DNA of 64,000 bases from a phage. Below the pieces are notes generated by a model that worked only from the letters and a program-made list of their open reading frames with translations, was not told the origin of the DNA and did no database searches. Positions 1 to 64,000 of the stretch are shown here, one piece after another (position 1 is the stretch's first letter; each line of letters begins with the position of its first letter). Made by a program: the position numbers and the translations under genes. The DNA is taken from assembly GCA_012455605.1 (NCBI GenBank), contig GCA_012455605.1_3618.1; one strand, 5' to 3'.

Positions 1-957
1 ATGGCGTATTTAAAAGTTTTGATGGACGAGATTTTTGGTCGTGCAAATCAGTTAAATACCATATCGATGACCACAAATTCCCCTTCGGGATTTAAGGCAA
101 CAGGAGCCACAGTTTTCTCCACAGCAAACTTTTTGCTTGTATATGCAAAAGATCGCACCCAGAAGCCGCTTAACAAAATCTATATACCTAAAGGGTATGA
201 TACCGGATATAACAAATACCTATTAAACCCGGATGACCCTTATAAAAATTGGACGTGGTGCGGTATTGCCGATGCGTTTGCAAAGGCCAATGGCTATAAA
301 GATGCAAAAGAAGCCAAGAAAAAACTGCCTGACACATTCGATGATGAATTAGCACAATTTGCAATTGATAATGCAGAACGTGTATTTCAATCTGTTGCAA
401 TTGGTGGTGGTGCTAAAATAAAGAGAAAAGAAACTATAGAGAAGTCAAAGAAAGATAGGGATAAGGTTTATGTACATCCAAATGAGGATGTTGAAGGATT
501 TTATATCGCAAATGGTAGGCAAATGGTCTTTTACTCCAATAGGCTTTTGGAAATTGACGGTGAGATGCAACCTGCGGAACTAATAACTGATGTTTGGACA
601 GACATTAGTTGGAATGGAATAGCAAATGAAGGCGGCGTTAGTTTCAAAAATGGAAAAAAACCAGAAGCGCTTTTGAAGCGGATTTTCGAAATGTGTACGC
701 GAGAAGGCGATTTGGTATTGGATTCATTCGGTGGTTCGGGAACTACTGCTGCTGTAGCTCACAAGATGAAAAGACGTTGGATCTCCATCGAGATCGGTGA
801 TCATTGCCATACCCATATTATTCCGCGCTTGGAAAAAGTGATCGATGGGGAAGATCAAGGTGGTATTTCTAAGTCTGTAAACTGGCAAGGTGGTGGTGGC
901 TTCCGTTATTACAAACTTGCCCCGACCTTAATTGCGAAAGATAAGTCTGATCAATAA
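1..957 (+). CDS. DNA methyltransferase (N6-adenine/N4-cytosine, beta-class-like); may be 5'-truncated by the window edge
   Basis: C-terminal motif I LVLDSFGGSGTTAAVA typical of the N6_N4 MTase family; no DPPY motif seen in the 318 aa, so the gene may start upstream of the window. Confidence 0.7.
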   Translation: MAYLKVLMDEIFGRANQLNTISMTTNSPSGFKATGATVFSTANFLLVYAKDRTQKPLNKIYIPKGYDTGYNKYLLNPDDPYKNWTWCGIADAFAKANGYKDAKEAKKKLPDTFDDELAQFAIDNAERVFQSVAIGGGAKIKRKETIEKSKKDRDKVYVHPNEDVEGFYIANGRQMVFYSNRLLEIDGEMQPAELITDVWTDISWNGIANEGGVSFKNGKKPEALLKRIFEMCTREGDLVLDSFGGSGTTAAVAHKMKRRWISIEIGDHCHTHIIPRLEKVIDGEDQGGISKSVNWQGGGGFRYYKLAPTLIAKDKSDQ

Positions 958-1276
958 AGAGTACAATCAAATGATGAAACGTTATAAACCATACACTTTT
1001 GAAATCGATTTCGAACTTGACGATATGTTCACTGTAGAAGCTCAGGCAGTTGTCCAGTTGCCAGACCCGGAGTGCCGTGATTCTGATGTTGACTATTACG
1101 GATTTAGACAGATCACTGATGTGCATGTTTACCGCAACGGTGAAGAGGTGGACTTCCACCAACTGCCAAACGATATTCGCCACTCAATTTACAAACGTGC
1201 AGCTCGTGAACTAGAGTCCTATCTGGATGCAGCGACGACAGCAGCTGCATTTGCTGAAGAAGTGGGAGGTTTCTGA
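932..1276 (+). CDS. hypothetical protein
   Basis: 114 aa ORF packed between neighbours; no recognisable motif. Confidence 0.4.
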   Translation: MRKISLINKEYNQMMKRYKPYTFEIDFELDDMFTVEAQAVVQLPDPECRDSDVDYYGFRQITDVHVYRNGEEVDFHQLPNDIRHSIYKRAARELESYLDAATTAAAFAEEVGGF

Positions 1277-1674
1277 TGATTACAGGTGTGAAGATTATTC
1301 AATACCACTTAACCAAATTGGAAGATGCTGAAAAAGAGCTTGCAGAAGTTCTGAATAGTGGATATACTTTGCTATCATGCGCCTGCTCAGACACCTACGC
1401 TGTGTGGACACTTATCCGGAAGGAAGAGCCTGCGGGAATCTTGGTGCCAAACCCTAAGATCATTAGCGAGGTGGATGACTACGCTCAGGATGGCCTGCCA
1501 GAGGGCTGGGAAGTATGGGAGGGTGGTGAAAACCCTGCACCAGGTAAGTGGGTAAAATATAAACTACGTAGTGGTGCACAGTACGCTGACTACTCTGATG
1601 ACCTAGACTGGAGTCATTCTTCACCAGGATCGTCTGCAAGTTCATATGATATCGTTGCTTTTCAGGAAGAATAA
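1276..1674 (+). CDS. hypothetical protein
   Basis: 132 aa ORF; start overlaps the previous stop; no recognisable motif. Confidence 0.45.
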   Translation: MITGVKIIQYHLTKLEDAEKELAEVLNSGYTLLSCACSDTYAVWTLIRKEEPAGILVPNPKIISEVDDYAQDGLPEGWEVWEGGENPAPGKWVKYKLRSGAQYADYSDDLDWSHSSPGSSASSYDIVAFQEE

Positions 1675-1686
1675 GGAGATAGTGTT

Positions 1687-2169
1687 ATGTCAGATTTTAT
1701 GTGGAAAGTAGGTTACGCAGCTCCTGAAATGTGTGAGGCTTGCTTTGTGAAAATAGGCCGCGAGGATATCGACAAAGTGATCCTTAAGTTTCGTGATGTA
1801 GCTGTGATCGGCAACCGAGTGCTTAAGCACTTAAAGAATCTGAAGCTCACCAAAAAGAAGTTCTTCGGACTTTTCGAAGAGAAAGTTGATGCTTGGACCC
1901 ATTGCATTCAGGAAGCTAAATCTCACTACAGTGCTATCGTTACCCCAGAACGGGTAGCCAAGATGGAAGGACTCATCAACAGCACAGAGTTTGAGTGCCT
2001 AAAGGCTGCCCTTGATAGTTATCCGAAATGCCTCAAGCACTTGGACAAGTATGTAGAAAAGGATGGGGAAATGTATCTCACCCTGGATGCATACTATGAG
2101 ATGCAAGAAATTTTAAATTTAGATTTGACATTGGTATCCACTGAGTATACAATAGGTATCCGGGTTTAA
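1687..2169 (+). CDS. hypothetical protein
   Basis: 160 aa ORF with GGAG upstream; followed by an intrinsic terminator. Confidence 0.5.
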   Translation: MSDFMWKVGYAAPEMCEACFVKIGREDIDKVILKFRDVAVIGNRVLKHLKNLKLTKKKFFGLFEEKVDAWTHCIQEAKSHYSAIVTPERVAKMEGLINSTEFECLKAALDSYPKCLKHLDKYVEKDGEMYLTLDAYYEMQEILNLDLTLVSTEYTIGIRV

Positions 2170-2175
2170 CACTAG

Positions 2176-2202
2176 GCCCTGCCCGAAAGGGTGGGGCTTT
2201 TG
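2176..2202 (+). terminator. rho-independent terminator (GCCCTGCCC-GAAA-GGGTGGGGC stem-loop then T-tract)
   Basis: 9 bp stem with two G-U wobbles, GAAA tetraloop, TTTTG; near-identical copy at 13196. Confidence 0.65.
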
Positions 2203-2219
2203 CATTAGGAGACAGCAAA

Positions 2220-2984
2220 TTGAAATTTATCTATAAAGAACACTACCACAAAGGTGTTGTGTGGAGTCTATTTGACGGATCTGGCGGTGCAGTCATTGAC
2301 TGGGCAAAAGCTGGATATCTGTGCCTGTGCTTTAACGCAGAAGGTGCTGACCACGGCAGTTATGCAGAGGTGATCACCGATCATCCAAATATTCACTATG
2401 TAGATTATTGGATTGATCCATGGTTCCCTCAGGAAACTTTCTGCATGTACCCAGCTCCGGACTTTGTTCTTGCATTTCCTCCGTGCACCCACTTAGCGGT
2501 GTCAGGTGCTGCACACTTTAAGAAGAAGCTGGCTAAGGACCCGCTGATCCAGATTAATGCTGTAAAGGATGCTCGGGTTGCAGAAGAGTTGGGAGAGATT
2601 TACGATTGCCCGTGGCATGTAGAGAATCCTGTGGGTGTTATGTCCACACTGTGGCGCAAACCTGATTACCGTTTTCACCCTTCTGACTATGGCGGGTATT
2701 TACCGGAGGATGATGTAAACCCCTGGTTTCCTGAATTTATAGCTCCACGTGATGCCTATCCAAAAATAACTTGCGGCTGGATAGGTAATGGATTTATAAT
2801 CCCGGCCACAAAACCTGTCCCGCAAATAGTTGACGCGGTTAGCGGGTATTCCATGCAACACGCCAAGCTGGGTGGAAAGAGTGCAAGAACAAAGATGATT
2901 CGAAGCCTCACACCACGTGGCTGGGCAAAAGCCGTATTCTTAGCAAACGAGCCTGTAGTAAGGAGCAGAATTAATGGGAAGTAA
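2220..2984 (+). CDS. C5-cytosine methyltransferase-like protein (atypical)
   Basis: Motif I-like SLFDGSGG, motif IV-like FPPCTHLAVSGA (PC-T rather than PC-Q), ENV-like HVENPVG, in the order and spacing of C5-MTases; only 254 aa. Confidence 0.5.
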   Translation: MKFIYKEHYHKGVVWSLFDGSGGAVIDWAKAGYLCLCFNAEGADHGSYAEVITDHPNIHYVDYWIDPWFPQETFCMYPAPDFVLAFPPCTHLAVSGAAHFKKKLAKDPLIQINAVKDARVAEELGEIYDCPWHVENPVGVMSTLWRKPDYRFHPSDYGGYLPEDDVNPWFPEFIAPRDAYPKITCGWIGNGFIIPATKPVPQIVDAVSGYSMQHAKLGGKSARTKMIRSLTPRGWAKAVFLANEPVVRSRINGK

Positions 2985-5052
2985 ATTTATGGCATCTGCA
3001 TACAACCGTTTCGGTGAGCCAAACCCGAAAGCAACTAAGTATAAAAGTGGGGGAAGTGTGAAACGAGACTATCGTGATGAAAAAGAAGTTGAAACTGTAG
3101 AGACTGTTTTAGAAAATACTAAAATTGTCCCTGTCCCACAACAAAATATCGGTCTGATGGCTGCACAATATTTTGGTGTGCGATCAGCATTGTCCCAAGA
3201 AGACGGTGTGACAGTTACTGCAACATATTTCCCATATTACGACCGCTACGGAAATCTGTCAGGTTTCAAAAAGCGTGACTGGACGATTCCTAAAGAGCAA
3301 AGGGGCCATTTCTCCGTTGTTGGCATAGTAAAGGCTAACTCCCAGATGTTTGGGCAAAAGCTGTGTGCATCTTCTAACAACCGTAAGCAGATTAACGTTT
3401 GTGAGGGGGAAGGCGATGTTATTGCAGCATGGCAGGCTGCATATCAGATACAAGTAAAAGGGATTCTCACCAACGCTAAAGCCCCGGCAAAGGTGAAACA
3501 GTGGGCTAAAGAGGTCCAGGACGGGATCGATGCAGTTATCAACGGGGGTGACCTGGCAGGAAAACCCTGCCTGCCTTTTGTTGGAATTAACTGTGGATGT
3601 GCAAACGCAGTAGATACTTTTGCAAACAATGAGAAATTTATCCGTAGCTACGGAACAGTGGTCCTTGCAATGGACAACGATGCGGCTAACGAGGTAGAGA
3701 AGCAAAAACACGTTATCAAAGGTGTTGAAGCCACACATAATATTGCAGCATTTTTGATGGCTGACAACGTTTACCACGTGGAATATCCTGGCGAGGTAAA
3801 CGACCCTGATGGTGTAAAAGATATCCGTGACATGCTGAAGGCTAAAAAGCTGGAAGATATTGTAAACATGTTCCGGCATCCTGTTAAGTATGTGCCTGAT
3901 GCTGTGTCGGATTTAGAAGACTTCTCTATCGAATCTTTGCGGAAAAAGACTTCCAACGGGGTAGATATCAGCGCAGAGTTTCCAAAACTGCAAAAAATGC
4001 TAAAAGGCTTGCACAAAGGGACACTCGTAATGCTTACAGGTCCATCAGGAGGTGGTAAAACAACTGTAGCCAAAAAACTGGAACACTGTATTGCAAGATA
4101 CCTAATGGACCCGACATGTCCAAAGGCCGATGACTACGAAGAGGATGATCGTCTATGCATGATTCATCTTGAGGAGGACCCAGAGGAAGCAATTAACTCC
4201 TTGTATGCAAACCAGTTAGGGTTTGATGTTAAAGAGTTTGTTGAAGATCCTAGCCAGTTTCTAACTGATCAAGAACACGCAGAGATTCACCAATCATGGG
4301 CAAAAGCTGGAAAAATCAAAGTGTTCAAACATTTCGGATCTATTCCGGTGGACGAGTTGATTACCAAGCTTAAGCAAATGGTTTGCCTGTACCATTGCCG
4401 TTATATTGTGCTGGATCACCTGTCTATGGTAATTTCAGGGCTTAATGTTAAGGATGAGCGAAAAGAACTGGACATGGCTATGACCCAACTGGCTGCGTTT
4501 TGTAAGCAGTTTAACGTGTTTATCCTAGTGATCGCTCACCTCAAACGTACAGAGATTGTGCCTCCTAAGGACAAGGATGGTAACCCGTTACCTTTCTGGT
4601 ATCCTGTGCGAAAAGAGAATTTGCGAGGATCGGCTGGGCTTGAACAGTTGAGTTGGGTAGTCATAGGTGTTGAGGCTGAAGAAATGGTAGATCGTTCTCG
4701 TGGGCGTGTCCGTTTAGTAGGTCTTAAAAACCGTCCAGCAAAAACATTGGGTATTGCGGATACTTTGGTTATGGACCCGCATACAGGTAAGTTCCATGAT
4801 GCCAGTAATTGGTACTGGGACAAAGAAATGCAGATGTTTACAGACGGAGAAGGTGGGGAGGTTGTTTGGAGACCTCAGGCCATGTTTGAGGACCAAGAGC
4901 ATGCAGTTGTAGAAACACCTATGGGCAAGGTTGTAGCGGATAAGGTTGTAACTCCTACTATTAAGCCTGTTGACACGCAGGAAGACCTCCAGTACGATGA
5001 TCCATCCTCTGATCCGGTCCCCGGTTTTGAAGATGATGAAACACCTTTTTAA
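2974..5052 (+). CDS. DNA primase-helicase (TOPRIM primase fused to DnaB-like helicase)
   Basis: TOPRIM CEGEGD and LAMDNDAANE; Walker A GPSGGGKTT; Walker B IVLDHLS; acidic C-terminus ending EDDETPF. Confidence 0.85.
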   Translation: MGSKFMASAYNRFGEPNPKATKYKSGGSVKRDYRDEKEVETVETVLENTKIVPVPQQNIGLMAAQYFGVRSALSQEDGVTVTATYFPYYDRYGNLSGFKKRDWTIPKEQRGHFSVVGIVKANSQMFGQKLCASSNNRKQINVCEGEGDVIAAWQAAYQIQVKGILTNAKAPAKVKQWAKEVQDGIDAVINGGDLAGKPCLPFVGINCGCANAVDTFANNEKFIRSYGTVVLAMDNDAANEVEKQKHVIKGVEATHNIAAFLMADNVYHVEYPGEVNDPDGVKDIRDMLKAKKLEDIVNMFRHPVKYVPDAVSDLEDFSIESLRKKTSNGVDISAEFPKLQKMLKGLHKGTLVMLTGPSGGGKTTVAKKLEHCIARYLMDPTCPKADDYEEDDRLCMIHLEEDPEEAINSLYANQLGFDVKEFVEDPSQFLTDQEHAEIHQSWAKAGKIKVFKHFGSIPVDELITKLKQMVCLYHCRYIVLDHLSMVISGLNVKDERKELDMAMTQLAAFCKQFNVFILVIAHLKRTEIVPPKDKDGNPLPFWYPVRKENLRGSAGLEQLSWVVIGVEAEEMVDRSRGRVRLVGLKNRPAKTLGIADTLVMDPHTGKFHDASNWYWDKEMQMFTDGEGGEVVWRPQAMFEDQEHAVVETPMGKVVADKVVTPTIKPVDTQEDLQYDDPSSDPVPGFEDDETPF

Positions 5053-5110
5053 TGTTTAACAAAGAGTGGGAGGGGTAGTACAACCGCCTCCCCTTTAAGG
5101 AGAACTGTAT

Positions 5111-7540
5111 ATGAGCATGTGGTCGTTCGATTTTGAGTCATCCGGTTTGCTGGAAGACCCAGATCTTTATTATCACTGCGGTCTGTTTAAAGAGTTGAAT
5201 AAGAACCGTTTTATGCTGTTCCTTCCTCTAAATGACCGCACACACTACTCCGAGGAGGATATAGAAAAGGCTAAGAACTTCATTCTGGCAAAGAAAACTC
5301 TTTATAAAGATTTTGAAGTTCGCATAGCAGATTTTTCGGAGTTGGAAGGTTGGCTTACAGGAAATTCTGACTGGTCACCAACAGCTTTGAACTGCCATAA
5401 CTGCTACAGTTATGACTTTATGCTGATGGAAAGATTATCCGGTATTCATTTTGATATGTTCCGTGATCCTAAATGTATGGGGACTATCAACGACCACCAG
5501 GTTAACCTGTTCGATACGTTGGCAATGAGCCGAATCTTGTGGCCTGATCGCCCTTTACCGAAAGGTTGTCCGGACTCTGTATTCAACCCGGTTACTAAAA
5601 AAATGCAGCCTGTTGGTCCTCACGGCCTTATGGCATGGGGCTACGCTCTTGGTAACCAGAAAGTTCAAATTGATGACTGGCGCGATCTTCCGTTGTGGAA
5701 GTATGTGGATCGTGTATTCGAGGACGTTATCATCCAGGAGCTGCTCTGGAAAGAGCTGGTAGCGGAATCAAAAGGTGTATTCTACGGCAAATCTGACATG
5801 CAGAACTTTATGTACGATCCTGCCAAAGAGAAGCCGAAAGGATTCAAGAAGATCACCTGGAAGAACGCATTACGTCGAGGCATGCTGCAGCACTTCCTGA
5901 TGGAGCTGCAGGCCCGTCAGGGCGTATACTTCGACATAGATGGAGCTATTGCTTTACGTGACCGTTGCGATGCGTGGATGAAAGAAATCGCTGATCGTGT
6001 TGAACCACAACTGCCTTTAAAAGAACTGTCAATGTCTCAGCGGCCCAAGTTCCCTGAAAAGCCGTTTAACCAAGACGGGACAATCTCTAATAATGGTTGG
6101 AAATGGTTAAAAGATAAGCTTGGCTATCCTGTAGACATGAGCGCTTTAGAGTTCAAAGCCCCGCCTAAGAGAGCATTTACCTCTACAGGAGATGTCAGCA
6201 AGATGGGGATAAAATGGTGTGAAGAGATGGGATGCAAAGACCCCGATAAGATGGCTGATTTCTTGAGAGGCTATATTAAGGGCACTTCCACACCACACCC
6301 TTTGCCTAAAGAGTTGATGGATCAGGCAATAAGTGATCTACAGCAGAAGCGAATGCCGGACTGCAAGATACCTATGAAAATCAGCAACCAGGACGACATT
6401 AAGCGATACCTGATCAGTGCTGGCTGGCTTCCGACAATGTGGAGAACTAAGGATGTAACTAAAGACAGCAAGAAGAAAGCTTTACCTGATGCAGATGTTG
6501 ATGCACGAGTATATGCATATATGGACGAGCTTTTGGAGTCAGAGTATTGTGACCTAATTATCAACTTCTGGAACAAAACTGATGCTAAGTTCCAGACAAC
6601 CGTGCACAAGTTCCGAAGCTTTCCTAACTCCGAAAGGATTAAAAAGGAAGTATTCGGGAAAATACGTAGAAAAGCCAGGGCACTTATTACTTCTCCGCAA
6701 CTGAAAGATACGTTTGGACACCTATGCCCAAATCTTGAAAAATTGAACGGAGAGATGGCTAAAGATATCGTCTTGTGGTTATCATTGCGAAACCGCAGAT
6801 CGGTCCTTGATCCAATCAAGGAGGATAAGGTTGATACTGGTCTTCTTAATCACCCACGTTTGAAGATTGACCATAAGCTTCCTGCTAAAAGCTCTGGATT
6901 AACAAACACTTCCAGACAGAAACACAGTATTTGTGCAAACATGCCTAAACCATCTCCTAAAGTAGTTATGGGTAAAGAGATGCGTAGTCTGTGGGGTGTT
7001 CCTCCAGGATACTTTGAGATCGGTATTGACGGGTCCAACTTAGAGCAGCTTATCGGGGCTTGGGGTGCCTTTGAGTTCGACAACGGCCTGTATTACGATG
7101 TTGTAAGTAACGGAGACGCACACCAAAACAATGCTGAGGCATATACAAAAGTAGCAGGCAGAGAGGTGTCTCGTAACGACGGTAAACCTATCACGTATGG
7201 GGTTATGTATGGGGCACAAAAAGATAAAGTTGCAGATATGCTGGACATCTCTCCAGAGTTGGGACAAAGGGTAATCGATGCACTCTGGGATGCCAACCCT
7301 GGTCTTAAGGGGCGTAAAGAAGATCTGGAGAAATTCTGGGAAGCAACGGGTAAGAAGTTTATCTACTCTTTTGATGGTCATGCTATCTGGACCCGATCTA
7401 AACACTCTTTACTTAATGCATACCAACAAAATGGCGGCGCATCGTTGTGTGACTTAGTTGGGATACTCATGCACCATCAAATGGTGAAGCGTGGGTGGTA
7501 CGATGAAGGTGTTCGTCGTATTATTTATTACCATAAATAA
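5111..7540 (+). CDS. DNA polymerase, family A, with 3'-5' exonuclease domain
   Basis: Exo I FDFESSG, Exo II YSYDF; motif A-like IDGSNLEQL; motif B-like RNDGKPITYGVMYGAQ (T7 Pol-like). Confidence 0.8.
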   Translation: MSMWSFDFESSGLLEDPDLYYHCGLFKELNKNRFMLFLPLNDRTHYSEEDIEKAKNFILAKKTLYKDFEVRIADFSELEGWLTGNSDWSPTALNCHNCYSYDFMLMERLSGIHFDMFRDPKCMGTINDHQVNLFDTLAMSRILWPDRPLPKGCPDSVFNPVTKKMQPVGPHGLMAWGYALGNQKVQIDDWRDLPLWKYVDRVFEDVIIQELLWKELVAESKGVFYGKSDMQNFMYDPAKEKPKGFKKITWKNALRRGMLQHFLMELQARQGVYFDIDGAIALRDRCDAWMKEIADRVEPQLPLKELSMSQRPKFPEKPFNQDGTISNNGWKWLKDKLGYPVDMSALEFKAPPKRAFTSTGDVSKMGIKWCEEMGCKDPDKMADFLRGYIKGTSTPHPLPKELMDQAISDLQQKRMPDCKIPMKISNQDDIKRYLISAGWLPTMWRTKDVTKDSKKKALPDADVDARVYAYMDELLESEYCDLIINFWNKTDAKFQTTVHKFRSFPNSERIKKEVFGKIRRKARALITSPQLKDTFGHLCPNLEKLNGEMAKDIVLWLSLRNRRSVLDPIKEDKVDTGLLNHPRLKIDHKLPAKSSGLTNTSRQKHSICANMPKPSPKVVMGKEMRSLWGVPPGYFEIGIDGSNLEQLIGAWGAFEFDNGLYYDVVSNGDAHQNNAEAYTKVAGREVSRNDGKPITYGVMYGAQKDKVADMLDISPELGQRVIDALWDANPGLKGRKEDLEKFWEATGKKFIYSFDGHAIWTRSKHSLLNAYQQNGGASLCDLVGILMHHQMVKRGWYDEGVRRIIYYHK

Positions 7541-7674
7541 CATTGTGGCTTCGTGCAGTGATGCACGTCGAAAACCTCTTTAATTGACGGGAAGGCTAAG
7601 TTGACTTTTACACCTAAACATGGTAAAAGCTCAATATGCTAATCCGCAGCGAAGACTAAAGGGGTGTAGTTAAA

Positions 7675-8181
7675 ATGGCTAGATCAGTTGATTATCACGG
7701 ATATACCGTGTTTGATGATGGAACAATACCTTTATCGAAACGTGATCATACAACAATGTTTTGTTTTGATAATGGTCGAGGTTACCTTTGCGTAACCATG
7801 TTCATCGAAGGGAAGCAGTGCACAAAAGGTGTCCACCACTTGGTTGCCGAATGCTTTGTATCAAACCCTGATCCTGAAAGGCTCACATGGGTGAACCATA
7901 AGGACGGAAACAAATACAACAATGCATACTGGAACCTTGAATGGACCACCCCTGGTGGAAATATCAAACACGCTTATGATAATGACCTCAGAGTAAGGCC
8001 AGTCGGTGAGTATAATGCCAACGCTGTGCTGACCGAGGATGAGGTAACGGAGATTTGCGAGCTGTTACAGAGTGGTCTACGACAATGCGAGATTAGGGAT
8101 CTTGGGTACCCTTATGAGACGGTCAGAGCCATAAAGCAAAGAAGACAGTGGAAACATATCTCTAAAAACTACACCTGGTAG
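7675..8181 (+). CDS. HNH homing endonuclease (HNH_3/NUMOD-like)
   Basis: VNHKDGNKYNNAYWNLEW HNH motif; N-terminal YHGYTVFDDG; sits directly after the polymerase gene. Confidence 0.75.
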   Translation: MARSVDYHGYTVFDDGTIPLSKRDHTTMFCFDNGRGYLCVTMFIEGKQCTKGVHHLVAECFVSNPDPERLTWVNHKDGNKYNNAYWNLEWTTPGGNIKHAYDNDLRVRPVGEYNANAVLTEDEVTEICELLQSGLRQCEIRDLGYPYETVRAIKQRRQWKHISKNYTW

Positions 8182-8373
8182 TAACGTTCAGAGACTATCG
8201 AAAGCATAGCGCCAACATAAATTGGTGCGAAGAAGCGAGTAGAGTAGGCCAGCAAGTGCGGTCGAAATGGGAGGTGCCTTGGTAACAAGGTAGTGAGATA
8301 GTCCGATCCATACAGGAAACTGTATGGCTGTGCACGTAATGGTGCGGGGTAGCTTAACGACCTACCTGAACTA

Positions 8374-8730
8374 TTGGATGAGTACCAACTTCAGGTCCCT
8401 GACACACCTAAGTATAAGACTGTGTACACCTTCGACACAATCGAAGAACTGGAAGCATTTAAGGCAGAGCAGGAGGCCAAACTTCATGTGTTCGACGGTC
8501 ATAAGTACAAAAAGGCACGCAAGGATGAGGACGGAAACGAAGTGGTTGACAGAGACGGAAACACGGTGTACGATCCTATCCTGAACGATGACGGAAAGCT
8601 TGAACTTATCTGGAGCCCTGTGGGTGAAATGGTGGTGCATTGCTTCTGGCAAGCTTCTAAAATGATGGGCGTCCCGTTCCAGATCACAGGTGAATACCTG
8701 TGTGGTCGTAATTGGGGTGATTGTCACTAA
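8374..8730 (+). CDS. hypothetical protein
   Basis: 118 aa ORF; no recognisable motif. Confidence 0.4.
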   Translation: MDEYQLQVPDTPKYKTVYTFDTIEELEAFKAEQEAKLHVFDGHKYKKARKDEDGNEVVDRDGNTVYDPILNDDGKLELIWSPVGEMVVHCFWQASKMMGVPFQITGEYLCGRNWGDCH

Positions 8731-8779
8731 TGTAAACTATCAACACATGGAAGTGTTGTTGAGCAAAGAGGAGACTTTT

Positions 8780-9097
8780 ATGGTAGTAGAACCAACAAAA
8801 ACATTTACATCCATGACTATCCCTGTTATTATGCAGGTGGAGTGTGTTCAGGTATCTCAAGTGTGGCCAGGCACTAAAATCCCAACAGGGCCTGATTTCT
8901 TTCAGGTTGGGAAAGTGTACAATGTCTGGAAGGCACCAGATTGTCACCCTTTCATTAAAGAGAAGGCACCAAATTGCTACCCTTTCATCAAAGATGACCG
9001 TGGAATGCTGTGGTATCTTGGAAATGATTTGACACTGCACCTTGGGAATGCTATTATTGCAGTATTCAGACTTAACAAGAAGGAGACCGATCAATGA
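8780..9097 (+). CDS. hypothetical protein
   Basis: Start moved to the ATG at 8780 preceded by AGGAG; the track ORF from 8690 overlaps the upstream gene. Confidence 0.4.
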   Translation: MVVEPTKTFTSMTIPVIMQVECVQVSQVWPGTKIPTGPDFFQVGKVYNVWKAPDCHPFIKEKAPNCYPFIKDDRGMLWYLGNDLTLHLGNAIIAVFRLNKKETDQ

Positions 9098-9321
9098 CGA
9101 CTTTGGTTAAAGCTACCTTTGTAGAAGAAAAGATGACAGACCTGTCCTTCTTTAAAGAAGGAAAGACCTACGAGGTTTATTACGATAAAGCTCGTGCAAA
9201 CAAAATGATTAAAGACGAGGAAGGGGTTGCCTGGTATATCTCTCACCTGGCAAACGGTGAGTATCATATCTACGGAACCACTTTGCTTGCCAAGTTTGTA
9301 GTTGTTGAAGAGGACCTATGA
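9094..9321 (+). CDS. small acidic protein ending VVVEEDL
   Basis: 75 aa; C-terminal VEE-type tail as in the minus-strand small-protein family. Confidence 0.45.
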   Translation: MTTLVKATFVEEKMTDLSFFKEGKTYEVYYDKARANKMIKDEEGVAWYISHLANGEYHIYGTTLLAKFVVVEEDL

Positions 9322-9512
9322 AAGTAAAGTATCTTGCTGAAGGTATGAATAGGTATTTTACCCTTGGTGAAGAATATTGGCCCTTTACAAACAACGGCGA
9401 TGTCTACGTGAAAGATAATTTCGGCACGCCGTGGTTTCTGCACTCTAATGGGCTGGGATACTCCATTTACTGCGGTGCAGTGAACAACACAACTCTTGCA
9501 GAGTTCGTTTAG
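9318..9512 (+). CDS. hypothetical protein
   Basis: 64 aa ORF; start overlaps the previous stop. Confidence 0.35.
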   Translation: MKVKYLAEGMNRYFTLGEEYWPFTNNGDVYVKDNFGTPWFLHSNGLGYSIYCGAVNNTTLAEFV

Positions 9513-9522
9513 AGGAGGTAGG

Positions 9523-9894
9523 ATGTTAGTAAAAGGTACCCACACAGTCAAACAACGTATTGAAGTTGAGATTGATGATTGTGAGCTGAAGCATATTTTA
9601 CGGTCATGCTCCAACGTTTTGCTCCTTAGTATTCTTCAGGAGCGAGCGGAGAACGAGTTCTTAAATGCATTGGCAGGCCGTCCCGGTGACTTCTGTGTGC
9701 GTAAGCGTGGTGACAACAAGTCGTGGTTGTGGGAGATCGATGCCGACTGGGATTACCACAAAAATGAGGGTATAGATGAGCCTATTCGTGAACTGACGGA
9801 CAAAGAGATTCAGATGTACAATGAAGTTTGTCATTGGGCAACACGCCAACAAATTTACCTAGACCCTGTGTGGCTGATTGAAAATAGTCGTTGA
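9523..9894 (+). CDS. hypothetical protein
   Basis: Start moved to the ATG at 9523 with AGGAGG 6 nt upstream. Confidence 0.45.
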   Translation: MLVKGTHTVKQRIEVEIDDCELKHILRSCSNVLLLSILQERAENEFLNALAGRPGDFCVRKRGDNKSWLWEIDADWDYHKNEGIDEPIRELTDKEIQMYNEVCHWATRQQIYLDPVWLIENSR

Positions 9895-9919
9895 CAAGAA
9901 GTAAGGCTAGATGTAAGAT
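9891..9919 (+). promoter_or_regulatory. sigma70-like promoter (TTGACA-N17-TAAGAT)
   Basis: Consensus -35, 17 bp spacer, upstream of the gene at 9971. Confidence 0.45.
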
Positions 9920-9970
9920 ACTCCCCACAAACAGAGTATTGATTGTTAAATAATTAAGGAGACCTCTAAG

Positions 9971-10225
9971 ATGAAAATCATGTTGAAACCAGAATGCGTT
10001 GCAAACGACCGAGCTTTTAAAGATTGCACACTTGGCGCTACTTATGAAGCAGAGTTTTGTGAGAACCCTTTGGTAAAAGCCCTTCTGGAAGAAGGGGCCC
10101 CTTTATCACAAGAAGAGATTGATGAGCTGGAAAACTCAGCACAGTGCCTTACCTTTAAAGATGATGAAGGAGACTCTGTCTGGTGCACTGTTAATGAAGT
10201 AGTTTTTGTAAAACCTGAACATTAA
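9971..10225 (+). CDS. hypothetical protein
   Basis: 84 aa, AGGAGA ribosome-binding site. Confidence 0.45.
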   Translation: MKIMLKPECVANDRAFKDCTLGATYEAEFCENPLVKALLEEGAPLSQEEIDELENSAQCLTFKDDEGDSVWCTVNEVVFVKPEH

Positions 10226-10228
10226 TAC

Positions 10229-10257
10229 TTGACAACAGTGATAGGGCCTAATATAAT
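10229..10257 (+). promoter_or_regulatory. sigma70-like promoter (TTGACA-N17-TATAAT)
   Basis: Perfect -35 and -10 hexamers with 17 bp spacer. Confidence 0.6.
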
Positions 10258-10288
10258 GGCCCTATCAAAACGAAAGGGGACCACAGCA

Positions 10289-10561
10289 ATGACCAAACAA
10301 TATCAACGAATTAAGGCCAAGGTTAAGCCAGACTATCTGGAGAAAGACTCTGCTTTTCGGGACTGCACAGCCGACAAAGTTTACACAGGGGCCGTCCTGT
10401 TGAACGATGAACTTGAAGTAGATATTCTGGGTAAAGAGGCCACTATTAAGGACGACCAAGGCGATTATGTTTGCTGCACCACACGTGAGCTAGAAATCTT
10501 AGAATACTTCGGTGAAATCTTCACCTCTCTTGATGATTACTTAGATGATGAGGAAGCGTGA
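10289..10561 (+). CDS. hypothetical protein
   Basis: Start moved to the ATG at 10289, downstream of the consensus promoter (track ORF began inside the promoter). Confidence 0.45.
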   Translation: MTKQYQRIKAKVKPDYLEKDSAFRDCTADKVYTGAVLLNDELEVDILGKEATIKDDQGDYVCCTTRELEILEYFGEIFTSLDDYLDDEEA

Positions 10562-10950
10562 TGAAAAATATTTGGGATATCAATATCTTTGAAGCCTCTA
10601 AGCTTGATGGTGCTGATGGAGTGATTATGGTATCTGATGGCAAGGCAACACTAACTTCCGGAGATATCATCTATGCCTTGGACGAGCTGGCGCTTCTGAA
10701 ATCTACCGGTAACACTCTAGAGGAGCGTCTTCAAGGCTTCGCCTTCAAAGAAGGTACAAATACAGCCATGATGTGCACCACACGGACAGTTCAGATGGGT
10801 AACGGTGTCTATATGATTATTGCTGTGTGTCCTAAATTCAGCAACGTCAACAAAGATGATGCTGACGCGGTAAACGATGTGGTTGTTCTCTTCGTGGGTG
10901 ACGCTATGGCAGATCTGATGAATGCGGGAGAAGCAGCAAATGAAGACTGA
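10558..10950 (+). CDS. hypothetical protein
   Basis: 130 aa; ATGA start/stop overlap with the upstream gene. Confidence 0.45.
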   Translation: MMKNIWDINIFEASKLDGADGVIMVSDGKATLTSGDIIYALDELALLKSTGNTLEERLQGFAFKEGTNTAMMCTTRTVQMGNGVYMIIAVCPKFSNVNKDDADAVNDVVVLFVGDAMADLMNAGEAANED

Positions 10951-11242
10951 AAACATCACCCCAGCAGGGTTCTTAAAAGTATACCGTGAACTGCTGTATA
11001 CTACAGAGGACAGTGTTCTAGAGTATCCAGAATATCTCTTGCTGTATAAGTATCTGCAGGAGGCTGGTGAAAATCTGCCAGTTAGTGCAGAAGGCGGTCC
11101 GAACTGGGTATACAGCGCATGGAGAAAGGTTGACATTCTCCCAGACCCAGGCAAAGATATGGTAGTTTGGCAGCTTATCAACAACATCGGGATTCCAATC
11201 TTTGATGAAGCTGTTAAAATCTATTTTGAACTTGACGATTAA
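10922..11242 (+). CDS. hypothetical protein
   Basis: 106 aa ORF. Confidence 0.4.
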   Translation: MREKQQMKTENITPAGFLKVYRELLYTTEDSVLEYPEYLLLYKYLQEAGENLPVSAEGGPNWVYSAWRKVDILPDPGKDMVVWQLINNIGIPIFDEAVKIYFELDD

Positions 11243-11259
11243 TATCAGGAGACCTTAAG

Positions 11260-11505
11260 ATGACTGAAGTAGTTGCTCGCGCAGGACAGAAAGTACGTTG
11301 TGTTGAAGTAGGTTTTGGTGGCAAAGGGTGTCAAAACTTGACTCAAGGTAAGGAATACGCTGTTATCTCTGGTGGTGGCGACGAAAGTATTGTGTTCGAG
11401 GGCCACATCCTGGATGCTGAAAACTTTGAAATCTTTGACGACGATGGGGATCCGATCACCTGCCTGCTGGACGGGAATTGGGGAACTTTCGAAGTGATTG
11501 GCTAA
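11260..11505 (+). CDS. hypothetical protein
   Basis: 81 aa, AGGAGA ribosome-binding site. Confidence 0.45.
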   Translation: MTEVVARAGQKVRCVEVGFGGKGCQNLTQGKEYAVISGGGDESIVFEGHILDAENFEIFDDDGDPITCLLDGNWGTFEVIG

Positions 11506-11588
11506 CAAATACCTATTGTAATTTACAGAAGGGGATGCTAAAATAGTGTCTCCTTCTATGTTGTTCAAATAAAATCGGAGATTCCATA

Positions 11589-11954
11589 ATGGAACAAATG
11601 AACGATCAAGCGTCGGTTGCGATGAACGAGCAAGAACAACCTCAAGAATTTTTCTTAGGGTTAAGTAAAGATCAAGTGTCTCTTTTGCTAGTGCTTTCTT
11701 CTTTCATGGGAAGACTTCAGGAGCTCACACAACAACCGGAGGCTGAACAATTATTTCAGGCTCTGCGCGAAGAAGAAAAATATCGTCGTTTGGACTATGC
11801 CTTAGGTTGGGTAGCTCAACAACGAGATATGTTGATGGCCCTCTCTGGGACCACAAGTTTTGCAATGGGCCTGTTGGCTCAAGTTCAGGACAAATTAATT
11901 CAAGCAGGGTTTGCACACACGGCAAACACTAACGAAGAACAAGGAGACAAATAA
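11589..11954 (+). CDS. hypothetical protein
   Basis: 121 aa; start/stop overlap with the downstream gene. Confidence 0.45.
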   Translation: MEQMNDQASVAMNEQEQPQEFFLGLSKDQVSLLLVLSSFMGRLQELTQQPEAEQLFQALREEEKYRRLDYALGWVAQQRDMLMALSGTTSFAMGLLAQVQDKLIQAGFAHTANTNEEQGDK

Positions 11955-13180
11955 TGAGCGTTATTCAACAATTCGCTAACCCGATGAATCCGCGTGAAAC
12001 TGTTTTACTGGCTCACGGTATGATCAAGCGTGTTAGCATCAAACCTATTAAAGGGGCTGATCCTGCAACAGGTATTAAAACCACCGTGTGGCAAGGTAAG
12101 AAAATTGAATCCAGCCACACCATCTCTTTACTGATTTCTGAACTGGATTCCTCTGATAACCTGCTTCAAGGTGGCGAAGAAGTCTGGATCAGCATGGGTG
12201 ATAAGCTGCTTAAACCGGGTCATCAAGACTCTGTCTCTGTTAAGATTGATGACAAGTGGGAAACCGTAACACCAGGATGGATCGTAAATATCCCTTTGAA
12301 GGCAAACGAGCATAACGGTAAGACCTATTACAAAGGCTCACTGGCTAAGATGGTCAAGCTGGGTGCAGGAGAGGCTCCAGCAGCGACTCAGCAGCAAAAA
12401 CAGCAACAAGGTGCACAATCACAAGGCCAGAAGCAGAAACCTCAGCAGAATGCCAATCAGGACGTTTTACGCATCTATGGTGATGTGACTCAGATTGTTG
12501 GCAACGTGGTTACTGTTAATGACCACAAGATTGGCGAAGGTGCTATGGTTGTCACTGATGAGCAGCTTAAAGACCTAGTGGTAGGTGGTCGTGTTGCAGC
12601 CATTGTTGACAAAGACACTGGAAACATTATCAGTGGTTTCAAGGCCTACCCTCCTAAGGCAGAGAACGGCACTCAAGGCTCTGGTGGCAAGCGTAAATCC
12701 TCTTACGACCCTATCGGTGTGGAAACGGGGCATAGCATCAATGCGTTGCAGATCATCCTGGATCGCGGGTTTAAGGTAGACGACCCACTGGGCGTGGCTA
12801 AAACACTGCACGTAGTCACCATTGAGCTTAAGAAAGAGTATGCTCAAGCCACCAACCGAACTGAAGATGAAGTAGGTGCCAGTGTCGGTAATGCGGTGTT
12901 GAACGCTTGTCGCCGTATTGACAAGAAAACGAAAGTTGATGATTTTGCAGCGGCAATTACTGCAGAAGCAAAAGATGTCTTGACTAATCTGGCTGAGCCG
13001 TTGTACGATTGGATCAAGAACGGTGCTGGGTCAACTGACCATCAAGAACCTAAGGCTGCCAAACAGGAAGCAGCTCCACAGCAAAACACTGTAGACGCTC
13101 CTCCTGTAAATGATGGGGAAGATGACCCGATGGATCAGAATCCAGCACAGTACTCCTTTGATGATGACATCCCTTTTTAA
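11954..13180 (+). CDS. putative ssDNA-binding protein with SSB-type C-terminal tail
   Basis: Gln-rich linker and acidic C-terminus ending SFDDDIPF, identical to the E. coli SSB tip; N-terminal fold not recognised. Confidence 0.5.
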   Translation: MSVIQQFANPMNPRETVLLAHGMIKRVSIKPIKGADPATGIKTTVWQGKKIESSHTISLLISELDSSDNLLQGGEEVWISMGDKLLKPGHQDSVSVKIDDKWETVTPGWIVNIPLKANEHNGKTYYKGSLAKMVKLGAGEAPAATQQQKQQQGAQSQGQKQKPQQNANQDVLRIYGDVTQIVGNVVTVNDHKIGEGAMVVTDEQLKDLVVGGRVAAIVDKDTGNIISGFKAYPPKAENGTQGSGGKRKSSYDPIGVETGHSINALQIILDRGFKVDDPLGVAKTLHVVTIELKKEYAQATNRTEDEVGASVGNAVLNACRRIDKKTKVDDFAAAITAEAKDVLTNLAEPLYDWIKNGAGSTDHQEPKAAKQEAAPQQNTVDAPPVNDGEDDPMDQNPAQYSFDDDIPF

Positions 13181-13195
13181 CAATTAGTTAACATA

Positions 13196-13224
13196 GCCCT
13201 GCCCGAAAGGGTGGGGCATTTTTG
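13196..13224 (+). terminator. rho-independent terminator (second copy of the GCCCTGCCC-GAAA-GGGTGGGGC hairpin)
   Basis: Same stem-loop as at 2176, followed by ATTTTTG. Confidence 0.65.
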
Positions 13225-13242
13225 TATAAGGAGATCTGAAAA

Positions 13243-13659
13243 ATGACATTAGAAGATATCATTGTTAAACCTGAGAACTATGACCAATACAACCTGTCAA
13301 CTCAATCTGTAGACCTTGGATGCGCCACGGTCAGTGCGTGGCTGGTTAACGGAAAAGAGCTAGATAAATGCTTAGAAGCTCACATGTCTATTAACAAGTT
13401 TCTGGATGAAAATACGCACTGGCTTGAGGGTGCAGGAGTATATGCTTCATGGTTGGAGAGTATGGGATTCGACTACCAATCTGAAGAAGGGTGGTGGAGC
13501 TATTTAGCTATCTGCCCAGAGACGCTGAAATGCTTCATGAAATATTCTGAAGATTTGGAGTACCGGGCGGTGGTTGATAGTGCTATTGCCCGTTATAGCC
13601 GTAAACCTTTTTCCCACGACATTAAAACTGTGGAAGAATTTGTTGAAGTTTTCTGTTGA
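13243..13659 (+). CDS. hypothetical protein
   Basis: 138 aa, AGGAGA ribosome-binding site. Confidence 0.5.
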   Translation: MTLEDIIVKPENYDQYNLSTQSVDLGCATVSAWLVNGKELDKCLEAHMSINKFLDENTHWLEGAGVYASWLESMGFDYQSEEGWWSYLAICPETLKCFMKYSEDLEYRAVVDSAIARYSRKPFSHDIKTVEEFVEVFC

Positions 13660-13755
13660 CACAGGTTGAAAGGTGTGCAATTATAACTTCATATAACGGG
13701 AGGACGCGATGAACGAAGAAAACTGGGATGTATAACTAACAGGAGGCCACTGCCC

Positions 13756-13953
13756 ATGATTTATCGAATCCGTGTAAGAGAAGATGCACCAGGCTGTTAC
13801 TTTGACTGGCGTGGGTGGTGGTTTCTCCACCCAATGGATGGACTCACAGATAGAATGCTGGATGCTGCCCTTTATACAGATACCGATATAGAATATAATC
13901 TCTATCTGAAGGACGGTATAGATAACGGCCTGTTTGAAGCAATTCCTGTGTAA
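13756..13953 (+). CDS. hypothetical protein
   Basis: 65 aa, AGGAGG ribosome-binding site. Confidence 0.4.
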   Translation: MIYRIRVREDAPGCYFDWRGWWFLHPMDGLTDRMLDAALYTDTDIEYNLYLKDGIDNGLFEAIPV

Positions 13954-14021
13954 GAGACTGTGATAGCTATGTTTTATGATCTTCCTGTAGCACCACCACC
14001 TGTTGAACCCGGAGAACTAAG

Positions 14022-14447
14022 ATGACCTATGAAATGCCAAAACTGATTCGCGACGATGCCCAAAACGCTCACACCATTATTATGGGCAAACGCATGGATA
14101 TTATTTGTCATAAAGATTTCTGGGAAGGAAGTTACTTCACAGAGTATTTTGGTAAACTGGACAATGGTCTGCTGATCCAGTTCTACACCGATGCGGAAAA
14201 CAACATTCAGTGGGAGTTCGAAACTGAAGATATCCATAAACTTTTCACCTTCCTCGGTATTAAGGTTGAGGCCAAGTTTGAAGAAGGTGAGTGCGACGAT
14301 TGTGGATTCTACGAGGTAACAGATTTCTATCTTCCAAGTGGTGAGAACCTTTACTATGAAAGCCACTTCGGTAACTCCAATATGCCACAGTGCTGGGATG
14401 AGTTTTTTGAAATTGCGGAAGAGGAGCTGGCATACCGTGATTATTGA
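14022..14447 (+). CDS. hypothetical protein
   Basis: 141 aa acidic protein. Confidence 0.45.
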   Translation: MTYEMPKLIRDDAQNAHTIIMGKRMDIICHKDFWEGSYFTEYFGKLDNGLLIQFYTDAENNIQWEFETEDIHKLFTFLGIKVEAKFEEGECDDCGFYEVTDFYLPSGENLYYESHFGNSNMPQCWDEFFEIAEEELAYRDY

Positions 14448-14895
14448 TACTGTAGAGGGAGATCTAATCTCCATTTTCAAGAAAGGGTCAGGCCACATGA
14501 TCCACGGTTGTAACTGCTTTCACACAATGGGTGCAGGTATAGCGAAAGATATTGCCCGTGAGTTTCCTCAAGCACTGGCAGCCGACAAAGAGACTGCTTA
14601 TGGCAATCTAGACAAGCTGGGTATGTTTTCTTGTTGGGAGCATTTTGCCAAGAACAGGGTCGTATATGGAATCAACCTGTATACCCAGTTCTACCCAGGG
14701 CCCAATGCTGAATACTTCTCAATCATGAAAGGTTTTGAGCGAGTCAACGAGGTATTCAAAGGTGTGTCATTGCCGTTCTACATTCCTAAAATCGGATGCG
14801 GTATTGGCGGTCTAAAGTGGGAACATGTAGAAGATGTAATTAATCTTGCAACCACAGATATTGATGTGATCGTGGTGGAGTACAAAAAGTGTTGA
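14437..14895 (+). CDS. macro-domain protein (TARG1/OARD1-like ADP-ribose hydrolase candidate)
   Basis: GDLISIFKKGSGHMIHGCNCFHTMGAGIAKDIAREF resembles the TARG1 GDLF...HCIS..C.MGAGIA core; GTG start at 14437 overlaps the upstream stop. Confidence 0.6.
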   Translation: MIIDTVEGDLISIFKKGSGHMIHGCNCFHTMGAGIAKDIAREFPQALAADKETAYGNLDKLGMFSCWEHFAKNRVVYGINLYTQFYPGPNAEYFSIMKGFERVNEVFKGVSLPFYIPKIGCGIGGLKWEHVEDVINLATTDIDVIVVEYKKC

Positions 14896-14920
14896 CAGCT
14901 GACTCTTGAGGTGGTATAGT
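14892..14920 (+). promoter_or_regulatory. sigma70-like promoter (TTGACA-N17-TATAGT)
   Basis: Consensus hexamers and spacing. Confidence 0.5.
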
Positions 14921-15146
14921 CACCACAACAATTGAGAGAGGGAGCACTATGGAGACTAAAATCTTAATTCTAGCTGTGATAGATACAACCGAAGGGGCTG
15001 TGTTCGAATCTGCAGGAGGGTATTTCTACCTACCCTACGGAAAAAGAACTGCCGAACCGGGTAAAGATTCAATCATCAAAGTGTTCCCGTGTGCTTTCTG
15101 GCTGGAGATTCTGGTATAAGATTGCAGAAGATTTGGGAGAGAATTA

Positions 15147-15340
15147 TGAGAAACAAGAAAGAACTTTACTCTGGTGAGTGGATCAACGATCAACAGGTGG
15201 GAGAGGTAACCTGCTTCCGATGTTTTACCAGGTACAATCTTAAAACTGCACCAAAAAGTGTTCCAAAGACTGACGGTTATTACATAAAAGAACCTCATTG
15301 CCCAAAATGTAAATGCCGATTGTACTGGAGCAATCTGTAA
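15147..15340 (+). CDS. small Cys-rich protein (CxxC...CxxC)
   Basis: Start moved to MRNKKE; CFRC and CPKCKC pairs suggest a zinc ribbon. Confidence 0.4.
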
Positions 15341-15344
15341 AAGA

Positions 15345-15372
15345 TTGACATCTGAAAACTGCAGTGTATAAT
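15345..15372 (+). promoter_or_regulatory. sigma70-like promoter (TTGACA-N16-TATAAT)
   Basis: Consensus hexamers. Confidence 0.55.
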
Positions 15373-15403
15373 ATACGCATAAACTAACAGAGAGCGATGT
15401 ATT

Positions 15404-15595
15404 ATGGTAATTTTTAACCGGGATGGTATCATAGTTAGACAGCACCCGTTCCTTGAATACTATCAAATTGAGCAATGGTGCTACGGGGATTGCAGTCACT
15501 CTTATGGGCAAAGTTGGGGATATCGCACAGTTTTTGAATCAACAGACCTTGACAAAGTAAGACAGAAAGTTTTAGAACTTATTAACAACAAGTGA
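15404..15595 (+). CDS. hypothetical protein
   Basis: 63 aa ORF downstream of a promoter. Confidence 0.4.
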   Translation: MVIFNRDGIIVRQHPFLEYYQIEQWCYGDCSHSYGQSWGYRTVFESTDLDKVRQKVLELINNK

Positions 15596-15605
15596 GTATC
15601 GTGCC

Positions 15606-15938
15606 ATGGTAACATTGGAAAGACGTAAAGCTATCGCCGCCACACTGGCAGACATCTTTTGGGATTGCAACTTAAAAGATACTCGAAATTGTGGCGCATC
15701 TGTAGATGTATTATTCCCACGGCCCACCATTGTTGCAATGGGAAACCTGTTAAACGTAGTGTACGGAGCATGGGACAAAGAAGGTGGATTCTATATCTGG
15801 CAACCTGACTACGGAGCCTGGAAAGAGGTAAGGGGTGCGGATGACTTTGGGCCTACAGTTGCTAAGATGGATGGCTGGGAAATTTATGTTGGAAACGACA
15901 TGAAGCTGAAAGGCGAGATTGTTTACTGGTTACCTTAA
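15606..15938 (+). CDS. hypothetical protein
   Basis: 110 aa ORF. Confidence 0.45.
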   Translation: MVTLERRKAIAATLADIFWDCNLKDTRNCGASVDVLFPRPTIVAMGNLLNVVYGAWDKEGGFYIWQPDYGAWKEVRGADDFGPTVAKMDGWEIYVGNDMKLKGEIVYWLP

Positions 15939-15958
15939 GAAAGCGCAGGAGATAAAGT

Positions 15959-16204
15959 ATGAGCAAAGGGTGGACATTTGTAGACGGCGTTAAAAACATG
16001 CCTCTTGGAAAGTATATCGTAGCCATGGCAGATGAGAATGGCAATGTGGATTTCGGAGCTTGCGAGGTTGTTCTTGCAGGATCTGGTAACTATGTGGACA
16101 AAACCGGGATAATTAACGGTCAGTTCTACTTTGATCACAACCCTGTTGTAGCGTATATGGCTATGCCAGAGTTCAAGTTCCCAAAGGAGGGTGCAGATGT
16201 TTAA
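15959..16204 (+). CDS. hypothetical protein
   Basis: 81 aa, AGGAGA ribosome-binding site. Confidence 0.45.
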   Translation: MSKGWTFVDGVKNMPLGKYIVAMADENGNVDFGACEVVLAGSGNYVDKTGIINGQFYFDHNPVVAYMAMPEFKFPKEGADV

Positions 16205-16394
16205 GCTTAAATCTGCATGGAACATCGCTGTGGGGGACGAGATCCGTATCCCAGGTGGAAAGACCATTATGAAGATATCTCGTATCGAGTACGAAGGTGA
16301 TCGTGTATTTCATATCTTTGCAGAGGATGGTCGAGAAATTTATATACAGGCAGGCTCTCACATCTATATTCGTAAGAAAGGGGACGACAAATGA
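16191..16394 (+). CDS. hypothetical protein
   Basis: 67 aa, AGGAGG ribosome-binding site. Confidence 0.4.
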   Translation: MQMFKLKSAWNIAVGDEIRIPGGKTIMKISRIEYEGDRVFHIFAEDGREIYIQAGSHIYIRKKGDDK

Positions 16395-16720
16395 CAGAGA
16401 TCATCATTTCAACTGCAGGGTATGTGTTCCTGACAATCATTGCACTGACCATTCTGGTGGTGGTATATGGAATTGTTATTCTCCCTATTCTTGAGACAAT
16501 TAGTTTGTGTCGGTGTTGGAGAAAGGCTTACGGTCCACAGCCGTGGAAGGACTGGCCCCACCTGGTGCACATAGCGTTCTCTTATGCTTATGATCACGCC
16601 AGCAGTGCATGCATAACCGGGTATCACGCCCACAACTGGAGCTGGGAAGGGTTGAGGAAATGGAATGTTACAAAGACCATACCTCTGCGCATGTACAAAC
16701 CTAAAAACAAAGACAGCTAA
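16391..16720 (+). CDS. putative membrane protein
   Basis: Hydrophobic N-terminal segment VFLTIIALTILVVVYGIVILPIL. Confidence 0.45.
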   Translation: MTEIIISTAGYVFLTIIALTILVVVYGIVILPILETISLCRCWRKAYGPQPWKDWPHLVHIAFSYAYDHASSACITGYHAHNWSWEGLRKWNVTKTIPLRMYKPKNKDS

Positions 16721-16739
16721 TACTTGAAAATTCCTGGCA

Positions 16740-17300
16740 TATCAAGTATAAGGGGGATTTCTAAAATGGATTTCCTCCTTTTGATATTTCACCGGGCCGG
16801 ATATTTTAAAATTCTTAGAAAATCAGAAAATGGATCGAAAACTAAAATGGATTTTTCAGAGTAGGCGCGACAAGCTGAATAACTCATCCTATCGTTTGCA
16901 CCATATTCCAGGCCACCATTATAGATTTCCCACACATGCTAACCTCTCTCTACTAGAACTTCCTCCACTTACCCTTGACCTTCTATGGTAACAATCTAAC
17001 CGCTATCTTGAAGTTGCGGTGCAGCTTTCCAGGTACTCGATCTACTTTTCATTTCAGGGCTTGGATTTTCTGAAAATTTTTCTCGATAAATTTCTCAGTA
17101 CTCGATCTGTTTTTCGTTTTCTGAATCGGATTTTCTGGAAATCGTTCCGGCTCTCAACCTGAAATTTTGGGGACGAAATCGATTTTTCGTTTTCAGAAAT
17201 GGATTTTTAAAATTTCTATATGGGAATATTTTAGTGGATACTATTTTATAGTAAATTGTTACGGAGGGTAATTAGCGTGCTAATTAAATTTATTAAATGC
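16740..17300. repeat. non-coding direct-repeat region (AAATGGATTT and TACTCGATCT-T-rich units)
   Basis: At least 4 copies of AAATGGAT(T/C), 2-3 of (G)TACTCGATCT(A/G)TTTT, 2 of GGATTTTCTG(G)AAA; no credible ORF. Confidence 0.6.
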
Positions 17301-17355
17301 GAGGAGTTCTCATTTAGAATTTTGAATGATAATCATTCTCGTTTGCAGAATAATG

Positions 17356-17377
17356 GGCAGGCCCGGTGATTGTCTCC
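17356..17377. other. conserved element GGCAGGCCCGGTGATTGTCTCC (copy 1; variant at 17498-17512)
   Basis: 22 nt recurs exactly in inverted orientation at 26837-26858. Confidence 0.5.
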
Positions 17378-17735
17378 CGGCCCCTGCTGCCCCGGCTTGT
17401 TATTATAGTATCACACAGGACAAAGAAAGCAAGGATTTTTTGCATAAACTTTTAAATGATAATGATAACCGTTCTCATTTTATGCAGCGCCCATCCCCGG
17501 TGGTTGTCTCCCCCGTCACCGGTGCCTGTCGTCCTTTCGATAGGTATATTGTGCCACCTGGCGGGGCCGCTGTCAACACTTTTCAAAAAATTTTTCTAAC
17601 CTGATGCGCTAACCGCTGCAACCTGGCGGGGCCAGCCTGGCAGGACCTAACTGACCAGGTAGGAGAGAATGAAGGCTTGTAAACCTGGTGGGCCTATGCT
17701 ATAGGAGAAGTAACAATTGAAGAGGAGGTACAAAA

Positions 17736-17912
17736 ATGGAAGGTAATATGATCCCCCTGGAAAATGTAGCTATTAATGACGCTGAGGCTATCGCCCTGGT
17801 TGAAAAGGCTATGGCGGGAGCGTTGGAATATAAAGAAGAGTACGAAAAAATGATGGTTAACCTGGCAGGGGTGGCGGCTGGAGAATTCCGCCCAAAAAAT
17901 AATTTTAACTAA
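17736..17912 (+). CDS. small hypothetical protein (58 aa)
   Basis: ORF below the track cutoff; GAGGAGG 7 nt upstream of the ATG. Confidence 0.4.
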   Translation: MEGNMIPLENVAINDAEAIALVEKAMAGALEYKEEYEKMMVNLAGVAAGEFRPKNNFN

Positions 17913-17915
17913 TGG

Positions 17916-17944
17916 TTGACAGCTCGGACAGTTCTTGTTATTCT
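17916..17944 (+). promoter_or_regulatory. sigma70-like promoter (TTGACA-N17-TATTCT)
   Basis: Consensus -35, acceptable -10. Confidence 0.4.
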
Positions 17945-17997
17945 TATCCTCACAAGGTGAACAACACCACACTAATTAACAGAGAGGATAAAAAATC

Positions 17998-18195
17998 ATG
18001 AACGCCTACGGAATCAAAGTACGTCGCAGCACTCGCCAGGTGGTCACCGATCAAATGGTTTGCCAGGTGGATGTAACCATCAACAACGGGCAAGGCCTTT
18101 ATAAATTTCGTCGCGGTCATAGCTATACCCTGCAACAGCTTAATCGTTGCGCCCTGACAAAAGGCCAGATCAACCACTGGTTTAATAAAAAATAA
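17998..18195 (+). CDS. hypothetical protein
   Basis: 65 aa basic protein. Confidence 0.45.
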   Translation: MNAYGIKVRRSTRQVVTDQMVCQVDVTINNGQGLYKFRRGHSYTLQQLNRCALTKGQINHWFNKK

Positions 18196-18198
18196 ATA

Positions 18199-18227
18199 TT
18201 GACATATAGTCTGACACAAAATATACT
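18199..18227 (+). promoter_or_regulatory. sigma70-like promoter (TTGACA-N17-TATACT)
   Basis: Consensus hexamers. Confidence 0.55.
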
Positions 18228-18259
18228 GAAATCACAAAAGACACTAAGAGGATAAAATC

Positions 18260-18658
18260 ATGAAAACCACAACCTTTAATTTTGATAATGCCGACTTCTC
18301 TTTTTCTGATGTCAAGAACTGCCGCCGTGATCGTGGATTTTACAAGGCTTATAATCTGGTTGGCCTGGACGATGATAATAATTTGCACGAAGTAGCGGAG
18401 ATCCGGTACTATGCCGCCGCCAGCGGTAACACTAACTATTGCGTTTTTTGGATACACGACAACAAGAACAATAAGTACGGTTATACTGGCGGCAAGGCGA
18501 GCGGTCACGGTTATGATAAAGCTAACGCAGCACTTGAGAGCGCATTAAATGCTATGGGGATCACTGCCAACGGCTGGATCTATGAAGAAGAGTTTTTGTC
18601 GGCACTTGCTGACCATCTAGGCTATAAAAAGCACATTGTAACATGCGCCCACGAATAA
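18260..18658 (+). CDS. hypothetical protein
   Basis: 132 aa. Confidence 0.5.
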   Translation: MKTTTFNFDNADFSFSDVKNCRRDRGFYKAYNLVGLDDDNNLHEVAEIRYYAAASGNTNYCVFWIHDNKNNKYGYTGGKASGHGYDKANAALESALNAMGITANGWIYEEEFLSALADHLGYKKHIVTCAHE

Positions 18659-18665
18659 AAAATCA

Positions 18666-18693
18666 TTGACACGCTGCAAAATTTAAGTAAACT
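18666..18693 (+). promoter_or_regulatory. sigma70-like promoter (TTGACA-N16-TAAACT)
   Basis: Consensus -35; TAAACT -10 as in the 45 bp repeat family. Confidence 0.45.
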
Positions 18694-18741
18694 AGGCACA
18701 AAAGGCGGGAATGTTTCCCGCCAACACGAAGGAAAAAGATC

Positions 18742-19146
18742 ATGAATAAGAACGTACGCCGCATCATGAACGAACTGGCAAACGATGAAAAAATTATTGA
18801 CATGCATTTAGTCAACATTTGCCGCCGTTGTGTAACATATAACAACCGCGCCGCAAAAGCGCGTGAGATGAACGCAAAAGGCACCTTAAAGCCATTCCAG
18901 GTGGTGGTAAAGGCCATTAAAGATGTAACTAATACGGCAAACCAGGTACAGGGGAACACCAACGAGAGTACCAATATTGATCCGGCTTACATCATGAAAC
19001 GGATCCGGACCTGCAAGAACAAAGAGCAAGTGTATAATGTCATAGACTGGTTGGATTCTATGGGCGATGTGGTTTACAATAGGTTTTCTGCAGCTATCGA
19101 GATCCAGCTTGACAGGTTGGACGGTAAAGTACTGAAAACTTACTAA
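18742..19146 (+). CDS. hypothetical protein
   Basis: 134 aa. Confidence 0.5.
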   Translation: MNKNVRRIMNELANDEKIIDMHLVNICRRCVTYNNRAAKAREMNAKGTLKPFQVVVKAIKDVTNTANQVQGNTNESTNIDPAYIMKRIRTCKNKEQVYNVIDWLDSMGDVVYNRFSAAIEIQLDRLDGKVLKTY

Positions 19147-19147
19147 G

Positions 19148-19193
19148 TTTATTTTTAGATGGCCTTGACTCCAGGGCCATCAATAAAGTAAAC
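19148..19193 (+). repeat. 45 bp intergenic repeat, copy 1 (T-tract, GATGGCC hairpin around TTGACT, TAAACT)
   Basis: Near-identical copies at 19769 and 23509, structural variant at 20104. Confidence 0.6.
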
Positions 19194-19426
19194 TAATCTC
19201 AACTAAGCGAAAAAGGGGGGCTTTAAGATGAGCACTACACGCCAATACACAAAGGTAACTATTATCGTTTGCGTTGTCGGTTACATCCTGGCGCAAATGT
19301 TAATGAGTAGCGCTAACAGTTTTGCAAAATTTTTCTTAAATTTTTAATTGACAAACTAACTTAGATCGATATACTTAAACACGTAAACGGGAAAACTTCC
19401 CAGAGCACACAAAAGGAGAAAACACC

Positions 19427-19768
19427 ATGACTACTATGACCGCCGCAGAAAAAGCTATGCAGATCGCCGCGCTGAAAAAACAGATCGCAGACCTTGAGAA
19501 TAAGATCGATAACTTTGAAATCGACGAGGACAAGTACGACGAAAACTATGATGAATGGTTAGACGAGATCTACGGCGAAATCATGATCGGAAACATTTCT
19601 TTTCTTCCGTCGCGTATCCTCAAGGAGCTAGATCCTATCGCTTACCGCTGCGGATTTAGCGACTACATCGACAGCCTGGATATTGAGGACGATGAAGAAT
19701 ACCAGGAATTACAGACAGAGCTCGAAGAAGTGAAAGAAGAGCTTGCAGAACTGGAAGAAAACGAGTAA
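19427..19768 (+). CDS. highly acidic small protein
   Basis: 113 aa, very rich in D/E (DIEDDEEYQELQTELEEVKEELAELEENE). Confidence 0.5.
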   Translation: MTTMTAAEKAMQIAALKKQIADLENKIDNFEIDEDKYDENYDEWLDEIYGEIMIGNISFLPSRILKELDPIAYRCGFSDYIDSLDIEDDEEYQELQTELEEVKEELAELEENE

Positions 19769-19815
19769 ATTTATTTTTAGATGGCCTTGACTTCAGGGCC
19801 ATCAATAAAGTAAAC
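19769..19815 (+). repeat. 45 bp intergenic repeat, copy 2
   Basis: ATTTATTTTTAGATGGCCTTGACTTCAGGGCCATCAATAAAGTAAAC. Confidence 0.6.
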
Positions 19816-19857
19816 TTTAGACTGTTAACACTTAACCAATACAGAGGAGTTAAAACC

Positions 19858-20103
19858 ATGGCCGCACTAATTACCAAATATTATGCCCCTACCAACACCA
19901 AAAGCGCCCGTATCATGGTAAAAGGCTTCGGACGTAAAAAGGTTTACACCTGGGATTATGCCTTAGACACGGAAGACAACTACACCAACGCGATGACCGA
20001 TTTTATTAATGATCTGAACACGCGGATCTTAACAAATTATAAAATTACCGACATTGCTTATATAGGTGAAGGCGGGATCTGTTTTGTAGGCATTGTGAAA
20101 TAG
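19858..20103 (+). CDS. hypothetical protein
   Basis: 81 aa. Confidence 0.45.
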   Translation: MAALITKYYAPTNTKSARIMVKGFGRKKVYTWDYALDTEDNYTNAMTDFINDLNTRILTNYKITDIAYIGEGGICFVGIVK

Positions 20104-20150
20104 TTATTTTTTCGGTGGTCCTGGCTGCAGGGCCATCTATAAAGATAATT
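20104..20150 (+). repeat. 45 bp intergenic repeat, divergent copy 3 (compensated hairpin GGTCCTG/CAGGGCC)
   Basis: Same T-tract/hairpin/ATAAAG layout with a different but still pairing stem. Confidence 0.5.
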
Positions 20151-20177
20151 TATTAACACAATGAAAGGAGAAAGTAC

Positions 20178-20531
20178 ATGATCAGCGGGGCAAGTTTTAT
20201 TATTGGCGCTATTGCTACGGCTTTAATTGTAAACAAGATCCAATCTAAAAACGAAAAAGAGAGCAACGCGCTCACAGAATACCCATTTTGGGTATTCAAC
20301 GACAATGAAGACTACATTATCAAGTACAAGAATGAGAAGGGCGACCAGGTAACACCGCGACCGATCCCAGCTTACAAGATGCAAGAAACACTATACCGCC
20401 TAAAGGCTGGAGGCGCAAAAATCGTAGACTTTTGGGGATATGATTGCAAGGATCAGGAGGTTATAAAACGGCGTATCCGGGCGATTCAGGCAAATATTGA
20501 AGTTAGCAAGGGGGGAATATATGAAGATTAA
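20178..20531 (+). CDS. hypothetical protein with N-terminal hydrophobic segment
   Basis: 117 aa; N-terminus ISGASFIIGAIATALIV. Confidence 0.45.
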   Translation: MISGASFIIGAIATALIVNKIQSKNEKESNALTEYPFWVFNDNEDYIIKYKNEKGDQVTPRPIPAYKMQETLYRLKAGGAKIVDFWGYDCKDQEVIKRRIRAIQANIEVSKGGIYED

Positions 20532-20718
20532 TTTTGAGAAGATTGTAAAGCGATCTCATGATTCCGAAGAGTTGCCGGAACGCCGCCAGCGCAACAATAA
20601 ATTGAATAAGCCAAAAAGATTTGGGAAGATCTGGCGGAATCATTATGATCGTAAATTGCCGGGCCTACTTTTGGAACGTGAACGACAGGCGGAACGATAC
20701 CGCCACAAAGGCAAATAA
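20521..20718 (+). CDS. small basic protein
   Basis: Start moved to the ATG at 20521 with AAGGGGGG upstream; Arg/Lys-rich. Confidence 0.4.
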   Translation: MKINFEKIVKRSHDSEELPERRQRNNKLNKPKRFGKIWRNHYDRKLPGLLLERERQAERYRHKGK

Positions 20719-20726
20719 CAACCAAC

Positions 20727-20755
20727 GCCCCGCCATTGTGCGGGGCTTTTTATTT
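20727..20755 (+). terminator. rho-independent terminator (GCCCCGC-CATTGT-GCGGGGC then TTTTTATTT)
   Basis: Perfect 7 bp GC stem followed by a T-tract. Confidence 0.7.
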
Positions 20756-20899
20756 CTATCCTACGAATAGCGCCCCTGGTTGGCCCTGTAAGCGCCAAAA
20801 AGGCCCCACCTATGCAATCGCCCCCCTTTAACCTGAAAACATCGCTTAGGGCCGTTTTATGGCGTTAAAAATATCATTGACAGTGATTTTATTTAAAGC

Positions 20900-20927
20900 T
20901 TGACATCTTAAACAGGTTAGCTATACT
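20900..20927 (+). promoter_or_regulatory. sigma70-like promoter (TTGACA-N16-TATACT)
   Basis: Consensus hexamers; a second TTGACA lies 25 bp upstream. Confidence 0.5.
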
Positions 20928-20959
20928 AACCACATCAAAGAGAGAAAGGAGTAAACGCC

Positions 20960-21220
20960 ATGCGTAAATTAAAAAATTTTGATAAAGTTGATGTTGTCCT
21001 GAATAATTTTTACTACTGCAACAACAAGGCCATTTGGTGGCGTGATAGTTCCACCGATAAAGTCAAGGCGCGCTTTCTCCAGGGGCACTGGCAAGGCCGC
21101 CCAGTGATTAAAATCATGGGGCAATTGGTAGCGTTTAAAAATTGCCGCCGTGTTGATGACGTTGAGGAGATTTTAAACATTTTGCGCCACAATAATTTAA
21201 AAAATAGTGTTGACAAGTAA
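20960..21220 (+). CDS. hypothetical protein
   Basis: 86 aa. Confidence 0.45.
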   Translation: MRKLKNFDKVDVVLNNFYYCNNKAIWWRDSSTDKVKARFLQGHWQGRPVIKIMGQLVAFKNCRRVDDVEEILNILRHNNLKNSVDK

Positions 21221-21237
21221 ATCTCAATAAGTATAAT
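21210..21237 (+). promoter_or_regulatory. sigma70-like promoter (TTGACA-N16-TATAAT)
   Basis: Perfect hexamers overlapping the upstream stop codon. Confidence 0.55.
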
Positions 21238-21294
21238 TAAACACACAGGCGGGAAAACTTACCGCCACTAACAAAGAAAACAGGAGAAAATATC

Positions 21295-21918
21295 ATGACC
21301 ACCGTTAACATTACCACAGGTTACAATTTATCTTTCGACGTGCTGACCGACGAACAAAAAGAAAAAGCCATTGAAATGGTACGCGAAAGAGAAGAACACA
21401 GCGGGGATGACTTTTTTGCAGAAAGTGTAATTGAACACTACAAAGAATATATCTTTCCAGAGTACGGCCTTGAAGATACCGAAGTACATTGGTCCGGTTT
21501 TTGGTGCCAGGGTGACGGCGCGTCAATCAGTGCTGAAAACGTGGATTTAGAAAAATTTTTGCGTAAAGTAAAGGCCCTGACCAAGTTCCGATCAATTCGT
21601 CACTTGTTCGGCACAATGCACGATGGCGAGTTATCAGCCAGTGTTGAACGCGACAAGTACAGCCATTACAGCCATGAAAACACTGTAAGCGGGTACATTG
21701 ATACCACTTGGCTAGATCTGACCGCCAAACAAGAAAACAAAGTGGAAGACCTGGAAGAACTGATCACCGAGACGGTACGGGAGCTATCCCGCAAGGTTTA
21801 CGTAGACCTGGAGGAGGCCTATCTAGAACAGTTCACCGCAGAAAACCTGATCGGCCTTATCGAGGCCAATGATTGGCGGTTTGATGTCGATGAATATGGT
21901 GAGATGACTTTTTCATAA
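21295..21918 (+). CDS. hypothetical protein
   Basis: 207 aa acidic protein. Confidence 0.5.
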   Translation: MTTVNITTGYNLSFDVLTDEQKEKAIEMVREREEHSGDDFFAESVIEHYKEYIFPEYGLEDTEVHWSGFWCQGDGASISAENVDLEKFLRKVKALTKFRSIRHLFGTMHDGELSASVERDKYSHYSHENTVSGYIDTTWLDLTAKQENKVEDLEELITETVRELSRKVYVDLEEAYLEQFTAENLIGLIEANDWRFDVDEYGEMTFS

Positions 21919-21926
21919 ATAAAGTG

Positions 21927-21954
21927 TTGCAATAACCTAAAAACCTGCTATATT
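21927..21954 (+). promoter_or_regulatory. sigma70-like promoter (TTGCAA-N16-TATATT)
   Basis: Near-consensus hexamers. Confidence 0.4.
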
Positions 21955-22008
21955 AAAACTCAAGGGGGCAAGACGTTTGCCCCCACACAAAACAAAGAGG
22001 AAAACATC

Positions 22009-22389
22009 ATGAAAAACACTACTAAAGCTATTGACACCGTTATGTTTAACCTGGTTACATTCCGTGAAGATATGAAAGATCTTCCACGTGAAACAGTGTG
22101 CGACCATATCGAAAACTATCGCAAACTAATCAAAGAGTTGCCTTTAAAACGTGACCAGTATGCGGCTAACGCTATGCTTAACGCCATGATCAAAAAGATG
22201 ATTCAGTGTGATTTAACTCTGGCCTATGATTATGCAGGTGGTCGTTTTGCAGTATACAATCAGCCCGTGCCTGGTATGAGCACCACCGAAGAATTGCACG
22301 CGTTAAATCTGAAACAAGATGTATGGGATAACATGCCCCGCGTGGTGGTGTGGGCAGAAAGCGGAAAGATTTACGGCGATAATTTTTAA
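22009..22389 (+). CDS. hypothetical protein
   Basis: 126 aa. Confidence 0.5.
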   Translation: MKNTTKAIDTVMFNLVTFREDMKDLPRETVCDHIENYRKLIKELPLKRDQYAANAMLNAMIKKMIQCDLTLAYDYAGGRFAVYNQPVPGMSTTEELHALNLKQDVWDNMPRVVVWAESGKIYGDNF

Positions 22390-22398
22390 TCAGGCAAC

Positions 22399-22426
22399 AG
22401 GCGGCATATTTGCCGCCTTATTGTTA
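22399..22426 (+). terminator. rho-independent terminator (AGGCGGCA-TATT-TGCCGCCT then TATTGTT)
   Basis: 8 bp stem; its position argues that the downstream gene starts at 22454. Confidence 0.5.
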
Positions 22427-22453
22427 AACAGAACTGCAAAAGAGGTACATAGA

Positions 22454-22825
22454 ATGGAATTTATTATTTTGGCTGTAGTAGTTGCCTTGTTCAACGCCTG
22501 GATCGCTGGCAAGATAGGTAGATCCGCTTTTCTATGGTTTGTTATATCTATTTTCCTGGGAGTGGTTGCAACTATTGTATTGGTTATCCTTGCAATTGTT
22601 GACAAGGGGAATAATAGAAAGGGTAAAGTGTTTTCCGACCTGTATGACGCACAAACGTTTGTCAACGCCTATTATAGTGATCTTCCAGTCTCCCTACGCT
22701 GCAGCCTGGCACAACAGGTTTTTGATGAGGCTAAAACCAGAGACCAAGCCCATGAGATATGTTTAACTGAGGCGGATCGCCTATTTGAGAGGAATAGAAA
22801 ATATGTGGACCAGCCGTTTAAATAA
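22454..22825 (+). CDS. putative membrane protein
   Basis: Start moved to MEFIIL; two hydrophobic segments. Confidence 0.45.
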   Translation: MEFIILAVVVALFNAWIAGKIGRSAFLWFVISIFLGVVATIVLVILAIVDKGNNRKGKVFSDLYDAQTFVNAYYSDLPVSLRCSLAQQVFDEAKTRDQAHEICLTEADRLFERNRKYVDQPFK

Positions 22826-22935
22826 CGCCACGTTAATTAATCCCTTTAGTGAAGATTTGAAGCCAGCCGCCTGGCGTGACGGATTCAATAACGAACGCTT
22901 TATTTTCAGGCCTGATCTTGAGGAATTTTATAACA

Positions 22936-23061
22936 ATGGATCGAACAACAGCGGAGATAATTTTTCTTGTGGTGTGCGTGGTGATAGGACTCCTGGGGGC
23001 CATTGTAAACCACGTAACTGCTAACAGGAGGGAAGGGGGAGACGATGACAACCAAGGATAA
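22936..23061 (+). CDS. small putative membrane protein
   Basis: MDRTTAEIIFLVVCVVIGLLGAIV; start choice uncertain and it conflicts with the overlapping ORF 22785-23024. Confidence 0.3.
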   Translation: MDRTTAEIIFLVVCVVIGLLGAIVNHVTANRREGGDDDNQG

Positions 23062-23168
23062 GCCCCGCACCGATAAGGCGCGCCGTGCTATGGTATGGCT
23101 TGAGATCATCGCCCTTGAAATATTGTTAGGCGTAGGGATGTATTTTATCGCTGTAAGTAACTGATAAC

Positions 23169-23212
23169 GGCCCCCGATCATGGGGCCTATCTTTAAAAAA
23201 AAAAAAATTTTT
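23169..23212 (+). terminator. GC hairpin (GGCCCC-GATCAT-GGGGCC) followed by an A13 run then T5
   Basis: Stem-loop plus a 13 nt homopolymeric A tract. Confidence 0.4.
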
Positions 23213-23223
23213 CTTCCGGGGTG

Positions 23224-23251
23224 TTGCAATCCGGTCCGGAATGTGGATAAT
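23224..23251 (+). promoter_or_regulatory. sigma70-like promoter (TTGCAA-N16/17-GATAAT)
   Basis: Near-consensus hexamers. Confidence 0.4.
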
Positions 23252-23306
23252 AACAATCAACGGGGAAACATCCCCACCAACACAAAAACCAGAAAGGAGA
23301 AACAAA

Positions 23307-23507
23307 ATGAGCAACAATATCCGCGTTATTAACTTCAAAAAAGAAGAAAAAATTGCCGTGCTGATTGACGGTCAAGAAATCTTCAAGGGCGACTATGAAG
23401 ATCATCAAACGGCGATTAGTATCACTCGCGTGATTGGTTATCATAATTTCTACCCCCAAGGCGCTGAAGCAGCAGTTAAACGAATCAAAGAGATTGTAGG
23501 CCTGTAA
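23307..23507 (+). CDS. hypothetical protein
   Basis: Start moved to MSNNIRV with AAGGAGA upstream. Confidence 0.45.
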   Translation: MSNNIRVINFKKEEKIAVLIDGQEIFKGDYEDHQTAISITRVIGYHNFYPQGAEAAVKRIKEIVGL

Positions 23508-23508
23508 A

Positions 23509-23553
23509 ATTTATTTTTAGATGGCCTTGACTTCAGGGCCATCGATAAAGTAA
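23509..23553 (+). repeat. 45 bp intergenic repeat, copy 4
   Basis: ATTTATTTTTAGATGGCCTTGACTTCAGGGCCATCGATAAAGTAAAT. Confidence 0.6.
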
Positions 23554-23600
23554 ATTTAAACCCTGTTAAAATACCACGCAGTTAACAAGGAGTGATAGAC

Positions 23601-23900
23601 ATGTTTATCCAGGCTAATAATCTTTATTTCTTTGATGGTCAGATCGTAGATGGTGTGGAAGTGGAGATCACCGGGTGCCCTGGCGGTCAGGCTATGACTT
23701 TTCGGAATAATGCCTTTGATGATTCTCATATAGTTATGAGAATGGAAGTTACGAAGCTGGACGACAAGAAAACACTCATTGACTATTCCGTGAAAGATCA
23801 TCCAGACTACCACATGATCTATGGTGATTTGTGCATTGTTGACCGTGACAAGGTGAACGGCATTGTGATCGCTATTGTGAACGATGTTTTCTCAAACTAA
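23601..23900 (+). CDS. hypothetical protein
   Basis: Start moved to MFIQANN with AAGGAG upstream. Confidence 0.45.
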   Translation: MFIQANNLYFFDGQIVDGVEVEITGCPGGQAMTFRNNAFDDSHIVMRMEVTKLDDKKTLIDYSVKDHPDYHMIYGDLCIVDRDKVNGIVIAIVNDVFSN

Positions 23901-23917
23901 TTTCAACAGGTCATTTT

Positions 23918-24268
23918 ATGAAAGTCAAACTATATTACCTTAATGAGCTTAACCCCCTTGCCCAGGTCCGCGCCCTGGCTAATACCTTGATTTGTGAGAA
24001 ATCTGTATATTGTGTTGAGCTTAACGCCATGCGTGAACGTCTCAAAGGTGGTTACTTTGACATCCATGCTGCAATCAACGGCCTGAATATGGAATTTATC
24101 CGCTTACGTAACAGCAGCCGGAATCTGGCAAGAATGGAACAAGATCCGGCCCACCTTCGTAAGCTGGTTATTGAAAATCATCTGATGTTCAATGCCGAGG
24201 GTGATTATTACCATTTTCAACGAAAACGTTGGTACCGTGGCGGCAATACAGGCAAGAATGCAAAATAA
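23918..24268 (+). CDS. hypothetical protein
   Basis: 116 aa. Confidence 0.45.
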   Translation: MKVKLYYLNELNPLAQVRALANTLICEKSVYCVELNAMRERLKGGYFDIHAAINGLNMEFIRLRNSSRNLARMEQDPAHLRKLVIENHLMFNAEGDYYHFQRKRWYRGGNTGKNAK

Positions 24269-24304
24269 GGCCCCTAGCAGGTCCTGCAGCGATATAATCA
24301 CATA

Positions 24305-24337
24305 AAGGCTATGCGGTTGCATGGCCTTTATTATTTT
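24305..24337 (+). terminator. rho-independent terminator (AAGGCTATGC-GGTT-GCATGGCCTT then TATTATTTT)
   Basis: Stem-loop followed by a T-rich tract. Confidence 0.5.
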
Positions 24338-24384
24338 AGCGTTACAGCGGCCCCAAGGCGCTTAAAAATTTTTTAAAGAAGTAC

Positions 24385-24413
24385 TTGCATCAAGCCCTAC
24401 AATATGGATAATA
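24385..24413 (+). promoter_or_regulatory. sigma70-like promoter (TTGCAT-N17-GATAAT)
   Basis: Near-consensus hexamers. Confidence 0.4.
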
Positions 24414-24469
24414 GGACGTGTCAGGGGGGGAGGCCCCAATCATTAACCGGATAGATAGGAGTTAAAACC

Positions 24470-24754
24470 ATGGCTATTGTTACCGCTGGCGATGTAGTAG
24501 AAATGGAAGCAAAATACTTAAAAGCGGGTATGCATATCCTACGCAACGATCTTGAACTAGTCCTGACAATGGTTGACTATAACCCAGGGCAAGATTATCC
24601 AAGCATCGACTACTTTTTTGAGTATGTTGATGAAGAGTTGAAAGAGGATGAGGCCTATTGCGGTGAGTTCTGCAACTTCTTTTGCCCTGATGAGGTTGTA
24701 AAAGTTATCTATCAACCTGGCGTACCTTTCCCGCTGCACGCTATCAATAAATAA
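24470..24754 (+). CDS. hypothetical protein
   Basis: 94 aa acidic protein. Confidence 0.45.
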   Translation: MAIVTAGDVVEMEAKYLKAGMHILRNDLELVLTMVDYNPGQDYPSIDYFFEYVDEELKEDEAYCGEFCNFFCPDEVVKVIYQPGVPFPLHAINK

Positions 24755-24809
24755 ACCTGGCGGGGCCGAAAAGGCCCCCAATTATGAAAATAAAGAGAGG
24801 CAAATCATC

Positions 24810-25043
24810 ATGATGGAACAAATTAAACGCGCCGAGGCTATTAATGGCAACGTGATCTATTTTGTCAGCAAAAACGAAAAAGGCGTACCATATGCGGCAG
24901 TAATAGTACAACCTGACGGCGATTATTGGTTTACTGTGTACGGCGCTTATTCTTTTGGGCGTCCAGTGCATGATAAAATTTTGAAAGTAGCGAACCCTAC
25001 CGGGAAGAATATCACAGCAGAAAAATTTTTTGAAAATAGTTGA
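24810..25043 (+). CDS. hypothetical protein
   Basis: 77 aa. Confidence 0.45.
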   Translation: MMEQIKRAEAINGNVIYFVSKNEKGVPYAAVIVQPDGDYWFTVYGAYSFGRPVHDKILKVANPTGKNITAEKFFENS

Positions 25044-25067
25044 CATGACCATATAAGACTGTAATAT
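25040..25067 (+). promoter_or_regulatory. sigma70-like promoter (TTGACA-N16-TAATAT)
   Basis: Consensus -35. Confidence 0.45.
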
Positions 25068-25118
25068 ATAAATCAAAGGGGGCAACGAACCCCACCAACT
25101 ACAAAGAGGATAAAAATC

Positions 25119-25298
25119 ATGGCTATTATTGCAAAGACTGAGATCGTAGGCTTAGATTCTATTCTCCTCGCATATGAGGAAGCTATAGAAATGTATGTGG
25201 TTTCCTATGGTGAGTATATCCGTGAATATAAATCTATTGATCTGGCTTTTGAATGTTATATCCGCCAGGTTAATAAAGCGTACGATGATTATCGTTAA
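25119..25298 (+). CDS. small hypothetical protein (59 aa)
   Basis: ORF below the track cutoff; AAGAGGA upstream; fills the gap between two promoters. Confidence 0.4.
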   Translation: MAIIAKTEIVGLDSILLAYEEAIEMYVVSYGEYIREYKSIDLAFECYIRQVNKAYDDYR

Positions 25299-25304
25299 AA
25301 TAGT

Positions 25305-25333
25305 TTGACAACAGCCATCTTACAAAGCATAAT
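25305..25333 (+). promoter_or_regulatory. sigma70-like promoter (TTGACA-N17-CATAAT)
   Basis: Consensus -35. Confidence 0.45.
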
Positions 25334-25385
25334 ACATAAGGCGGTGGAATGGTCCGCCACCTGGAACAAAGAAGAGGTAAACACC

Positions 25386-25631
25386 ATGAAAAGCAATAAA
25401 GGTTATAACGGTTACAAAAACAAAACTCATTGGAATGTAAGCCTTTGGATTAATAACGACGAGTCATTGTACCGGTTGGCCCAAGACTTTATTAACGCCA
25501 ATGCTAATCGTAATGATGCGGCGCGGGATATGATGCTTTTTCTGGAGCTAACCGGACAAGATAAGACCCCGGACGGCTTCAAGTACAGCACTACGGCGAT
25601 CCGTGCCGCGATGGTTGGAATGAAACACTAA
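25386..25631 (+). CDS. hypothetical protein
   Basis: Start moved to MKSNKGY with AGAGG upstream. Confidence 0.45.
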   Translation: MKSNKGYNGYKNKTHWNVSLWINNDESLYRLAQDFINANANRNDAARDMMLFLELTGQDKTPDGFKYSTTAIRAAMVGMKH

Positions 25632-26129
25632 AAGCACATAGCCGCCTTACCCTGGGGCCGTGGTAGCGGCCCCATGAATAAGGTTACTAACAGAAGAGAA
25701 TAAACACTATGAAACAGAAATTAATCGATGCAGTGATCTTGGTTATTGCCCTGGGTATTGGCCTGATTGCAACCATGGCTAATGTGATCTTGTCTTCCAA
25801 CGGTATCGGGTGAGGTTGGCAAATGATCACTAACAAAACAGGCAAAACAGAATTTTTACGCAACTTACAGATCGGCAAGCCTGAGATCTGGCATTGCACT
25901 AAAACACCACGTGACGAAATGAAAGACTTCACCGCCACGCTACAACGGGTAAAGATATCTATCACGCAGAAAAAGGCCTTACTAGTGGTGGAAGGGGAGA
26001 TCCCCCAAACCGTTGTTATAGTTGAGCGTACAGCATAGTTTAATTTATACCGATACCCGAAAATTAACCAACAAAGCATAAACAGGCGGTTACCGCCGCA
26101 TTAAACGTAGCAGAAAGAGGCTAGACACA

Positions 26130-26414
26130 ATGAAAAAGATTATCGCAGTGGTTGCCCTGGTTGTTGGACTTAATGCGCCTGCAATGGCTAAAGAGCTGGC
26201 AAAAGAGGTTGATCTAACGGATATCCATGCCGTCAATCAAATCGGGGTTACTTATCGCTTATGCCTTGCCGCTAAAACTTTTAATGACGGCACAACAGAG
26301 TACTACGGATTCGAGGGTATCCGGTGCGGTGAGCTTGCTCGCGACCTTAAGGAAGATCCAGACCTGGAGGATCTGCCCATAACCGTGAACGGGAAAACTT
26401 ACGTGAACCGTTAA
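26130..26414 (+). CDS. putative secreted/periplasmic protein
   Basis: Signal-peptide-like N-terminus MKKIIAVVALVVGLNAPAMA. Confidence 0.5.
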   Translation: MKKIIAVVALVVGLNAPAMAKELAKEVDLTDIHAVNQIGVTYRLCLAAKTFNDGTTEYYGFEGIRCGELARDLKEDPDLEDLPITVNGKTYVNR

Positions 26415-26563
26415 CCATGAGAAAGATAATTATCACCTTGGGGATCGTGGCGGGATCGCTGGCGCTCTTTCCCCTTATGGTTAGATATGTGCTGATCGGT
26501 ATTGTCCTGGCAGTCAGTGATCTATTGGAAACGGTTGGCACCTTGTTTTAAAGAGCGGTAAAA

Positions 26564-26755
26564 ATGAATATCGAACAAGTTAGAAAGGTATTGGCGGTAC
26601 TGCGTTATCATAATCATAGAAAGGTTATAGACGATCCTGATTATGTTGATTCAAGTCTGGAAGAGGATACGCTACAAGCCATAAGTAACATGCAAGAATT
26701 GCTAAAGCGCATGACAGAGAAAAACCGACCGGACTACATAGGCGAAAAAATATAA
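26564..26755 (+). CDS. hypothetical protein
   Basis: 63 aa. Confidence 0.4.
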   Translation: MNIEQVRKVLAVLRYHNHRKVIDDPDYVDSSLEEDTLQAISNMQELLKRMTEKNRPDYIGEKI

Positions 26756-26770
26756 TATTTATAAACTACA

Positions 26771-26800
26771 AAACAGGGCTTGCTATGGTCCTGTTTTTTG
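26771..26800 (+). terminator. rho-independent terminator (AAAACAGGGC...GGTCCTGTTTT then TTTG)
   Basis: Stem-loop followed by a T-tract. Confidence 0.55.
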
Positions 26801-26815
26801 TTATACTTATTACAC

Positions 26816-26858
26816 GGCAGGCACCTGGCGACGGGTGGAGACAATCACCGGGCCTGCC
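26816..26858. other. conserved element, inverted copy (reverse complement of GGCAGGCCCGGTGATTGTCTCC) inside a GGCAGGC/GCCTGCC hairpin
   Basis: Exact 22 nt match to 17356-17377 on the opposite strand. Confidence 0.5.
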
Positions 26859-26965
26859 TGTCATATAAGAACTATAAAAACCGTTGACATCTGCCAGGTG
26901 GTGGGGTAACATTATCTTGAAGGGGCAAAAGTGCCCACACAACAACCAGAAGAGAGGAAAACATC

Positions 26966-27238
26966 ATGTCAAGCTGGATTAATCAAGAAGTCGAATCACG
27001 TTTTAATGCTATTTGGGATCTCATCGAAAAAGAGGACGGAACATCAAGCCCTTACCTCAATAATCTTGAATTCCATTTTGTGGAAGCGATGAACGCAGAA
27101 CATGATCACGAAGGTGGCGCGGATGATTTCGCTAAAGGTTATGGCTTTAACAATGCCAACGAAATGATCGAGGCGGTCGTACTCCAGGCTGAGGAAGATT
27201 ATCAATTAAAAACGCTTGAATTCTGCCGCCATAAGTAA
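26966..27238 (+). CDS. hypothetical protein
   Basis: 90 aa acidic protein, AGAGAGGA upstream. Confidence 0.45.
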   Translation: MSSWINQEVESRFNAIWDLIEKEDGTSSPYLNNLEFHFVEAMNAEHDHEGGADDFAKGYGFNNANEMIEAVVLQAEEDYQLKTLEFCRHK

Positions 27239-27298
27239 TAAGATAATGACACGGGCCAAAAGGCCCGCTAATCAGAACCGCATAAAGAGGTAAACATC

Positions 27299-27562
27299 AT
27301 GAAACGTCTTGATCAGCTCAAACTAGTTCAGTACATGGCCTACAAAGTTCTTGAAGTCCAAAAAGGTAGCAAAAAAGAGGTTTGCGAGAAAGCATATAAG
27401 ATCTTTACCCGTAAAAAAGATGATTGGATGTTACGCCAGACCAAAAAAGCCGATATCCTGGGGTACCTGGAAGAAGAGATCCGACTTGAAGAGCAAGAAG
27501 AGATCCGCCGCAGTGAAGCAGATTATCAGGCAGCTTGGGAAAACTGGATGAGTAACAAATAA
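27299..27562 (+). CDS. hypothetical protein
   Basis: 87 aa charged protein. Confidence 0.45.
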   Translation: MKRLDQLKLVQYMAYKVLEVQKGSKKEVCEKAYKIFTRKKDDWMLRQTKKADILGYLEEEIRLEEQEEIRRSEADYQAAWENWMSNK

Positions 27563-27628
27563 TACAACAAGTTGCACGATCAGGGGGCAATAAAGCCCCT
27601 TGATCACATAAAAATTATGCTATCCTTA

Positions 27629-27657
27629 TTGACAAGGATCGGCAGTTTTGCTATATT
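27629..27657 (+). promoter_or_regulatory. sigma70-like promoter (TTGACA-N17-TATATT)
   Basis: Consensus hexamers. Confidence 0.5.
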
Positions 27658-27706
27658 CTTTTTTGAAGGGAAGTTGTAAAAAAATTAACTAAGAGGTAAA
27701 AACACC

Positions 27707-28126
27707 ATGAACATTAAATCTAATAATCCGGCATATAGCTTTGATAACGCTTTTTGTCACGGCCCGGCGGCGAAAGGATTCGAAATCGATGGTAAACTAA
27801 TTATTGTCAATGTTGACGGGGAAGAGGTTGCAGTATATCCGGTGGCAGACGTAAAAAGCCGTTTACAATGCCGCATTGATGTTACCGCCTATCAGCTTGA
27901 TCCGGTCCGCATAGTTGCCCTGGTCCTGGAAGAAGAAATTAAAGCCATGCACCATAGCAACAGGTTTATTGGTGACGCCCAGGATAATATGAAGGTATGC
28001 CGCCATAAAGTTAATGAAGTGCTTAAAGAATATGGCTTTAAAGATCTGATGATCAAACGTGAGGAAAAATTCCGCTACCGTAACGACCTGGCAAATCGAA
28101 TCTATGAAATATACGAATCATTATAA
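27707..28126 (+). CDS. hypothetical protein
   Basis: 139 aa; last plus-strand gene before the convergent region. Confidence 0.5.
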   Translation: MNIKSNNPAYSFDNAFCHGPAAKGFEIDGKLIIVNVDGEEVAVYPVADVKSRLQCRIDVTAYQLDPVRIVALVLEEEIKAMHHSNRFIGDAQDNMKVCRHKVNEVLKEYGFKDLMIKREEKFRYRNDLANRIYEIYESL

Positions 28127-28144
28127 TTTCTTAACTAAACTATC

Positions 28145-28172
28145 AGGGGCTTTAAAAGGCCCCTTTCTTTTT
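28145..28172 (+). terminator. rho-independent terminator (AGGGGC-TTTAAAAG-GCCCCT then TTCTTTTTG)
   Basis: Stem-loop and T-tract closing the plus-strand block. Confidence 0.6.
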
Positions 28173-28559
28173 GTCTGTATTTCTCCTACCACAAACGGCC
28201 CAGCCTGGCAAGTGGAATAATTGACTAGCCATCAATCCCACACACTGTACAAACATACATGTAAAATAACTATTGCATAATTTTTCATTGTGTGGTAGCA
28301 GGGCCATTTTTACCCGTTTTCTCTCTCAAAATTGCACGTAATGCCGCTATTGCACAAAATTTAACCTGATGCACATCTTCAATATCTTGTCAACAACTAA
28401 AAATCTTTATAAGTCATACACTTACACACTCACAAAAGCGTGTTCTACGTGAAAAATCGAGTATAACTATAGCCGCCAGATCTCAGAATTTACGTACGCT
28501 CACCATTCTATAGTCTGCTAAGTATTTATTCCAACCATAGAATAACGGAATAGTCAATA

Positions 28560-29440
28560 CCTGCATAAAATAATTATTCGTGTAAACTGCATAACATAAA
28601 TCAGCTTATGTGTCAACATTCTTGGTAAACAGTCCGAAATTGTAATGGTAAGTTATAATAAACAGAGAAATCTTTAGTCGTCTAATGTTTACTGTACATA
28701 ACTATACTGACTGGAATCATTAGATGACTAAGAGAAAGATAAGAAATCATTAACAATGCAATTGTTTTATTCGTAACAATAAGGCAACTATGCAAACGAA
28801 TGGCATGGCGCGACGGAGTCGCGACATAATATAAAAGCAGTAACCATCACCCCCGTGATAGTTTGTCTGCAAACTATTAATCAGATCATAGTTGCCTTGT
28901 ATTTAGTTAATCATGACATAACAAGCAAGGCAACTATAGATCTTCTAATAGTTGCCCTGCTTTTATATTATGTCATCTATTGTAAACAAGTTAATTATTG
29001 TCATGCAAACGAATGTCATGGCTTATCATTTTTGAGTAAACAATCTATGCGTGAACAGTTAGCTATGTAAACTATTAGACATGTAAACTATTGAGAATGT
29101 AAACAGTAAAGGGAGTGAATAGTGATAGCGTAAACAGTCAGGCATGTCAATTATGTTCAGTGTCACCATTATGTCATATTGTGTCACAGTATGCCCAGTA
29201 TGTCAGACAAGTTTTTCTCCTCTTTGTCAAGTGCTGCATGAAAAATTTACAATCTGGTATGGTAGCATTTTTGCGGCCCTGTTTACATTCAGTTGTGTAT
29301 GTATAAGCCTTGTTGTGTGGGCGTTTAGACGTCTAGACGGTTGGAAGTCTACAGGTCAATATCTAATCTATTGGTTGCTAACTATATCCCACACAAATAG
29401 TAAGAAATATAATTGTTATGTGTGTAAACTGTAACTCATG
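28560..29440. repeat. AT-rich iteron-like region (TGTAAAC units, AAGGCAACTAT inverted repeats)
   Basis: At least 10 (A)TGTAAAC(A/T) units including three tandem at 29063-29108; AAGGCAACTAT forward at 28781 and 28927, reverse at 28888 and 28948; GCAAACGAATG(G/T)CATGG twice. Confidence 0.6.
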
Positions 29441-29699
29441 TTATCAATCCCTGTATGGATCGCCAGTGGTGCGCATAATGGGTATTATGTTAAATTGCCC
29501 GTAATGATAACAGTTCTCACAATGATAGGTATTCTCATTCAATCCCACAAGATAGGTTGCAAATGTTGTGCCACTGTGTGAACGGCCTCACCTATTAATT
29601 TGCCACACTGCCCCGATATTTGAGAATTGTTATAAGAATGAGAATGATTCCCATTTCGTCCGCCTGGCAGCACTCCAGTCGCTACCGCTCATAACAGGG

Positions 29700-30260
29700 C
29701 AGAACTAGACCCTCTTCAGATATTTCTGGCTGACTCTTCAGGTCTGTGTGGGAAAAGCCAACCTCTCCGGCGGGAAGGGGGGGTCAATTAAAAAATTTAC
29801 GGGGTATATGAAGCGCTCTTCAGGTAAGGCATGTATTATGGGATGAAACCCTCTTCAGGCAATGATATTTGTGGGTGTGATATTTGCTGGAAAGCCAGAT
29901 ATGACGGGACTCCCGGCGGGGCAGGGGTAGTACAGGAAGGGAAAATATGGGGATGTAGTTGGGGAAATTGATCAGACAGGTGGAGTATAGTATATGTTAC
30001 AAGTATGTTAAATATGGATGGTGAATATCTATAGGATTTGTGTGTAAAATCAAAGACTTAAGTGGTGTTGTGGTATTTTCTATAAATAATTCAAGTTTAA
30101 TAGGGAATATTTGTCAGAAAGGTAGGTTCAGGTTATTTAAAGTTGTATTTCAGATGCATGTTTACAGAAGCAGGTAACCCCCCTCCCCCTTCGGCTACCA
30201 TTCACCTTTTCCTCTAACTGGTACTTAAACACTTATTCAGACTCTTCAGGTTATCACCCA
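29700..30260. repeat. CTCTTCAG(G) repeat cluster with G-rich inverted repeats
   Basis: Copies at 29712, 29735, 29816, 29851, 30242 (a sixth at 30890); CGGCGGGAAGGGGGGG near 29770 versus CCCCCCTCCCCCTTCGGC near 30178. Confidence 0.55.
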
Positions 30261-30601
30261 TATATCATATGGCAGTGACTGGTGTCCTCAGGCCCCTCTT
30301 TCGTCACCCGTCCGCTTCGCCATGCTAATGCCATAGCCAGTGGTTCGGTTGTTCACCCTGTTCACTCAGGTGTATCTCCATACCCCTTCAAACCGAAGAG
30401 AACAGAAAACCCGAATTACTCGGTAAAAGAAAAGAGAAGAACTTAATTTTATCAGGATAGGCAAGAATGTCAAGGCATGACTGCTCACTAAACAAGCAAA
30501 CAGTCATGTGTGGGAGGTAAGTGATTGTGGTGGTAGGAAATTTAGTTGAAAGATGTGTTATAGGTGCTCCCAGCACTTTTAGCCGGGCAGCTAGTTGTGT
30601 G

Positions 30602-30817
30602 TCAGTCCAGCGGTTCATCCCCTACTTCACTGAAATCGATGTTCATGGTCTCCTCCCAACCATCGATCTCAGCACAAGAGTGGAGATCTTTAGGACTTAC
30701 TCCCAAAGCCTCAGCAACAGCGTCTATATTTAACACCTCTGGCAGGTATGATTCATCGAATTCAAGGTAAATCAGGCCACGAGTGTTGTCAGCTCCACCA
30801 AATATTTCTATCTTCAT
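30602..30817 (-). CDS. hypothetical acidic protein
   Basis: 71 aa; last gene of the minus-strand block. Confidence 0.4.
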   Translation of the reverse strand: MKIEIFGGADNTRGLIYLEFDESYLPEVLNIDAVAEALGVSPKDLHSCAEIDGWEETMNIDFSEVGDEPLD

Positions 30818-30938
30818 AAAATCTCCTCTGGAAATGAGAGTGTGAACTGGGTTTTATACGTTCCAATACGTTGGAATTATGCACGTTTGCCTCTTCAGGC
30901 CATGCTTTAGCATGAGGAACCTGTGTGGGCTCGGTGCT

Positions 30939-31352
30939 TCATAGTCTACCACCTCTGAACTCTTCGTGCTCCGGCATGATAGAGAACCAGATATCTACGA
31001 TGTCTTCCCACGTTAGGTCATCAGCCTCAGGATCTACCTGGAGCGAAGATGGAGAATATTCAGAATCGAAGTTTTCCTCTTTCACTGGCTCAGCCAAGGG
31101 ACATATAGTCACTCCTTTGGATGTCTCTTCAGATGCATGTGTGTTTATCATGTTCCACCCGTGAGTATTCCGGCAACAGCCGCTATGGACGTAATGATCA
31201 TCAGGATCACCACTAAAACTTCGGACAATGTTCTCATTGTGTATCCTATATTCTCTAAACGATGTGTGGATAATATCACGAGGGCGGTAATGTGTCAACA
31301 GAAACGCCGCGAGGGTTTGGTTAAAATCCGAGCGTATGGTGATTTGGGTCAA
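30939..31352 (-). CDS. hypothetical protein
   Basis: 137 aa. Confidence 0.45.
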   Translation of the reverse strand: MTQITIRSDFNQTLAAFLLTHYRPRDIIHTSFREYRIHNENIVRSFSGDPDDHYVHSGCCRNTHGWNMINTHASEETSKGVTICPLAEPVKEENFDSEYSPSSLQVDPEADDLTWEDIVDIWFSIMPEHEEFRGGRL

Positions 31353-31511
31353 AACGGACGTGCGTTCTCGCTACGCTCGAAAGAGAGACTTGTTTGTAGA
31401 AAGCTCTTAAACGCTCTGTAACGAGATTAACTACCAGAGGTATGCAATCGTGCACCAGATAAAGAAAAGGACGCCATAGAGCGTCCTAGGTGTCTTAAAT
31501 TTGATATTTTG

Positions 31512-31823
31512 CTATACCCACGAGGGCTTATCAAGGTTGGAGTAGCTGAAAGGTGTCAAAAGGTGACTGTCAAAATCTCTCAAACTATCCAGATCTTTTT
31601 CCTCGTCCTGACACCATCTGTGCCTACATTTATTGTTGTAGTGCATAGAATGCATAGCGTTCTGCAACTTAACAGGCACAAGTGATTCGGGAGTAGATAG
31701 TATTGTTGGGTATGCCAGAACCACTTCAAACAGTGGAAACACATCGAAACTAAAGTCTACCTCTGCAGAGGTTGATGGCATGTAGGAGTATTTAGCCGCC
31801 TTTGTAGACATAATCCACCTCAC
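31512..31823 (-). CDS. hypothetical protein
   Basis: 103 aa. Confidence 0.4.
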   Translation of the reverse strand: MRWIMSTKAAKYSYMPSTSAEVDFSFDVFPLFEVVLAYPTILSTPESLVPVKLQNAMHSMHYNNKCRHRWCQDEEKDLDSLRDFDSHLLTPFSYSNLDKPSWV

Positions 31824-32146
31824 ACAGGTTTGATAATACCTTTACCGAATAACTCTTCGTATCTAATCTTATCCGGATCCCACTCCTGGATAATTTCGAA
31901 GACAATATCCAACCCTGGGATAATCACTTCTCCAGTGTCAAGTTTGGCAAGAACAAAACCAGAAGGTTGAATGGTTTCCCAGTTGCGACGATTGGAATAG
32001 AAGACCTCGAAAATATCACCGACCTTGATCTGTTGATCAAGATGTTCAAGGTTCTCTTTCATGTAGACGCAGCGTATTTTTCGTGCAGGCCATAGACCAC
32101 CTGCATCACGTTCATTCAATTCTTTTACAGTGATCGGTATACCCAT
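31820..32146 (-). CDS. hypothetical protein
   Basis: 108 aa; start/stop overlap with the downstream gene. Confidence 0.45.
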   Translation of the reverse strand: MGIPITVKELNERDAGGLWPARKIRCVYMKENLEHLDQQIKVGDIFEVFYSNRRNWETIQPSGFVLAKLDTGEVIIPGLDIVFEIIQEWDPDKIRYEELFGKGIIKPV

Positions 32147-32201
32147 CTCAAATCTCCTTCATAGATAGTAAAAAGAGGGGCCCAAGCCCCTCTCTTTGTC
32201 A

Positions 32202-32507
32202 TTATTCTACAGAGCGTTTGAACAGAATGTCTGCCTCGGACATGTGCTCAACCTCTTCTTCGATTTTAGCTCGACGTTTTTCAGCCTCATATCGAATATC
32301 GAACTCGGTAGCCACCAGAGATTTGATGAATTTAGGAGAATACAGATGATCCTGCTTCTCAACAAGAATGATATCCTTGATGGCATCTTTCAGATCTTTA
32401 ATCTGAAGTTGGAGTTCCACCAGTTCTTCGATTGTTTTGCGAAGGCGATCACGCTCTGCAGTGTCAGAAGGAAGAGAGGTGAACAGTTCAACTTTAGATT
32501 TAGCCAT
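32202..32507 (-). CDS. hypothetical charged, probably coiled-coil protein
   Basis: 101 aa, E/K/R-rich. Confidence 0.45.
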   Translation of the reverse strand: MAKSKVELFTSLPSDTAERDRLRKTIEELVELQLQIKDLKDAIKDIILVEKQDHLYSPKFIKSLVATEFDIRYEAEKRRAKIEEEVEHMSEADILFKRSVE

Positions 32508-32535
32508 AGTAAGAGTCTCCTTATGTTGTTTTAAA

Positions 32536-32853
32536 TTAACGTTCTACAAAAATACCGTTCAGTTCAATAACCAGGAATTTCTGGTCTTCACTATCGTCTC
32601 GTGCCAGCACCTCACAGACGTATCGGTCATCCCCATCATCATCGCAGTCAAATACAAGACTGAGGACTTTATCATGGTAAACCTTCGCCACTACCGCCTC
32701 GTAAGTATTGCCGATTGTGAATCCAAGATAATCTCCGATGCATTTGACAACAACATGGTCTCCAGCATTTAAGTCAATCTTCGTCATTACTGCGCTCCTT
32801 GGGTAATAATACTGTATGTAAAACTTTAACCAGAGATGTGAATAACGCCCCAA
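32536..32853 (-). CDS. hypothetical protein
   Basis: 105 aa. Confidence 0.45.
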   Translation of the reverse strand: MGRYSHLWLKFYIQYYYPRSAVMTKIDLNAGDHVVVKCIGDYLGFTIGNTYEAVVAKVYHDKVLSLVFDCDDDGDDRYVCEVLARDDSEDQKFLVIELNGIFVER

Positions 32854-32942
32854 AACACACCGATAGCGCTAAAACAGACAAGGCCATCATTAAAGCTTCA
32901 GTAAAATCAGTCATTCCTCACCTCTTGTTAGTCACTATACTA

Positions 32943-33206
32943 TCATTTATCCTCGCCGTCAAGAACTTTTTTAAATCTTTCAGGTATATCACCCGTTCTT
33001 AGATAGTTCATGACCTCACAAGGTTCCCACTTGAATTTCTTACAGAGCAGGGCGGCTGAGATTGTTTCATTGCGAAAAGAAAGGATATTAATATCCCACT
33101 CTGAGAACCCCAACTTCCGAAGGGTAGCTACAGAAATCCTCACCGCAACCCAGCAGCAAAAACATGCAACAAACGCCACTGCTACAACCCACATCGGGAT
33201 GTTCAT
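32943..33206 (-). CDS. putative membrane protein
   Basis: N-terminal hydrophobic segment MWVVAVAFVACFCCWVAV. Confidence 0.4.
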   Translation of the reverse strand: MNIPMWVVAVAFVACFCCWVAVRISVATLRKLGFSEWDINILSFRNETISAALLCKKFKWEPCEVMNYLRTGDIPERFKKVLDGEDK

Positions 33207-33295
33207 ATAAGCACCTTACTGAAATACAAGACATAGGGTTAAGGTTACTGACCAGCAAATAATTAACAGTGCCGTTGCAACCTTGGCAAGATTTA

Positions 33296-33583
33296 TCATA
33301 GTGCCTCTAAGATTTCATACCCTTCGGGTCGGAATACAAGCCACTCCGTGGCTCCGTTTGGTCGATATGCTTTATACAAAACAACCTGATCTCGGCACAT
33401 GCACATAGCTACATAGTTTTCATCCACACCTGCAGCCTGCATTGCATCTTCTTCTCCGGCAACTGCTTTGCTTACAACCTCCTTGGTAGGCAGGTGTGCG
33501 ATCAGCTCGTCACCATCATTAATTCCAAAATGGCTGAGTTCTCCATTGGTATCTTTAATCTTAATCTTAACCAGATCTTTCAT
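33296..33583 (-). CDS. small acidic protein (C-terminal YEILEAL)
   Basis: Member of the small acidic-tail family. Confidence 0.45.
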   Translation of the reverse strand: MKDLVKIKIKDTNGELSHFGINDGDELIAHLPTKEVVSKAVAGEEDAMQAAGVDENYVAMCMCRDQVVLYKAYRPNGATEWLVFRPEGYEILEAL

Positions 33584-33912
33584 TAGTCTTCCTCCAGGTT
33601 CAAAGGTCCTAAGATTTCATATGCCAGATTAGAAGTTACCAGAGGGTCTTCTGCGTCTTTAGTATTATACCACCCGTGAATAACCAGAGTCCCACTTTGT
33701 TTCATGTCCAACTGGAACTCTTCTGCCGTTTCCTCATCCAGCTCCAAGATTTCCATAAGGTATTTGATGTTAGGGAGGTATGCAGCTGTTACAGTCCCCT
33801 CTACCAGACCTTCAGGCCAACCTACATCTGGATGACAAGTAGGAACCAGGTTGGTCAGCTTAATGGTGTACGCTTTTTCTGCACGAGCCTTCAGTAACGG
33901 GTCAATCTTCAT
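33583..33912 (-). CDS. small acidic protein (C-terminal YEIL...LEED)
   Basis: Start/stop overlap with neighbours; acidic-tail family. Confidence 0.45.
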   Translation of the reverse strand: MKIDPLLKARAEKAYTIKLTNLVPTCHPDVGWPEGLVEGTVTAAYLPNIKYLMEILELDEETAEEFQLDMKQSGTLVIHGWYNTKDAEDPLVTSNLAYEILGPLNLEED

Positions 33913-34262
33913 TATTCGTCCTCCTCTTCGGTACCTGCTTCCAGTAATAAGTTAAGAATATCTTCTGCACAAGGTTCATAGAACTCTTGGCCTTCATTAT
34001 CGATGATTTTGTAGTCATCTCCACGAATAATCAGGGGATCACTCTCAAAATTATCGAGACCTTTAACAACGACAACACGATCGATTGCCATCATTGTAAG
34101 AACTTTATCGACATCTTCCTCTGCTACACCATACTGCAGCAGAATGTCTTTGGTAGGAGGAACAGCATCCACCACAACGCCGTTACCAAAACCTTCTGGA
34201 AGTTTAGCTAAAATATCTTCCGGAACCACATTCACATCAAAACCGGTAATTTCTACTTTCAT
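33912..34262 (-). CDS. small acidic protein
   Basis: 116 aa with acidic C-terminus; weak similarity to 34263 and 35688. Confidence 0.45.
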   Translation of the reverse strand: MKVEITGFDVNVVPEDILAKLPEGFGNGVVVDAVPPTKDILLQYGVAEEDVDKVLTMMAIDRVVVVKGLDNFESDPLIIRGDDYKIIDNEGQEFYEPCAEDILNLLLEAGTEEEDE

Positions 34263-34523
34263 TTACAGCACCTCTTCGTCAACTACTTCATAAAAATGGC
34301 CTGGGATTGCAATAGCGTTCTCACCTTCACCTACAAACACAGTTCCGTCAAGAATCAACATCATAAGAATTTCTGTAATATCCTCTTCCGGAACGTTGCC
34401 AAAACCTTTAATCAGCTCGTAGGTTGGAATATTTACCTCTAAGATGTCACCATCTTTAGAACGGAAATCAACACCGTCCTGAATCTCTGCCGTTTCAAGG
34501 TTTTTCAATTTAATCTTCATCAA
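34263..34523 (-). CDS. small acidic protein (C-terminal YEVVDEEVL)
   Basis: Acidic-tail family. Confidence 0.45.
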   Translation of the reverse strand: MMKIKLKNLETAEIQDGVDFRSKDGDILEVNIPTYELIKGFGNVPEEDITEILMMLILDGTVFVGEGENAIAIPGHFYEVVDEEVL

Positions 34524-34600
34524 TCGGTCCCCCTGTCTTATTAAGATGAAGGTATTATTTCACACAGGGTTGGCGTTGTCAACACCTGTGTGCAAGAAAA

Positions 34601-34996
34601 TTACTGAAACAGTGCGGATAAATTACCTTCTGGTGGGAACTTATCTGCCAAAAACGGTGTTAGCACAGTAGCCTTCTGAAGATCTGGGGTCCACTCGTTG
34701 TTCAGAACATCCCAGTAGTACGCAATGTTGCTGTGTGGGTGCCGCATTACGAACTTTTTCCCTTCGTAGTCATCTGAAACCTCTACAGAAGAAATAACAA
34801 CAGAATCTTCAAGGGTTTCTTCATAGAAAGATCCACCTTCAAATTTCCAACGAGATGCAAGAGCCCCTGCCTTGAACGCTGCAGATAACGGACTGTCGGC
34901 AAGAACATACATTTCTTGCACTCTGTCGCTGCGATCTTTGCTTCTTACGTTGTATACAGTATCTGAGCTATACTCAACACGGTATAGGCTTACCAT
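34601..34996 (-). CDS. hypothetical protein, paralog of 36808-37206
   Basis: Shared HP.S...YW......WTP core between the two 131-132 aa proteins. Confidence 0.5.
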   Translation of the reverse strand: MVSLYRVEYSSDTVYNVRSKDRSDRVQEMYVLADSPLSAAFKAGALASRWKFEGGSFYEETLEDSVVISSVEVSDDYEGKKFVMRHPHSNIAYYWDVLNNEWTPDLQKATVLTPFLADKFPPEGNLSALFQ

Positions 34997-35355
34997 TACC
35001 GCACCTCCTCAATAACTTCCACATCTGAACCTACCACAAATGCAAAAGGACAGGTTTCATGAAAGATATCCGGATCGCCGCCAAGCTTGCTAACAATTTC
35101 TCCACCACTAATAAACACAAGCTCACCGATATTCATCAGATTGCTGAAATAGTACCCATAATGATTAAAGAATGCAGCAGGGTCAGGTAGACTAGTAGCC
35201 TCAAGCACTACATCGGTTGAGGTTACTTTCTTATCATAACCTCTCGCCTTTTGAGATGCAAGATCTGCAGAATCCTCAGGCGACCGGAGATGCACAGGAA
35301 TTGTTTCACCAATAAAGCGTACTTTCATATTATCACCCAACAACCATAGCTTCAA
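34996..35355 (-). CDS. small acidic protein (C-terminal DVEVIEEVR)
   Basis: Acidic-tail family. Confidence 0.45.
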   Translation of the reverse strand: MKLWLLGDNMKVRFIGETIPVHLRSPEDSADLASQKARGYDKKVTSTDVVLEATSLPDPAAFFNHYGYYFSNLMNIGELVFISGGEIVSKLGGDPDIFHETCPFAFVVGSDVEVIEEVR

Positions 35356-35596
35356 AAGGAGTCATGAACGAATAAACGGCATCATCATCTGCTTCAGGGA
35401 ATGCTCCCAAAGACTTCATATCCGAGCCCTTGACAAATACAAGGTTTTGATCAAAGGCTTCTTGGGGGTCAATCCGATACATATTTCGTAAAATATCGCT
35501 TACCTCCTCATCAAGAGGTGAGTATGCTGTGCACGTTTTTCCGATCAAGCTTTGAGAATCAGGGTATCCACCTGAAGTTTTAAAATAAACAATCAT
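35333..35596 (-). CDS. hypothetical protein
   Basis: 87 aa. Confidence 0.4.
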   Translation of the reverse strand: MIVYFKTSGGYPDSQSLIGKTCTAYSPLDEEVSDILRNMYRIDPQEAFDQNLVFVKGSDMKSLGAFPEADDDAVYSFMTPFEAMVVG

Positions 35597-35687
35597 ATAG
35601 TATCACCTCTGGTAAGAGATTGGGACTCCTTTCCCACAAATAATTACAAATCTTCCTTAGCGAGGAAGTATGCTAATCCAAGCAGGA

Positions 35688-35957
35688 TTATTCCTCTACA
35701 ATCTCATACACATCGGGAGTTACAATCAACTCTTCTCCGTTACCCGGTGCAACAAACACCACCAAACCTTCAGGTGTGTGCTTTTTAGCCATCTCGATAA
35801 CATCTTCTCGCAGAGCTGGCTCCATCAGATCAAAACCTTCACCTAGGGCATCACGAACCACCTTCATATAGTCCACTGGTTGTGCTTCAACAATCATGCC
35901 TTCAACCAGTCCACAATTTTTGTCTGCCAGCTCAGTTTGGAATAATTTAATTTTCAT
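35688..35957 (-). CDS. small acidic protein (C-terminal VYEIVEE)
   Basis: Acidic-tail family. Confidence 0.45.
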   Translation of the reverse strand: MKIKLFQTELADKNCGLVEGMIVEAQPVDYMKVVRDALGEGFDLMEPALREDVIEMAKKHTPEGLVVFVAPGNGEELIVTPDVYEIVEE

Positions 35958-36094
35958 TTAGAGGTCTCCTCAATTATTTGATATTAATAGCCGTAACCTA
36001 ACACATTAACTACAACTGCGATTGCAAACATAATTTCAAAGCATGCAATCTCTACATTTGGGACTAATTTCTTAATCACACCCATTGTAGCACC

Positions 36095-36415
36095 TCATTC
36101 TCCAAAGTCAATCTTTACTTTGCCTTTCCCCTTACCTTTCTTTCCACCGCATTTAGCCAGCTGACGTGCTGCAACATCTACCATACGGTCAGTTGCCTCG
36201 TAAGCATCACTGCCTTTAGCCTTGGCAATAACTTCTTTTCCAGAATTGTCAAAAATGAACGCCATAACTTCCTGGTGATCATTTTCAACTTTTACACTCA
36301 CACGTGCATAGTTAACAGAGGGATGTAAACGCTCCAGCTTGGACATTTTGCGGGAAATAAAAGATACCATACCTTCTGTGATTTCTACATTGTTGCCAGT
36401 GATTTCAATTTGCAT
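36095..36415 (-). CDS. hpf: ribosome hibernation promoting factor (HPF/RaiA) homolog
   Basis: MQIEITGNNVEITEGM...KLERL...VSVKVEN...KGSDAYEATDRMVDVAARQLAK follows the bacterial HPF/YfiA pattern along its length. Confidence 0.75.
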   Translation of the reverse strand: MQIEITGNNVEITEGMVSFISRKMSKLERLHPSVNYARVSVKVENDHQEVMAFIFDNSGKEVIAKAKGSDAYEATDRMVDVAARQLAKCGGKKGKGKGKVKIDFGE

Positions 36416-36499
36416 AACGTGTTCCTTTTAAGGAAGAGGGAATAACTATCTCTCTTTGAAAACAATGATACTAAATCTGAAGCGTTGTGTCAACAGTTT

Positions 36500-36790
36500 T
36501 TACAGCTTGTTGTCGATAGTTTTTAAAATATCCACAGCAAGATCTGCCATTTTTCGAACATACTCTGCAAACTCAACAGGATCCTTGATCAAAGAATTCA
36601 CAGGGTCGTACCCTAGAGCGTTTAAAATGGCTGCAGCATCTACAACCTTCTCATCATTTGCGAAGATCTCTCCGTCAAACTTGTAGGTCCATTTTGAGTC
36701 AACCTTAGCAGAGCAGGGTTTGTCCATGCTTGTTACACCATCGTCTTTAAACTCTCCTGCGTTATCAATATTTAGAATTAAATCCATCAT
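36500..36790 (-). CDS. hypothetical acidic protein
   Basis: 96 aa. Confidence 0.45.
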   Translation of the reverse strand: MMDLILNIDNAGEFKDDGVTSMDKPCSAKVDSKWTYKFDGEIFANDEKVVDAAAILNALGYDPVNSLIKDPVEFAEYVRKMADLAVDILKTIDNKL

Positions 36791-36807
36791 GGTGACACCT
36801 CACTGTT

Positions 36808-37206
36808 TCAGTTTAGCTTTTCTTCAACAACCCCATAACTTGGGGCAGAGTCAAGAGCTTTCTGGTTTAAAAGTGGCGTAGCAGAATCTGCAAACGGTGT
36901 CCAAGTTTTTGTTCTGGCATTCCAGTAATGCTTCACTCTGGAGTCTGGATGCACTATAACAAAAACTTTTTCACTTGTCAACACATTAATTTCTTCTACA
37001 CCCTTGCTGATAATTTCTCCGTCATAGCCCCCAGTCTGGTATCCTTCGTACCAGGTTCTTGCATAGGCATAGCCAGCCTGCCAGCATGCAGCCTCCTCCG
37101 AGGTGGAGACTACGTAGAAGTCTTTCTCAAATTCTGGAATACGCCCTTGCTTTACGCTCCAAGCCCCGCGAATTTTCATTGTAACTTTAAACAGTTTATT
37201 TTTCAC
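36808..37206 (-). CDS. hypothetical protein, paralog of 34601-34996
   Basis: Shared VIVHPDSRVKHYWNARTKTWTP-type core. Confidence 0.5.
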   Translation of the reverse strand: MKNKLFKVTMKIRGAWSVKQGRIPEFEKDFYVVSTSEEAACWQAGYAYARTWYEGYQTGGYDGEIISKGVEEINVLTSEKVFVIVHPDSRVKHYWNARTKTWTPFADSATPLLNQKALDSAPSYGVVEEKLN

Positions 37207-37218
37207 AACGGTTACCCA

Positions 37219-37473
37219 TCACAGCTCTACAATATCTGCATCTGACCCTACCCCAAAGGCATAGTAGGACTCTTCCCCGAAATAATATTCAGGTGCACCA
37301 GCGGTGATCAGGTCTGATCCCAAGATAAACACCACGTTGTGGCCTACATAACTGTGATGTTGCCGCACAGGATCATCCCACGGCAACCCTTCAAAGTATA
37401 CCGCAGGAACGACCTTTCCATTCAGGAAGGATTGTCCCAAGTAGACGTTAGAATCAAGAATTTTAACCTTCAT
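37219..37473 (-). CDS. small protein of the MKVK-LD family (C-terminal DADIVEL)
   Basis: Paralogous to 37463 and 41016 (MKVK.LDS..Y.GQ...GKV, LI.AGA). Confidence 0.5.
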   Translation of the reverse strand: MKVKILDSNVYLGQSFLNGKVVPAVYFEGLPWDDPVRQHHSYVGHNVVFILGSDLITAGAPEYYFGEESYYAFGVGSDADIVEL

Positions 37474-37690
37474 GATCGTCCTCCACTACCTCTACATCCT
37501 CACCTAGGGCAAAGTTATAGGTCCACTGACTGTCAAAGCATTCCTGAGATGCACCAGCGGCAATAAGATCTGCTCCTTTTATTTTTAAAAGGTCAGGGTA
37601 ATCTTCGTTAGGGACAGCAGTAAACACTTTTCCTACTAAAGGCTCCTGACCAATATAGAAGCTTGAATCTAAAACTTTAACTTTCATCAA
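37463..37690 (-). CDS. small protein of the MKVK-LD family (C-terminal DVEVVEDD)
   Basis: Tandem paralog of 37219. Confidence 0.5.
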   Translation of the reverse strand: MMKVKVLDSSFYIGQEPLVGKVFTAVPNEDYPDLLKIKGADLIAAGASQECFDSQWTYNFALGEDVEVVEDDHEG

Positions 37691-37974
37691 CGGTCTCCAT
37701 CAGGTGGTTGTGGGACGTAAACACTGTTACGAATATCGTCAGCAGTGTAGTAATAAGTGGTTCCAACCCTGTCTCGGGCTGCAATGTACTCTGCTATACC
37801 AATAAGTGCCATTGATTTGGTGGCGTATCTTCCCAACTCGTTAGCTCCCCAGTAGAATTTAGACCAGTAGGGAATAAGACCGAACAAATATACCTTTTGA
37901 CGAACTTCCCAGTAAGTGCCTTTTCCGACAAGTTTAAACTCTACTTCACTACTGTTAATCTTTTTCATTATCAA
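37687..37974 (-). CDS. hypothetical protein
   Basis: 95 aa. Confidence 0.45.
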   Translation of the reverse strand: MIMKKINSSEVEFKLVGKGTYWEVRQKVYLFGLIPYWSKFYWGANELGRYATKSMALIGIAEYIAARDRVGTTYYYTADDIRNSVYVPQPPDGDR

Positions 37975-38267
37975 TCTCCCTCTACCGTGGTCGGATTGTC
38001 AGTAAGAAATTGAGCATTGGCTGGAGGCACGCCTGACATTTTCCACACAACCATAAGTTTGTAACCAGGCACTCTATTAAGTGCAGATCGAGTAGAGTTT
38101 GTGCACGTATACTTTCGCTTTCCAAACCCGTTCTCCATCATAATCCAGTACCCAGTATCTTTGTCACCAGGTATCGGTAGACCACCTTCATCAACCCACT
38201 GAATGGACCACGGCACGATGGCTACAGCTTTATATTTAAACTTTTTAAACCACTCAAAAAGTTTCAT
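37971..38267 (-). CDS. hypothetical protein
   Basis: 98 aa. Confidence 0.45.
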   Translation of the reverse strand: MKLFEWFKKFKYKAVAIVPWSIQWVDEGGLPIPGDKDTGYWIMMENGFGKRKYTCTNSTRSALNRVPGYKLMVVWKMSGVPPANAQFLTDNPTTVEGD

Positions 38268-38452
38268 AATTCAGCCTCGCTTGGCAACTCTTCTACCTTA
38301 ACATGCCGAAAAGTGTTACCGTAATGGTTGATCCATGACATCAGCTCGCTTTCTTGCTCTTCCTCTGGGATGAACTCTCGAATGCTGACAAGTTTTAAGA
38401 AAACCCAATCACAATCTGCACCCATTCTACCAGACAGGCAATAGTGCTTCAT
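38264..38452 (-). CDS. hypothetical protein
   Basis: 62 aa. Confidence 0.35.
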   Translation of the reverse strand: MKHYCLSGRMGADCDWVFLKLVSIREFIPEEEQESELMSWINHYGNTFRHVKVEELPSEAEL

Positions 38453-38470
38453 AAAACCCTCCTGCCTGGT

Positions 38471-38665
38471 TTAGAATATTGCTTCTTCCATTGCGCCTGA
38501 GAGCAACAAAGAGGTGATCTGGCTAACATTCATCTCAGACTCTACTTCCTCCCCTTTGAAAGGTTCGCGGCAGAATAGGACTGTTTCAGGACTTTTACTT
38601 CGAACAATATAATACAAATCATTCAATGTGTTGTAGTAATAAGTGTTAAAACGTAAGTTTTTCAT
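38471..38665 (-). CDS. hypothetical protein
   Basis: 64 aa. Confidence 0.35.
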   Translation of the reverse strand: MKNLRFNTYYYNTLNDLYYIVRSKSPETVLFCREPFKGEEVESEMNVSQITSLLLSGAMEEAIF

Positions 38666-38949
38666 TTTCTAGTCCTCTTCTTAGATTTTTGGGGAGAAAC
38701 GCTTTCTGCAATACGAGACAGACGTTCTTCTGAAGCCTTACCTACTCCAGGTTTTTTAAGTGGATTATCTTTATGACCACAATCCAACTGGATATTGGAT
38801 ACCTCTCCAACTTTGTAAGTCAATTCTAGTAAAAGGTTGTCGTCCTTGTCAAATGTTTTTACGATAAATTTTTTATCGTTCTCCTGAACTTCATATCTGG
38901 TACCTGCAGTATACAGCATGGTGCCATCAGCATAGGATATCCAGATCAT
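38662..38949 (-). CDS. hypothetical protein
   Basis: 95 aa. Confidence 0.45.
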   Translation of the reverse strand: MIWISYADGTMLYTAGTRYEVQENDKKFIVKTFDKDDNLLLELTYKVGEVSNIQLDCGHKDNPLKKPGVGKASEERLSRIAESVSPQKSKKRTRK

Positions 38950-39293
38950 TGAGCCTCCTTTTGCTGCAACAGCATTAACTCTTTGTTAGAGATCTTTACT
39001 GCTGTTTTTATTGTTCCATCTTCACGAAACCACGACCAGAACTCTACAGTGTCACCACTATCAAGTAAAGCATGCCCATGGTAAAAATCTTTGTCCTTAG
39101 ACAGTTTCTCATCTATATCTGCATCAACACATTCGTGATCCATAGCATTTTGCCTGAACGCATCGGTTATGCCAATGCACGCCTTGCTCTCAAGACTGGT
39201 ATATCCGATATCTTTTAATTCAGTTTCCCAAGTCCAGTACCCTATAAAAGCTAAAACAGCTACCCACAGTAATAACGTTTTAATCTTTGGCAT
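38946..39293 (-). CDS. putative secreted or membrane-anchored protein
   Basis: N-terminal MPKIKTLLLWVAVLAFIGYWTW. Confidence 0.45.
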   Translation of the reverse strand: MPKIKTLLLWVAVLAFIGYWTWETELKDIGYTSLESKACIGITDAFRQNAMDHECVDADIDEKLSKDKDFYHGHALLDSGDTVEFWSWFREDGTIKTAVKISNKELMLLQQKEAQ

Positions 39294-39355
39294 TCTCTCT
39301 ACCTCTCTCTTAGTTTATTTCACTATGGCACATCCTTTGTGCCATATCTCAACTA

Positions 39356-39826
39356 CTACTTAAATAGTAGTTCAAAATAGTGCAAAATTAACAGAAGTTG
39401 AACTACACCTAGTGCAACGGCGAGTATGTTAATCTTAGAATCGAAAAACTTCTTAACTTTTACTCTAAAAGGTTCCTTAATGTCCTTTACGATCCTATCT
39501 ATAGATGACCTCATATCTCTGATTACCATCCTGAACATTAAAGACGGATGCTCCCCCATCTCTGTAACGGAATCGAAAACATACTCTCTTCGGTCATAAG
39601 GGCCGCCAGCTCTGCGTATTAACCTCTCCACAGAGACCTCGAACGTCACACCTGTAACGTAATCATCTATAACAAGTCGTGACGGGTCTTTACCTTTACT
39701 ATCAAGAGGTATCAAAGTTATCTTTCCAGATTTTGTTAAAATTTCCCCTTTTTCAAGCAAGGTGTACCAATGCTCTCTGCCAAGACTGTTGAGGCACGTT
39801 TTTACATATTTAACAAACATCGTCAC
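39356..39826 (-). CDS. hypothetical protein with C-terminal hydrophobic segment
   Basis: 156 aa; ends ILAVALGVVQLLLILHYF. Confidence 0.45.
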   Translation of the reverse strand: MTMFVKYVKTCLNSLGREHWYTLLEKGEILTKSGKITLIPLDSKGKDPSRLVIDDYVTGVTFEVSVERLIRRAGGPYDRREYVFDSVTEMGEHPSLMFRMVIRDMRSSIDRIVKDIKEPFRVKVKKFFDSKINILAVALGVVQLLLILHYFELLFK

Positions 39827-40026
39827 CCCTCATCGCACGTCTGATATAACCACTCTATAAAATCTTGATACCATTCGCCCTCTGAGCGCTCCGTAGGCCA
39901 ATAATCTTCACCCTCTCGTGCATTAAAATCTGAGTATTCAACTTTCCACTCCTTTACCAGCTCGTGGAGAAGGTTTTCAGCCTGCTCTAAAGATTTATTT
40001 TTTACCATTGCTGTCTCCTTTTTCAA
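39823..40026 (-). CDS. hypothetical protein
   Basis: 67 aa. Confidence 0.4.
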   Translation of the reverse strand: MKKETAMVKNKSLEQAENLLHELVKEWKVEYSDFNAREGEDYWPTERSEGEWYQDFIEWLYQTCDEG

Positions 40027-40227
40027 GATAGTTATACATCAGAACTGCACCACCTAAGATGGCTACCAGTAACAATATCCCAGATAGCATCTCAATAAAC
40101 ATGGCTTGAAACACTGGAAGGTCTCCCTAAATTAACGCACCATTTTAAATACATGCTCTTTTCCCATAAAGGTGCCTGGCTAAGATCTGCGTAGAACGCA
40201 ATCTCTTTAAGAACAGTATAGATAGTT

Positions 40228-40455
40228 TTAGGTGCGGTCTCCATCCCTACTCTCCTTCCTGATATTCTTGTAGTAATCAACTAGGCACATTATTACGATG
40301 AAGATAACAACAGGCCAAAAAGGTGCAGCAGTGATGATGGTGATAAAATCATCAAACTTCACCCTTCGTCTGGACACGATGCATACACCTGTCAAGAATA
40401 CCGCTGTTATAACGGATATTACCAGGTAACCTATTAACACAACATTTATACTCAT
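40228..40455 (-). CDS. putative membrane protein
   Basis: Two hydrophobic segments. Confidence 0.4.
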   Translation of the reverse strand: MSINVVLIGYLVISVITAVFLTGVCIVSRRRVKFDDFITIITAAPFWPVVIFIVIMCLVDYYKNIRKESRDGDRT

Positions 40456-40485
40456 TAGCCTTCCCTTTATAGGTTAAATTGTATA

Positions 40486-41019
40486 CTACAGATGGTTGCT
40501 TATGGTGTCAAGAAAAGTATCCCGTTCTTTCTTGGAGTTTTCACAGGTGTAGCTGAAAAACATATCTAGAATAACCTTATTGATATATTCCAGCTCCTCC
40601 GTGTTCAGGTACTTAGCAGGATCTACAATGACATCCCAAGTCTCATACAGACCGCACTCATGATACCCCCAACGCTGCTCAATTGTCAAGCTGAGCGGCA
40701 AATCTTTACCGTCACAAACAACCTTCCATCTACAAATGCTGGTATCTGGGCGCAACTGTGTACGGTATACCTGTACAAAATCCAATCTGAATTTGAGGTA
40801 CTCGTCATACAATTTAAGCACAAAGCTCTCAATTTGTGGAGACACTTTTGCAGCAAACTGTGCGTATTTATACTTGCACTGGATGATCTTTCTGCGTTTC
40901 GCAGTTAAATTTTTTGCAGCCAGTTGTTCTTCAGTATATCTCCATCTACGATCAACAAACGCAACAGGGTCTTTGTCCCCATAGAGGTCTTCCCAGTTAA
41001 TAAGAAGCATACCTGTCAC
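40486..41019 (-). CDS. hypothetical protein
   Basis: 177 aa. Confidence 0.5.
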   Translation of the reverse strand: MTGMLLINWEDLYGDKDPVAFVDRRWRYTEEQLAAKNLTAKRRKIIQCKYKYAQFAAKVSPQIESFVLKLYDEYLKFRLDFVQVYRTQLRPDTSICRWKVVCDGKDLPLSLTIEQRWGYHECGLYETWDVIVDPAKYLNTEELEYINKVILDMFFSYTCENSKKERDTFLDTISNHL

Positions 41020-41249
41020 TCCTCCACAACTTCAAGGCCTTTGCCGCCTCGTTCTGGTAGATTACTTAAAGATAGGTAATATGTATAGTCAGGAGAGATC
41101 CTGCCAGACTCTGCACCTGCAGCTAATAAATCTTTTCCCTTAACCATGACAACATTATCGTTTGCAGATAGCCGTTTTGCTTCCACAATTTTACCAATGC
41201 AGTCAACCAAAGAAGGGTACCCTAAATCTGTAAGAAATTTAACTTTCAT
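41016..41249 (-). CDS. small protein of the MKVK-LD family (C-terminal LEVVEE)
   Basis: Paralog of 37219 and 37463. Confidence 0.5.
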   Translation of the reverse strand: MKVKFLTDLGYPSLVDCIGKIVEAKRLSANDNVVMVKGKDLLAAGAESGRISPDYTYYLSLSNLPERGGKGLEVVEE

Positions 41250-41288
41250 GCTACCTCCTACTTCTACCGTCCCTGGTAAGATAAATTA

Positions 41289-41687
41289 TTACTGAACAGA
41301 GCGCGGAGCCGGGAAGGATAACTCTTCTAAAGAGAAGATTTCATTTCCCACAATCCATGTTGCCGGATCATCCGGGTTGACTGGATAGATAATCATCACC
41401 TCGTCCGTGCTACATACCCGCTTTTTACCTGTAGAGTTATCAGCAACTAGCATACGAGGCTCTTCAGAGATACACAGGTATCCGCCACGTCCAACTGTCC
41501 CTTCTACAGGGTCCTGGCCTTTTATTACGATGATTATCTTCTCTCCTGAGACGATATTACCTTGCACACTAACAGTTTGACCAACTTTAGATGTGCCGAA
41601 CTTGGTGGTTTCAAACATTAAATCTCGAATTACTGTTGCATAGTCTCCAGACACTTTCTTACCTTCTTTAGTGATCTCAATCTTCAT
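41289..41687 (-). CDS. hypothetical protein
   Basis: 132 aa. Confidence 0.45.
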   Translation of the reverse strand: MKIEITKEGKKVSGDYATVIRDLMFETTKFGTSKVGQTVSVQGNIVSGEKIIIVIKGQDPVEGTVGRGGYLCISEEPRMLVADNSTGKKRVCSTDEVMIIYPVNPDDPATWIVGNEIFSLEELSFPAPRSVQ

Positions 41688-41959
41688 ACACTGGGCTCCT
41701 TAAATGAATCTATATAGTCAATTAAATCCCAAGCATCCCTATGGCCTGTCATAGGGTATACTTCTCCGAGAGGGATCATAGCAATAAGTCTATCAAAAAC
41801 CCAGTCTGGACGCAACATTTTATGGTGATATTCCCACTCACCTTCCACAGATTTTTTCTGAGTGATCAGGATCTCTGTGTAGTGTTTCGCCTGTCTTGAG
41901 TAGATTGAAAATGACTTGTACATAAATGACCCCCTCTTGTTGAAAACAACAATACACAA
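41684..41959 (-). CDS. hypothetical protein
   Basis: 91 aa. Confidence 0.4.
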   Translation of the reverse strand: MCIVVFNKRGSFMYKSFSIYSRQAKHYTEILITQKKSVEGEWEYHHKMLRPDWVFDRLIAMIPLGEVYPMTGHRDAWDLIDYIDSFKEPSV

Positions 41960-42313
41960 CTACCAGGTTACTGTCAAGTAGGCAACCGTATTATTTTTCT
42001 CTGGGGAGATGCCAACAACATCTACCTGCAGACCTCCTGCCCTTAAATCTCCAACAATGTGCGGGAAGTAATCTGAGAGATGCGAGGGTAGATTTATCGA
42101 AAATCCGCACCCCAGAAAGCCTGCTAACGCTTTATTTTGTATCTCCCCCACAATCGCATCATAAATGGAGTTAAGCTCGTCAGGAAGCGTTACAGGACGT
42201 TTTAGCGCTAACTGGTGTAATTTGTCCTTAGCACTCATTTTCATTTCAGGTCTACCTCTGGAGGTGCCAACCACATAAATGGCGGCAGGTCTAAACGGTT
42301 CTTCTTGTCCCAC
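41960..42313 (-). CDS. hypothetical protein
   Basis: 117 aa. Confidence 0.4.
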   Translation of the reverse strand: MGQEEPFRPAAIYVVGTSRGRPEMKMSAKDKLHQLALKRPVTLPDELNSIYDAIVGEIQNKALAGFLGCGFSINLPSHLSDYFPHIVGDLRAGGLQVDVVGISPEKNNTVAYLTVTW

Positions 42314-42774
42314 ACAAAATATGCATATGCTTGCCCGTCAGTTCTGCCATTCGATTGGAATGATGGACGCTTAGATATTGTGATCACAGTGGTAGGTGCA
42401 TTATCAAGCCACCATTCAAATCTGGCTTTGCTTTCCAAAAAATTAAGACGCAAAAGCATAATAACTACGTCAGCATCTTTCAACGCCTTGTCTACAAACT
42501 CACGAGCCAGGCTGTACGGTGGGTTGGTGATAATACAGTCAACATGGTTGTATTCTGTATTCAGATAGTCAACACCTTCTTGGATTTCTCCCCATGCAGA
42601 TCCTAACGGCATACGGGAGTAGAACACACCTGAGGCGCTATTCCTGCAAGGCTCTAGGTAGGTCCAGTCTTCTGGGAACGGAATAAGGTCATACAGCCCT
42701 TCTGCACACCACTCCGGTGTCACATACTCATCGTAGGCGTTACGTTGTTCATCAGGTTTTCTAGCACAAGTCAT
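42241..42774 (-). CDS. small N6-adenine methyltransferase-like protein
   Basis: YVTPEW...YLEPCRNSASGVFY then DCIITNPPYS (motif IV NPPY); 177 aa. Confidence 0.55.
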   Translation of the reverse strand: MTCARKPDEQRNAYDEYVTPEWCAEGLYDLIPFPEDWTYLEPCRNSASGVFYSRMPLGSAWGEIQEGVDYLNTEYNHVDCIITNPPYSLAREFVDKALKDADVVIMLLRLNFLESKARFEWWLDNAPTTVITISKRPSFQSNGRTDGQAYAYFVWDKKNRLDLPPFMWLAPPEVDLK

Positions 42775-42785
42775 GCAAATCTCCA

Positions 42786-42814
42786 GATCATAAAAGCCCT
42801 CCGAAGAGGGCTTT
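42786..42814 (-). terminator. rho-independent terminator on the minus strand (AGCCCTC-TTCG-GAGGGCT then UUUUAUG)
   Basis: Stem-loop between the ClpP-like gene and the downstream methyltransferase. Confidence 0.5.
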
Positions 42815-42825
42815 AGAATTAATGT

Positions 42826-43875
42826 TTAAGCTTCTTCGACAATTCCTGCACCCAGGATTTTTTCATTGAGCTCTTTTGCTGTTTTAATAATATTGTCCAC
42901 CAGACGCTTGCGGGTCTTATCTTTAACCTGAACTTCTTCACCTCCGTTCAGGGTGGTTTTCAATTGGGACAAAATGTCCTGAAGCTCTACCACAGAGAAC
43001 CGCTGCAGATCTTCCGAGGTAATCTCACCCAGTGCAATCTTAATGGTCTCACCGCTCTCCATCTGCAGATTCAGGAACACAGTGTGAACATCACCTTTCA
43101 TACCATTTGCTTTTGCAGACTCAACAGCATGAACCAGCTCGTCCAGAGATGTGCATTGGTGAATCTCTGGCAGGCCTGCTTCACCTAGCACGCCTTCTTC
43201 ATCACTTTTTGCCAAAAGCTTTTTCGGTTTCTGTCCATTCTGAATGCGCTGAATGTTTTCATCGTCCAGAATAATAGCACCAGTTCGAGATGCCAGCTCT
43301 TCCCCATCTAACCACACTTCGCCGCCAGCTGTGATGGATGCGATCTCATCTTCTGTTAGCACTCCACCGTAGTATTTTTCGATCAGGCGTTCAAAACGTT
43401 TCTTCCAGTAGTTGACCTGGGTATTCATGTTCACACCGTTACCATAGGTGCCACCTTGATAGTAGTGGAACATAAATTCTGTGTCCGGAGCCACAGTTCG
43501 TTCTTTGCAACCCAGCCATAAGATTGTTCCTGCCGAGCAGCACATCCCTTCAGCGTGTACAACAACGCTTGCCTGAGACTCGCGGAATGCCTGCAAATAC
43601 GCCATAGCGATGTGAACGCAACCACCAGGACTGTTAATAATCACCCGAATGCTTTCTTCCGGCTGAGCCATACGGATCGTCTGCAGACGAGACATATGAT
43701 CTTGTAAGTCTTCCAAATCGTCGATATAAAGAACGTGGTCAACAACAGGTGTTGGGTAGCTGTATGTTTCCATAATACCACCCGGCATACCGAACATTTT
43801 ATTACTCATAGGTTCGAAACCGTTCTGTTTTTCTTTCGTGCCGTGTACCATGGTGCTGCGATGTGTTAAATTCAT
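42826..43875 (-). CDS. ClpP-family serine protease-like protein
   Basis: INSPGGCVHIAMAY and GMCCSAGTIL resemble the ClpP INSPGG and catalytic-Ser motifs. Confidence 0.6.
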   Translation of the reverse strand: MNLTHRSTMVHGTKEKQNGFEPMSNKMFGMPGGIMETYSYPTPVVDHVLYIDDLEDLQDHMSRLQTIRMAQPEESIRVIINSPGGCVHIAMAYLQAFRESQASVVVHAEGMCCSAGTILWLGCKERTVAPDTEFMFHYYQGGTYGNGVNMNTQVNYWKKRFERLIEKYYGGVLTEDEIASITAGGEVWLDGEELASRTGAIILDDENIQRIQNGQKPKKLLAKSDEEGVLGEAGLPEIHQCTSLDELVHAVESAKANGMKGDVHTVFLNLQMESGETIKIALGEITSEDLQRFSVVELQDILSQLKTTLNGGEEVQVKDKTRKRLVDNIIKTAKELNEKILGAGIVEEA

Positions 43876-43935
43876 GAGAAATCCTTAATATTGGAAGTTG
43901 AAAGCTGTTTATTTAAACCTGATTCACATTTACCT

Positions 43936-44247
43936 TTATTTAGCAATCACTATGGAATACTTACGATTGTCAGAAGCATCACAGCTCAGTGATTGCCAGT
44001 CTACCACATACCACGTATCATTGTCAACAATTACTTTATCGCCTGTTCTGTAGCAGGTGCTGCTTTCAATAATCCGAGACTCGATAAAGAATCTGTGTCG
44101 GCGCTCACGTAGCAACGCTAAGTTGATTATATTACCACCACTGTCCTTGATCCATACATTCTTGGATCCTTTATATGCCAGAATTGTCTCGCCGTTATAG
44201 ACAAACAGGCAGTATATTTTATTCAGTTTCTCTTGTACTGTAGCCAT
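43936..44247 (-). CDS. hypothetical protein
   Basis: 103 aa. Confidence 0.45.
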   Translation of the reverse strand: MATVQEKLNKIYCLFVYNGETILAYKGSKNVWIKDSGGNIINLALLRERRHRFFIESRIIESSTCYRTGDKVIVDNDTWYVVDWQSLSCDASDNRKYSIVIAK

Positions 44248-44345
44248 ACTATCTCCTTCTCCTTGTCCGATAATAATATCTAAAGCTTACCTGTTTGTCA
44301 ACAAATGTTTTAGATATCTAAGGGTGGAATAACCACCCTTCTGTG

Positions 44346-45134
44346 TTACTCGGAAACAGGGGTCCAAATATGATTTGCACGATCCTCAATAAGATTGAGT
44401 GCAATCTGACGACCCAATCCGGAACGAACGACATCGTCTGGACTATCAAAGCTGATCATTCCAACCTCAGGATCTGGATGACGAGTAAAGAAATCCGTCA
44501 CCCATGCAAGTCCAGATTTACCAGGGATGTCACGTTGGCTATTATCGCCCATGATTACAAGGGTGGCCTGATCAGAGATCCTTGTGATAATTGACAACAT
44601 TTCTTCAGGGTTAGTTTGCTGTGCCTCGTCAATCAGGACAAAGCATCGCTCATCGAAACTACGACCACGAATGCTTTCAACCTCACAAATCTCGATACGG
44701 CTGTTCTGACCATCTCCCAGCATTGCGGCAAAAGCACCTTTGCCAACACGACGACAAATAGTGTCCATCATGCTTCGAAGATAAGGCCACAGTTTCTGCA
44801 TTGCATTACCGGGTTTAAATCCTGAAGTCTTTCCTGTCTGAACGTAAGGACGTGCAACAATGATCTTATCAATCTCGTTCTTACGCAGAAGATCACCTGC
44901 ATATGCAGATGCCATGAATGTCTTACCGGATCCAAACACACCGTTTACAATAATAATCTTACGTGACCCTAGATAATCAAGATACTTTTGCTGCTTCTTA
45001 TTCATTGGTCGGAGAGCTGGAGCGGTGTGCTCTCGTTCGTCAGCAAATTTCTCAGCAGCCTTACGCAGGCGATCAGATTTGCGAGCCTCTCTAGCTTCAT
45101 CACGCATGCGTTTTGTTTCTTTAGCTCGACCCAT
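44346..45134 (-). CDS. phoH: PhoH-like ATPase
   Basis: Walker A GVFGSGKTFMA; Walker B-like VLIDEAQQ; size and layout typical of phage PhoH. Confidence 0.8.
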   Translation of the reverse strand: MGRAKETKRMRDEAREARKSDRLRKAAEKFADEREHTAPALRPMNKKQQKYLDYLGSRKIIIVNGVFGSGKTFMASAYAGDLLRKNEIDKIIVARPYVQTGKTSGFKPGNAMQKLWPYLRSMMDTICRRVGKGAFAAMLGDGQNSRIEICEVESIRGRSFDERCFVLIDEAQQTNPEEMLSIITRISDQATLVIMGDNSQRDIPGKSGLAWVTDFFTRHPDPEVGMISFDSPDDVVRSGLGRQIALNLIEDRANHIWTPVSE

Positions 45135-45172
45135 GTTGGGACTCCTTTCAGATTGAGATGTGCCAAGTACTT

Positions 45173-45523
45173 TTACTGCAACAGTTTTTCAATAGCCGCT
45201 TCCATGCTGCTTGCAACAGCCTGAACTCGGATATTCATCTCTTCTTGGTGGATCAGCTCCTTAAGCTCTTTAATGGTAAATTCTTTAGAGAAACCTTCCA
45301 CCATAATCTTGTGTAAGGCTTCTTGCGTGCCTACTTGCAAGAACTTTTCCAGTTTGTTGGCAGAGGCTTCTAAATCAGCCCGAATACGAGGGTCATCTGT
45401 GCGATTCAGCATTAGGCGTAAGCCATCAAGATTAGTAGAAATAGCGTCTGCATGTTGAGTAACTAACCGTGGCAAAATGAGATCTACAAACTTATTAGCC
45501 AAATCGATACGTTCTTGTGTCAC
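45173..45523 (-). CDS. hypothetical protein
   Basis: 116 aa; GTG start overlapping the upstream stop (GTGA). Confidence 0.45.
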   Translation of the reverse strand: MTQERIDLANKFVDLILPRLVTQHADAISTNLDGLRLMLNRTDDPRIRADLEASANKLEKFLQVGTQEALHKIMVEGFSKEFTIKELKELIHQEEMNIRVQAVASSMEAAIEKLLQ

Positions 45524-45633
45524 TGTTGCACCCCCTCTTCATCCTCATGATATTTCTTTTCACGCTTGTGTTTTTTCTTAAGCTCAAGCGCAATTTCTTT
45601 TTTGTACGCCTTCTTCAAGGCTTTTTTAGCCAT
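45520..45633 (-). CDS. small lysine-rich protein (37 aa)
   Basis: ORF below the track cutoff; GGAGGAGG upstream; sits between a consensus promoter and the next gene. Confidence 0.4.
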   Translation of the reverse strand: MAKKALKKAYKKEIALELKKKHKREKKYHEDEEGVQQ

Positions 45634-45664
45634 TTGGCACCTCCTCCGCTTTCATTTTACGATA

Positions 45665-45694
45665 ATTATACCTATCTAAACAAAACTTTGTCAA
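45665..45694 (-). promoter_or_regulatory. sigma70-like promoter on the minus strand (TTGACA-N18-TATAAT)
   Basis: Perfect hexamers read on the reverse strand just downstream of the nrdG stop. Confidence 0.5.
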
Positions 45695-45697
45695 CAA

Positions 45698-46171
45698 CTA
45701 GTCTACCTGAACCCAACCGCCTGGTACTTTTTTAAACATTCTTTGGTTATCACTGCCTCGGAACGGTTTCTTGGTTGGTAAATCTTTTACATACTTACCG
45801 TCAATGATGATATCAGCCAGTTTAAGAACATCACTAGAGATATGGTCAAATGTGAACCCAGTATATACAAGAATAGTTTTCTTGTCACCAAATTTTTCCT
45901 TAATTTTCTCCATCAAGCTAATAATATCTGGCTCATTATAGTATGCTAAGGGTTCTCCCCCCAGCAGAGAGATACCGCACACAGATGGGTTATCTAAATC
46001 TGACAAGATTTTTTGTAAATCTTCTTCAGTGAACTCTCTCCCCTTATCTTTTGACCAAAATGCCTGATTAAAGCAACCAGGGCAAGCGTGTGGGCACCCA
46101 GATACCCACAAGGCAGTTCTAATACCTGGCCCTTCGGTGTAAGATATTTCTGCGTATCCGACAATATTCAT
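45698..46171 (-). CDS. nrdG: anaerobic ribonucleotide reductase activating protein NrdG (radical SAM)
   Basis: CPHACPGCFN radical-SAM cysteine motif; start set at MNIVGY, whose ATG overlaps the upstream small ORF's TGA. Confidence 0.85.
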   Translation of the reverse strand: MNIVGYAEISYTEGPGIRTALWVSGCPHACPGCFNQAFWSKDKGREFTEEDLQKILSDLDNPSVCGISLLGGEPLAYYNEPDIISLMEKIKEKFGDKKTILVYTGFTFDHISSDVLKLADIIIDGKYVKDLPTKKPFRGSDNQRMFKKVPGGWVQVD

Positions 46172-46284
46172 AGATACTCCGCATCGCATTCAGGGCAATG
46201 CCAAATAAAATCGTCCAGTGCCTTGCACCAACGAAGATTGCAACGACAACCGCACTTGCAAATTTTATAAATACCTGTAGACAT
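46168..46284 (-). CDS. small Cys-rich protein (38 aa), translationally coupled to nrdG
   Basis: MSTGIYKICKCGCRCNLRWCKALDDFIWHCPECDAEYL; AGGAGG 6 nt upstream; ATGA overlap with nrdG. Confidence 0.4.
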   Translation of the reverse strand: MSTGIYKICKCGCRCNLRWCKALDDFIWHCPECDAEYL

Positions 46285-46345
46285 ACTGTACCTCCTAGCT
46301 CGCTGTGCCAACAATATGCCACATCCTTGTGGATTTTGTCAAGTA

Positions 46346-48469
46346 TCAGCAACCACAACTTCCGTAGTGCTTAACCCGTTCTATAACTTCCGCTTGCTTA
46401 CCTTTATTGTAAGGACGGGAGTTTGGACTAGACAGGTACCCGGATACACGTCTGATCACACTGATCGTTCCCTCTTCATGGTTTCCACACTCTGGGCATA
46501 CAAAGCCTTTAGCTGTTGCACTAAACTCACCAGAGAAACCACACTTGAGACATTTATCCACAGGTTGGTTAATACCAAAATACATAATGTGTTTATACCC
46601 GAAGTCAACAAGAGCCTCTAAAGCATCTAAATTGTTTTTCAGATTTGGTGTCTCTACGTATCCGATGTTGCCGCCAGAGGAGATCATAGCAAAACCCTCC
46701 TCATACTCCCACTTATCAAAAGGAGAGCTATTGATCCACACTGGCTGATGGAAACTGTTGGTGAGATATTCATGCTCGTGCTTCAACACTTCAGGATATT
46801 CACGATCCAGACAGGTTGCAGCTTTATAGCATAGACTCTCAGAAGGGGTGCCGTACAAGCTAAACGCTAGTCTACTTTCCTTCTTGTATCGCTCACAAGC
46901 ATCTCTCATGTGCTGAAGTATTCCAAGAGCTAAAGCCTTGTCACCCTCCCTGCCCAAAATCTGACAGGTTTCATACACACCAATATACCCAATACTGATG
47001 GAAGCGTACCCGTCATAGAAGAGTTTATCAATACTCTCTTCAGGATCCAGGCGAGCAAGAGCGCCTTCACACCACATGATAGGGTTCTGCCCTGCTTTGG
47101 TGCCTTTCAGACGGTTAACCCTTACAAGGTGAGCTTCATATGCCAAATCCAGATACTCGTCAAGAACGGCAAAGAAATCAACACCTTCCGTCTTAGCTTT
47201 TGCCGCAATCATTGGCAGGTTAAGACTAACAACACCCAAGTTGAATCTGCCGAGGTATTTCTCCTCACCTGTTTCCAAGTCATTGTATTTGCTAAGAAAA
47301 CTCCGGCAACCCATGCTCGTTACTTTGCCATCTGTCGAGCCTGTCACTTTACGATTTAGTGGAACAGAAACAAAGTCAGGATAAATCCGCTCTGCAGAGC
47401 ATTCCAGAGCTAATCGTTTCAAATCATAGTTGGGATCTCCAGGGCTCATGTTGACACCCTCTTCTAGGAAGAACAGCACTTTAGGGAACACAGGTGTGAT
47501 ACGTTCTTCACCAAGACCCATTTTGTGGACTTTCAAATAGTTTTTGGTAATCATTCTACCAAAGACCGAGGTATCCAGTCCTAAACTTAATGTGATGAAT
47601 GGAGTTTGCCCGTTGACAGAGGTTAACGTATTGATTTGATAGAGCAAAGTCTGCATGCTGTCAAATACGTCTTTATCTGTCATTTGCATTGCAACAGTCT
47701 CAGCATCTGGCAACCAATGTTCCTGGCAAAATTTAAGGTTCTTCTCATAGGTTGCTTCAGCATACTGTGCCAGATAATGATCAATATGGCTCATAGTCTG
47801 ACCACCATATTGAGCACTAGCTACCGCACTAGAGATTTGGCTAAGGATTGTTGTTGCAACCCCTATTGACTTCGGCTTACTGACATGGGCGTTACCAATG
47901 TTGAATCCGTTTTCCAACATATCTGGATAATTTACTAAACAACAGTTTGTTAACGGACTGATCAAATAGTCAAGGTCATGCACATGGATGAAGCCTTTAT
48001 TGTGCTCTTCGGAGACACGGTCTGGCAGGATCTGTGTCGATGCAAGGTGTTTGCTAAGGATGCCTGCAAGCAGGTCACGATGAGTGTGTACATGATTGGT
48101 AGGCTTATTTGCGTTTTCTTTTGTAAATTCATCACAAGTGCGATCCAGGAAGCCACTAATATCTGCAAGCAGTTTTCCACCTGCCTCTCTGTTATTATCT
48201 CTTGTCTGCCTATACTGGATGTATTCTCTGGCTGCACATTTTAAACCCATATCCATAAGAGCGTCTTCAACAAGGATATGGATATTTTTTACAGAGATCG
48301 TGCACTGGTCGGTTGGTAGATTGTTAGCAACAACTTCATTAACCGCGCAGGCGATCCGGTAAGCTTCTTCTTCAGTATGTCCAGACTCAAGTAAGGCGGA
48401 CTCTGCCGCCTTGATCACCTTAATTCCGTTATAGAACTCTTCTCTACCGTCCCGTTTTACAACTTTCAC
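46346..48469 (-). CDS. nrdD: anaerobic ribonucleotide reductase NrdD (class III)
   Basis: N-terminal ATP-cone; C-terminal Zn ribbon CLKCG...CPECG and glycyl-radical motif RRVSGYL. Confidence 0.9.
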   Translation of the reverse strand: MKVVKRDGREEFYNGIKVIKAAESALLESGHTEEEAYRIACAVNEVVANNLPTDQCTISVKNIHILVEDALMDMGLKCAAREYIQYRQTRDNNREAGGKLLADISGFLDRTCDEFTKENANKPTNHVHTHRDLLAGILSKHLASTQILPDRVSEEHNKGFIHVHDLDYLISPLTNCCLVNYPDMLENGFNIGNAHVSKPKSIGVATTILSQISSAVASAQYGGQTMSHIDHYLAQYAEATYEKNLKFCQEHWLPDAETVAMQMTDKDVFDSMQTLLYQINTLTSVNGQTPFITLSLGLDTSVFGRMITKNYLKVHKMGLGEERITPVFPKVLFFLEEGVNMSPGDPNYDLKRLALECSAERIYPDFVSVPLNRKVTGSTDGKVTSMGCRSFLSKYNDLETGEEKYLGRFNLGVVSLNLPMIAAKAKTEGVDFFAVLDEYLDLAYEAHLVRVNRLKGTKAGQNPIMWCEGALARLDPEESIDKLFYDGYASISIGYIGVYETCQILGREGDKALALGILQHMRDACERYKKESRLAFSLYGTPSESLCYKAATCLDREYPEVLKHEHEYLTNSFHQPVWINSSPFDKWEYEEGFAMISSGGNIGYVETPNLKNNLDALEALVDFGYKHIMYFGINQPVDKCLKCGFSGEFSATAKGFVCPECGNHEEGTISVIRRVSGYLSSPNSRPYNKGKQAEVIERVKHYGSCGC

Positions 48470-48744
48470 TTTTTCTCTCCAAAACCATTCTTAACAAAAG
48501 AGATGAAATCGTCGGCACCGCCTATATGGACACTGTCAAGATCGCTTTCTAAGAAGATCTGCGGCAACGTTCTGGGGACAATTGGACTGCACTTCTCAAT
48601 AAGCTCTTCTTTTGTGTAGCCCTCGCCAAGTGTCTTATATACAAAAGGCAGACCTTTGCTGATTGCAAATTCTTTTGCTCTGACACAATGTGGGCAGTTA
48701 TCCTTACCGTAAATGATGATGAAAAAAGATTTTTCGCAGCTCAT
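48466..48744 (-). CDS. glutaredoxin/NrdH-like redoxin
   Basis: CPHC active-site motif near the N-terminus, 92 aa. Confidence 0.75.
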   Translation of the reverse strand: MSCEKSFFIIIYGKDNCPHCVRAKEFAISKGLPFVYKTLGEGYTKEELIEKCSPIVPRTLPQIFLESDLDSVHIGGADDFISFVKNGFGEKK

Positions 48745-48747
48745 ATA

Positions 48748-49836
48748 TTAAAACTCCCAAATTTCTTCTTCAGCGTCGTTAACAGTTGTGTTGACGCGGT
48801 AGTCAGTGTTCGACATTTCTTGGTTCGCCGTCTGTTGTAATGAAGGTTTCATCCACACCTGCATAAACGGTAGCGGGTCCTTTGTTGGCGGCACAAAGTC
48901 TTTGTCGATGTCGTAGTAATCATAAATCGGTGAGCAGTTATAGTCAACCCACTCTTTAAGCAACGGTGAGTTAAGACCTATAATCGCTCTTCCTTCGCTG
49001 AAAATATAGTCACTCCAACCGTACTCTTTGGTTCGTACTTCATCAAGAATCTCTTTTAACTCCCCCTTTATCTCAAGGAAGCTTTTCTCCCATGCGGGAT
49101 CATTAAGCAAGATATCAATGATGGCAAAATCACCTTTCGAATGTAGCATTTCGTCAAGCATGATTTTTTGAACAAGCTGCGCCACCTGAACAAAGATACC
49201 CTGTTCAGCTACTGCGAAAGTGCATGCAAAACTTGCAATAAACTCAATACTTTCCAGAGCTAAAAGCGCAAAAAGCGCTCTAAGAATGCATTTCCGCACA
49301 ATATCTTCTTCAACACTAGAAGGATCCAGGCGGTATTTTGCACCAATAACCTCAAGCTCTTGCATGTATTTGACAATAACGCCGGATCTGCTCAGAACGT
49401 TTTGGTTTTCCTGAATCTCTTCTATAATCTCACGGGCATTGGGGAGGCATTGTCTAACAATCTCTGAGTAAGTTAGTGCGTGAAGAACTTCAATCTCTGA
49501 CTGTTTCATCAATAGAGTGAAAAGCTCACTATTAGTGATGAATGGTGAAAAGAGGCAGATGATCGATCTTGCCGCAACGCTATCAGCCTCCCATTGCCAC
49601 ATCAAGGTCTGCACCATCACGTCATAAGTTGACTTTGAGCATGTTACAAAATCTGAAATAGATTGCGACAAATCCACTTCATCCTCTGCCCAATCTTGCT
49701 CTTTTTGTTTTTTGTATAGTTCAAACAGTTGTGGATATTTTTTGTTGATAGAGTCGTACATACCCATTTGCTGTCCCAGAAACAGCGGATAGTCACCAGT
49801 TTTATGAGCGGTGTTCTCAGCATTAAATACAGCCAT
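48748..49836 (-). CDS. nrdB: ribonucleotide reductase beta subunit NrdB (class I)
   Basis: Di-iron ligand pattern and typical C-terminal tail; start moved to MAVFNAEN to avoid overlapping nrdA. Confidence 0.85.
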   Translation of the reverse strand: MAVFNAENTAHKTGDYPLFLGQQMGMYDSINKKYPQLFELYKKQKEQDWAEDEVDLSQSISDFVTCSKSTYDVMVQTLMWQWEADSVAARSIICLFSPFITNSELFTLLMKQSEIEVLHALTYSEIVRQCLPNAREIIEEIQENQNVLSRSGVIVKYMQELEVIGAKYRLDPSSVEEDIVRKCILRALFALLALESIEFIASFACTFAVAEQGIFVQVAQLVQKIMLDEMLHSKGDFAIIDILLNDPAWEKSFLEIKGELKEILDEVRTKEYGWSDYIFSEGRAIIGLNSPLLKEWVDYNCSPIYDYYDIDKDFVPPTKDPLPFMQVWMKPSLQQTANQEMSNTDYRVNTTVNDAEEEIWEF

Positions 49837-49874
49837 TATTCTACCTCTAAAATGGGGCCGAAGCCCCTTTAAAA

Positions 49875-52190
49875 TTATAGTGCACAGCTTTCGCAATACG
49901 GATCTTCAACTGAACTATCTGCAATCAAAGGATAGTTCTTTCTGGTTTCATCTTCAGCCTGTTTCTTGGCATGAAGTTCCTCTGCCAAGGAGTCACCAGC
50001 ACCAACCCTAGAGTTTAAATAATACCATGTCTTCATCCCGAATTTAGTGGCACGGATAAGGTACCCTAACTGCTCCTTCATTGAAATTTTACCATCTTTC
50101 AACTTGGTGTAGTCTATGTATAAATCCGCGCTGATTGCCTGACCTGTGAATTTTTGAATCACGGCATACATATCGATCATGTCGTTAGTATCAACGTCCC
50201 AAGCCGAGGTGTAATACTCTTTCAACTCATCATAGTCAGGAACGATAAACAGCACCTGCCCTTGTGGCGACTTTTTAAAGATAATGTGCTCACGGACAGG
50301 ATAAACCCCGTTAGTGGTGTTTGTTGCCAGCGAAGAGCTTTCATTAGGCATATATGCTTCAAGAACGCTATTACGTAGCCCACCATTCTCAATGATTTCT
50401 TTACGTAACCCTTCCCAATCCTGTTTAAGAGAAGGATCTTTCACCACGCTATCGACCTCTTTGTTATAGGTGTCGATTGGTAACCAACCTTCTGGATATT
50501 TTGTTTTATGCATCCACTCGCAGACACCACGCTCTTTTGCCAACCGTAAACTTGCCTTATGCAAGCTGTAGCTGTGAAGTTCTGCAAGATCGTGAACGAG
50601 CTGTTTACTTTCAGGAGACCCGTAAGTAACCTTGTGGCTGGCAATAAAATGTGCAACATTGGTAAGGCCAACCCCGATGGATCTGCGTTTTTTAACTGTG
50701 CTTTCCATATTTTCATACGGATATGTCATGATTTCCATAACATTGTCAATCATAAGCACCGTATAGTATGCAACATCCTCATACTCCTCTGGAGTAACCC
50801 TCCCAGCTACAAGAGATGACAGGAAGCACAATGCAACCTCTCCATCATCAGCATCGTACTTGAAGATATTACGCATATCTGAATAGCCTTTTGTCGGGAG
50901 GGCTATTTCTGCACACAGGTTGCTTGAATAGATCACATCTTTAAAAGGTGTATGTCTATTCATCTCATCTGTCCAGTATACGTACAGCCTTCCCACCTCA
51001 GTGCGCTGCGTGATCAGTTCAACAGCAAGATCTCTAGCTCGGATCCATGTTTTAGGAATACTGTCATCTTTAGCAATACGATCAACCTCTGCATCAAACT
51101 CCTCCATAGACATGGTGAAGATACCCTCATGCAGTTGAGGCGCGTGCTTATAAGAAACAAGCATCCAATCTAAATTCTTAGCCACACGGTTGATAAACGA
51201 CCTATTAATACCGATGGAGTAGTCCATGGTGTTGATTCTTTTTGAAGCAACAGTCATAGGGTTTCTCAAACGGATTAGCTCATCAATCTGCGGGTCCAGT
51301 GCAAGGAATGATACTGTTGCAGAACCACCACGTGATTGTTGTCTGTTCTCCTTAACCCCAGCATCAATACCTCGATAATATGGAATCTTACCCATATGTT
51401 TAATAGTGTTACCACGAACACCATCGCCTGCAGATCTTGAGGATAAGTAGTAGCCGATACCTGCTTGGTTAACCGTCATTGTGTACGCAACTTCACGTGC
51501 CACACCAATAGATTTTGCTGTATCGTCAGCTTTTATTACACAACAAGATGCATACCCTGTCTTACCTGTGCGCAGCCCGTTTAAGTACGGTGTTGGGGCA
51601 TTGATCTTTAAGTCGGACAGATAAGTGTATAATTTTACAACATCGTTGATACGACGTTCTTTCGGCATATTCTTCATGACAGCCATTGCTATCCCCATAA
51701 ACATCATCTGGGGAGATTCAAACAAGGTGTCTTTAAGAGTATCCTTGATCCCGTATTTGTCGCGAAACTGTTTAAGGACTGCATAGCCATAACCGAGATC
51801 TTTACTGTGGTCAATAACAGCGCCTAAAGTGTTTAGCTCGGTAAAGCTATAACCCATATCCTCCCAATAACCTTTCTCAACCATGTCATTGTAAAATGAT
51901 GGTAAGGAAGGGATCTTTGTAAACCCTCCAAAAGCCTCTTTATAGATCTGACCAATAAGAACACGACCAGCCATACGGGAATGTGCTTCGTCTTTACGGC
52001 TAACACAAGAGTCTATAATAGCTTGGTTAACTTCTTTGGTTGTACATCCATCATACAACCGCTTGTAGGCATCCAGTGCAATATGTGACCAATTGCCGTT
52101 ACCATCGTCACCGAAAATAGCTGCCTTATTTAAACGTTCTGGATCGAATGCCACTTCACATCCGTTGCTTTTAATTACCTTGGTGATCAA
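49875..52190 (-). CDS. nrdA: ribonucleotide reductase alpha subunit NrdA (class I)
   Basis: N-terminal ATP-cone; NLCAEIALP active-site motif; C-terminal CESC pair. Confidence 0.9.
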   Translation of the reverse strand: MITKVIKSNGCEVAFDPERLNKAAIFGDDGNGNWSHIALDAYKRLYDGCTTKEVNQAIIDSCVSRKDEAHSRMAGRVLIGQIYKEAFGGFTKIPSLPSFYNDMVEKGYWEDMGYSFTELNTLGAVIDHSKDLGYGYAVLKQFRDKYGIKDTLKDTLFESPQMMFMGIAMAVMKNMPKERRINDVVKLYTYLSDLKINAPTPYLNGLRTGKTGYASCCVIKADDTAKSIGVAREVAYTMTVNQAGIGYYLSSRSAGDGVRGNTIKHMGKIPYYRGIDAGVKENRQQSRGGSATVSFLALDPQIDELIRLRNPMTVASKRINTMDYSIGINRSFINRVAKNLDWMLVSYKHAPQLHEGIFTMSMEEFDAEVDRIAKDDSIPKTWIRARDLAVELITQRTEVGRLYVYWTDEMNRHTPFKDVIYSSNLCAEIALPTKGYSDMRNIFKYDADDGEVALCFLSSLVAGRVTPEEYEDVAYYTVLMIDNVMEIMTYPYENMESTVKKRRSIGVGLTNVAHFIASHKVTYGSPESKQLVHDLAELHSYSLHKASLRLAKERGVCEWMHKTKYPEGWLPIDTYNKEVDSVVKDPSLKQDWEGLRKEIIENGGLRNSVLEAYMPNESSSLATNTTNGVYPVREHIIFKKSPQGQVLFIVPDYDELKEYYTSAWDVDTNDMIDMYAVIQKFTGQAISADLYIDYTKLKDGKISMKEQLGYLIRATKFGMKTWYYLNSRVGAGDSLAEELHAKKQAEDETRKNYPLIADSSVEDPYCESCAL

Positions 52191-52495
52191 TTTGCTTCCT
52201 CCACTTCACTAACGTATTTATCAAGGCAGGTATCAGTATCTTGCTGGATAAAAGTATCCTCTTCTACAGAGATATTTATAATTTTACCTGTATACTCGTC
52301 ATAATAGACATCATCATACATTTTAATATCGTTTGTCAGGCCATTGAACCAAAGCCAACCAACATACTCTGCCCGACTTGCAAAACCAAGATCCTTCCAC
52401 TTGGAGTTATGACTCATCTTCACCACCTTAGCTTTCAATACCGAATAATTTTTCCAGGCGATGCAGATCTTCAAAATTGAAAGGTTCATCAACAA
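52187..52495 (-). CDS. hypothetical protein
   Basis: 102 aa; true start may be internal. Confidence 0.4.
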   Translation of the reverse strand: MLMNLSILKICIAWKNYSVLKAKVVKMSHNSKWKDLGFASRAEYVGWLWFNGLTNDIKMYDDVYYDEYTGKIINISVEEDTFIQQDTDTCLDKYVSEVEEAN

Positions 52496-52889
52496 TATGA
52501 ATATCTTCAGCCTTTTCAGATTGTTTTGTATACTTTCTTACATTAACACGATCTTCTACAGGGATATCATACGGGAGATCTTGAACAAGCATTGCCTCAC
52601 CAGGTGCTTTATCTACATCTAAAATATCTACACCGTTATACATTTGTGGGTATCTAAAGTCTGCACGCATGACACCAGCAAATACATCTGCCTTTCGATA
52701 ATGTGTTGGCTTATTTTTGCATCGAACGTTTTTTCCACGAAGAACATCAATACTTTTTAAATCAAACCCTACGGCAAAGAGTGCAGCTCGGAGACCGTTT
52801 CGTGTGCGAACGTTAAACCCGGGGACGGTAGATAGAAAATCTAAAGTAACTGAAATAAATGTCTTTTTAGGAATCATAACATTACTCAT
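52428..52889 (-). CDS. hypothetical protein
   Basis: Start moved to MSNVMIPKK with GGAGA upstream, compatible with the promoter at 52930; no confident motif. Confidence 0.4.
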   Translation of the reverse strand: MSNVMIPKKTFISVTLDFLSTVPGFNVRTRNGLRAALFAVGFDLKSIDVLRGKNVRCKNKPTHYRKADVFAGVMRADFRYPQMYNGVDILDVDKAPGEAMLVQDLPYDIPVEDRVNVRKYTKQSEKAEDIHIVDEPFNFEDLHRLEKLFGIES

Positions 52890-52929
52890 ATCTGTCTCCA
52901 TTTCTGGCTCACCAACAAAGTGAGCCATT

Positions 52930-52958
52930 ATTATAGATTATCTAATACTATTAGTCAA
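52930..52958 (-). promoter_or_regulatory. sigma70-like promoter on the minus strand (TTGACT-N17-TATAAT)
   Basis: Near-perfect hexamers read on the reverse strand. Confidence 0.5.
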
Positions 52959-52987
52959 CACAAAAGTTACCTATCGCTGTGATAGGA

Positions 52988-53971
52988 TTAACCTTTCACG
53001 AAGTGGTTATTAAGCAGTTGTCTGTGCTGAACCCACCCACAAAAGTTGGCAGACCAGAATTTACCATCACGGTCTTGATGGGTTACACCTTCCTGCCAAG
53101 TACTGATGTCTTGTGTGATTTCACATGAAGACAGGTAGTAGTTTAAACGTTCCATTGCGTTATCGTGATCCATAGGTGTTGCCTGGTGCTCGTAAGGGCT
53201 TGCATGAATACGATCCCCACCAATCAATTTTTTAGCCACACTATCTGCCTTTTCAAACGTGCTGTCAATATTTCGATAAGATACTTGTGCACAGCAACTA
53301 GCACTGATAGACAGAGCTTCTTTAGTATCGAGAATGCAGAGCTTTCCTTCTGTGTCACGTACAGCGTAGTTAAACTCTCCGTCCAAATAAACGTGCTCTA
53401 CATATGGGGTGTGCCATTGACCCGGTTTAAGGATTTCAGGAGTGCTATTCTCAAGAGCCTCCCACATACAATTAGCTAACATCTGAATCGTAGGATCCGC
53501 ATCGTGCCAGCAACGGAGGTGGAAAAAATTATTCCACTCGGTGCTTGTTACAACTGTTTTCATGCGCTGGAACGGCTCCACTAAGCGGTTACATACTTGC
53601 TTATGGTAACCAGCAAGGGCGAACTTCTCTGCATGCCAAGCGGCGTTTTTTGCAGCTTCTTTCCAAAACTCTTCAGGAGTTAGCTCCATGTCAGTGTACT
53701 CTACACGGATCTTTTGATCGTGTTCCCCACCATCTTCCATTCCTCGCTTATTTACACCGAAGCGAACTGGCATTGCCGGATTCTCCACAATCTGTTGCAG
53801 CATCTTGCCGACAGGTACTGCACGGGAAGACATGGCGTTTCGGCTGAACACTCGGTGCGTCATAAGCTCTGAGTGAATAATTCGAGGATACTCTAGTTCA
53901 AAAGTGGTGATACGCTTACCTTTCTCGGAAATGCTGTCAGCAATAATCTTTGCAGTGCACAGTTTTAGCAT
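52988..53971 (-). CDS. thyX: ThyX-like FAD-dependent thymidylate synthase
   Basis: MTHRVFSRNAMSSRA resembles the ThyX RHR-x7-S signature (first Arg replaced by Thr); neighbours are nucleotide-metabolism genes. Confidence 0.55.
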   Translation of the reverse strand: MLKLCTAKIIADSISEKGKRITTFELEYPRIIHSELMTHRVFSRNAMSSRAVPVGKMLQQIVENPAMPVRFGVNKRGMEDGGEHDQKIRVEYTDMELTPEEFWKEAAKNAAWHAEKFALAGYHKQVCNRLVEPFQRMKTVVTSTEWNNFFHLRCWHDADPTIQMLANCMWEALENSTPEILKPGQWHTPYVEHVYLDGEFNYAVRDTEGKLCILDTKEALSISASCCAQVSYRNIDSTFEKADSVAKKLIGGDRIHASPYEHQATPMDHDNAMERLNYYLSSCEITQDISTWQEGVTHQDRDGKFWSANFCGWVQHRQLLNNHFVKG

Positions 53972-54171
53972 TATTTAGCTCTCCTTGTTTTAATTTTGGA
54001 AATTTCGTCTGGGTTTATGTTGGCCTTAAATGCAAGGTATCTGTTGAACATGTCAGAGCACATATCTTGGGTGATCCTAGAGGCATACACTAGCTTACCT
54101 CCTAGATCATACACCTCTAGCCAGTCACCGTATCTGACTACAGGATCGCCACCTTTAGAACATCTGCCCAT
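53971..54171 (-). CDS. hypothetical protein
   Basis: 66 aa. Confidence 0.4.
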   Translation of the reverse strand: MGRCSKGGDPVVRYGDWLEVYDLGGKLVYASRITQDMCSDMFNRYLAFKANINPDEISKIKTRRAK

Positions 54172-54172
54172 T

Positions 54173-54766
54173 TCAAATACCTTCTAAAAATTTTCCTATT
54201 TTATACCAGCTATTAGCGGTATAGTCAACACTGACCTTTAACTCCTCGAATTGCTCATAAGGCGTATCTTTTAGGATTTTAATAACTTCAGGTCGTGAAG
54301 CGAATTGGTTCAGGTATTCATGCCTGTCGTCAATTATAACATCTACAGCCACATTCCCTTTGAAATGTGTGGCGTAGAAGCCGTGGCCCTGGGTGTGATC
54401 GTCCAGATCCATAAAATCACTGGTCCAACGCTTTAAGAACCTTGATTTAGATGCAAGGTGACCTTTCTTGCATACCGAGATAAATGCAAGCTTGTGACCA
54501 CGAGCCACCAAATCTTTCATAACCTCAATAGCCCCCTCTTCAGGCTTAAGGAAGTCGTAGAGGAACGGATCACTCCAGAAATCAAAAGGTCCTATGATGT
54601 TTTCTTTGGGACGATCAGGCCAATACTTTGACAGATCGTAATACATTAGCCCATTAGAAGGTTTAGCTACTGTCTTACTGGCTGGACCATACAAACGCTC
54701 CAACCACTCCCACCATGCTGTTCCTGAATCTACCAGTGTCAGATCTACATCAATTCCGATTAACAT
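54173..54766 (-). CDS. HAD-family phosphatase, putative 5'-deoxyribonucleotidase
   Basis: N-terminal IGIDVDLTLVD matches the HAD DxDx(T/V) motif; sits next to the dNMP kinase. Confidence 0.55.
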   Translation of the reverse strand: MLIGIDVDLTLVDSGTAWWEWLERLYGPASKTVAKPSNGLMYYDLSKYWPDRPKENIIGPFDFWSDPFLYDFLKPEEGAIEVMKDLVARGHKLAFISVCKKGHLASKSRFLKRWTSDFMDLDDHTQGHGFYATHFKGNVAVDVIIDDRHEYLNQFASRPEVIKILKDTPYEQFEELKVSVDYTANSWYKIGKFLEGI

Positions 54767-55374
54767 TCTTCTTGGGCCTCTTTAGCATCAATATACTTGC
54801 ACACAATCTCCGATGCACACTCCCAAGGTGCACCTTCAGGGTTTACAACATCAAACTCAACCCCTTTTATTCCGTTCTTTTCCAGACTTAGATAGGTTCT
54901 GGAATCATTTCCCCAGTCATATCCTGCACGGTGAATACGGAACAACAACAGATCTCCACCTGTGCTGTATGCGTACTCGCTAAGGCATGCCAGCTCCTCT
55001 TTGAATCCCCCATCGGAGTAAACAATAACCCCTTTACCTTCAGGGAAATCTTTCTTCAAAGATGCGACTGCGGCTTTACCGAAAGCATCTTCACCAAAGA
55101 TAGGTTTAATCAGATTTTCACTACAATGGATCATCCATTCTCGCGGAGAAACATGCTTGCCGTCTATCATTAAGAAAGGGCAAGGCTCTTCTTTGTAGTG
55201 GCGGTCATAAAGTGCATTCCAGAGTTGAGGAGTTACACCAGCTGCCTTAATTGCCACACTGAAGAGCATTTCCTTAACCTCACGGTGGTGTGAGTTAGGA
55301 ATAGCTTCCAACAAGAGATCTGCAATGTGATCCTTACCACTGCTGGGTGGGGCGTTAAGAACAATAATATCCAT
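54760..55374 (-). CDS. deoxynucleoside monophosphate kinase-like
   Basis: P-loop-like N-terminus IVLNAPPSSGKDHIADLL, similar to phage dNMP kinases. Confidence 0.6.
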   Translation of the reverse strand: MDIIVLNAPPSSGKDHIADLLLEAIPNSHHREVKEMLFSVAIKAAGVTPQLWNALYDRHYKEEPCPFLMIDGKHVSPREWMIHCSENLIKPIFGEDAFGKAAVASLKKDFPEGKGVIVYSDGGFKEELACLSEYAYSTGGDLLLFRIHRAGYDWGNDSRTYLSLEKNGIKGVEFDVVNPEGAPWECASEIVCKYIDAKEAQEEC

Positions 55375-55577
55375 TAAAAACCTCCGTGGTATTCTTCAAC
55401 TGCATCAATAATACTTTTACACTTATCTACCAGCTCGTTAGCCACTACAGCATCGTCTTCCCAAACAGCCTCCTCAATCTGATCAAGCAATGATCGCATC
55501 TTACTCATCATTTCTGGGATAAAGTTTTCTGAAAAGCTGTCTGGAATTGTTAACTCTAGTGTCATTTCGGTCTCCAA
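55374..55577 (-). CDS. hypothetical acidic protein
   Basis: 67 aa. Confidence 0.4.
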   Translation of the reverse strand: METEMTLELTIPDSFSENFIPEMMSKMRSLLDQIEEAVWEDDAVVANELVDKCKSIIDAVEEYHGGF

Positions 55578-55592
55578 TCATACTATGCGTTA

Positions 55593-56051
55593 TTAGAAGT
55601 TTGTTTTTACACGTCCCTTCTCATCAACCTCGTTGTTAGCTAAAAGCGTTACAAAGTCTGTGAAACGAACATGAAGAACCCTTTTCTTATCAAGGTATCC
55701 TAAAGCCACCCCTGAGAAATTTAGCATCAAAGGGGCTAAAGAAGCTCTGGCACTGAAATGCTGTTGTTCTACCCTTCCAACACCCTTAGTGTAGGATGGG
55801 TTAAGATTGTAAGTTCTGAATCCCAGTTTTGTTGGAGCTTTAGAATTAAAAACGACTTTATAGCGTTTCTTACTCAACTTATGCTCCAGGATAAGCATTC
55901 CCTTATCACCTTTGATAAGTTGAAAATCTGTAAAGTGCTCTTTTAAGACGAAAGGTAGTGCCAGTCCCATCGCCTGTCCTCTTTGTACCGCTGTCTCACC
56001 AAAAGCTTTTGCATCAGTAAGTTCTTTGGTCAAGTCTATGCTTTTGATCAT
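55593..56051 (-). CDS. hypothetical protein
   Basis: 152 aa. Confidence 0.45.
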   Translation of the reverse strand: MIKSIDLTKELTDAKAFGETAVQRGQAMGLALPFVLKEHFTDFQLIKGDKGMLILEHKLSKKRYKVVFNSKAPTKLGFRTYNLNPSYTKGVGRVEQQHFSARASLAPLMLNFSGVALGYLDKKRVLHVRFTDFVTLLANNEVDEKGRVKTNF

Positions 56052-56862
56052 ACCTGGTCTCCAAAATGTATTGTAGTTCTTTCTTACCTATACTCTTCAT
56101 TCCAGCAGTCTTACCTGCTTCTTCTTGAAAAGAAGAATAGCATTCAGCAAACACTCTGTCAACACCGTTAACTAAAGATTTTATGAAATATGTTGATTCT
56201 TCAGATTTTGGGTCATCATCCCCCAATACTTTTCCAGCATTATACCCAACACGTCTTACACAGAAGTCGTAGTCATCTGGTGTGCTAAAAGAAAATAACT
56301 TATTCTCTCCAATCTCTACAGGATCCCTATTGCACGCCTTTTTCTCCCAAATTTGGAAAACACATGGCACGTCATAAGGTTTGCCATTAAGTAAAAACGA
56401 ATTCTTAGGGCACCTTTCGCTGTAGACAAGGTGCATCGACATGTCCAGTTTGTTTGCAAAAAATATTTTTTCAAATGTCCGTGGCAAGATGAAGGCTATA
56501 GCCCCTCCAAGCTCTAGCAATGATGCACAATGGTTAAAGAATTTGCAAGCTAAGGATGAATTCTTGCCAAATGGTGGGTTACCTATGAAGACATCTGCCT
56601 TGGGATGCACCTCCAAGAAGTTTGCCTGAATGCACGGTGTTGGTCCTTCAAATTCAGGATCTGGTACTAAATCGTACGACAGTATCTCTGAAAATAGTTT
56701 TGAAAAAGAACCCCTTCCAGCAGAAGGCTCAACGTATGCACAATTCCCATACTTATCTTTTACTTTACCAACAAGATATTCTGCATACTCAGGGTTTGTG
56801 TAGTATTTGTCGTTGGACTCTTTCTTGCTCAAAGTGCCTCCAAAAGGAAAAGGGAGGCGCAA
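56014..56862 (-). CDS. N6-adenine DNA methyltransferase (gamma-class, M.TaqI-like motif order)
   Basis: YYTNPEYAEYLV (TP motif), YVEPSAGRGSF (motif I), DVFIGNPPFG (motif IV). Confidence 0.7.
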   Translation of the reverse strand: MRLPFPFGGTLSKKESNDKYYTNPEYAEYLVGKVKDKYGNCAYVEPSAGRGSFSKLFSEILSYDLVPDPEFEGPTPCIQANFLEVHPKADVFIGNPPFGKNSSLACKFFNHCASLLELGGAIAFILPRTFEKIFFANKLDMSMHLVYSERCPKNSFLLNGKPYDVPCVFQIWEKKACNRDPVEIGENKLFSFSTPDDYDFCVRRVGYNAGKVLGDDDPKSEESTYFIKSLVNGVDRVFAECYSSFQEEAGKTAGMKSIGKKELQYILETRYDQKHRLDQRTY

Positions 56863-56877
56863 GCCTCCCTATAATTG

Positions 56878-57861
56878 TTAGATTATCTGAATCAGGGTAT
56901 TTTTCATTTCTTCTCTGGTGCGGATGTTGTTACGGTCACGAACAACAGATCCACAACCTTCGCAGCGGTATGTTTTAAATGCACTCAGTTGAGTATATGC
57001 CAAAGCTTCTTCCTCGTGAAGGTGTTCTCCACCACATCGTGGGCAACGAACCTTTGGCTCCTCGTCCTGGTAGTACAATGACATGTTTGGGTGCTGCTTA
57101 GCAAACGGGCGAGCCAGCAAATACAGTCCTTCCAGAGACAGGATATCACCAACATTATACTCCCGCATCTGTTTAAATGCCTCAAGATCGCCATGGACAC
57201 ACTTGATCCACATTTCAAATGTGTGATCAATCAGTTTCTGTCGGGCCAGTTGGAAGTATTTGCATGCATACTCCAAAGTGTTTGCATTCAAACGGAATGC
57301 CTTCTTGATCATTTTAAGGGTGTCAACCTCTTTGTAGGGGCTTGTTGGAGGCAACCCGTGAAATGCAAATCGTTGGTTGGCCCACCCGCAGTCAAAACCT
57401 GAATTGTGGGCTACTGCGACATCGCATTTATCCAGATAATACCACAAATCCTGAATCAATTCGAGATCATTGTGAATATCCTCATCCCACATTTTGTAAT
57501 CGGGAAGAGCGCAGTCAACCACACTAGGGCTGTCTAACCACTTACCTGCGAAAGTTAGCATATAAGGCATAACTTCAATACCACAGGTTTGAATGTTGGT
57601 CTTATAGTGCCCAAAGAACCAGCCGTTTGTTGGGGATGTCTCTGTATCATACACCCAAACTTTAGCGCCTTTGTGCTCTTCAAGGAAGCGCTCCGTTGCT
57701 TCTCCTACAATCTCTGACATATTCTCTTGTGCACGTTTAAGCTGTAGTCGGATCCAGCTCTCACGTGACTCACGACCTAAAAATTCACGAGCAATTTGTC
57801 TATTAGTGTATCCCTGTTGCTTTAGTGTTAAAATTTGCTCAAGAGTTAACTTTGTCATCAT
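56878..57861 (-). CDS. DEDD-family 3'-5' exonuclease with N-terminal HTH and C-terminal zinc ribbon
   Basis: Exo I VYDTETS, Exo II AHNSGFDCGW; N-terminal GYTNRQIAREF HTH-like; C-terminal CPRCGG...CEGCGS. Confidence 0.65.
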   Translation of the reverse strand: MMTKLTLEQILTLKQQGYTNRQIAREFLGRESRESWIRLQLKRAQENMSEIVGEATERFLEEHKGAKVWVYDTETSPTNGWFFGHYKTNIQTCGIEVMPYMLTFAGKWLDSPSVVDCALPDYKMWDEDIHNDLELIQDLWYYLDKCDVAVAHNSGFDCGWANQRFAFHGLPPTSPYKEVDTLKMIKKAFRLNANTLEYACKYFQLARQKLIDHTFEMWIKCVHGDLEAFKQMREYNVGDILSLEGLYLLARPFAKQHPNMSLYYQDEEPKVRCPRCGGEHLHEEEALAYTQLSAFKTYRCEGCGSVVRDRNNIRTREEMKNTLIQII

Positions 57862-57873
57862 CGTTAAGATTCC

Positions 57874-58095
57874 TTAGTAAAACTGAAGAATGTCTTTTAA
57901 AGCGAAGTCACGATATTCGCCCTTGTCTACATCGAAGGCACGCATCAACCACTGCTCTTCTTTATGATACTCTGTAGAACCAAACCATAAATTAGGCTCA
58001 GTAACGCAGCGATCTGCAACAACACCTTTCCAGTTACGGTATTTCATCCTGATCAGGACCGAGTCGCAAGGATTGAATACCTTTTTCATCCCCAT
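57874..58095 (-). CDS. hypothetical protein
   Basis: 73 aa. Confidence 0.4.
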   Translation of the reverse strand: MGMKKVFNPCDSVLIRMKYRNWKGVVADRCVTEPNLWFGSTEYHKEEQWLMRAFDVDKGEYRDFALKDILQFY

Positions 58096-58639
58096 AGAAA
58101 TCTCTCTCCTCAGTTTTCTTTATAAACTCCTGCATGTAGAACTCAATAGCCTCATGCTTGGTGCACTCCGGATCAATGACAAGATTGAGATCTGATTCTG
58201 CTCGTGCAATAATCGTAGCTTTAGAGCATCGCCTCAAGAACTTTGTCATATCATCTCTGTAGTTTTTGTGGAGCGGGAAGTCGCTGTAGTCTTTCTCCAA
58301 ATAGTCAGCAATCCGGCGCAACGCCTCTGATAAACTGCAATCTGTATACTCGTTACAGTATTTCATCCAGTATTTAAGCACATACCCCTCAAAGGTATTA
58401 GTGCATTGAGACAAAACACCCCTGCAACGACCAGTCAGATGATCATGATCTAAACAAGGCTTACGAAGTGGCTCGCACAAGATCGGATCAAGACCATCCT
58501 GCTCCTCTGACAATTCTTTTCGAAAGTTGGCTATGTCCTTAGAATCTTTTAACCACCCGTTATGAACTGGGGCTTTGACAGCTTTCTTTCTTATTTTACG
58601 CTTTGCGATAATCCCTCCAGATGAGCCCTGCCTATCCAA
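58034..58639 (-). CDS. recombination endonuclease VII-like
   Basis: CLDHDHLTGRCRGVLSQCTN matches the Endo VII zinc/HxDH core. Confidence 0.7.
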   Translation of the reverse strand: MDRQGSSGGIIAKRKIRKKAVKAPVHNGWLKDSKDIANFRKELSEEQDGLDPILCEPLRKPCLDHDHLTGRCRGVLSQCTNTFEGYVLKYWMKYCNEYTDCSLSEALRRIADYLEKDYSDFPLHKNYRDDMTKFLRRCSKATIIARAESDLNLVIDPECTKHEAIEFYMQEFIKKTEERDFYGDEKGIQSLRLGPDQDEIP

Positions 58640-59220
58640 TAAGCATCTGCGAGATCGGCCTTACCTTGTACCAAATTGATCCCGTCTAGGAACCCAGGTT
58701 CAGATACTTCGCAGGCCTTAACCATCAACTTTTTATCCATTGTAACAGGTTTCTTCACAGTATGCTCTTTACCTGTCTTTTTGTCAAGCTTTTTCTTCTC
58801 CTCAAAAGCAAGTTCTTCAGGAAGATGACTACGAGCAAACTTTTTGGCAGTTGTTGGTGTCACTGTGTGGACCTTAAACAGGCCGTCATTTTCACAATCA
58901 GCTAAGGCATCCCAAAGCATAATTTCAAGACCGTAAAACAACCCAGCCAGTTCACGTGTGGCATCCCCGCGTGATCCAAAGGAAAGCCCTTCCATAACCA
59001 CGGTGTCAACGTGATGCGTGTGGATATAATATCTGACCTGTTTGCAGATCCAGTCAATACGCTCAGCAGCTGTTGCAAAAGAAACCGTCCCTGGTTTCTT
59101 CTCTTTTGCAGATGAGCTTTGAGTTCGTAACACAACCTTATGAACAGGCTTTCCATCGTCCCATACAACGCAAGCTGTGTGTGTCAACGACTGGTCTATG
59201 GATAATAGACGCTCTCTCAT
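58591..59220 (-). CDS. RuvC-like Holliday junction resolvase
   Basis: LSIDQSLTHTACVVWD (first Asp), VVMEG (Glu), DAYWIGRAHLE (C-terminal Asp) in RuvC-like order. Confidence 0.55.
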   Translation of the reverse strand: MRERLLSIDQSLTHTACVVWDDGKPVHKVVLRTQSSSAKEKKPGTVSFATAAERIDWICKQVRYYIHTHHVDTVVMEGLSFGSRGDATRELAGLFYGLEIMLWDALADCENDGLFKVHTVTPTTAKKFARSHLPEELAFEEKKKLDKKTGKEHTVKKPVTMDKKLMVKACEVSEPGFLDGINLVQGKADLADAYWIGRAHLEGLSQSVK

Positions 59221-59552
59221 GCTTCCTCATCCTCCTCTCCTTCATCAGGAGCATAAGCCTTATCTTTGAACAAGACGAGAGAGCAAAGCTTAACATCTGT
59301 TTCCACACTGGTGAACATGCATAACCGCTCGCCCTCAATCAACTCACAATCCTCTTTTAAAACAGCAGACCATACACGGTCATCTGCGTAATCATCTGTG
59401 TACAGGATGTATGAAATAGTGTCATCTTCATACAACCGCCACATACCTGTGGCAACAATAAATGTATTTTTTGTTTTAATGGTCCCTGTTGTATGATCAT
59501 CCTCAAAAACAGCTTCCATAATTGCACTATCTACAGAATTTTTAGTCATCAA
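59217..59552 (-). CDS. hypothetical protein
   Basis: 111 aa. Confidence 0.45.
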   Translation of the reverse strand: MMTKNSVDSAIMEAVFEDDHTTGTIKTKNTFIVATGMWRLYEDDTISYILYTDDYADDRVWSAVLKEDCELIEGERLCMFTSVETDVKLCSLVLFKDKAYAPDEGEEDEEA

Positions 59553-60688
59553 ATTGCTCCAACATTTCTAAGAACGTTAACAAGTTTTGTTTGATCATTG
59601 AATGTTCGCTTCATATACAAACAGTCAAAAATTATACTCATCCATTGACCTACGGAAATTCTACGATCAACACCATTGAAGTCAGTATACTTAACAACAC
59701 CTTTCGGGAACCACTTCTTGTACTGATCAATAATAGCCACCCACATCTCCTTTGGAGTGCTGCACTGAGACAGTAGGTAGAATGCTGAGGCATCCCCGAA
59801 CTTACCCTTACCGATAAGTCCTTGATACGGCTTGATGTTGTCAGCAGAGTCACCACACAGCATTTGGTATCCGAAGAACAGCATTCCGTAACCACCAACC
59901 TCTCCATTAGGCTTCATGAAGATGTTACCCATACCGTTATCGATCAGCATAGGGGTTTCCCTTACAAAATCTCCCTTATCGTTTCGCATGGGATCGAACA
60001 CAAGCCCCGGTAGTGTTCTTTGGTCCTTATCAATAGAGATAATAAACTTGTTGAACTTACCTGTTTTTTGGTAGTGGTTCCAACCTTCAAATTGCTGGAT
60101 AGCTAACCAGTCATCAGCCTCTATACCGTTGATCACTTGAGCATTATACTGCTTTTGGAGATACTGTCTTGCATCTCCAAGCAGCAGTGGTCGAAGAGTA
60201 TTGTTACGGTTGGCTTTATATCTTTCCGGCATGGGAAGATCTAGTCTGAAATTACCTGTGCCCCCAAGTACCCCCACGCACCGATCTTCCGGAATACCGA
60301 GATAATTAAGGACTGCATTAGCTTTACACTTAATTGTGTGCAAGCAGTTCTCTACAGGATCAGGGGTTTGGATATCCAAGACATCGAAATCTTCCCGTGT
60401 CCACGGAATAAACTCCTTGCCAGCCTTTTTACATGCAGCTTCACGGTTGGTATTCTCAGCTTTTAACCAACCACCAACGGTGTTCTTCTGCCGCCCCCAG
60501 AACTCTGTTCGTGTTTTAAACATCTTCTTACGTCCGGAGGCTTTGTGTGTTACCTCAATTGTCCTTTTTTCACAACTTGCTGCAGCTTGATATGCAACCT
60601 GATCGAAGTCATAATAAACTATAGCGTCAGGTTCAAGAAGATCAGCCAGACAATCTATGGACTCAATAAGTGGATATTCTCTACTCAA
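59549..60688 (-). CDS. 5'-3' exonuclease / flap endonuclease (FEN family)
   Basis: YKANR, GIEADD and H3TH GDSADNIKPYQGLIGKG motifs. Confidence 0.85.
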   Translation of the reverse strand: MSREYPLIESIDCLADLLEPDAIVYYDFDQVAYQAAASCEKRTIEVTHKASGRKKMFKTRTEFWGRQKNTVGGWLKAENTNREAACKKAGKEFIPWTREDFDVLDIQTPDPVENCLHTIKCKANAVLNYLGIPEDRCVGVLGGTGNFRLDLPMPERYKANRNNTLRPLLLGDARQYLQKQYNAQVINGIEADDWLAIQQFEGWNHYQKTGKFNKFIISIDKDQRTLPGLVFDPMRNDKGDFVRETPMLIDNGMGNIFMKPNGEVGGYGMLFFGYQMLCGDSADNIKPYQGLIGKGKFGDASAFYLLSQCSTPKEMWVAIIDQYKKWFPKGVVKYTDFNGVDRRISVGQWMSIIFDCLYMKRTFNDQTKLVNVLRNVGAI

Positions 60689-60989
60689 AGACCCTCCTGT
60701 TAGTTATTCTGCAAGATGGTTGGATGCTGTAATGGAATGCATCATCACTTTCTGCAATAAGTGACTCAACATCCCAATACTTTTCAAAAAGGAACGGATT
60801 AGAACCCCAGTGATGAGTTATTTTCATCAAGGAGTCTGGTATCAGATAACCAGAGATCTTAACTACATCGCCAGGTTGAATTGTGTTTTCATGAAGGTTG
60901 CTTGCCTTCTTCAGGATCATACCTTTATGATTCTCGTTTGCATACAACTGGACAATATCTTTATCTTCAACAATAAAAATTTTAAGCAT
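60681..60989 (-). CDS. hypothetical protein
   Basis: 102 aa. Confidence 0.45.
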   Translation of the reverse strand: MLKIFIVEDKDIVQLYANENHKGMILKKASNLHENTIQPGDVVKISGYLIPDSLMKITHHWGSNPFLFEKYWDVESLIAESDDAFHYSIQPSCRITNRRVFE

Positions 60990-61048
60990 ATCTAGTTCTC
61001 CTGGTTTATAAATATCTGAACGATAATATCAGATTAATAACACTTTTG

Positions 61049-61342
61049 TCAAGACTTTTTAGTCTTTCTTGGAGAGCTTTTTGTTGATCTTTTCCTTTTG
61101 TGGTAGATTCCAAGTGCAGCGTTTTCTTGGGCGCACGTTTTAACAGTTCTCAGACAAGAACTTTCAGCTTTAGGCAGGTTTAACTCCCACCAACCAAGCC
61201 AGTAAAGTTCTGATTCAGACAACTGCTCAGATTCAGCCTTCCGATACAAGGCTTGCATACCTCTGATGATATCGTCCAGAGGTGTATCGAATACAAAAGC
61301 TGTCTTATCGAATTTCTCTTTTACAGGTCTCTTAGCCATCAA
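61049..61342 (-). CDS. hypothetical basic protein
   Basis: 97 aa with Lys/Arg-rich C-terminus. Confidence 0.45.
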   Translation of the reverse strand: MMAKRPVKEKFDKTAFVFDTPLDDIIRGMQALYRKAESEQLSESELYWLGWWELNLPKAESSCLRTVKTCAQENAALGIYHKRKRSTKSSPRKTKKS

Positions 61343-61847
61343 GGTAACCCTCTATCCACGAAAAGTCAGTCTTCCATTCTGGAACTTTACTAAGCTCACG
61401 CCACTCTGCAAAGCAGTCTCGGTAATACGCCTCTGCCATACCTTTAGTGATCTTATTCACCTTAGCCAACTGATTAACTGCCTGAGCATACTTTCCACGG
61501 ATATTTGCTAACCCAGGATGCACCGATGTGTGACAATCTGGGCATAATGCTATCAGTCCGACAAGCCGGATCACTCCCTCTTCGAAAGTGTAAAGTTCAT
61601 GACACTCCACTGGGTGTTTGCTGCCTTTACCGCCGCACACCTCACAGGTGTAGTTGGCTTCTCTATAGCACTTCTTGCGGATCTTATCCCACTCACTCTT
61701 CTTCACAGCGTTTCGGAGGTTATTATACCAAGCTGTTTCTGGGATCAGTTGCACAATAAGCCTTCGTTCAGACTTCATTAAACGTCCGTCTTCCACGTGT
61801 TCTCCCTCATTCAAAGAAATGGGTGCGAGGGCAGGAACCTGCCTCAC
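61332..61847 (-). CDS. HNH endonuclease (McrA-like zinc-binding HNH)
   Basis: CEVCGG...ECHELY...LCPDCHTSVH pattern. Confidence 0.6.
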   Translation of the reverse strand: MRQVPALAPISLNEGEHVEDGRLMKSERRLIVQLIPETAWYNNLRNAVKKSEWDKIRKKCYREANYTCEVCGGKGSKHPVECHELYTFEEGVIRLVGLIALCPDCHTSVHPGLANIRGKYAQAVNQLAKVNKITKGMAEAYYRDCFAEWRELSKVPEWKTDFSWIEGYLDG

Positions 61848-62076
61848 CTTGTTTCACAAGCTCGTAGAGCTCACCTTGGCTTGTCTCATAAAGGCAAATA
61901 CGTTTACCATTGTCACGATATACATCGACAATATACGCTGTTTCACCTGCAAACACGACACCACAGGCCAGACATGCCGCCATGAACAAAATTGCCAACA
62001 GAAAATCTTTCATGGTTAAACCCCCTCAAACATTTTATGAGGTAACAATACCACGTCCGTGTGGTTATGTCAATGA

Positions 62077-62838
62077 TCAATCCTCAACACAAGGTCTTGG
62101 ATAGCCTCTGGATAACTTCCACTCAGTTAGTGACATCCCTCCGTAGAGACAGTTTACTTCCCAAGACTTTCTTGCACAAACTGCCTCCCACCACGGATTT
62201 AGCCACTTCCTGTCGTTGAAGCATCTTAAGTTTCTTCCTTTGTTATCTCGTGCCCTCCAACAGGTATCTTTCTTAGACCAATCAATACCTGGCAGGATAT
62301 TATTCTTGTGCGGGTTTGGAACTATCTTTAAAGCCTCTTCCGGGTTGGCTATTGACCATTCAACCCTAGACTTAGCCTCTTCGAAAGTGTCAAAATCTCC
62401 CAACCTAACATTTACCCTATTTATCCTTCTACTTGCCCTCCACTTACCCTCTCTTTTCAGCCATACCACACCAGTCACTGTAGAGGTGTTATTGCTTTGC
62501 ACATTTTCCAAGGCTCTCTTACAGTAGTTATCCCAAGGCTTCAACATTTGAAGGTTTTCTATCTTGTCTACAGGCACTCCGTTAGTAGAATTTTTCTTAG
62601 AGACGATATGATCGATATGCCAAGTATCTGTGACACATCCGTAAAACATGTCAAAAATTTCCCTATGTCTGCCACGTTTAACATTTGTCAGCTTATTGTA
62701 CACTTGGAAATATCCAGTCTTTTTGTTGTAGTGTCCAGCCCTATTTCCATTCCTACTGTAGCCAGGTTTCCAAAAGATTAGATCACCATCCTTGTACCAA
62801 TAAGGATAGTAATCATTAAAAAAGAAATGTATCTTCAT
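62077..62838 (-). CDS. HNH homing endonuclease with AP2-like domain
   Basis: WHIDHIVSKKNSTNG...NLQML HNH_3 motif; GVVWLKREGKWRA AP2-like segment. Confidence 0.7.
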   Translation of the reverse strand: MKIHFFFNDYYPYWYKDGDLIFWKPGYSRNGNRAGHYNKKTGYFQVYNKLTNVKRGRHREIFDMFYGCVTDTWHIDHIVSKKNSTNGVPVDKIENLQMLKPWDNYCKRALENVQSNNTSTVTGVVWLKREGKWRASRRINRVNVRLGDFDTFEEAKSRVEWSIANPEEALKIVPNPHKNNILPGIDWSKKDTCWRARDNKGRNLRCFNDRKWLNPWWEAVCARKSWEVNCLYGGMSLTEWKLSRGYPRPCVED

Positions 62839-62892
62839 ATCTCAACACACCTCTGGTGTAGAAAGGTAGGCGAGTGGCCTACCTTTTGATCA

Positions 62893-63390
62893 TTAATCCA
62901 GAACAACACCTCCAAACTCTACAAATTTCTTAAGCAACTTGTCAATGGTTTTTGGATTTTGGTCGTACTGGTTGTATGGGAACGAAGCCCAAATATTTGA
63001 GGTCTTACGTATAGCAGATTTAATATGACCGTTATCTATGTCTTCAAGTGCTTTACGTTCCCTGATCAACTGGATTGCCCACTTATCCTGGCTATCTGGT
63101 CCAAAATCCGGCAACTTAAGCTGTTTTTTGTAGTGTTCCCAGTATTTGACAAGAAATTGATATTTACCGCAGGCTGTAGTTCTTTGCCCTTTTGAGTTAA
63201 ACACTTTACCAGGGCGACCGTTTGCAAAAGGGTGCGTAGAAAAATCTGTAAAGATTTCAGGTTTTCCGTCCATCCCGTATGCTACAACATCGTATCCTCC
63301 ACATTTGGTGGCAGGGTGGGTTGTTGTTCCCTCTGCCCAGCCAATAAGATCCAAGAAAGCTTTTCGTTGAATATTTTTATCAAGTTTCAT
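62893..63390 (-). CDS. endolysin, lambda R-type lytic transglycosylase
   Basis: QRKAFLD..GWAEGT, GGYDV, CGKYQFL..YW..YKKQL, NIWASFP align with lambda R along the whole length. Confidence 0.85.
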   Translation of the reverse strand: MKLDKNIQRKAFLDLIGWAEGTTTHPATKCGGYDVVAYGMDGKPEIFTDFSTHPFANGRPGKVFNSKGQRTTACGKYQFLVKYWEHYKKQLKLPDFGPDSQDKWAIQLIRERKALEDIDNGHIKSAIRKTSNIWASFPYNQYDQNPKTIDKLLKKFVEFGGVVLD

Positions 63391-63458
63391 TTTTCATACT
63401 CTCCAGTTTACTCATAACTAACCCGATCAACAACACTGCATAGTGTGGTTATGTAGGT

Positions 63459-63488
63459 GCCAATTGAAAAAACCTTCATTCAATTGGC
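63459..63488. other. perfect 10 bp inverted repeat (GCCAATTGAA-N10-TTCAATTGGC)
   Basis: Between the ligase stop and the lysozyme start; no U-tract, so more likely an operator or processing site than a terminator. Confidence 0.35.
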
Positions 63489-63515
63489 TACCGTTACCTA
63501 CTAAACCTTCCTACA

Positions 63516-64000
63516 TCATTCCAGAACCTCCCAAGTATCTGGGTTAACATTTCGGACGCAGATACCGACAGGGAATTGGTAGTTGTTGTCTTCTGTCCTT
63601 GCTTGATATTTGAAGGTGACAAACTTGCCGATCATTTCCTGCATCCTGTCATAGCTACGCTCCTCGTGCGTGCCTTTCATCTTCATTTTAACAACAACAC
63701 CTTCCTTGTCAACACAGATAAGAACACCTTCATCATTCTTATCTTTCTCAACGTCAATAACTTTCACCTCTGCGTCGTTGAACTTTTTCCATTTCAATGC
63801 TTCAGATGTTCGCTGACCATACTCATATTTACCACAGAAGTTACGCATAATGGTACCTTCATATCCTTCAGACATAAATATACCAACAGACTCTTCGCAC
63901 CGATCAACCGTATATGCAAGCTCTGCGTCAACAACCTTGATATGGTCAAGCATCAGAGTGGTAACGGTATCCTCTGCATCCATAAGATCCTTGCAGCGTC
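63516..64000 (-). CDS. ATP-dependent DNA ligase, C-terminal part (continues beyond the window)
   Basis: SEGYEGTIMR (motif IV EGxxxK/R-like) and ALKWKKF (motif V-like) then an OB-like tail; the adenylation KxDG motif would lie past position 64000. Confidence 0.55.
   Translation of the reverse strand, partial: RCKDLMDAEDTVTTLMLDHIKVVDAELAYTVDRCEESVGIFMSEGYEGTIMRNFCGKYEYGQRTSEALKWKKFNDAEVKVIDVEKDKNDEGVLICVDKEGVVVKMKMKGTHEERSYDRMQEMIGKFVTFKYQARTEDNNYQFPVGICVRNVNPDTWEVLE

What the first reader, a model, noticed from the sequence alone, without database searches (positions are those of the whole stretch)
56878..57861. DEDD exonuclease with an N-terminal sigma/LuxR-like HTH and a C-terminal zinc ribbon
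This is an unusual domain combination (GYTNRQIAREF HTH, DnaQ-like Exo I/II motifs, CPRCGG...CEGCGS). It could be a proofreading or processing nuclease with sequence-specific recruitment, or an anti-defence nuclease.
Basis: partly seen in the sequence, partly recalled or inferred. Interest (0 to 1): 0.45.

Follow-up and report, generated by a model that had tools for sequence, protein, structure and literature searches.

The report
Phage 3'-5' exonuclease with HTH and zinc ribbon
This gene of an rV5-like E. coli phage encodes a DNA-trimming enzyme flanked by a small DNA-binding head and a zinc-binding tail; the layout is real, but it is the standard design of a large, already annotated and biochemically untested phage family, not a one-off oddity.

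Summary
They are an N-terminal three-helix HTH (residues ~5-46), a DEDD exonuclease core (~66-263) and a C-terminal Cys4 zinc ribbon (~268-315).

The window is an rV5-like Vequintavirus. The protein is identical to that of phage V5 and matches PHROG 403 over its full length (E 2e-110). The family has about 3,460 clusters at 50% identity and occurs in about 3% of phage records. The exonuclease plus ribbon is constant, while the N-terminal DNA-binding head is swapped (HTH variants, zinc ribbon, NUMOD1-like) or absent.

The combination is therefore not unusual. The most likely role is an accessory, DNA-tethered 3'-5' DNA exonuclease working alongside the neighbouring 5'-3' exonuclease, RuvC-like and endonuclease VII genes. 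A dedicated polymerase proofreading subunit is less likely. No biochemical characterisation was found.

The parts
56878..57861 (-). Complete CDS, 327 aa: HTH, DEDDy exonuclease and zinc ribbon (PHROG 403)
   Evidence: ORF. PHROG 403 full length, E 2e-110. 100% identical to the phage V5 protein in DQ832317.1.
57871..57875 (-). Ribosome-binding site AAGGA, 9 nt before the ATG; it overlaps the TAA stop of the upstream 73-aa ORF
   Evidence: Sequence read.
57724..57861 (-). N-terminal three-helix HTH (residues 1-46; helices 7-15, 20-28 and the start of 34-62). Its turn, 'LGRESRES', is 3 residues longer than the family consensus.
   Evidence: Model. Family N-terminal profile against solved HTH domains. 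Pfam counts. Leave-close-relatives-out score of 27.9 bits. Alignment.
57667..57723 (-). Continuation of helix 3 as a linker (residues 47-65); lower confidence (pLDDT ~76) and variable in the family
57073..57666 (-). RNase H-like DEDDy 3'-5' exonuclease core (residues 66-263)
57640..57648 (-). Exo I motif D72-T-E74
   Evidence: Both residues invariant in 152 of 152. Codons read.
57391..57408 (-). Exo II motif H152-N-S-G-F-D157
   Evidence: D157 in 152 of 152, H152 in 148, N153 in 145. One family member (P0102) carries an intein exactly here.
57145..57159 (-). Exo III motif Y235-N-V-G-D239 (Y-x3-D, the DEDDy type)
   Evidence: Y235 and D239 in 152 of 152. The family profile aligns here to T7 DNA polymerase residues 165-186.
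56917..57060 (-). C-terminal Cys4 zinc ribbon (residues 268-315): knuckles C273/C276 and C300/C303, strands 281-289, 294-300 and 306-312, followed by conserved R308
   Evidence: C273 invariant (152 of 152); C276, C300 and C303 each present in 151 of 152. Model pLDDT 94-97 in this region. Weak matches to many zinc-ribbon Pfam families.
56851..56870 (-). Intrinsic-terminator-like hairpin (8-bp stem with 6 G-C pairs, 4-nt loop, T-rich tail) starting 8 nt after the stop codon
   Evidence: sequence.
58034..58639 (-). Context: endonuclease VII gene, two genes upstream on the same strand
   Evidence: Pfam Endonuclease_7. PHROG 423.
58591..59220 (-). Context: RuvC-like Holliday-junction resolvase gene
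   Evidence: PHROG 159, E 4.5e-39.
59549..60688 (-). Context: 5'-3' (FEN-type) exonuclease gene
   Evidence: PHROG 107, E 5.7e-71. Annotated as 'putative 5'-exonuclease' in phage AlexBoehm.

Best explanation
The gene encodes a stand-alone, metal-dependent 3'-to-5' DNA exonuclease of the DEDDy class. Its catalytic core is a free-standing relative of the proofreading domains of family-B and T7-type DNA polymerases.

Shown here: all catalytic residues are intact (D72, E74, D157 and D239 for the two metal ions, Y235 to position the attacking water). A Cys4 zinc ribbon is a fixed part of the enzyme. A small HTH sits at the N-terminus.

Inferred: the HTH and the ribbon, with its conserved basic residues after the second knuckle, hold the enzyme on DNA. 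The enzyme trims 3' ends and flaps. It acts as an accessory partner of the co-transcribed 5'-3' exonuclease, RuvC-like resolvase and endonuclease VII. Together they would process branched replication and recombination intermediates and cut DNA, including host DNA recycled into the adjacent nucleotide-metabolism module. I do not think it is the obligatory proofreading subunit of the phage polymerase.
For: Catalytic and zinc-binding residues are invariant or nearly so across about 150 diverse homologues.

The N-terminal profile matches solved DNA-binding HTH domains.

The N-terminal head is exchanged between HTH variants, CxxC ribbons and NUMOD1-like modules, or is missing (22 of 151). Cores carrying different heads are still up to ~50% identical, which is what is expected of an accessory tether.

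The gene order 5'-3' exonuclease, endonuclease VII, then this gene recurs in rV5-like phages, phiKMV-like Pseudomonas phages and a Stenotrophomonas autographivirus (PMC3765740, PMC11596505). Among 63 IMG/VR loci with at least 3 kb of upstream sequence, a FEN-type exonuclease lies upstream on the same strand in 16 and endonuclease VII in 6.

In rV5 the genes downstream are a methyltransferase, a dNMP kinase, thymidylate synthase and ribonucleotide reductases.

Against a proofreading-subunit role: the rV5 PolA (5111-7540) is about 50 kb away on the other strand and has its own T7-like exonuclease domain with all four carboxylates. Family members also occur in phages with no annotated DNA polymerase, namely mycobacteriophage Girr and, in the 21 kb non-structural half examined, Flavobacterium phage mumin9-1.

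Published data on cluster F1 mycobacteriophages: Girr gp37, which I verified as a family member, is cytotoxic when overexpressed (PMC11075535). Deleting the DnaQ-like gene gp35 of phage NormanBulbieJr leaves plaques normal (bioRxiv 10.64898/2025.12.12.693979). I did not check the gp35 sequence myself.
Against: No biochemical data exist for any family member that I could find.

The linkage to other nucleases is a minority pattern (about 25% of loci for FEN, about 10% for endonuclease VII). In Girr the gene lies between the lysis cassette and the integrase. In mumin9-1 it lies next to methyltransferases. A single shared pathway is therefore not established.

DNA rather than RNA as substrate is inferred from fold ranking only. 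DNA binding by the HTH and the ribbon is inferred, not shown. I could not inspect the model coordinates, so the position of the ribbon relative to the active site is unknown.
Confidence: 0.5

Rival explanations
1. It is a trans-acting proofreading subunit, as the database name 'DNA polymerase exonuclease subunit / DnaQ-like' implies. The protein would dock on the phage PolA, or on the host replicase in phages without a polymerase, and remove misincorporated 3' nucleotides.
For: The core fold is closest to polymerase proofreading domains. PHROG 403 and many GenBank records use this name. In the rV5-type PolA the Exo III tyrosine is replaced by arginine ('RVFED' against T7 'YNVQD'), and the same holds in relatives 80% and 59% identical. 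The polymerase's own editing could therefore be weakened.
Against: PolA keeps all four Exo carboxylates. The gene is about 50 kb from PolA and on the opposite strand. phiKMV-like and T4-like phages whose polymerases carry their own exonuclease domains also have the gene. Phages without an annotated polymerase carry it too. The DnaQ equivalog models are missed by a wide margin, the match covers only the Exo II region, and Exo III is Y-x3-D rather than H-x4-D. Deleting the cluster F1 counterpart gives normal plaques (bioRxiv 10.64898/2025.12.12.693979).
Confidence: 0.17
2. It is a conflict nuclease. The swappable DNA-binding head would direct the exonuclease to particular DNA, such as host or competitor-phage DNA or DNA made by defence systems like retron or DRT products. 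The role would be anti-defence or inter-phage competition rather than housekeeping.
For: The N-terminal modules are of the kinds used by transposases and homing endonucleases (HTH_23, HTH_38, Sleeping Beauty-type HTH, InsA and IS1595 ribbons, NUMOD1, Myb), and they turn over quickly relative to the core. In temperate cluster F1 phages the gene sits in the accessory region between lysis and integrase, is toxic when overexpressed and is dispensable in the laboratory (PMC11075535; bioRxiv 10.64898/2025.12.12.693979). In rV5 and mumin9-1 it is next to DNA methyltransferases.
Against: There is no direct evidence. The only PADLOC matches are generic DEDDh hits on the Exo II region. The gene is syntenic and nearly identical across Vequintavirus genomes and sits in replication and nuclease modules in autographiviruses, which is unlike typical fast-turnover anti-defence genes. 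Fifteen percent of members have no head at all.
Confidence: 0.12
3. It is an RNA 3'-end trimming enzyme (RNase D or RNase T-like), acting for example on the phage's own tRNAs or on host RNA.
For: DEDDy enzymes include RNase D and Rrp6. The phage encodes a tRNA cluster, an RNA ligase and a polynucleotide kinase. Pfam RNase_T is the only exonuclease family the rV5 sequence touches (E 3e-4, below gathering score).
Confidence: 0.06

Closest known systems
PHROG 403 and the phage clade of Pfam PF13482 (RNase_H_2), called cluster F.23 'from various phages' by Majorek et al. 2014 (PMC3985635). Examples: phiKMV-like JG068 gp24, PpY1 gp30, LKA1 Q0E5Y0, ICP1 gp189 and mycobacteriophage 'DnaQ-like' proteins such as Girr gp37.
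   Same: This is the family the protein belongs to. It matches the profile over its full length. It has the same DEDDy motifs and Cys4 ribbon, and a BFVD structural match to LKA1 Q0E5Y0 at E 1e-28.
   Different: The rV5 sequence is a divergent member. It does not itself reach PF13482 even at E 10, whereas 140 of 150 relatives do at E 0.001. Its HTH has a 3-residue longer turn, shared by ICP1 gp189 and several other members. The family is predicted, not characterised.
3'-5' proofreading exonuclease domains of family-B DNA polymerases (archaeal PolB, Pol epsilon, Pol alpha, E. coli Pol II, RB69 gp43) and of T7 DNA polymerase
   Different: It is a free-standing protein with no polymerase domain. 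It carries an HTH and a zinc ribbon that these domains lack. Sequence identity is only 11-17%.
DnaQ, the epsilon subunit of bacterial DNA polymerase III
   Different: DnaQ is DEDDh (H-x4-D in Exo III), whereas this protein is DEDDy. It scores 26.8 bits against an NCBIfam cut-off of 196. It has no equivalent of the epsilon C-terminal polymerase-binding tail and has a zinc ribbon instead.
Zinc-ribbon-bearing phage HNH endonucleases (Xu et al. 2012, PMC3592412)
   Same: Another class of phage nucleases in which an extra zinc ribbon is fused at the N- or C-terminus of the catalytic domain (abstract of PMC3592412, seen).
   Different: The catalytic fold and chemistry are unrelated (HNH endonuclease against DEDD exonuclease). 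This is an analogy only.

Membership tests
DEDD (DnaQ-like) 3'-5' exonuclease superfamily | Four invariant acidic residues in three motifs (Exo I DxE, Exo II D, Exo III D) | tested here: met
   D72, E74, D157 and D239 are present and invariant in 152 of 152 representatives.
DEDD (DnaQ-like) 3'-5' exonuclease superfamily | RNase H-like alpha/beta fold | tested here: met
DEDD (DnaQ-like) 3'-5' exonuclease superfamily | Metal-dependent 3'-5' exonuclease activity | not testable with these tools
   Needs an enzyme assay. No published assay for the family was found.
DEDDy subclass (polymerase proofreading domains, RNase D, WRN) | Tyr four residues before the last Asp (Y-x3-D) in Exo III | tested here: met
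   Y235-N-V-G-D239, with both residues invariant.
DnaQ / Pol III epsilon subunit | DEDDh Exo III motif (H-x4-D) | tested here: not met
   Exo III is Y-x3-D.
DnaQ / Pol III epsilon subunit | Reaches the curated equivalog score | tested here: not met
   NF004316 scores 26.8 bits against a cut-off of 196. TIGR01406 scores 23 against 222.7. The match covers residues 134-209 only.
DnaQ / Pol III epsilon subunit | Stable complex with a replicative polymerase | not testable with these tools
   The gene lies about 50 kb from PolA on the other strand. Family members occur in phages without an annotated polymerase.
PHROG 403 / phage PF13482 clade | Full-length profile match | tested here: met
   PHROG 403, E 2.1e-110, residues 2-326 on profile positions 2-320 of 321.
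PHROG 403 / phage PF13482 clade | Pfam PF13482 (RNase_H_2) domain hit | tested here: inconclusive
   The rV5 protein gives no PF13482 hit at E up to 10. 140 of 150 homologues found at E 1e-38 or better do hit it. Membership is therefore by transitive homology.
PHROG 403 / phage PF13482 clade | C-terminal Cys4 ribbon after the exonuclease core | tested here: met
   C273 invariant; C276, C300 and C303 each in 151 of 152 representatives. The same is seen in Girr gp37 and the phiKMV-like protein; ICP1 gp189 has a C-x-C first knuckle.
   The rV5 sequence has no GerE or Sigma70_r4 hit. Its best hits are DUF7626, HTH_38 and HTH_7, all below gathering score. The model has three helices. Among 46 related N-termini, HTH_23 (22) and HTH_38 (21) outnumber GerE (8) and Sigma70_r4_2 (9).
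[quoted passage not shown] | Significant profile similarity to solved DNA-binding HTH domains | tested here: met
   The family N-terminal profile matches 2lvs at 1.4e-8, Sleeping Beauty PAI at 5e-7, NarL at 6e-6 and Tn3 resolvase at 4e-5. The rV5 N-terminus scores 27.9 bits against the profile rebuilt without its close relatives. Caveat: I selected the profile members by eye for an HTH-like pattern.
Zinc ribbon | Two CxxC knuckles on a three-stranded beta sheet | tested here: met
   C273xxC276 and C300xxC303. Strands at 281-289, 294-300 and 306-312, with pLDDT 94-97.
Zinc ribbon | Bound zinc ion | not testable with these tools
   Needs metal analysis of the purified protein.

The most novel reading that the evidence does not exclude
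The family is a targetable exonuclease. Its rapidly exchanged N-terminal DNA-binding heads (HTH variants, transposase-type zinc ribbons, NUMOD1-like, Myb) would direct a constant DEDDy-plus-ribbon engine to specific DNA. Phages would use it in conflicts, either to destroy host, competitor-phage or defence-generated DNA, or to exclude superinfecting phages, rather than for housekeeping.
Probability: 0.12. Interest if true: 0.6.

Novelty: already known. Interest (0 to 1): 0.28.

Why it matters
The gene itself has been in GenBank since the phage V5 genome was deposited, and it is routinely labelled a DnaQ-like or polymerase exonuclease subunit. What this check adds is a correction and a sharper description of a very common phage family.

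- It is present in about 3% of phage records, including ICP1, phiKMV-like therapeutic phages and hundreds of mycobacteriophages.
- It is a PolB-type DEDDy enzyme, not epsilon.
- It always carries a Cys4 ribbon.
- Its DNA-binding head is modular.
- It is probably not a replisome subunit.

That matters for annotation pipelines. It also marks the family as an inexpensive biochemical target, because no member appears to have been assayed. It is not a surprising or new kind of system.

Tried and rejected
- Single-sequence Pfam, PDB, NCBIfam and PADLOC searches gave only weak, sub-threshold matches: RNase_T at E 3e-4, DnaQ at 19-27 bits, and generic zinc ribbons. Taken alone they would have suggested an orphan.
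- The first word-indexed homologue search returned only 9 proteins. The exhaustive representative search and a profile search were needed.
- The afdb50 fold library was not available.
- The search for related loci on genomes failed with alignment A1. With A2 it returned 58 loci, mostly short MAG contigs. I did not analyse their context, so 'phage-restricted' is an impression, not a result.
- Neighbour detection with single rV5 proteins was insensitive. BLAST clustering and iterated HMMs showed only a minority linkage to FEN and endonuclease VII. I therefore dropped the idea of a universal nuclease operon.
- Homing-endonuclease reading, considered because of the NUMOD1 and transposase-type heads. 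Rejected because the catalytic domain is an exonuclease and the gene is syntenic and 98-99% conserved across Vequintavirus genomes.
- Pseudo-enzyme reading. Rejected because all catalytic residues are intact.
- Literature searches for the rV5 or Vequintavirus gene, ICP1 gp189, PHROG 403, PF10108 and DEDDy plus zinc ribbon found no functional study.

Full report
**What is there.** The window is an rV5-like Vequintavirus genome. A 5.7-kb stretch around the finding is 98.5-99.2% identical to the listed E. coli phages of this genus and at least 90% identical to 121 records in all. The protein is 100% identical to the product of phage V5 record DQ832317.1.

The ORF at 56878-57861 on the minus strand runs from ATG to TAA and encodes 327 aa. 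An AAGGA ribosome-binding site lies 9 nt before the start and overlaps the stop of the upstream 73-aa ORF. A strong hairpin followed by a T run (56851-56870) begins 8 nt after the stop.

**Is it more than chance?** Yes. An exhaustive HMMER search of 1.84 billion representatives found 3,460 clusters at E below 1e-3 and 443 below 1e-30. In my alignment of 152 of them, D72, E74, D157, Y235, D239 and C273 are present in every sequence, and C276, C300 and C303 are each present in 151 of 152. H152, N153, F156, K209 and W218 are nearly invariant (confirmed).

The third motif is Y-x3-D, so the enzyme belongs to the DEDDy class, not the DEDDh class of DnaQ. One family member (P0102) has a LAGLIDADG-type intein inserted exactly in the Exo II motif (…IAHYG|C…HN|SGFD…). 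Inteins typically sit at functionally critical sites.

**Structure.** An AlphaFold2 model built on 93 homologues is confident (mean pLDDT 92.7, pTM 0.80). It contains:
- three N-terminal helices (7-15, 20-28, 34-62), the third continuing as a linker;
- an alpha/beta core (about 66-263);
- a three-stranded ribbon (281-312) carrying the two CxxC knuckles.

**The HTH.** For the rV5 sequence alone the HTH signal is weak (HTH_38 and HTH_7 below gathering score). Many family members have a textbook pattern (…G-l-S-x-R-x-I-A-k-x-L-g-x-p-K-S-T-V-x-d-y-L…). A profile of 46 such N-termini matches solved DNA-binding HTH domains: 2lvs 1.4e-8, Sleeping Beauty PAI 5e-7, NarL 6e-6, RhlR 1e-5 and Tn3 resolvase 4e-5.

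The rV5 N-terminus scores 27.9 bits against this profile rebuilt without its five closest relatives. The label 'sigma/LuxR-like' is too narrow. HTH_23 and HTH_38 are the most frequent Pfam matches (22 and 21 of 46), against 8 for GerE and 9 for sigma region 4, and the model has three helices, not four. The rV5 subgroup, together with ICP1 gp189 and others, has a turn three residues longer (LGRESRES).

**The combination is not unusual.** PHROG 403 matches the protein end to end (E 2e-110). tblastn finds homologues in 1,528 of 50,697 phage records (Mycobacterium 549, Escherichia 218, Pseudomonas 214, Vibrio 95 and others), and 778 of them cover at least 80% of the query. 140 of 150 representatives match Pfam PF13482 and 55 match PF10108, the predicted PolB-like exonucleases. 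Majorek et al. 2014 already listed a PF13482 cluster 'from various phages' next to the PolB exonuclease cluster as uncharacterised (PMC3985635).

The core and ribbon are constant, but the N-terminal head is modular. Of 151 representatives:
- 57 have the rV5-type HTH;
- 22 have no head;
- a few have CxxC…CxxC ribbons of the InsA or IS1595 type, or NUMOD1-like modules;
- the remainder have other short, mostly helical segments.

Cores carrying different head types are still up to about 50% identical, as similar as many pairs that share a head type. Heads have therefore been exchanged or lost repeatedly.

**Context in the window.** The gene is the last in a minus-strand run with this order:
- 5'-3' FEN-type exonuclease (59549-60688);
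- a 111-aa protein of unknown function;
- RuvC-like resolvase (58591-59220);
- endonuclease VII (58034-58639);
- a 73-aa protein of unknown function;
- this gene;
- the terminator-like hairpin.

After the hairpin come an N6-adenine methyltransferase, a dNMP kinase, thymidylate synthase and ribonucleotide reductases.

The order 5'-3' exonuclease, endonuclease VII, then this gene also occurs in phiKMV-like phages (JG068 gp21/22/24 in PMC3765740; PpY1 gp28/29/30 in PMC11596505) and in Stenotrophomonas phage P15. Across 63 metagenomic viral loci with enough upstream sequence, FEN is upstream on the same strand in 16 and endonuclease VII in 6. This is a recurrent but minority linkage. Elsewhere the context differs. 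In mycobacteriophage Girr the gene lies between the lysis cassette and the integrase. In Flavobacterium phage mumin9-1 it is gene 1, next to four methyltransferases.

**Is it the polymerase's proofreader?** Probably not.
- The rV5 family-A polymerase (5111-7540, with a C-terminal piece at 8374-8730 beyond an HNH gene) lies about 50 kb away on the other strand. It aligns well with the T7 DNA polymerase exonuclease domain and keeps Exo I (D7, E9), Exo II (HNxxxYD102) and the Exo III aspartate.
- One point leaves the idea open. The Exo III tyrosine of T7 (YNVQD) is arginine in rV5 and its relatives (RVFED/RVWED).
- The family also occurs in phages whose polymerases carry their own exonuclease domains (phiKMV-like and T4-like CC2).
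- It also occurs in phages with no annotated DNA polymerase (Girr; the non-structural half of mumin9-1).
- DnaQ membership fails on motif type and on curated scores.

**Experimental data.** These exist only for distant members. Girr gp37, which I verified as having the DEDDy motifs and the ribbon, is moderately cytotoxic when overexpressed in M. smegmatis (PMC11075535). The DnaQ-like gp35 of the related phage NormanBulbieJr is likewise toxic, but its deletion gives normal plaques (bioRxiv 10.64898/2025.12.12.693979). I did not check the gp35 sequence. This fits an accessory enzyme rather than a core replisome part. I found no biochemical study of any member.

**Best explanation and rivals.** Shown: an intact DEDDy exonuclease core of polymerase-proofreading type, an obligatory Cys4 ribbon and an HTH head. 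Inferred: the substrate is DNA 3' ends, and the head and ribbon tether the enzyme to DNA. Also inferred is that in rV5 it complements the neighbouring 5'-3' exonuclease and the two junction-cutting endonucleases. That work would be processing replication and recombination intermediates and possibly recycling host DNA into the adjacent nucleotide pathway. Confidence is about 0.5. The rivals are:
- trans-acting proofreader (0.17);
- targeted conflict or anti-defence nuclease (0.12);
- RNA trimming (0.06).

**Verdict.** The useful outcome is a more accurate description: PolB-type DEDDy enzyme, not epsilon; invariant ribbon; modular head. The family is also large and has not been assayed.

Noticed in passing
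window 55000-60700, compared with GenBank records MG065652, MG065655, MG065662 and others: Twenty records named 'Campylobacter phage' with host C. jejuni match this region of E. coli rV5-like phages (those listed are 98.5-98.9% identical). This suggests host misattribution or contamination in those deposits.
   Followed up: no
window 5111-7540, 7675-8181 and 8374-8730 (+ strand): The family-A DNA polymerase is split by an HNH endonuclease gene into an 809-aa part and a 118-aa C-terminal part. In its T7-like exonuclease domain the Exo III tyrosine is replaced by arginine (RVFED against T7 YNVQD), and relatives 80% and 59% identical show the same change.
   Followed up: partly
window 56851-56870, both strands: A perfect 8-bp GC-rich hairpin with a T-rich tail sits directly after the exonuclease stop. 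The mechanical ORF list starts the downstream methyltransferase at a TTG (56862) inside this hairpin. The start annotated in phage AlexBoehm corresponds to the TTG at 56832, behind a GGAGG.
   Followed up: partly
window 58034-58639 / 58591-59220, and 57874-58095 / 58034-58639 (- strand): Neighbouring nuclease genes overlap. The RuvC-like gene and endonuclease VII overlap by 49 nt, and endonuclease VII overlaps the 73-aa ORF by 62 nt, as the ORFs are listed. The true starts may differ.
   Followed up: no
protein P0102 (589 aa, metagenomic family member): A LAGLIDADG-type intein of about 272 aa is inserted exactly in the Exo II motif. It starts with Cys, ends with His-Asn and is followed by Ser: …IAHYG|CVTPG…FPCHN|SGFDIP….
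   Followed up: partly
locus L096 (Flavobacterium phage mumin9-1) 91-996, and window 56014-56832: In mumin9-1 the family member is the first gene of the genome, beside four DNA methyltransferase genes. In rV5 a methyltransferase lies immediately downstream, and in ICP1 one lies about 3 kb downstream. This may be a loose association with DNA methylation genes.
   Followed up: no
window ~30000-32000: The GC skew changes sign from positive to negative here. This coincides with the switch from plus-strand to minus-strand genes.
   Followed up: no
loci L098-L155 (bacterial and archaeal genome collection): Only 58 loci in the collection of 185,579 species matched, using one peptide pattern. Most are MAG contigs, including candidate-phyla-radiation (CPR) bacteria and archaeal bins. 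Whether they are prophages, viral contigs placed in the wrong bin or true cellular copies was not examined.
   Followed up: no
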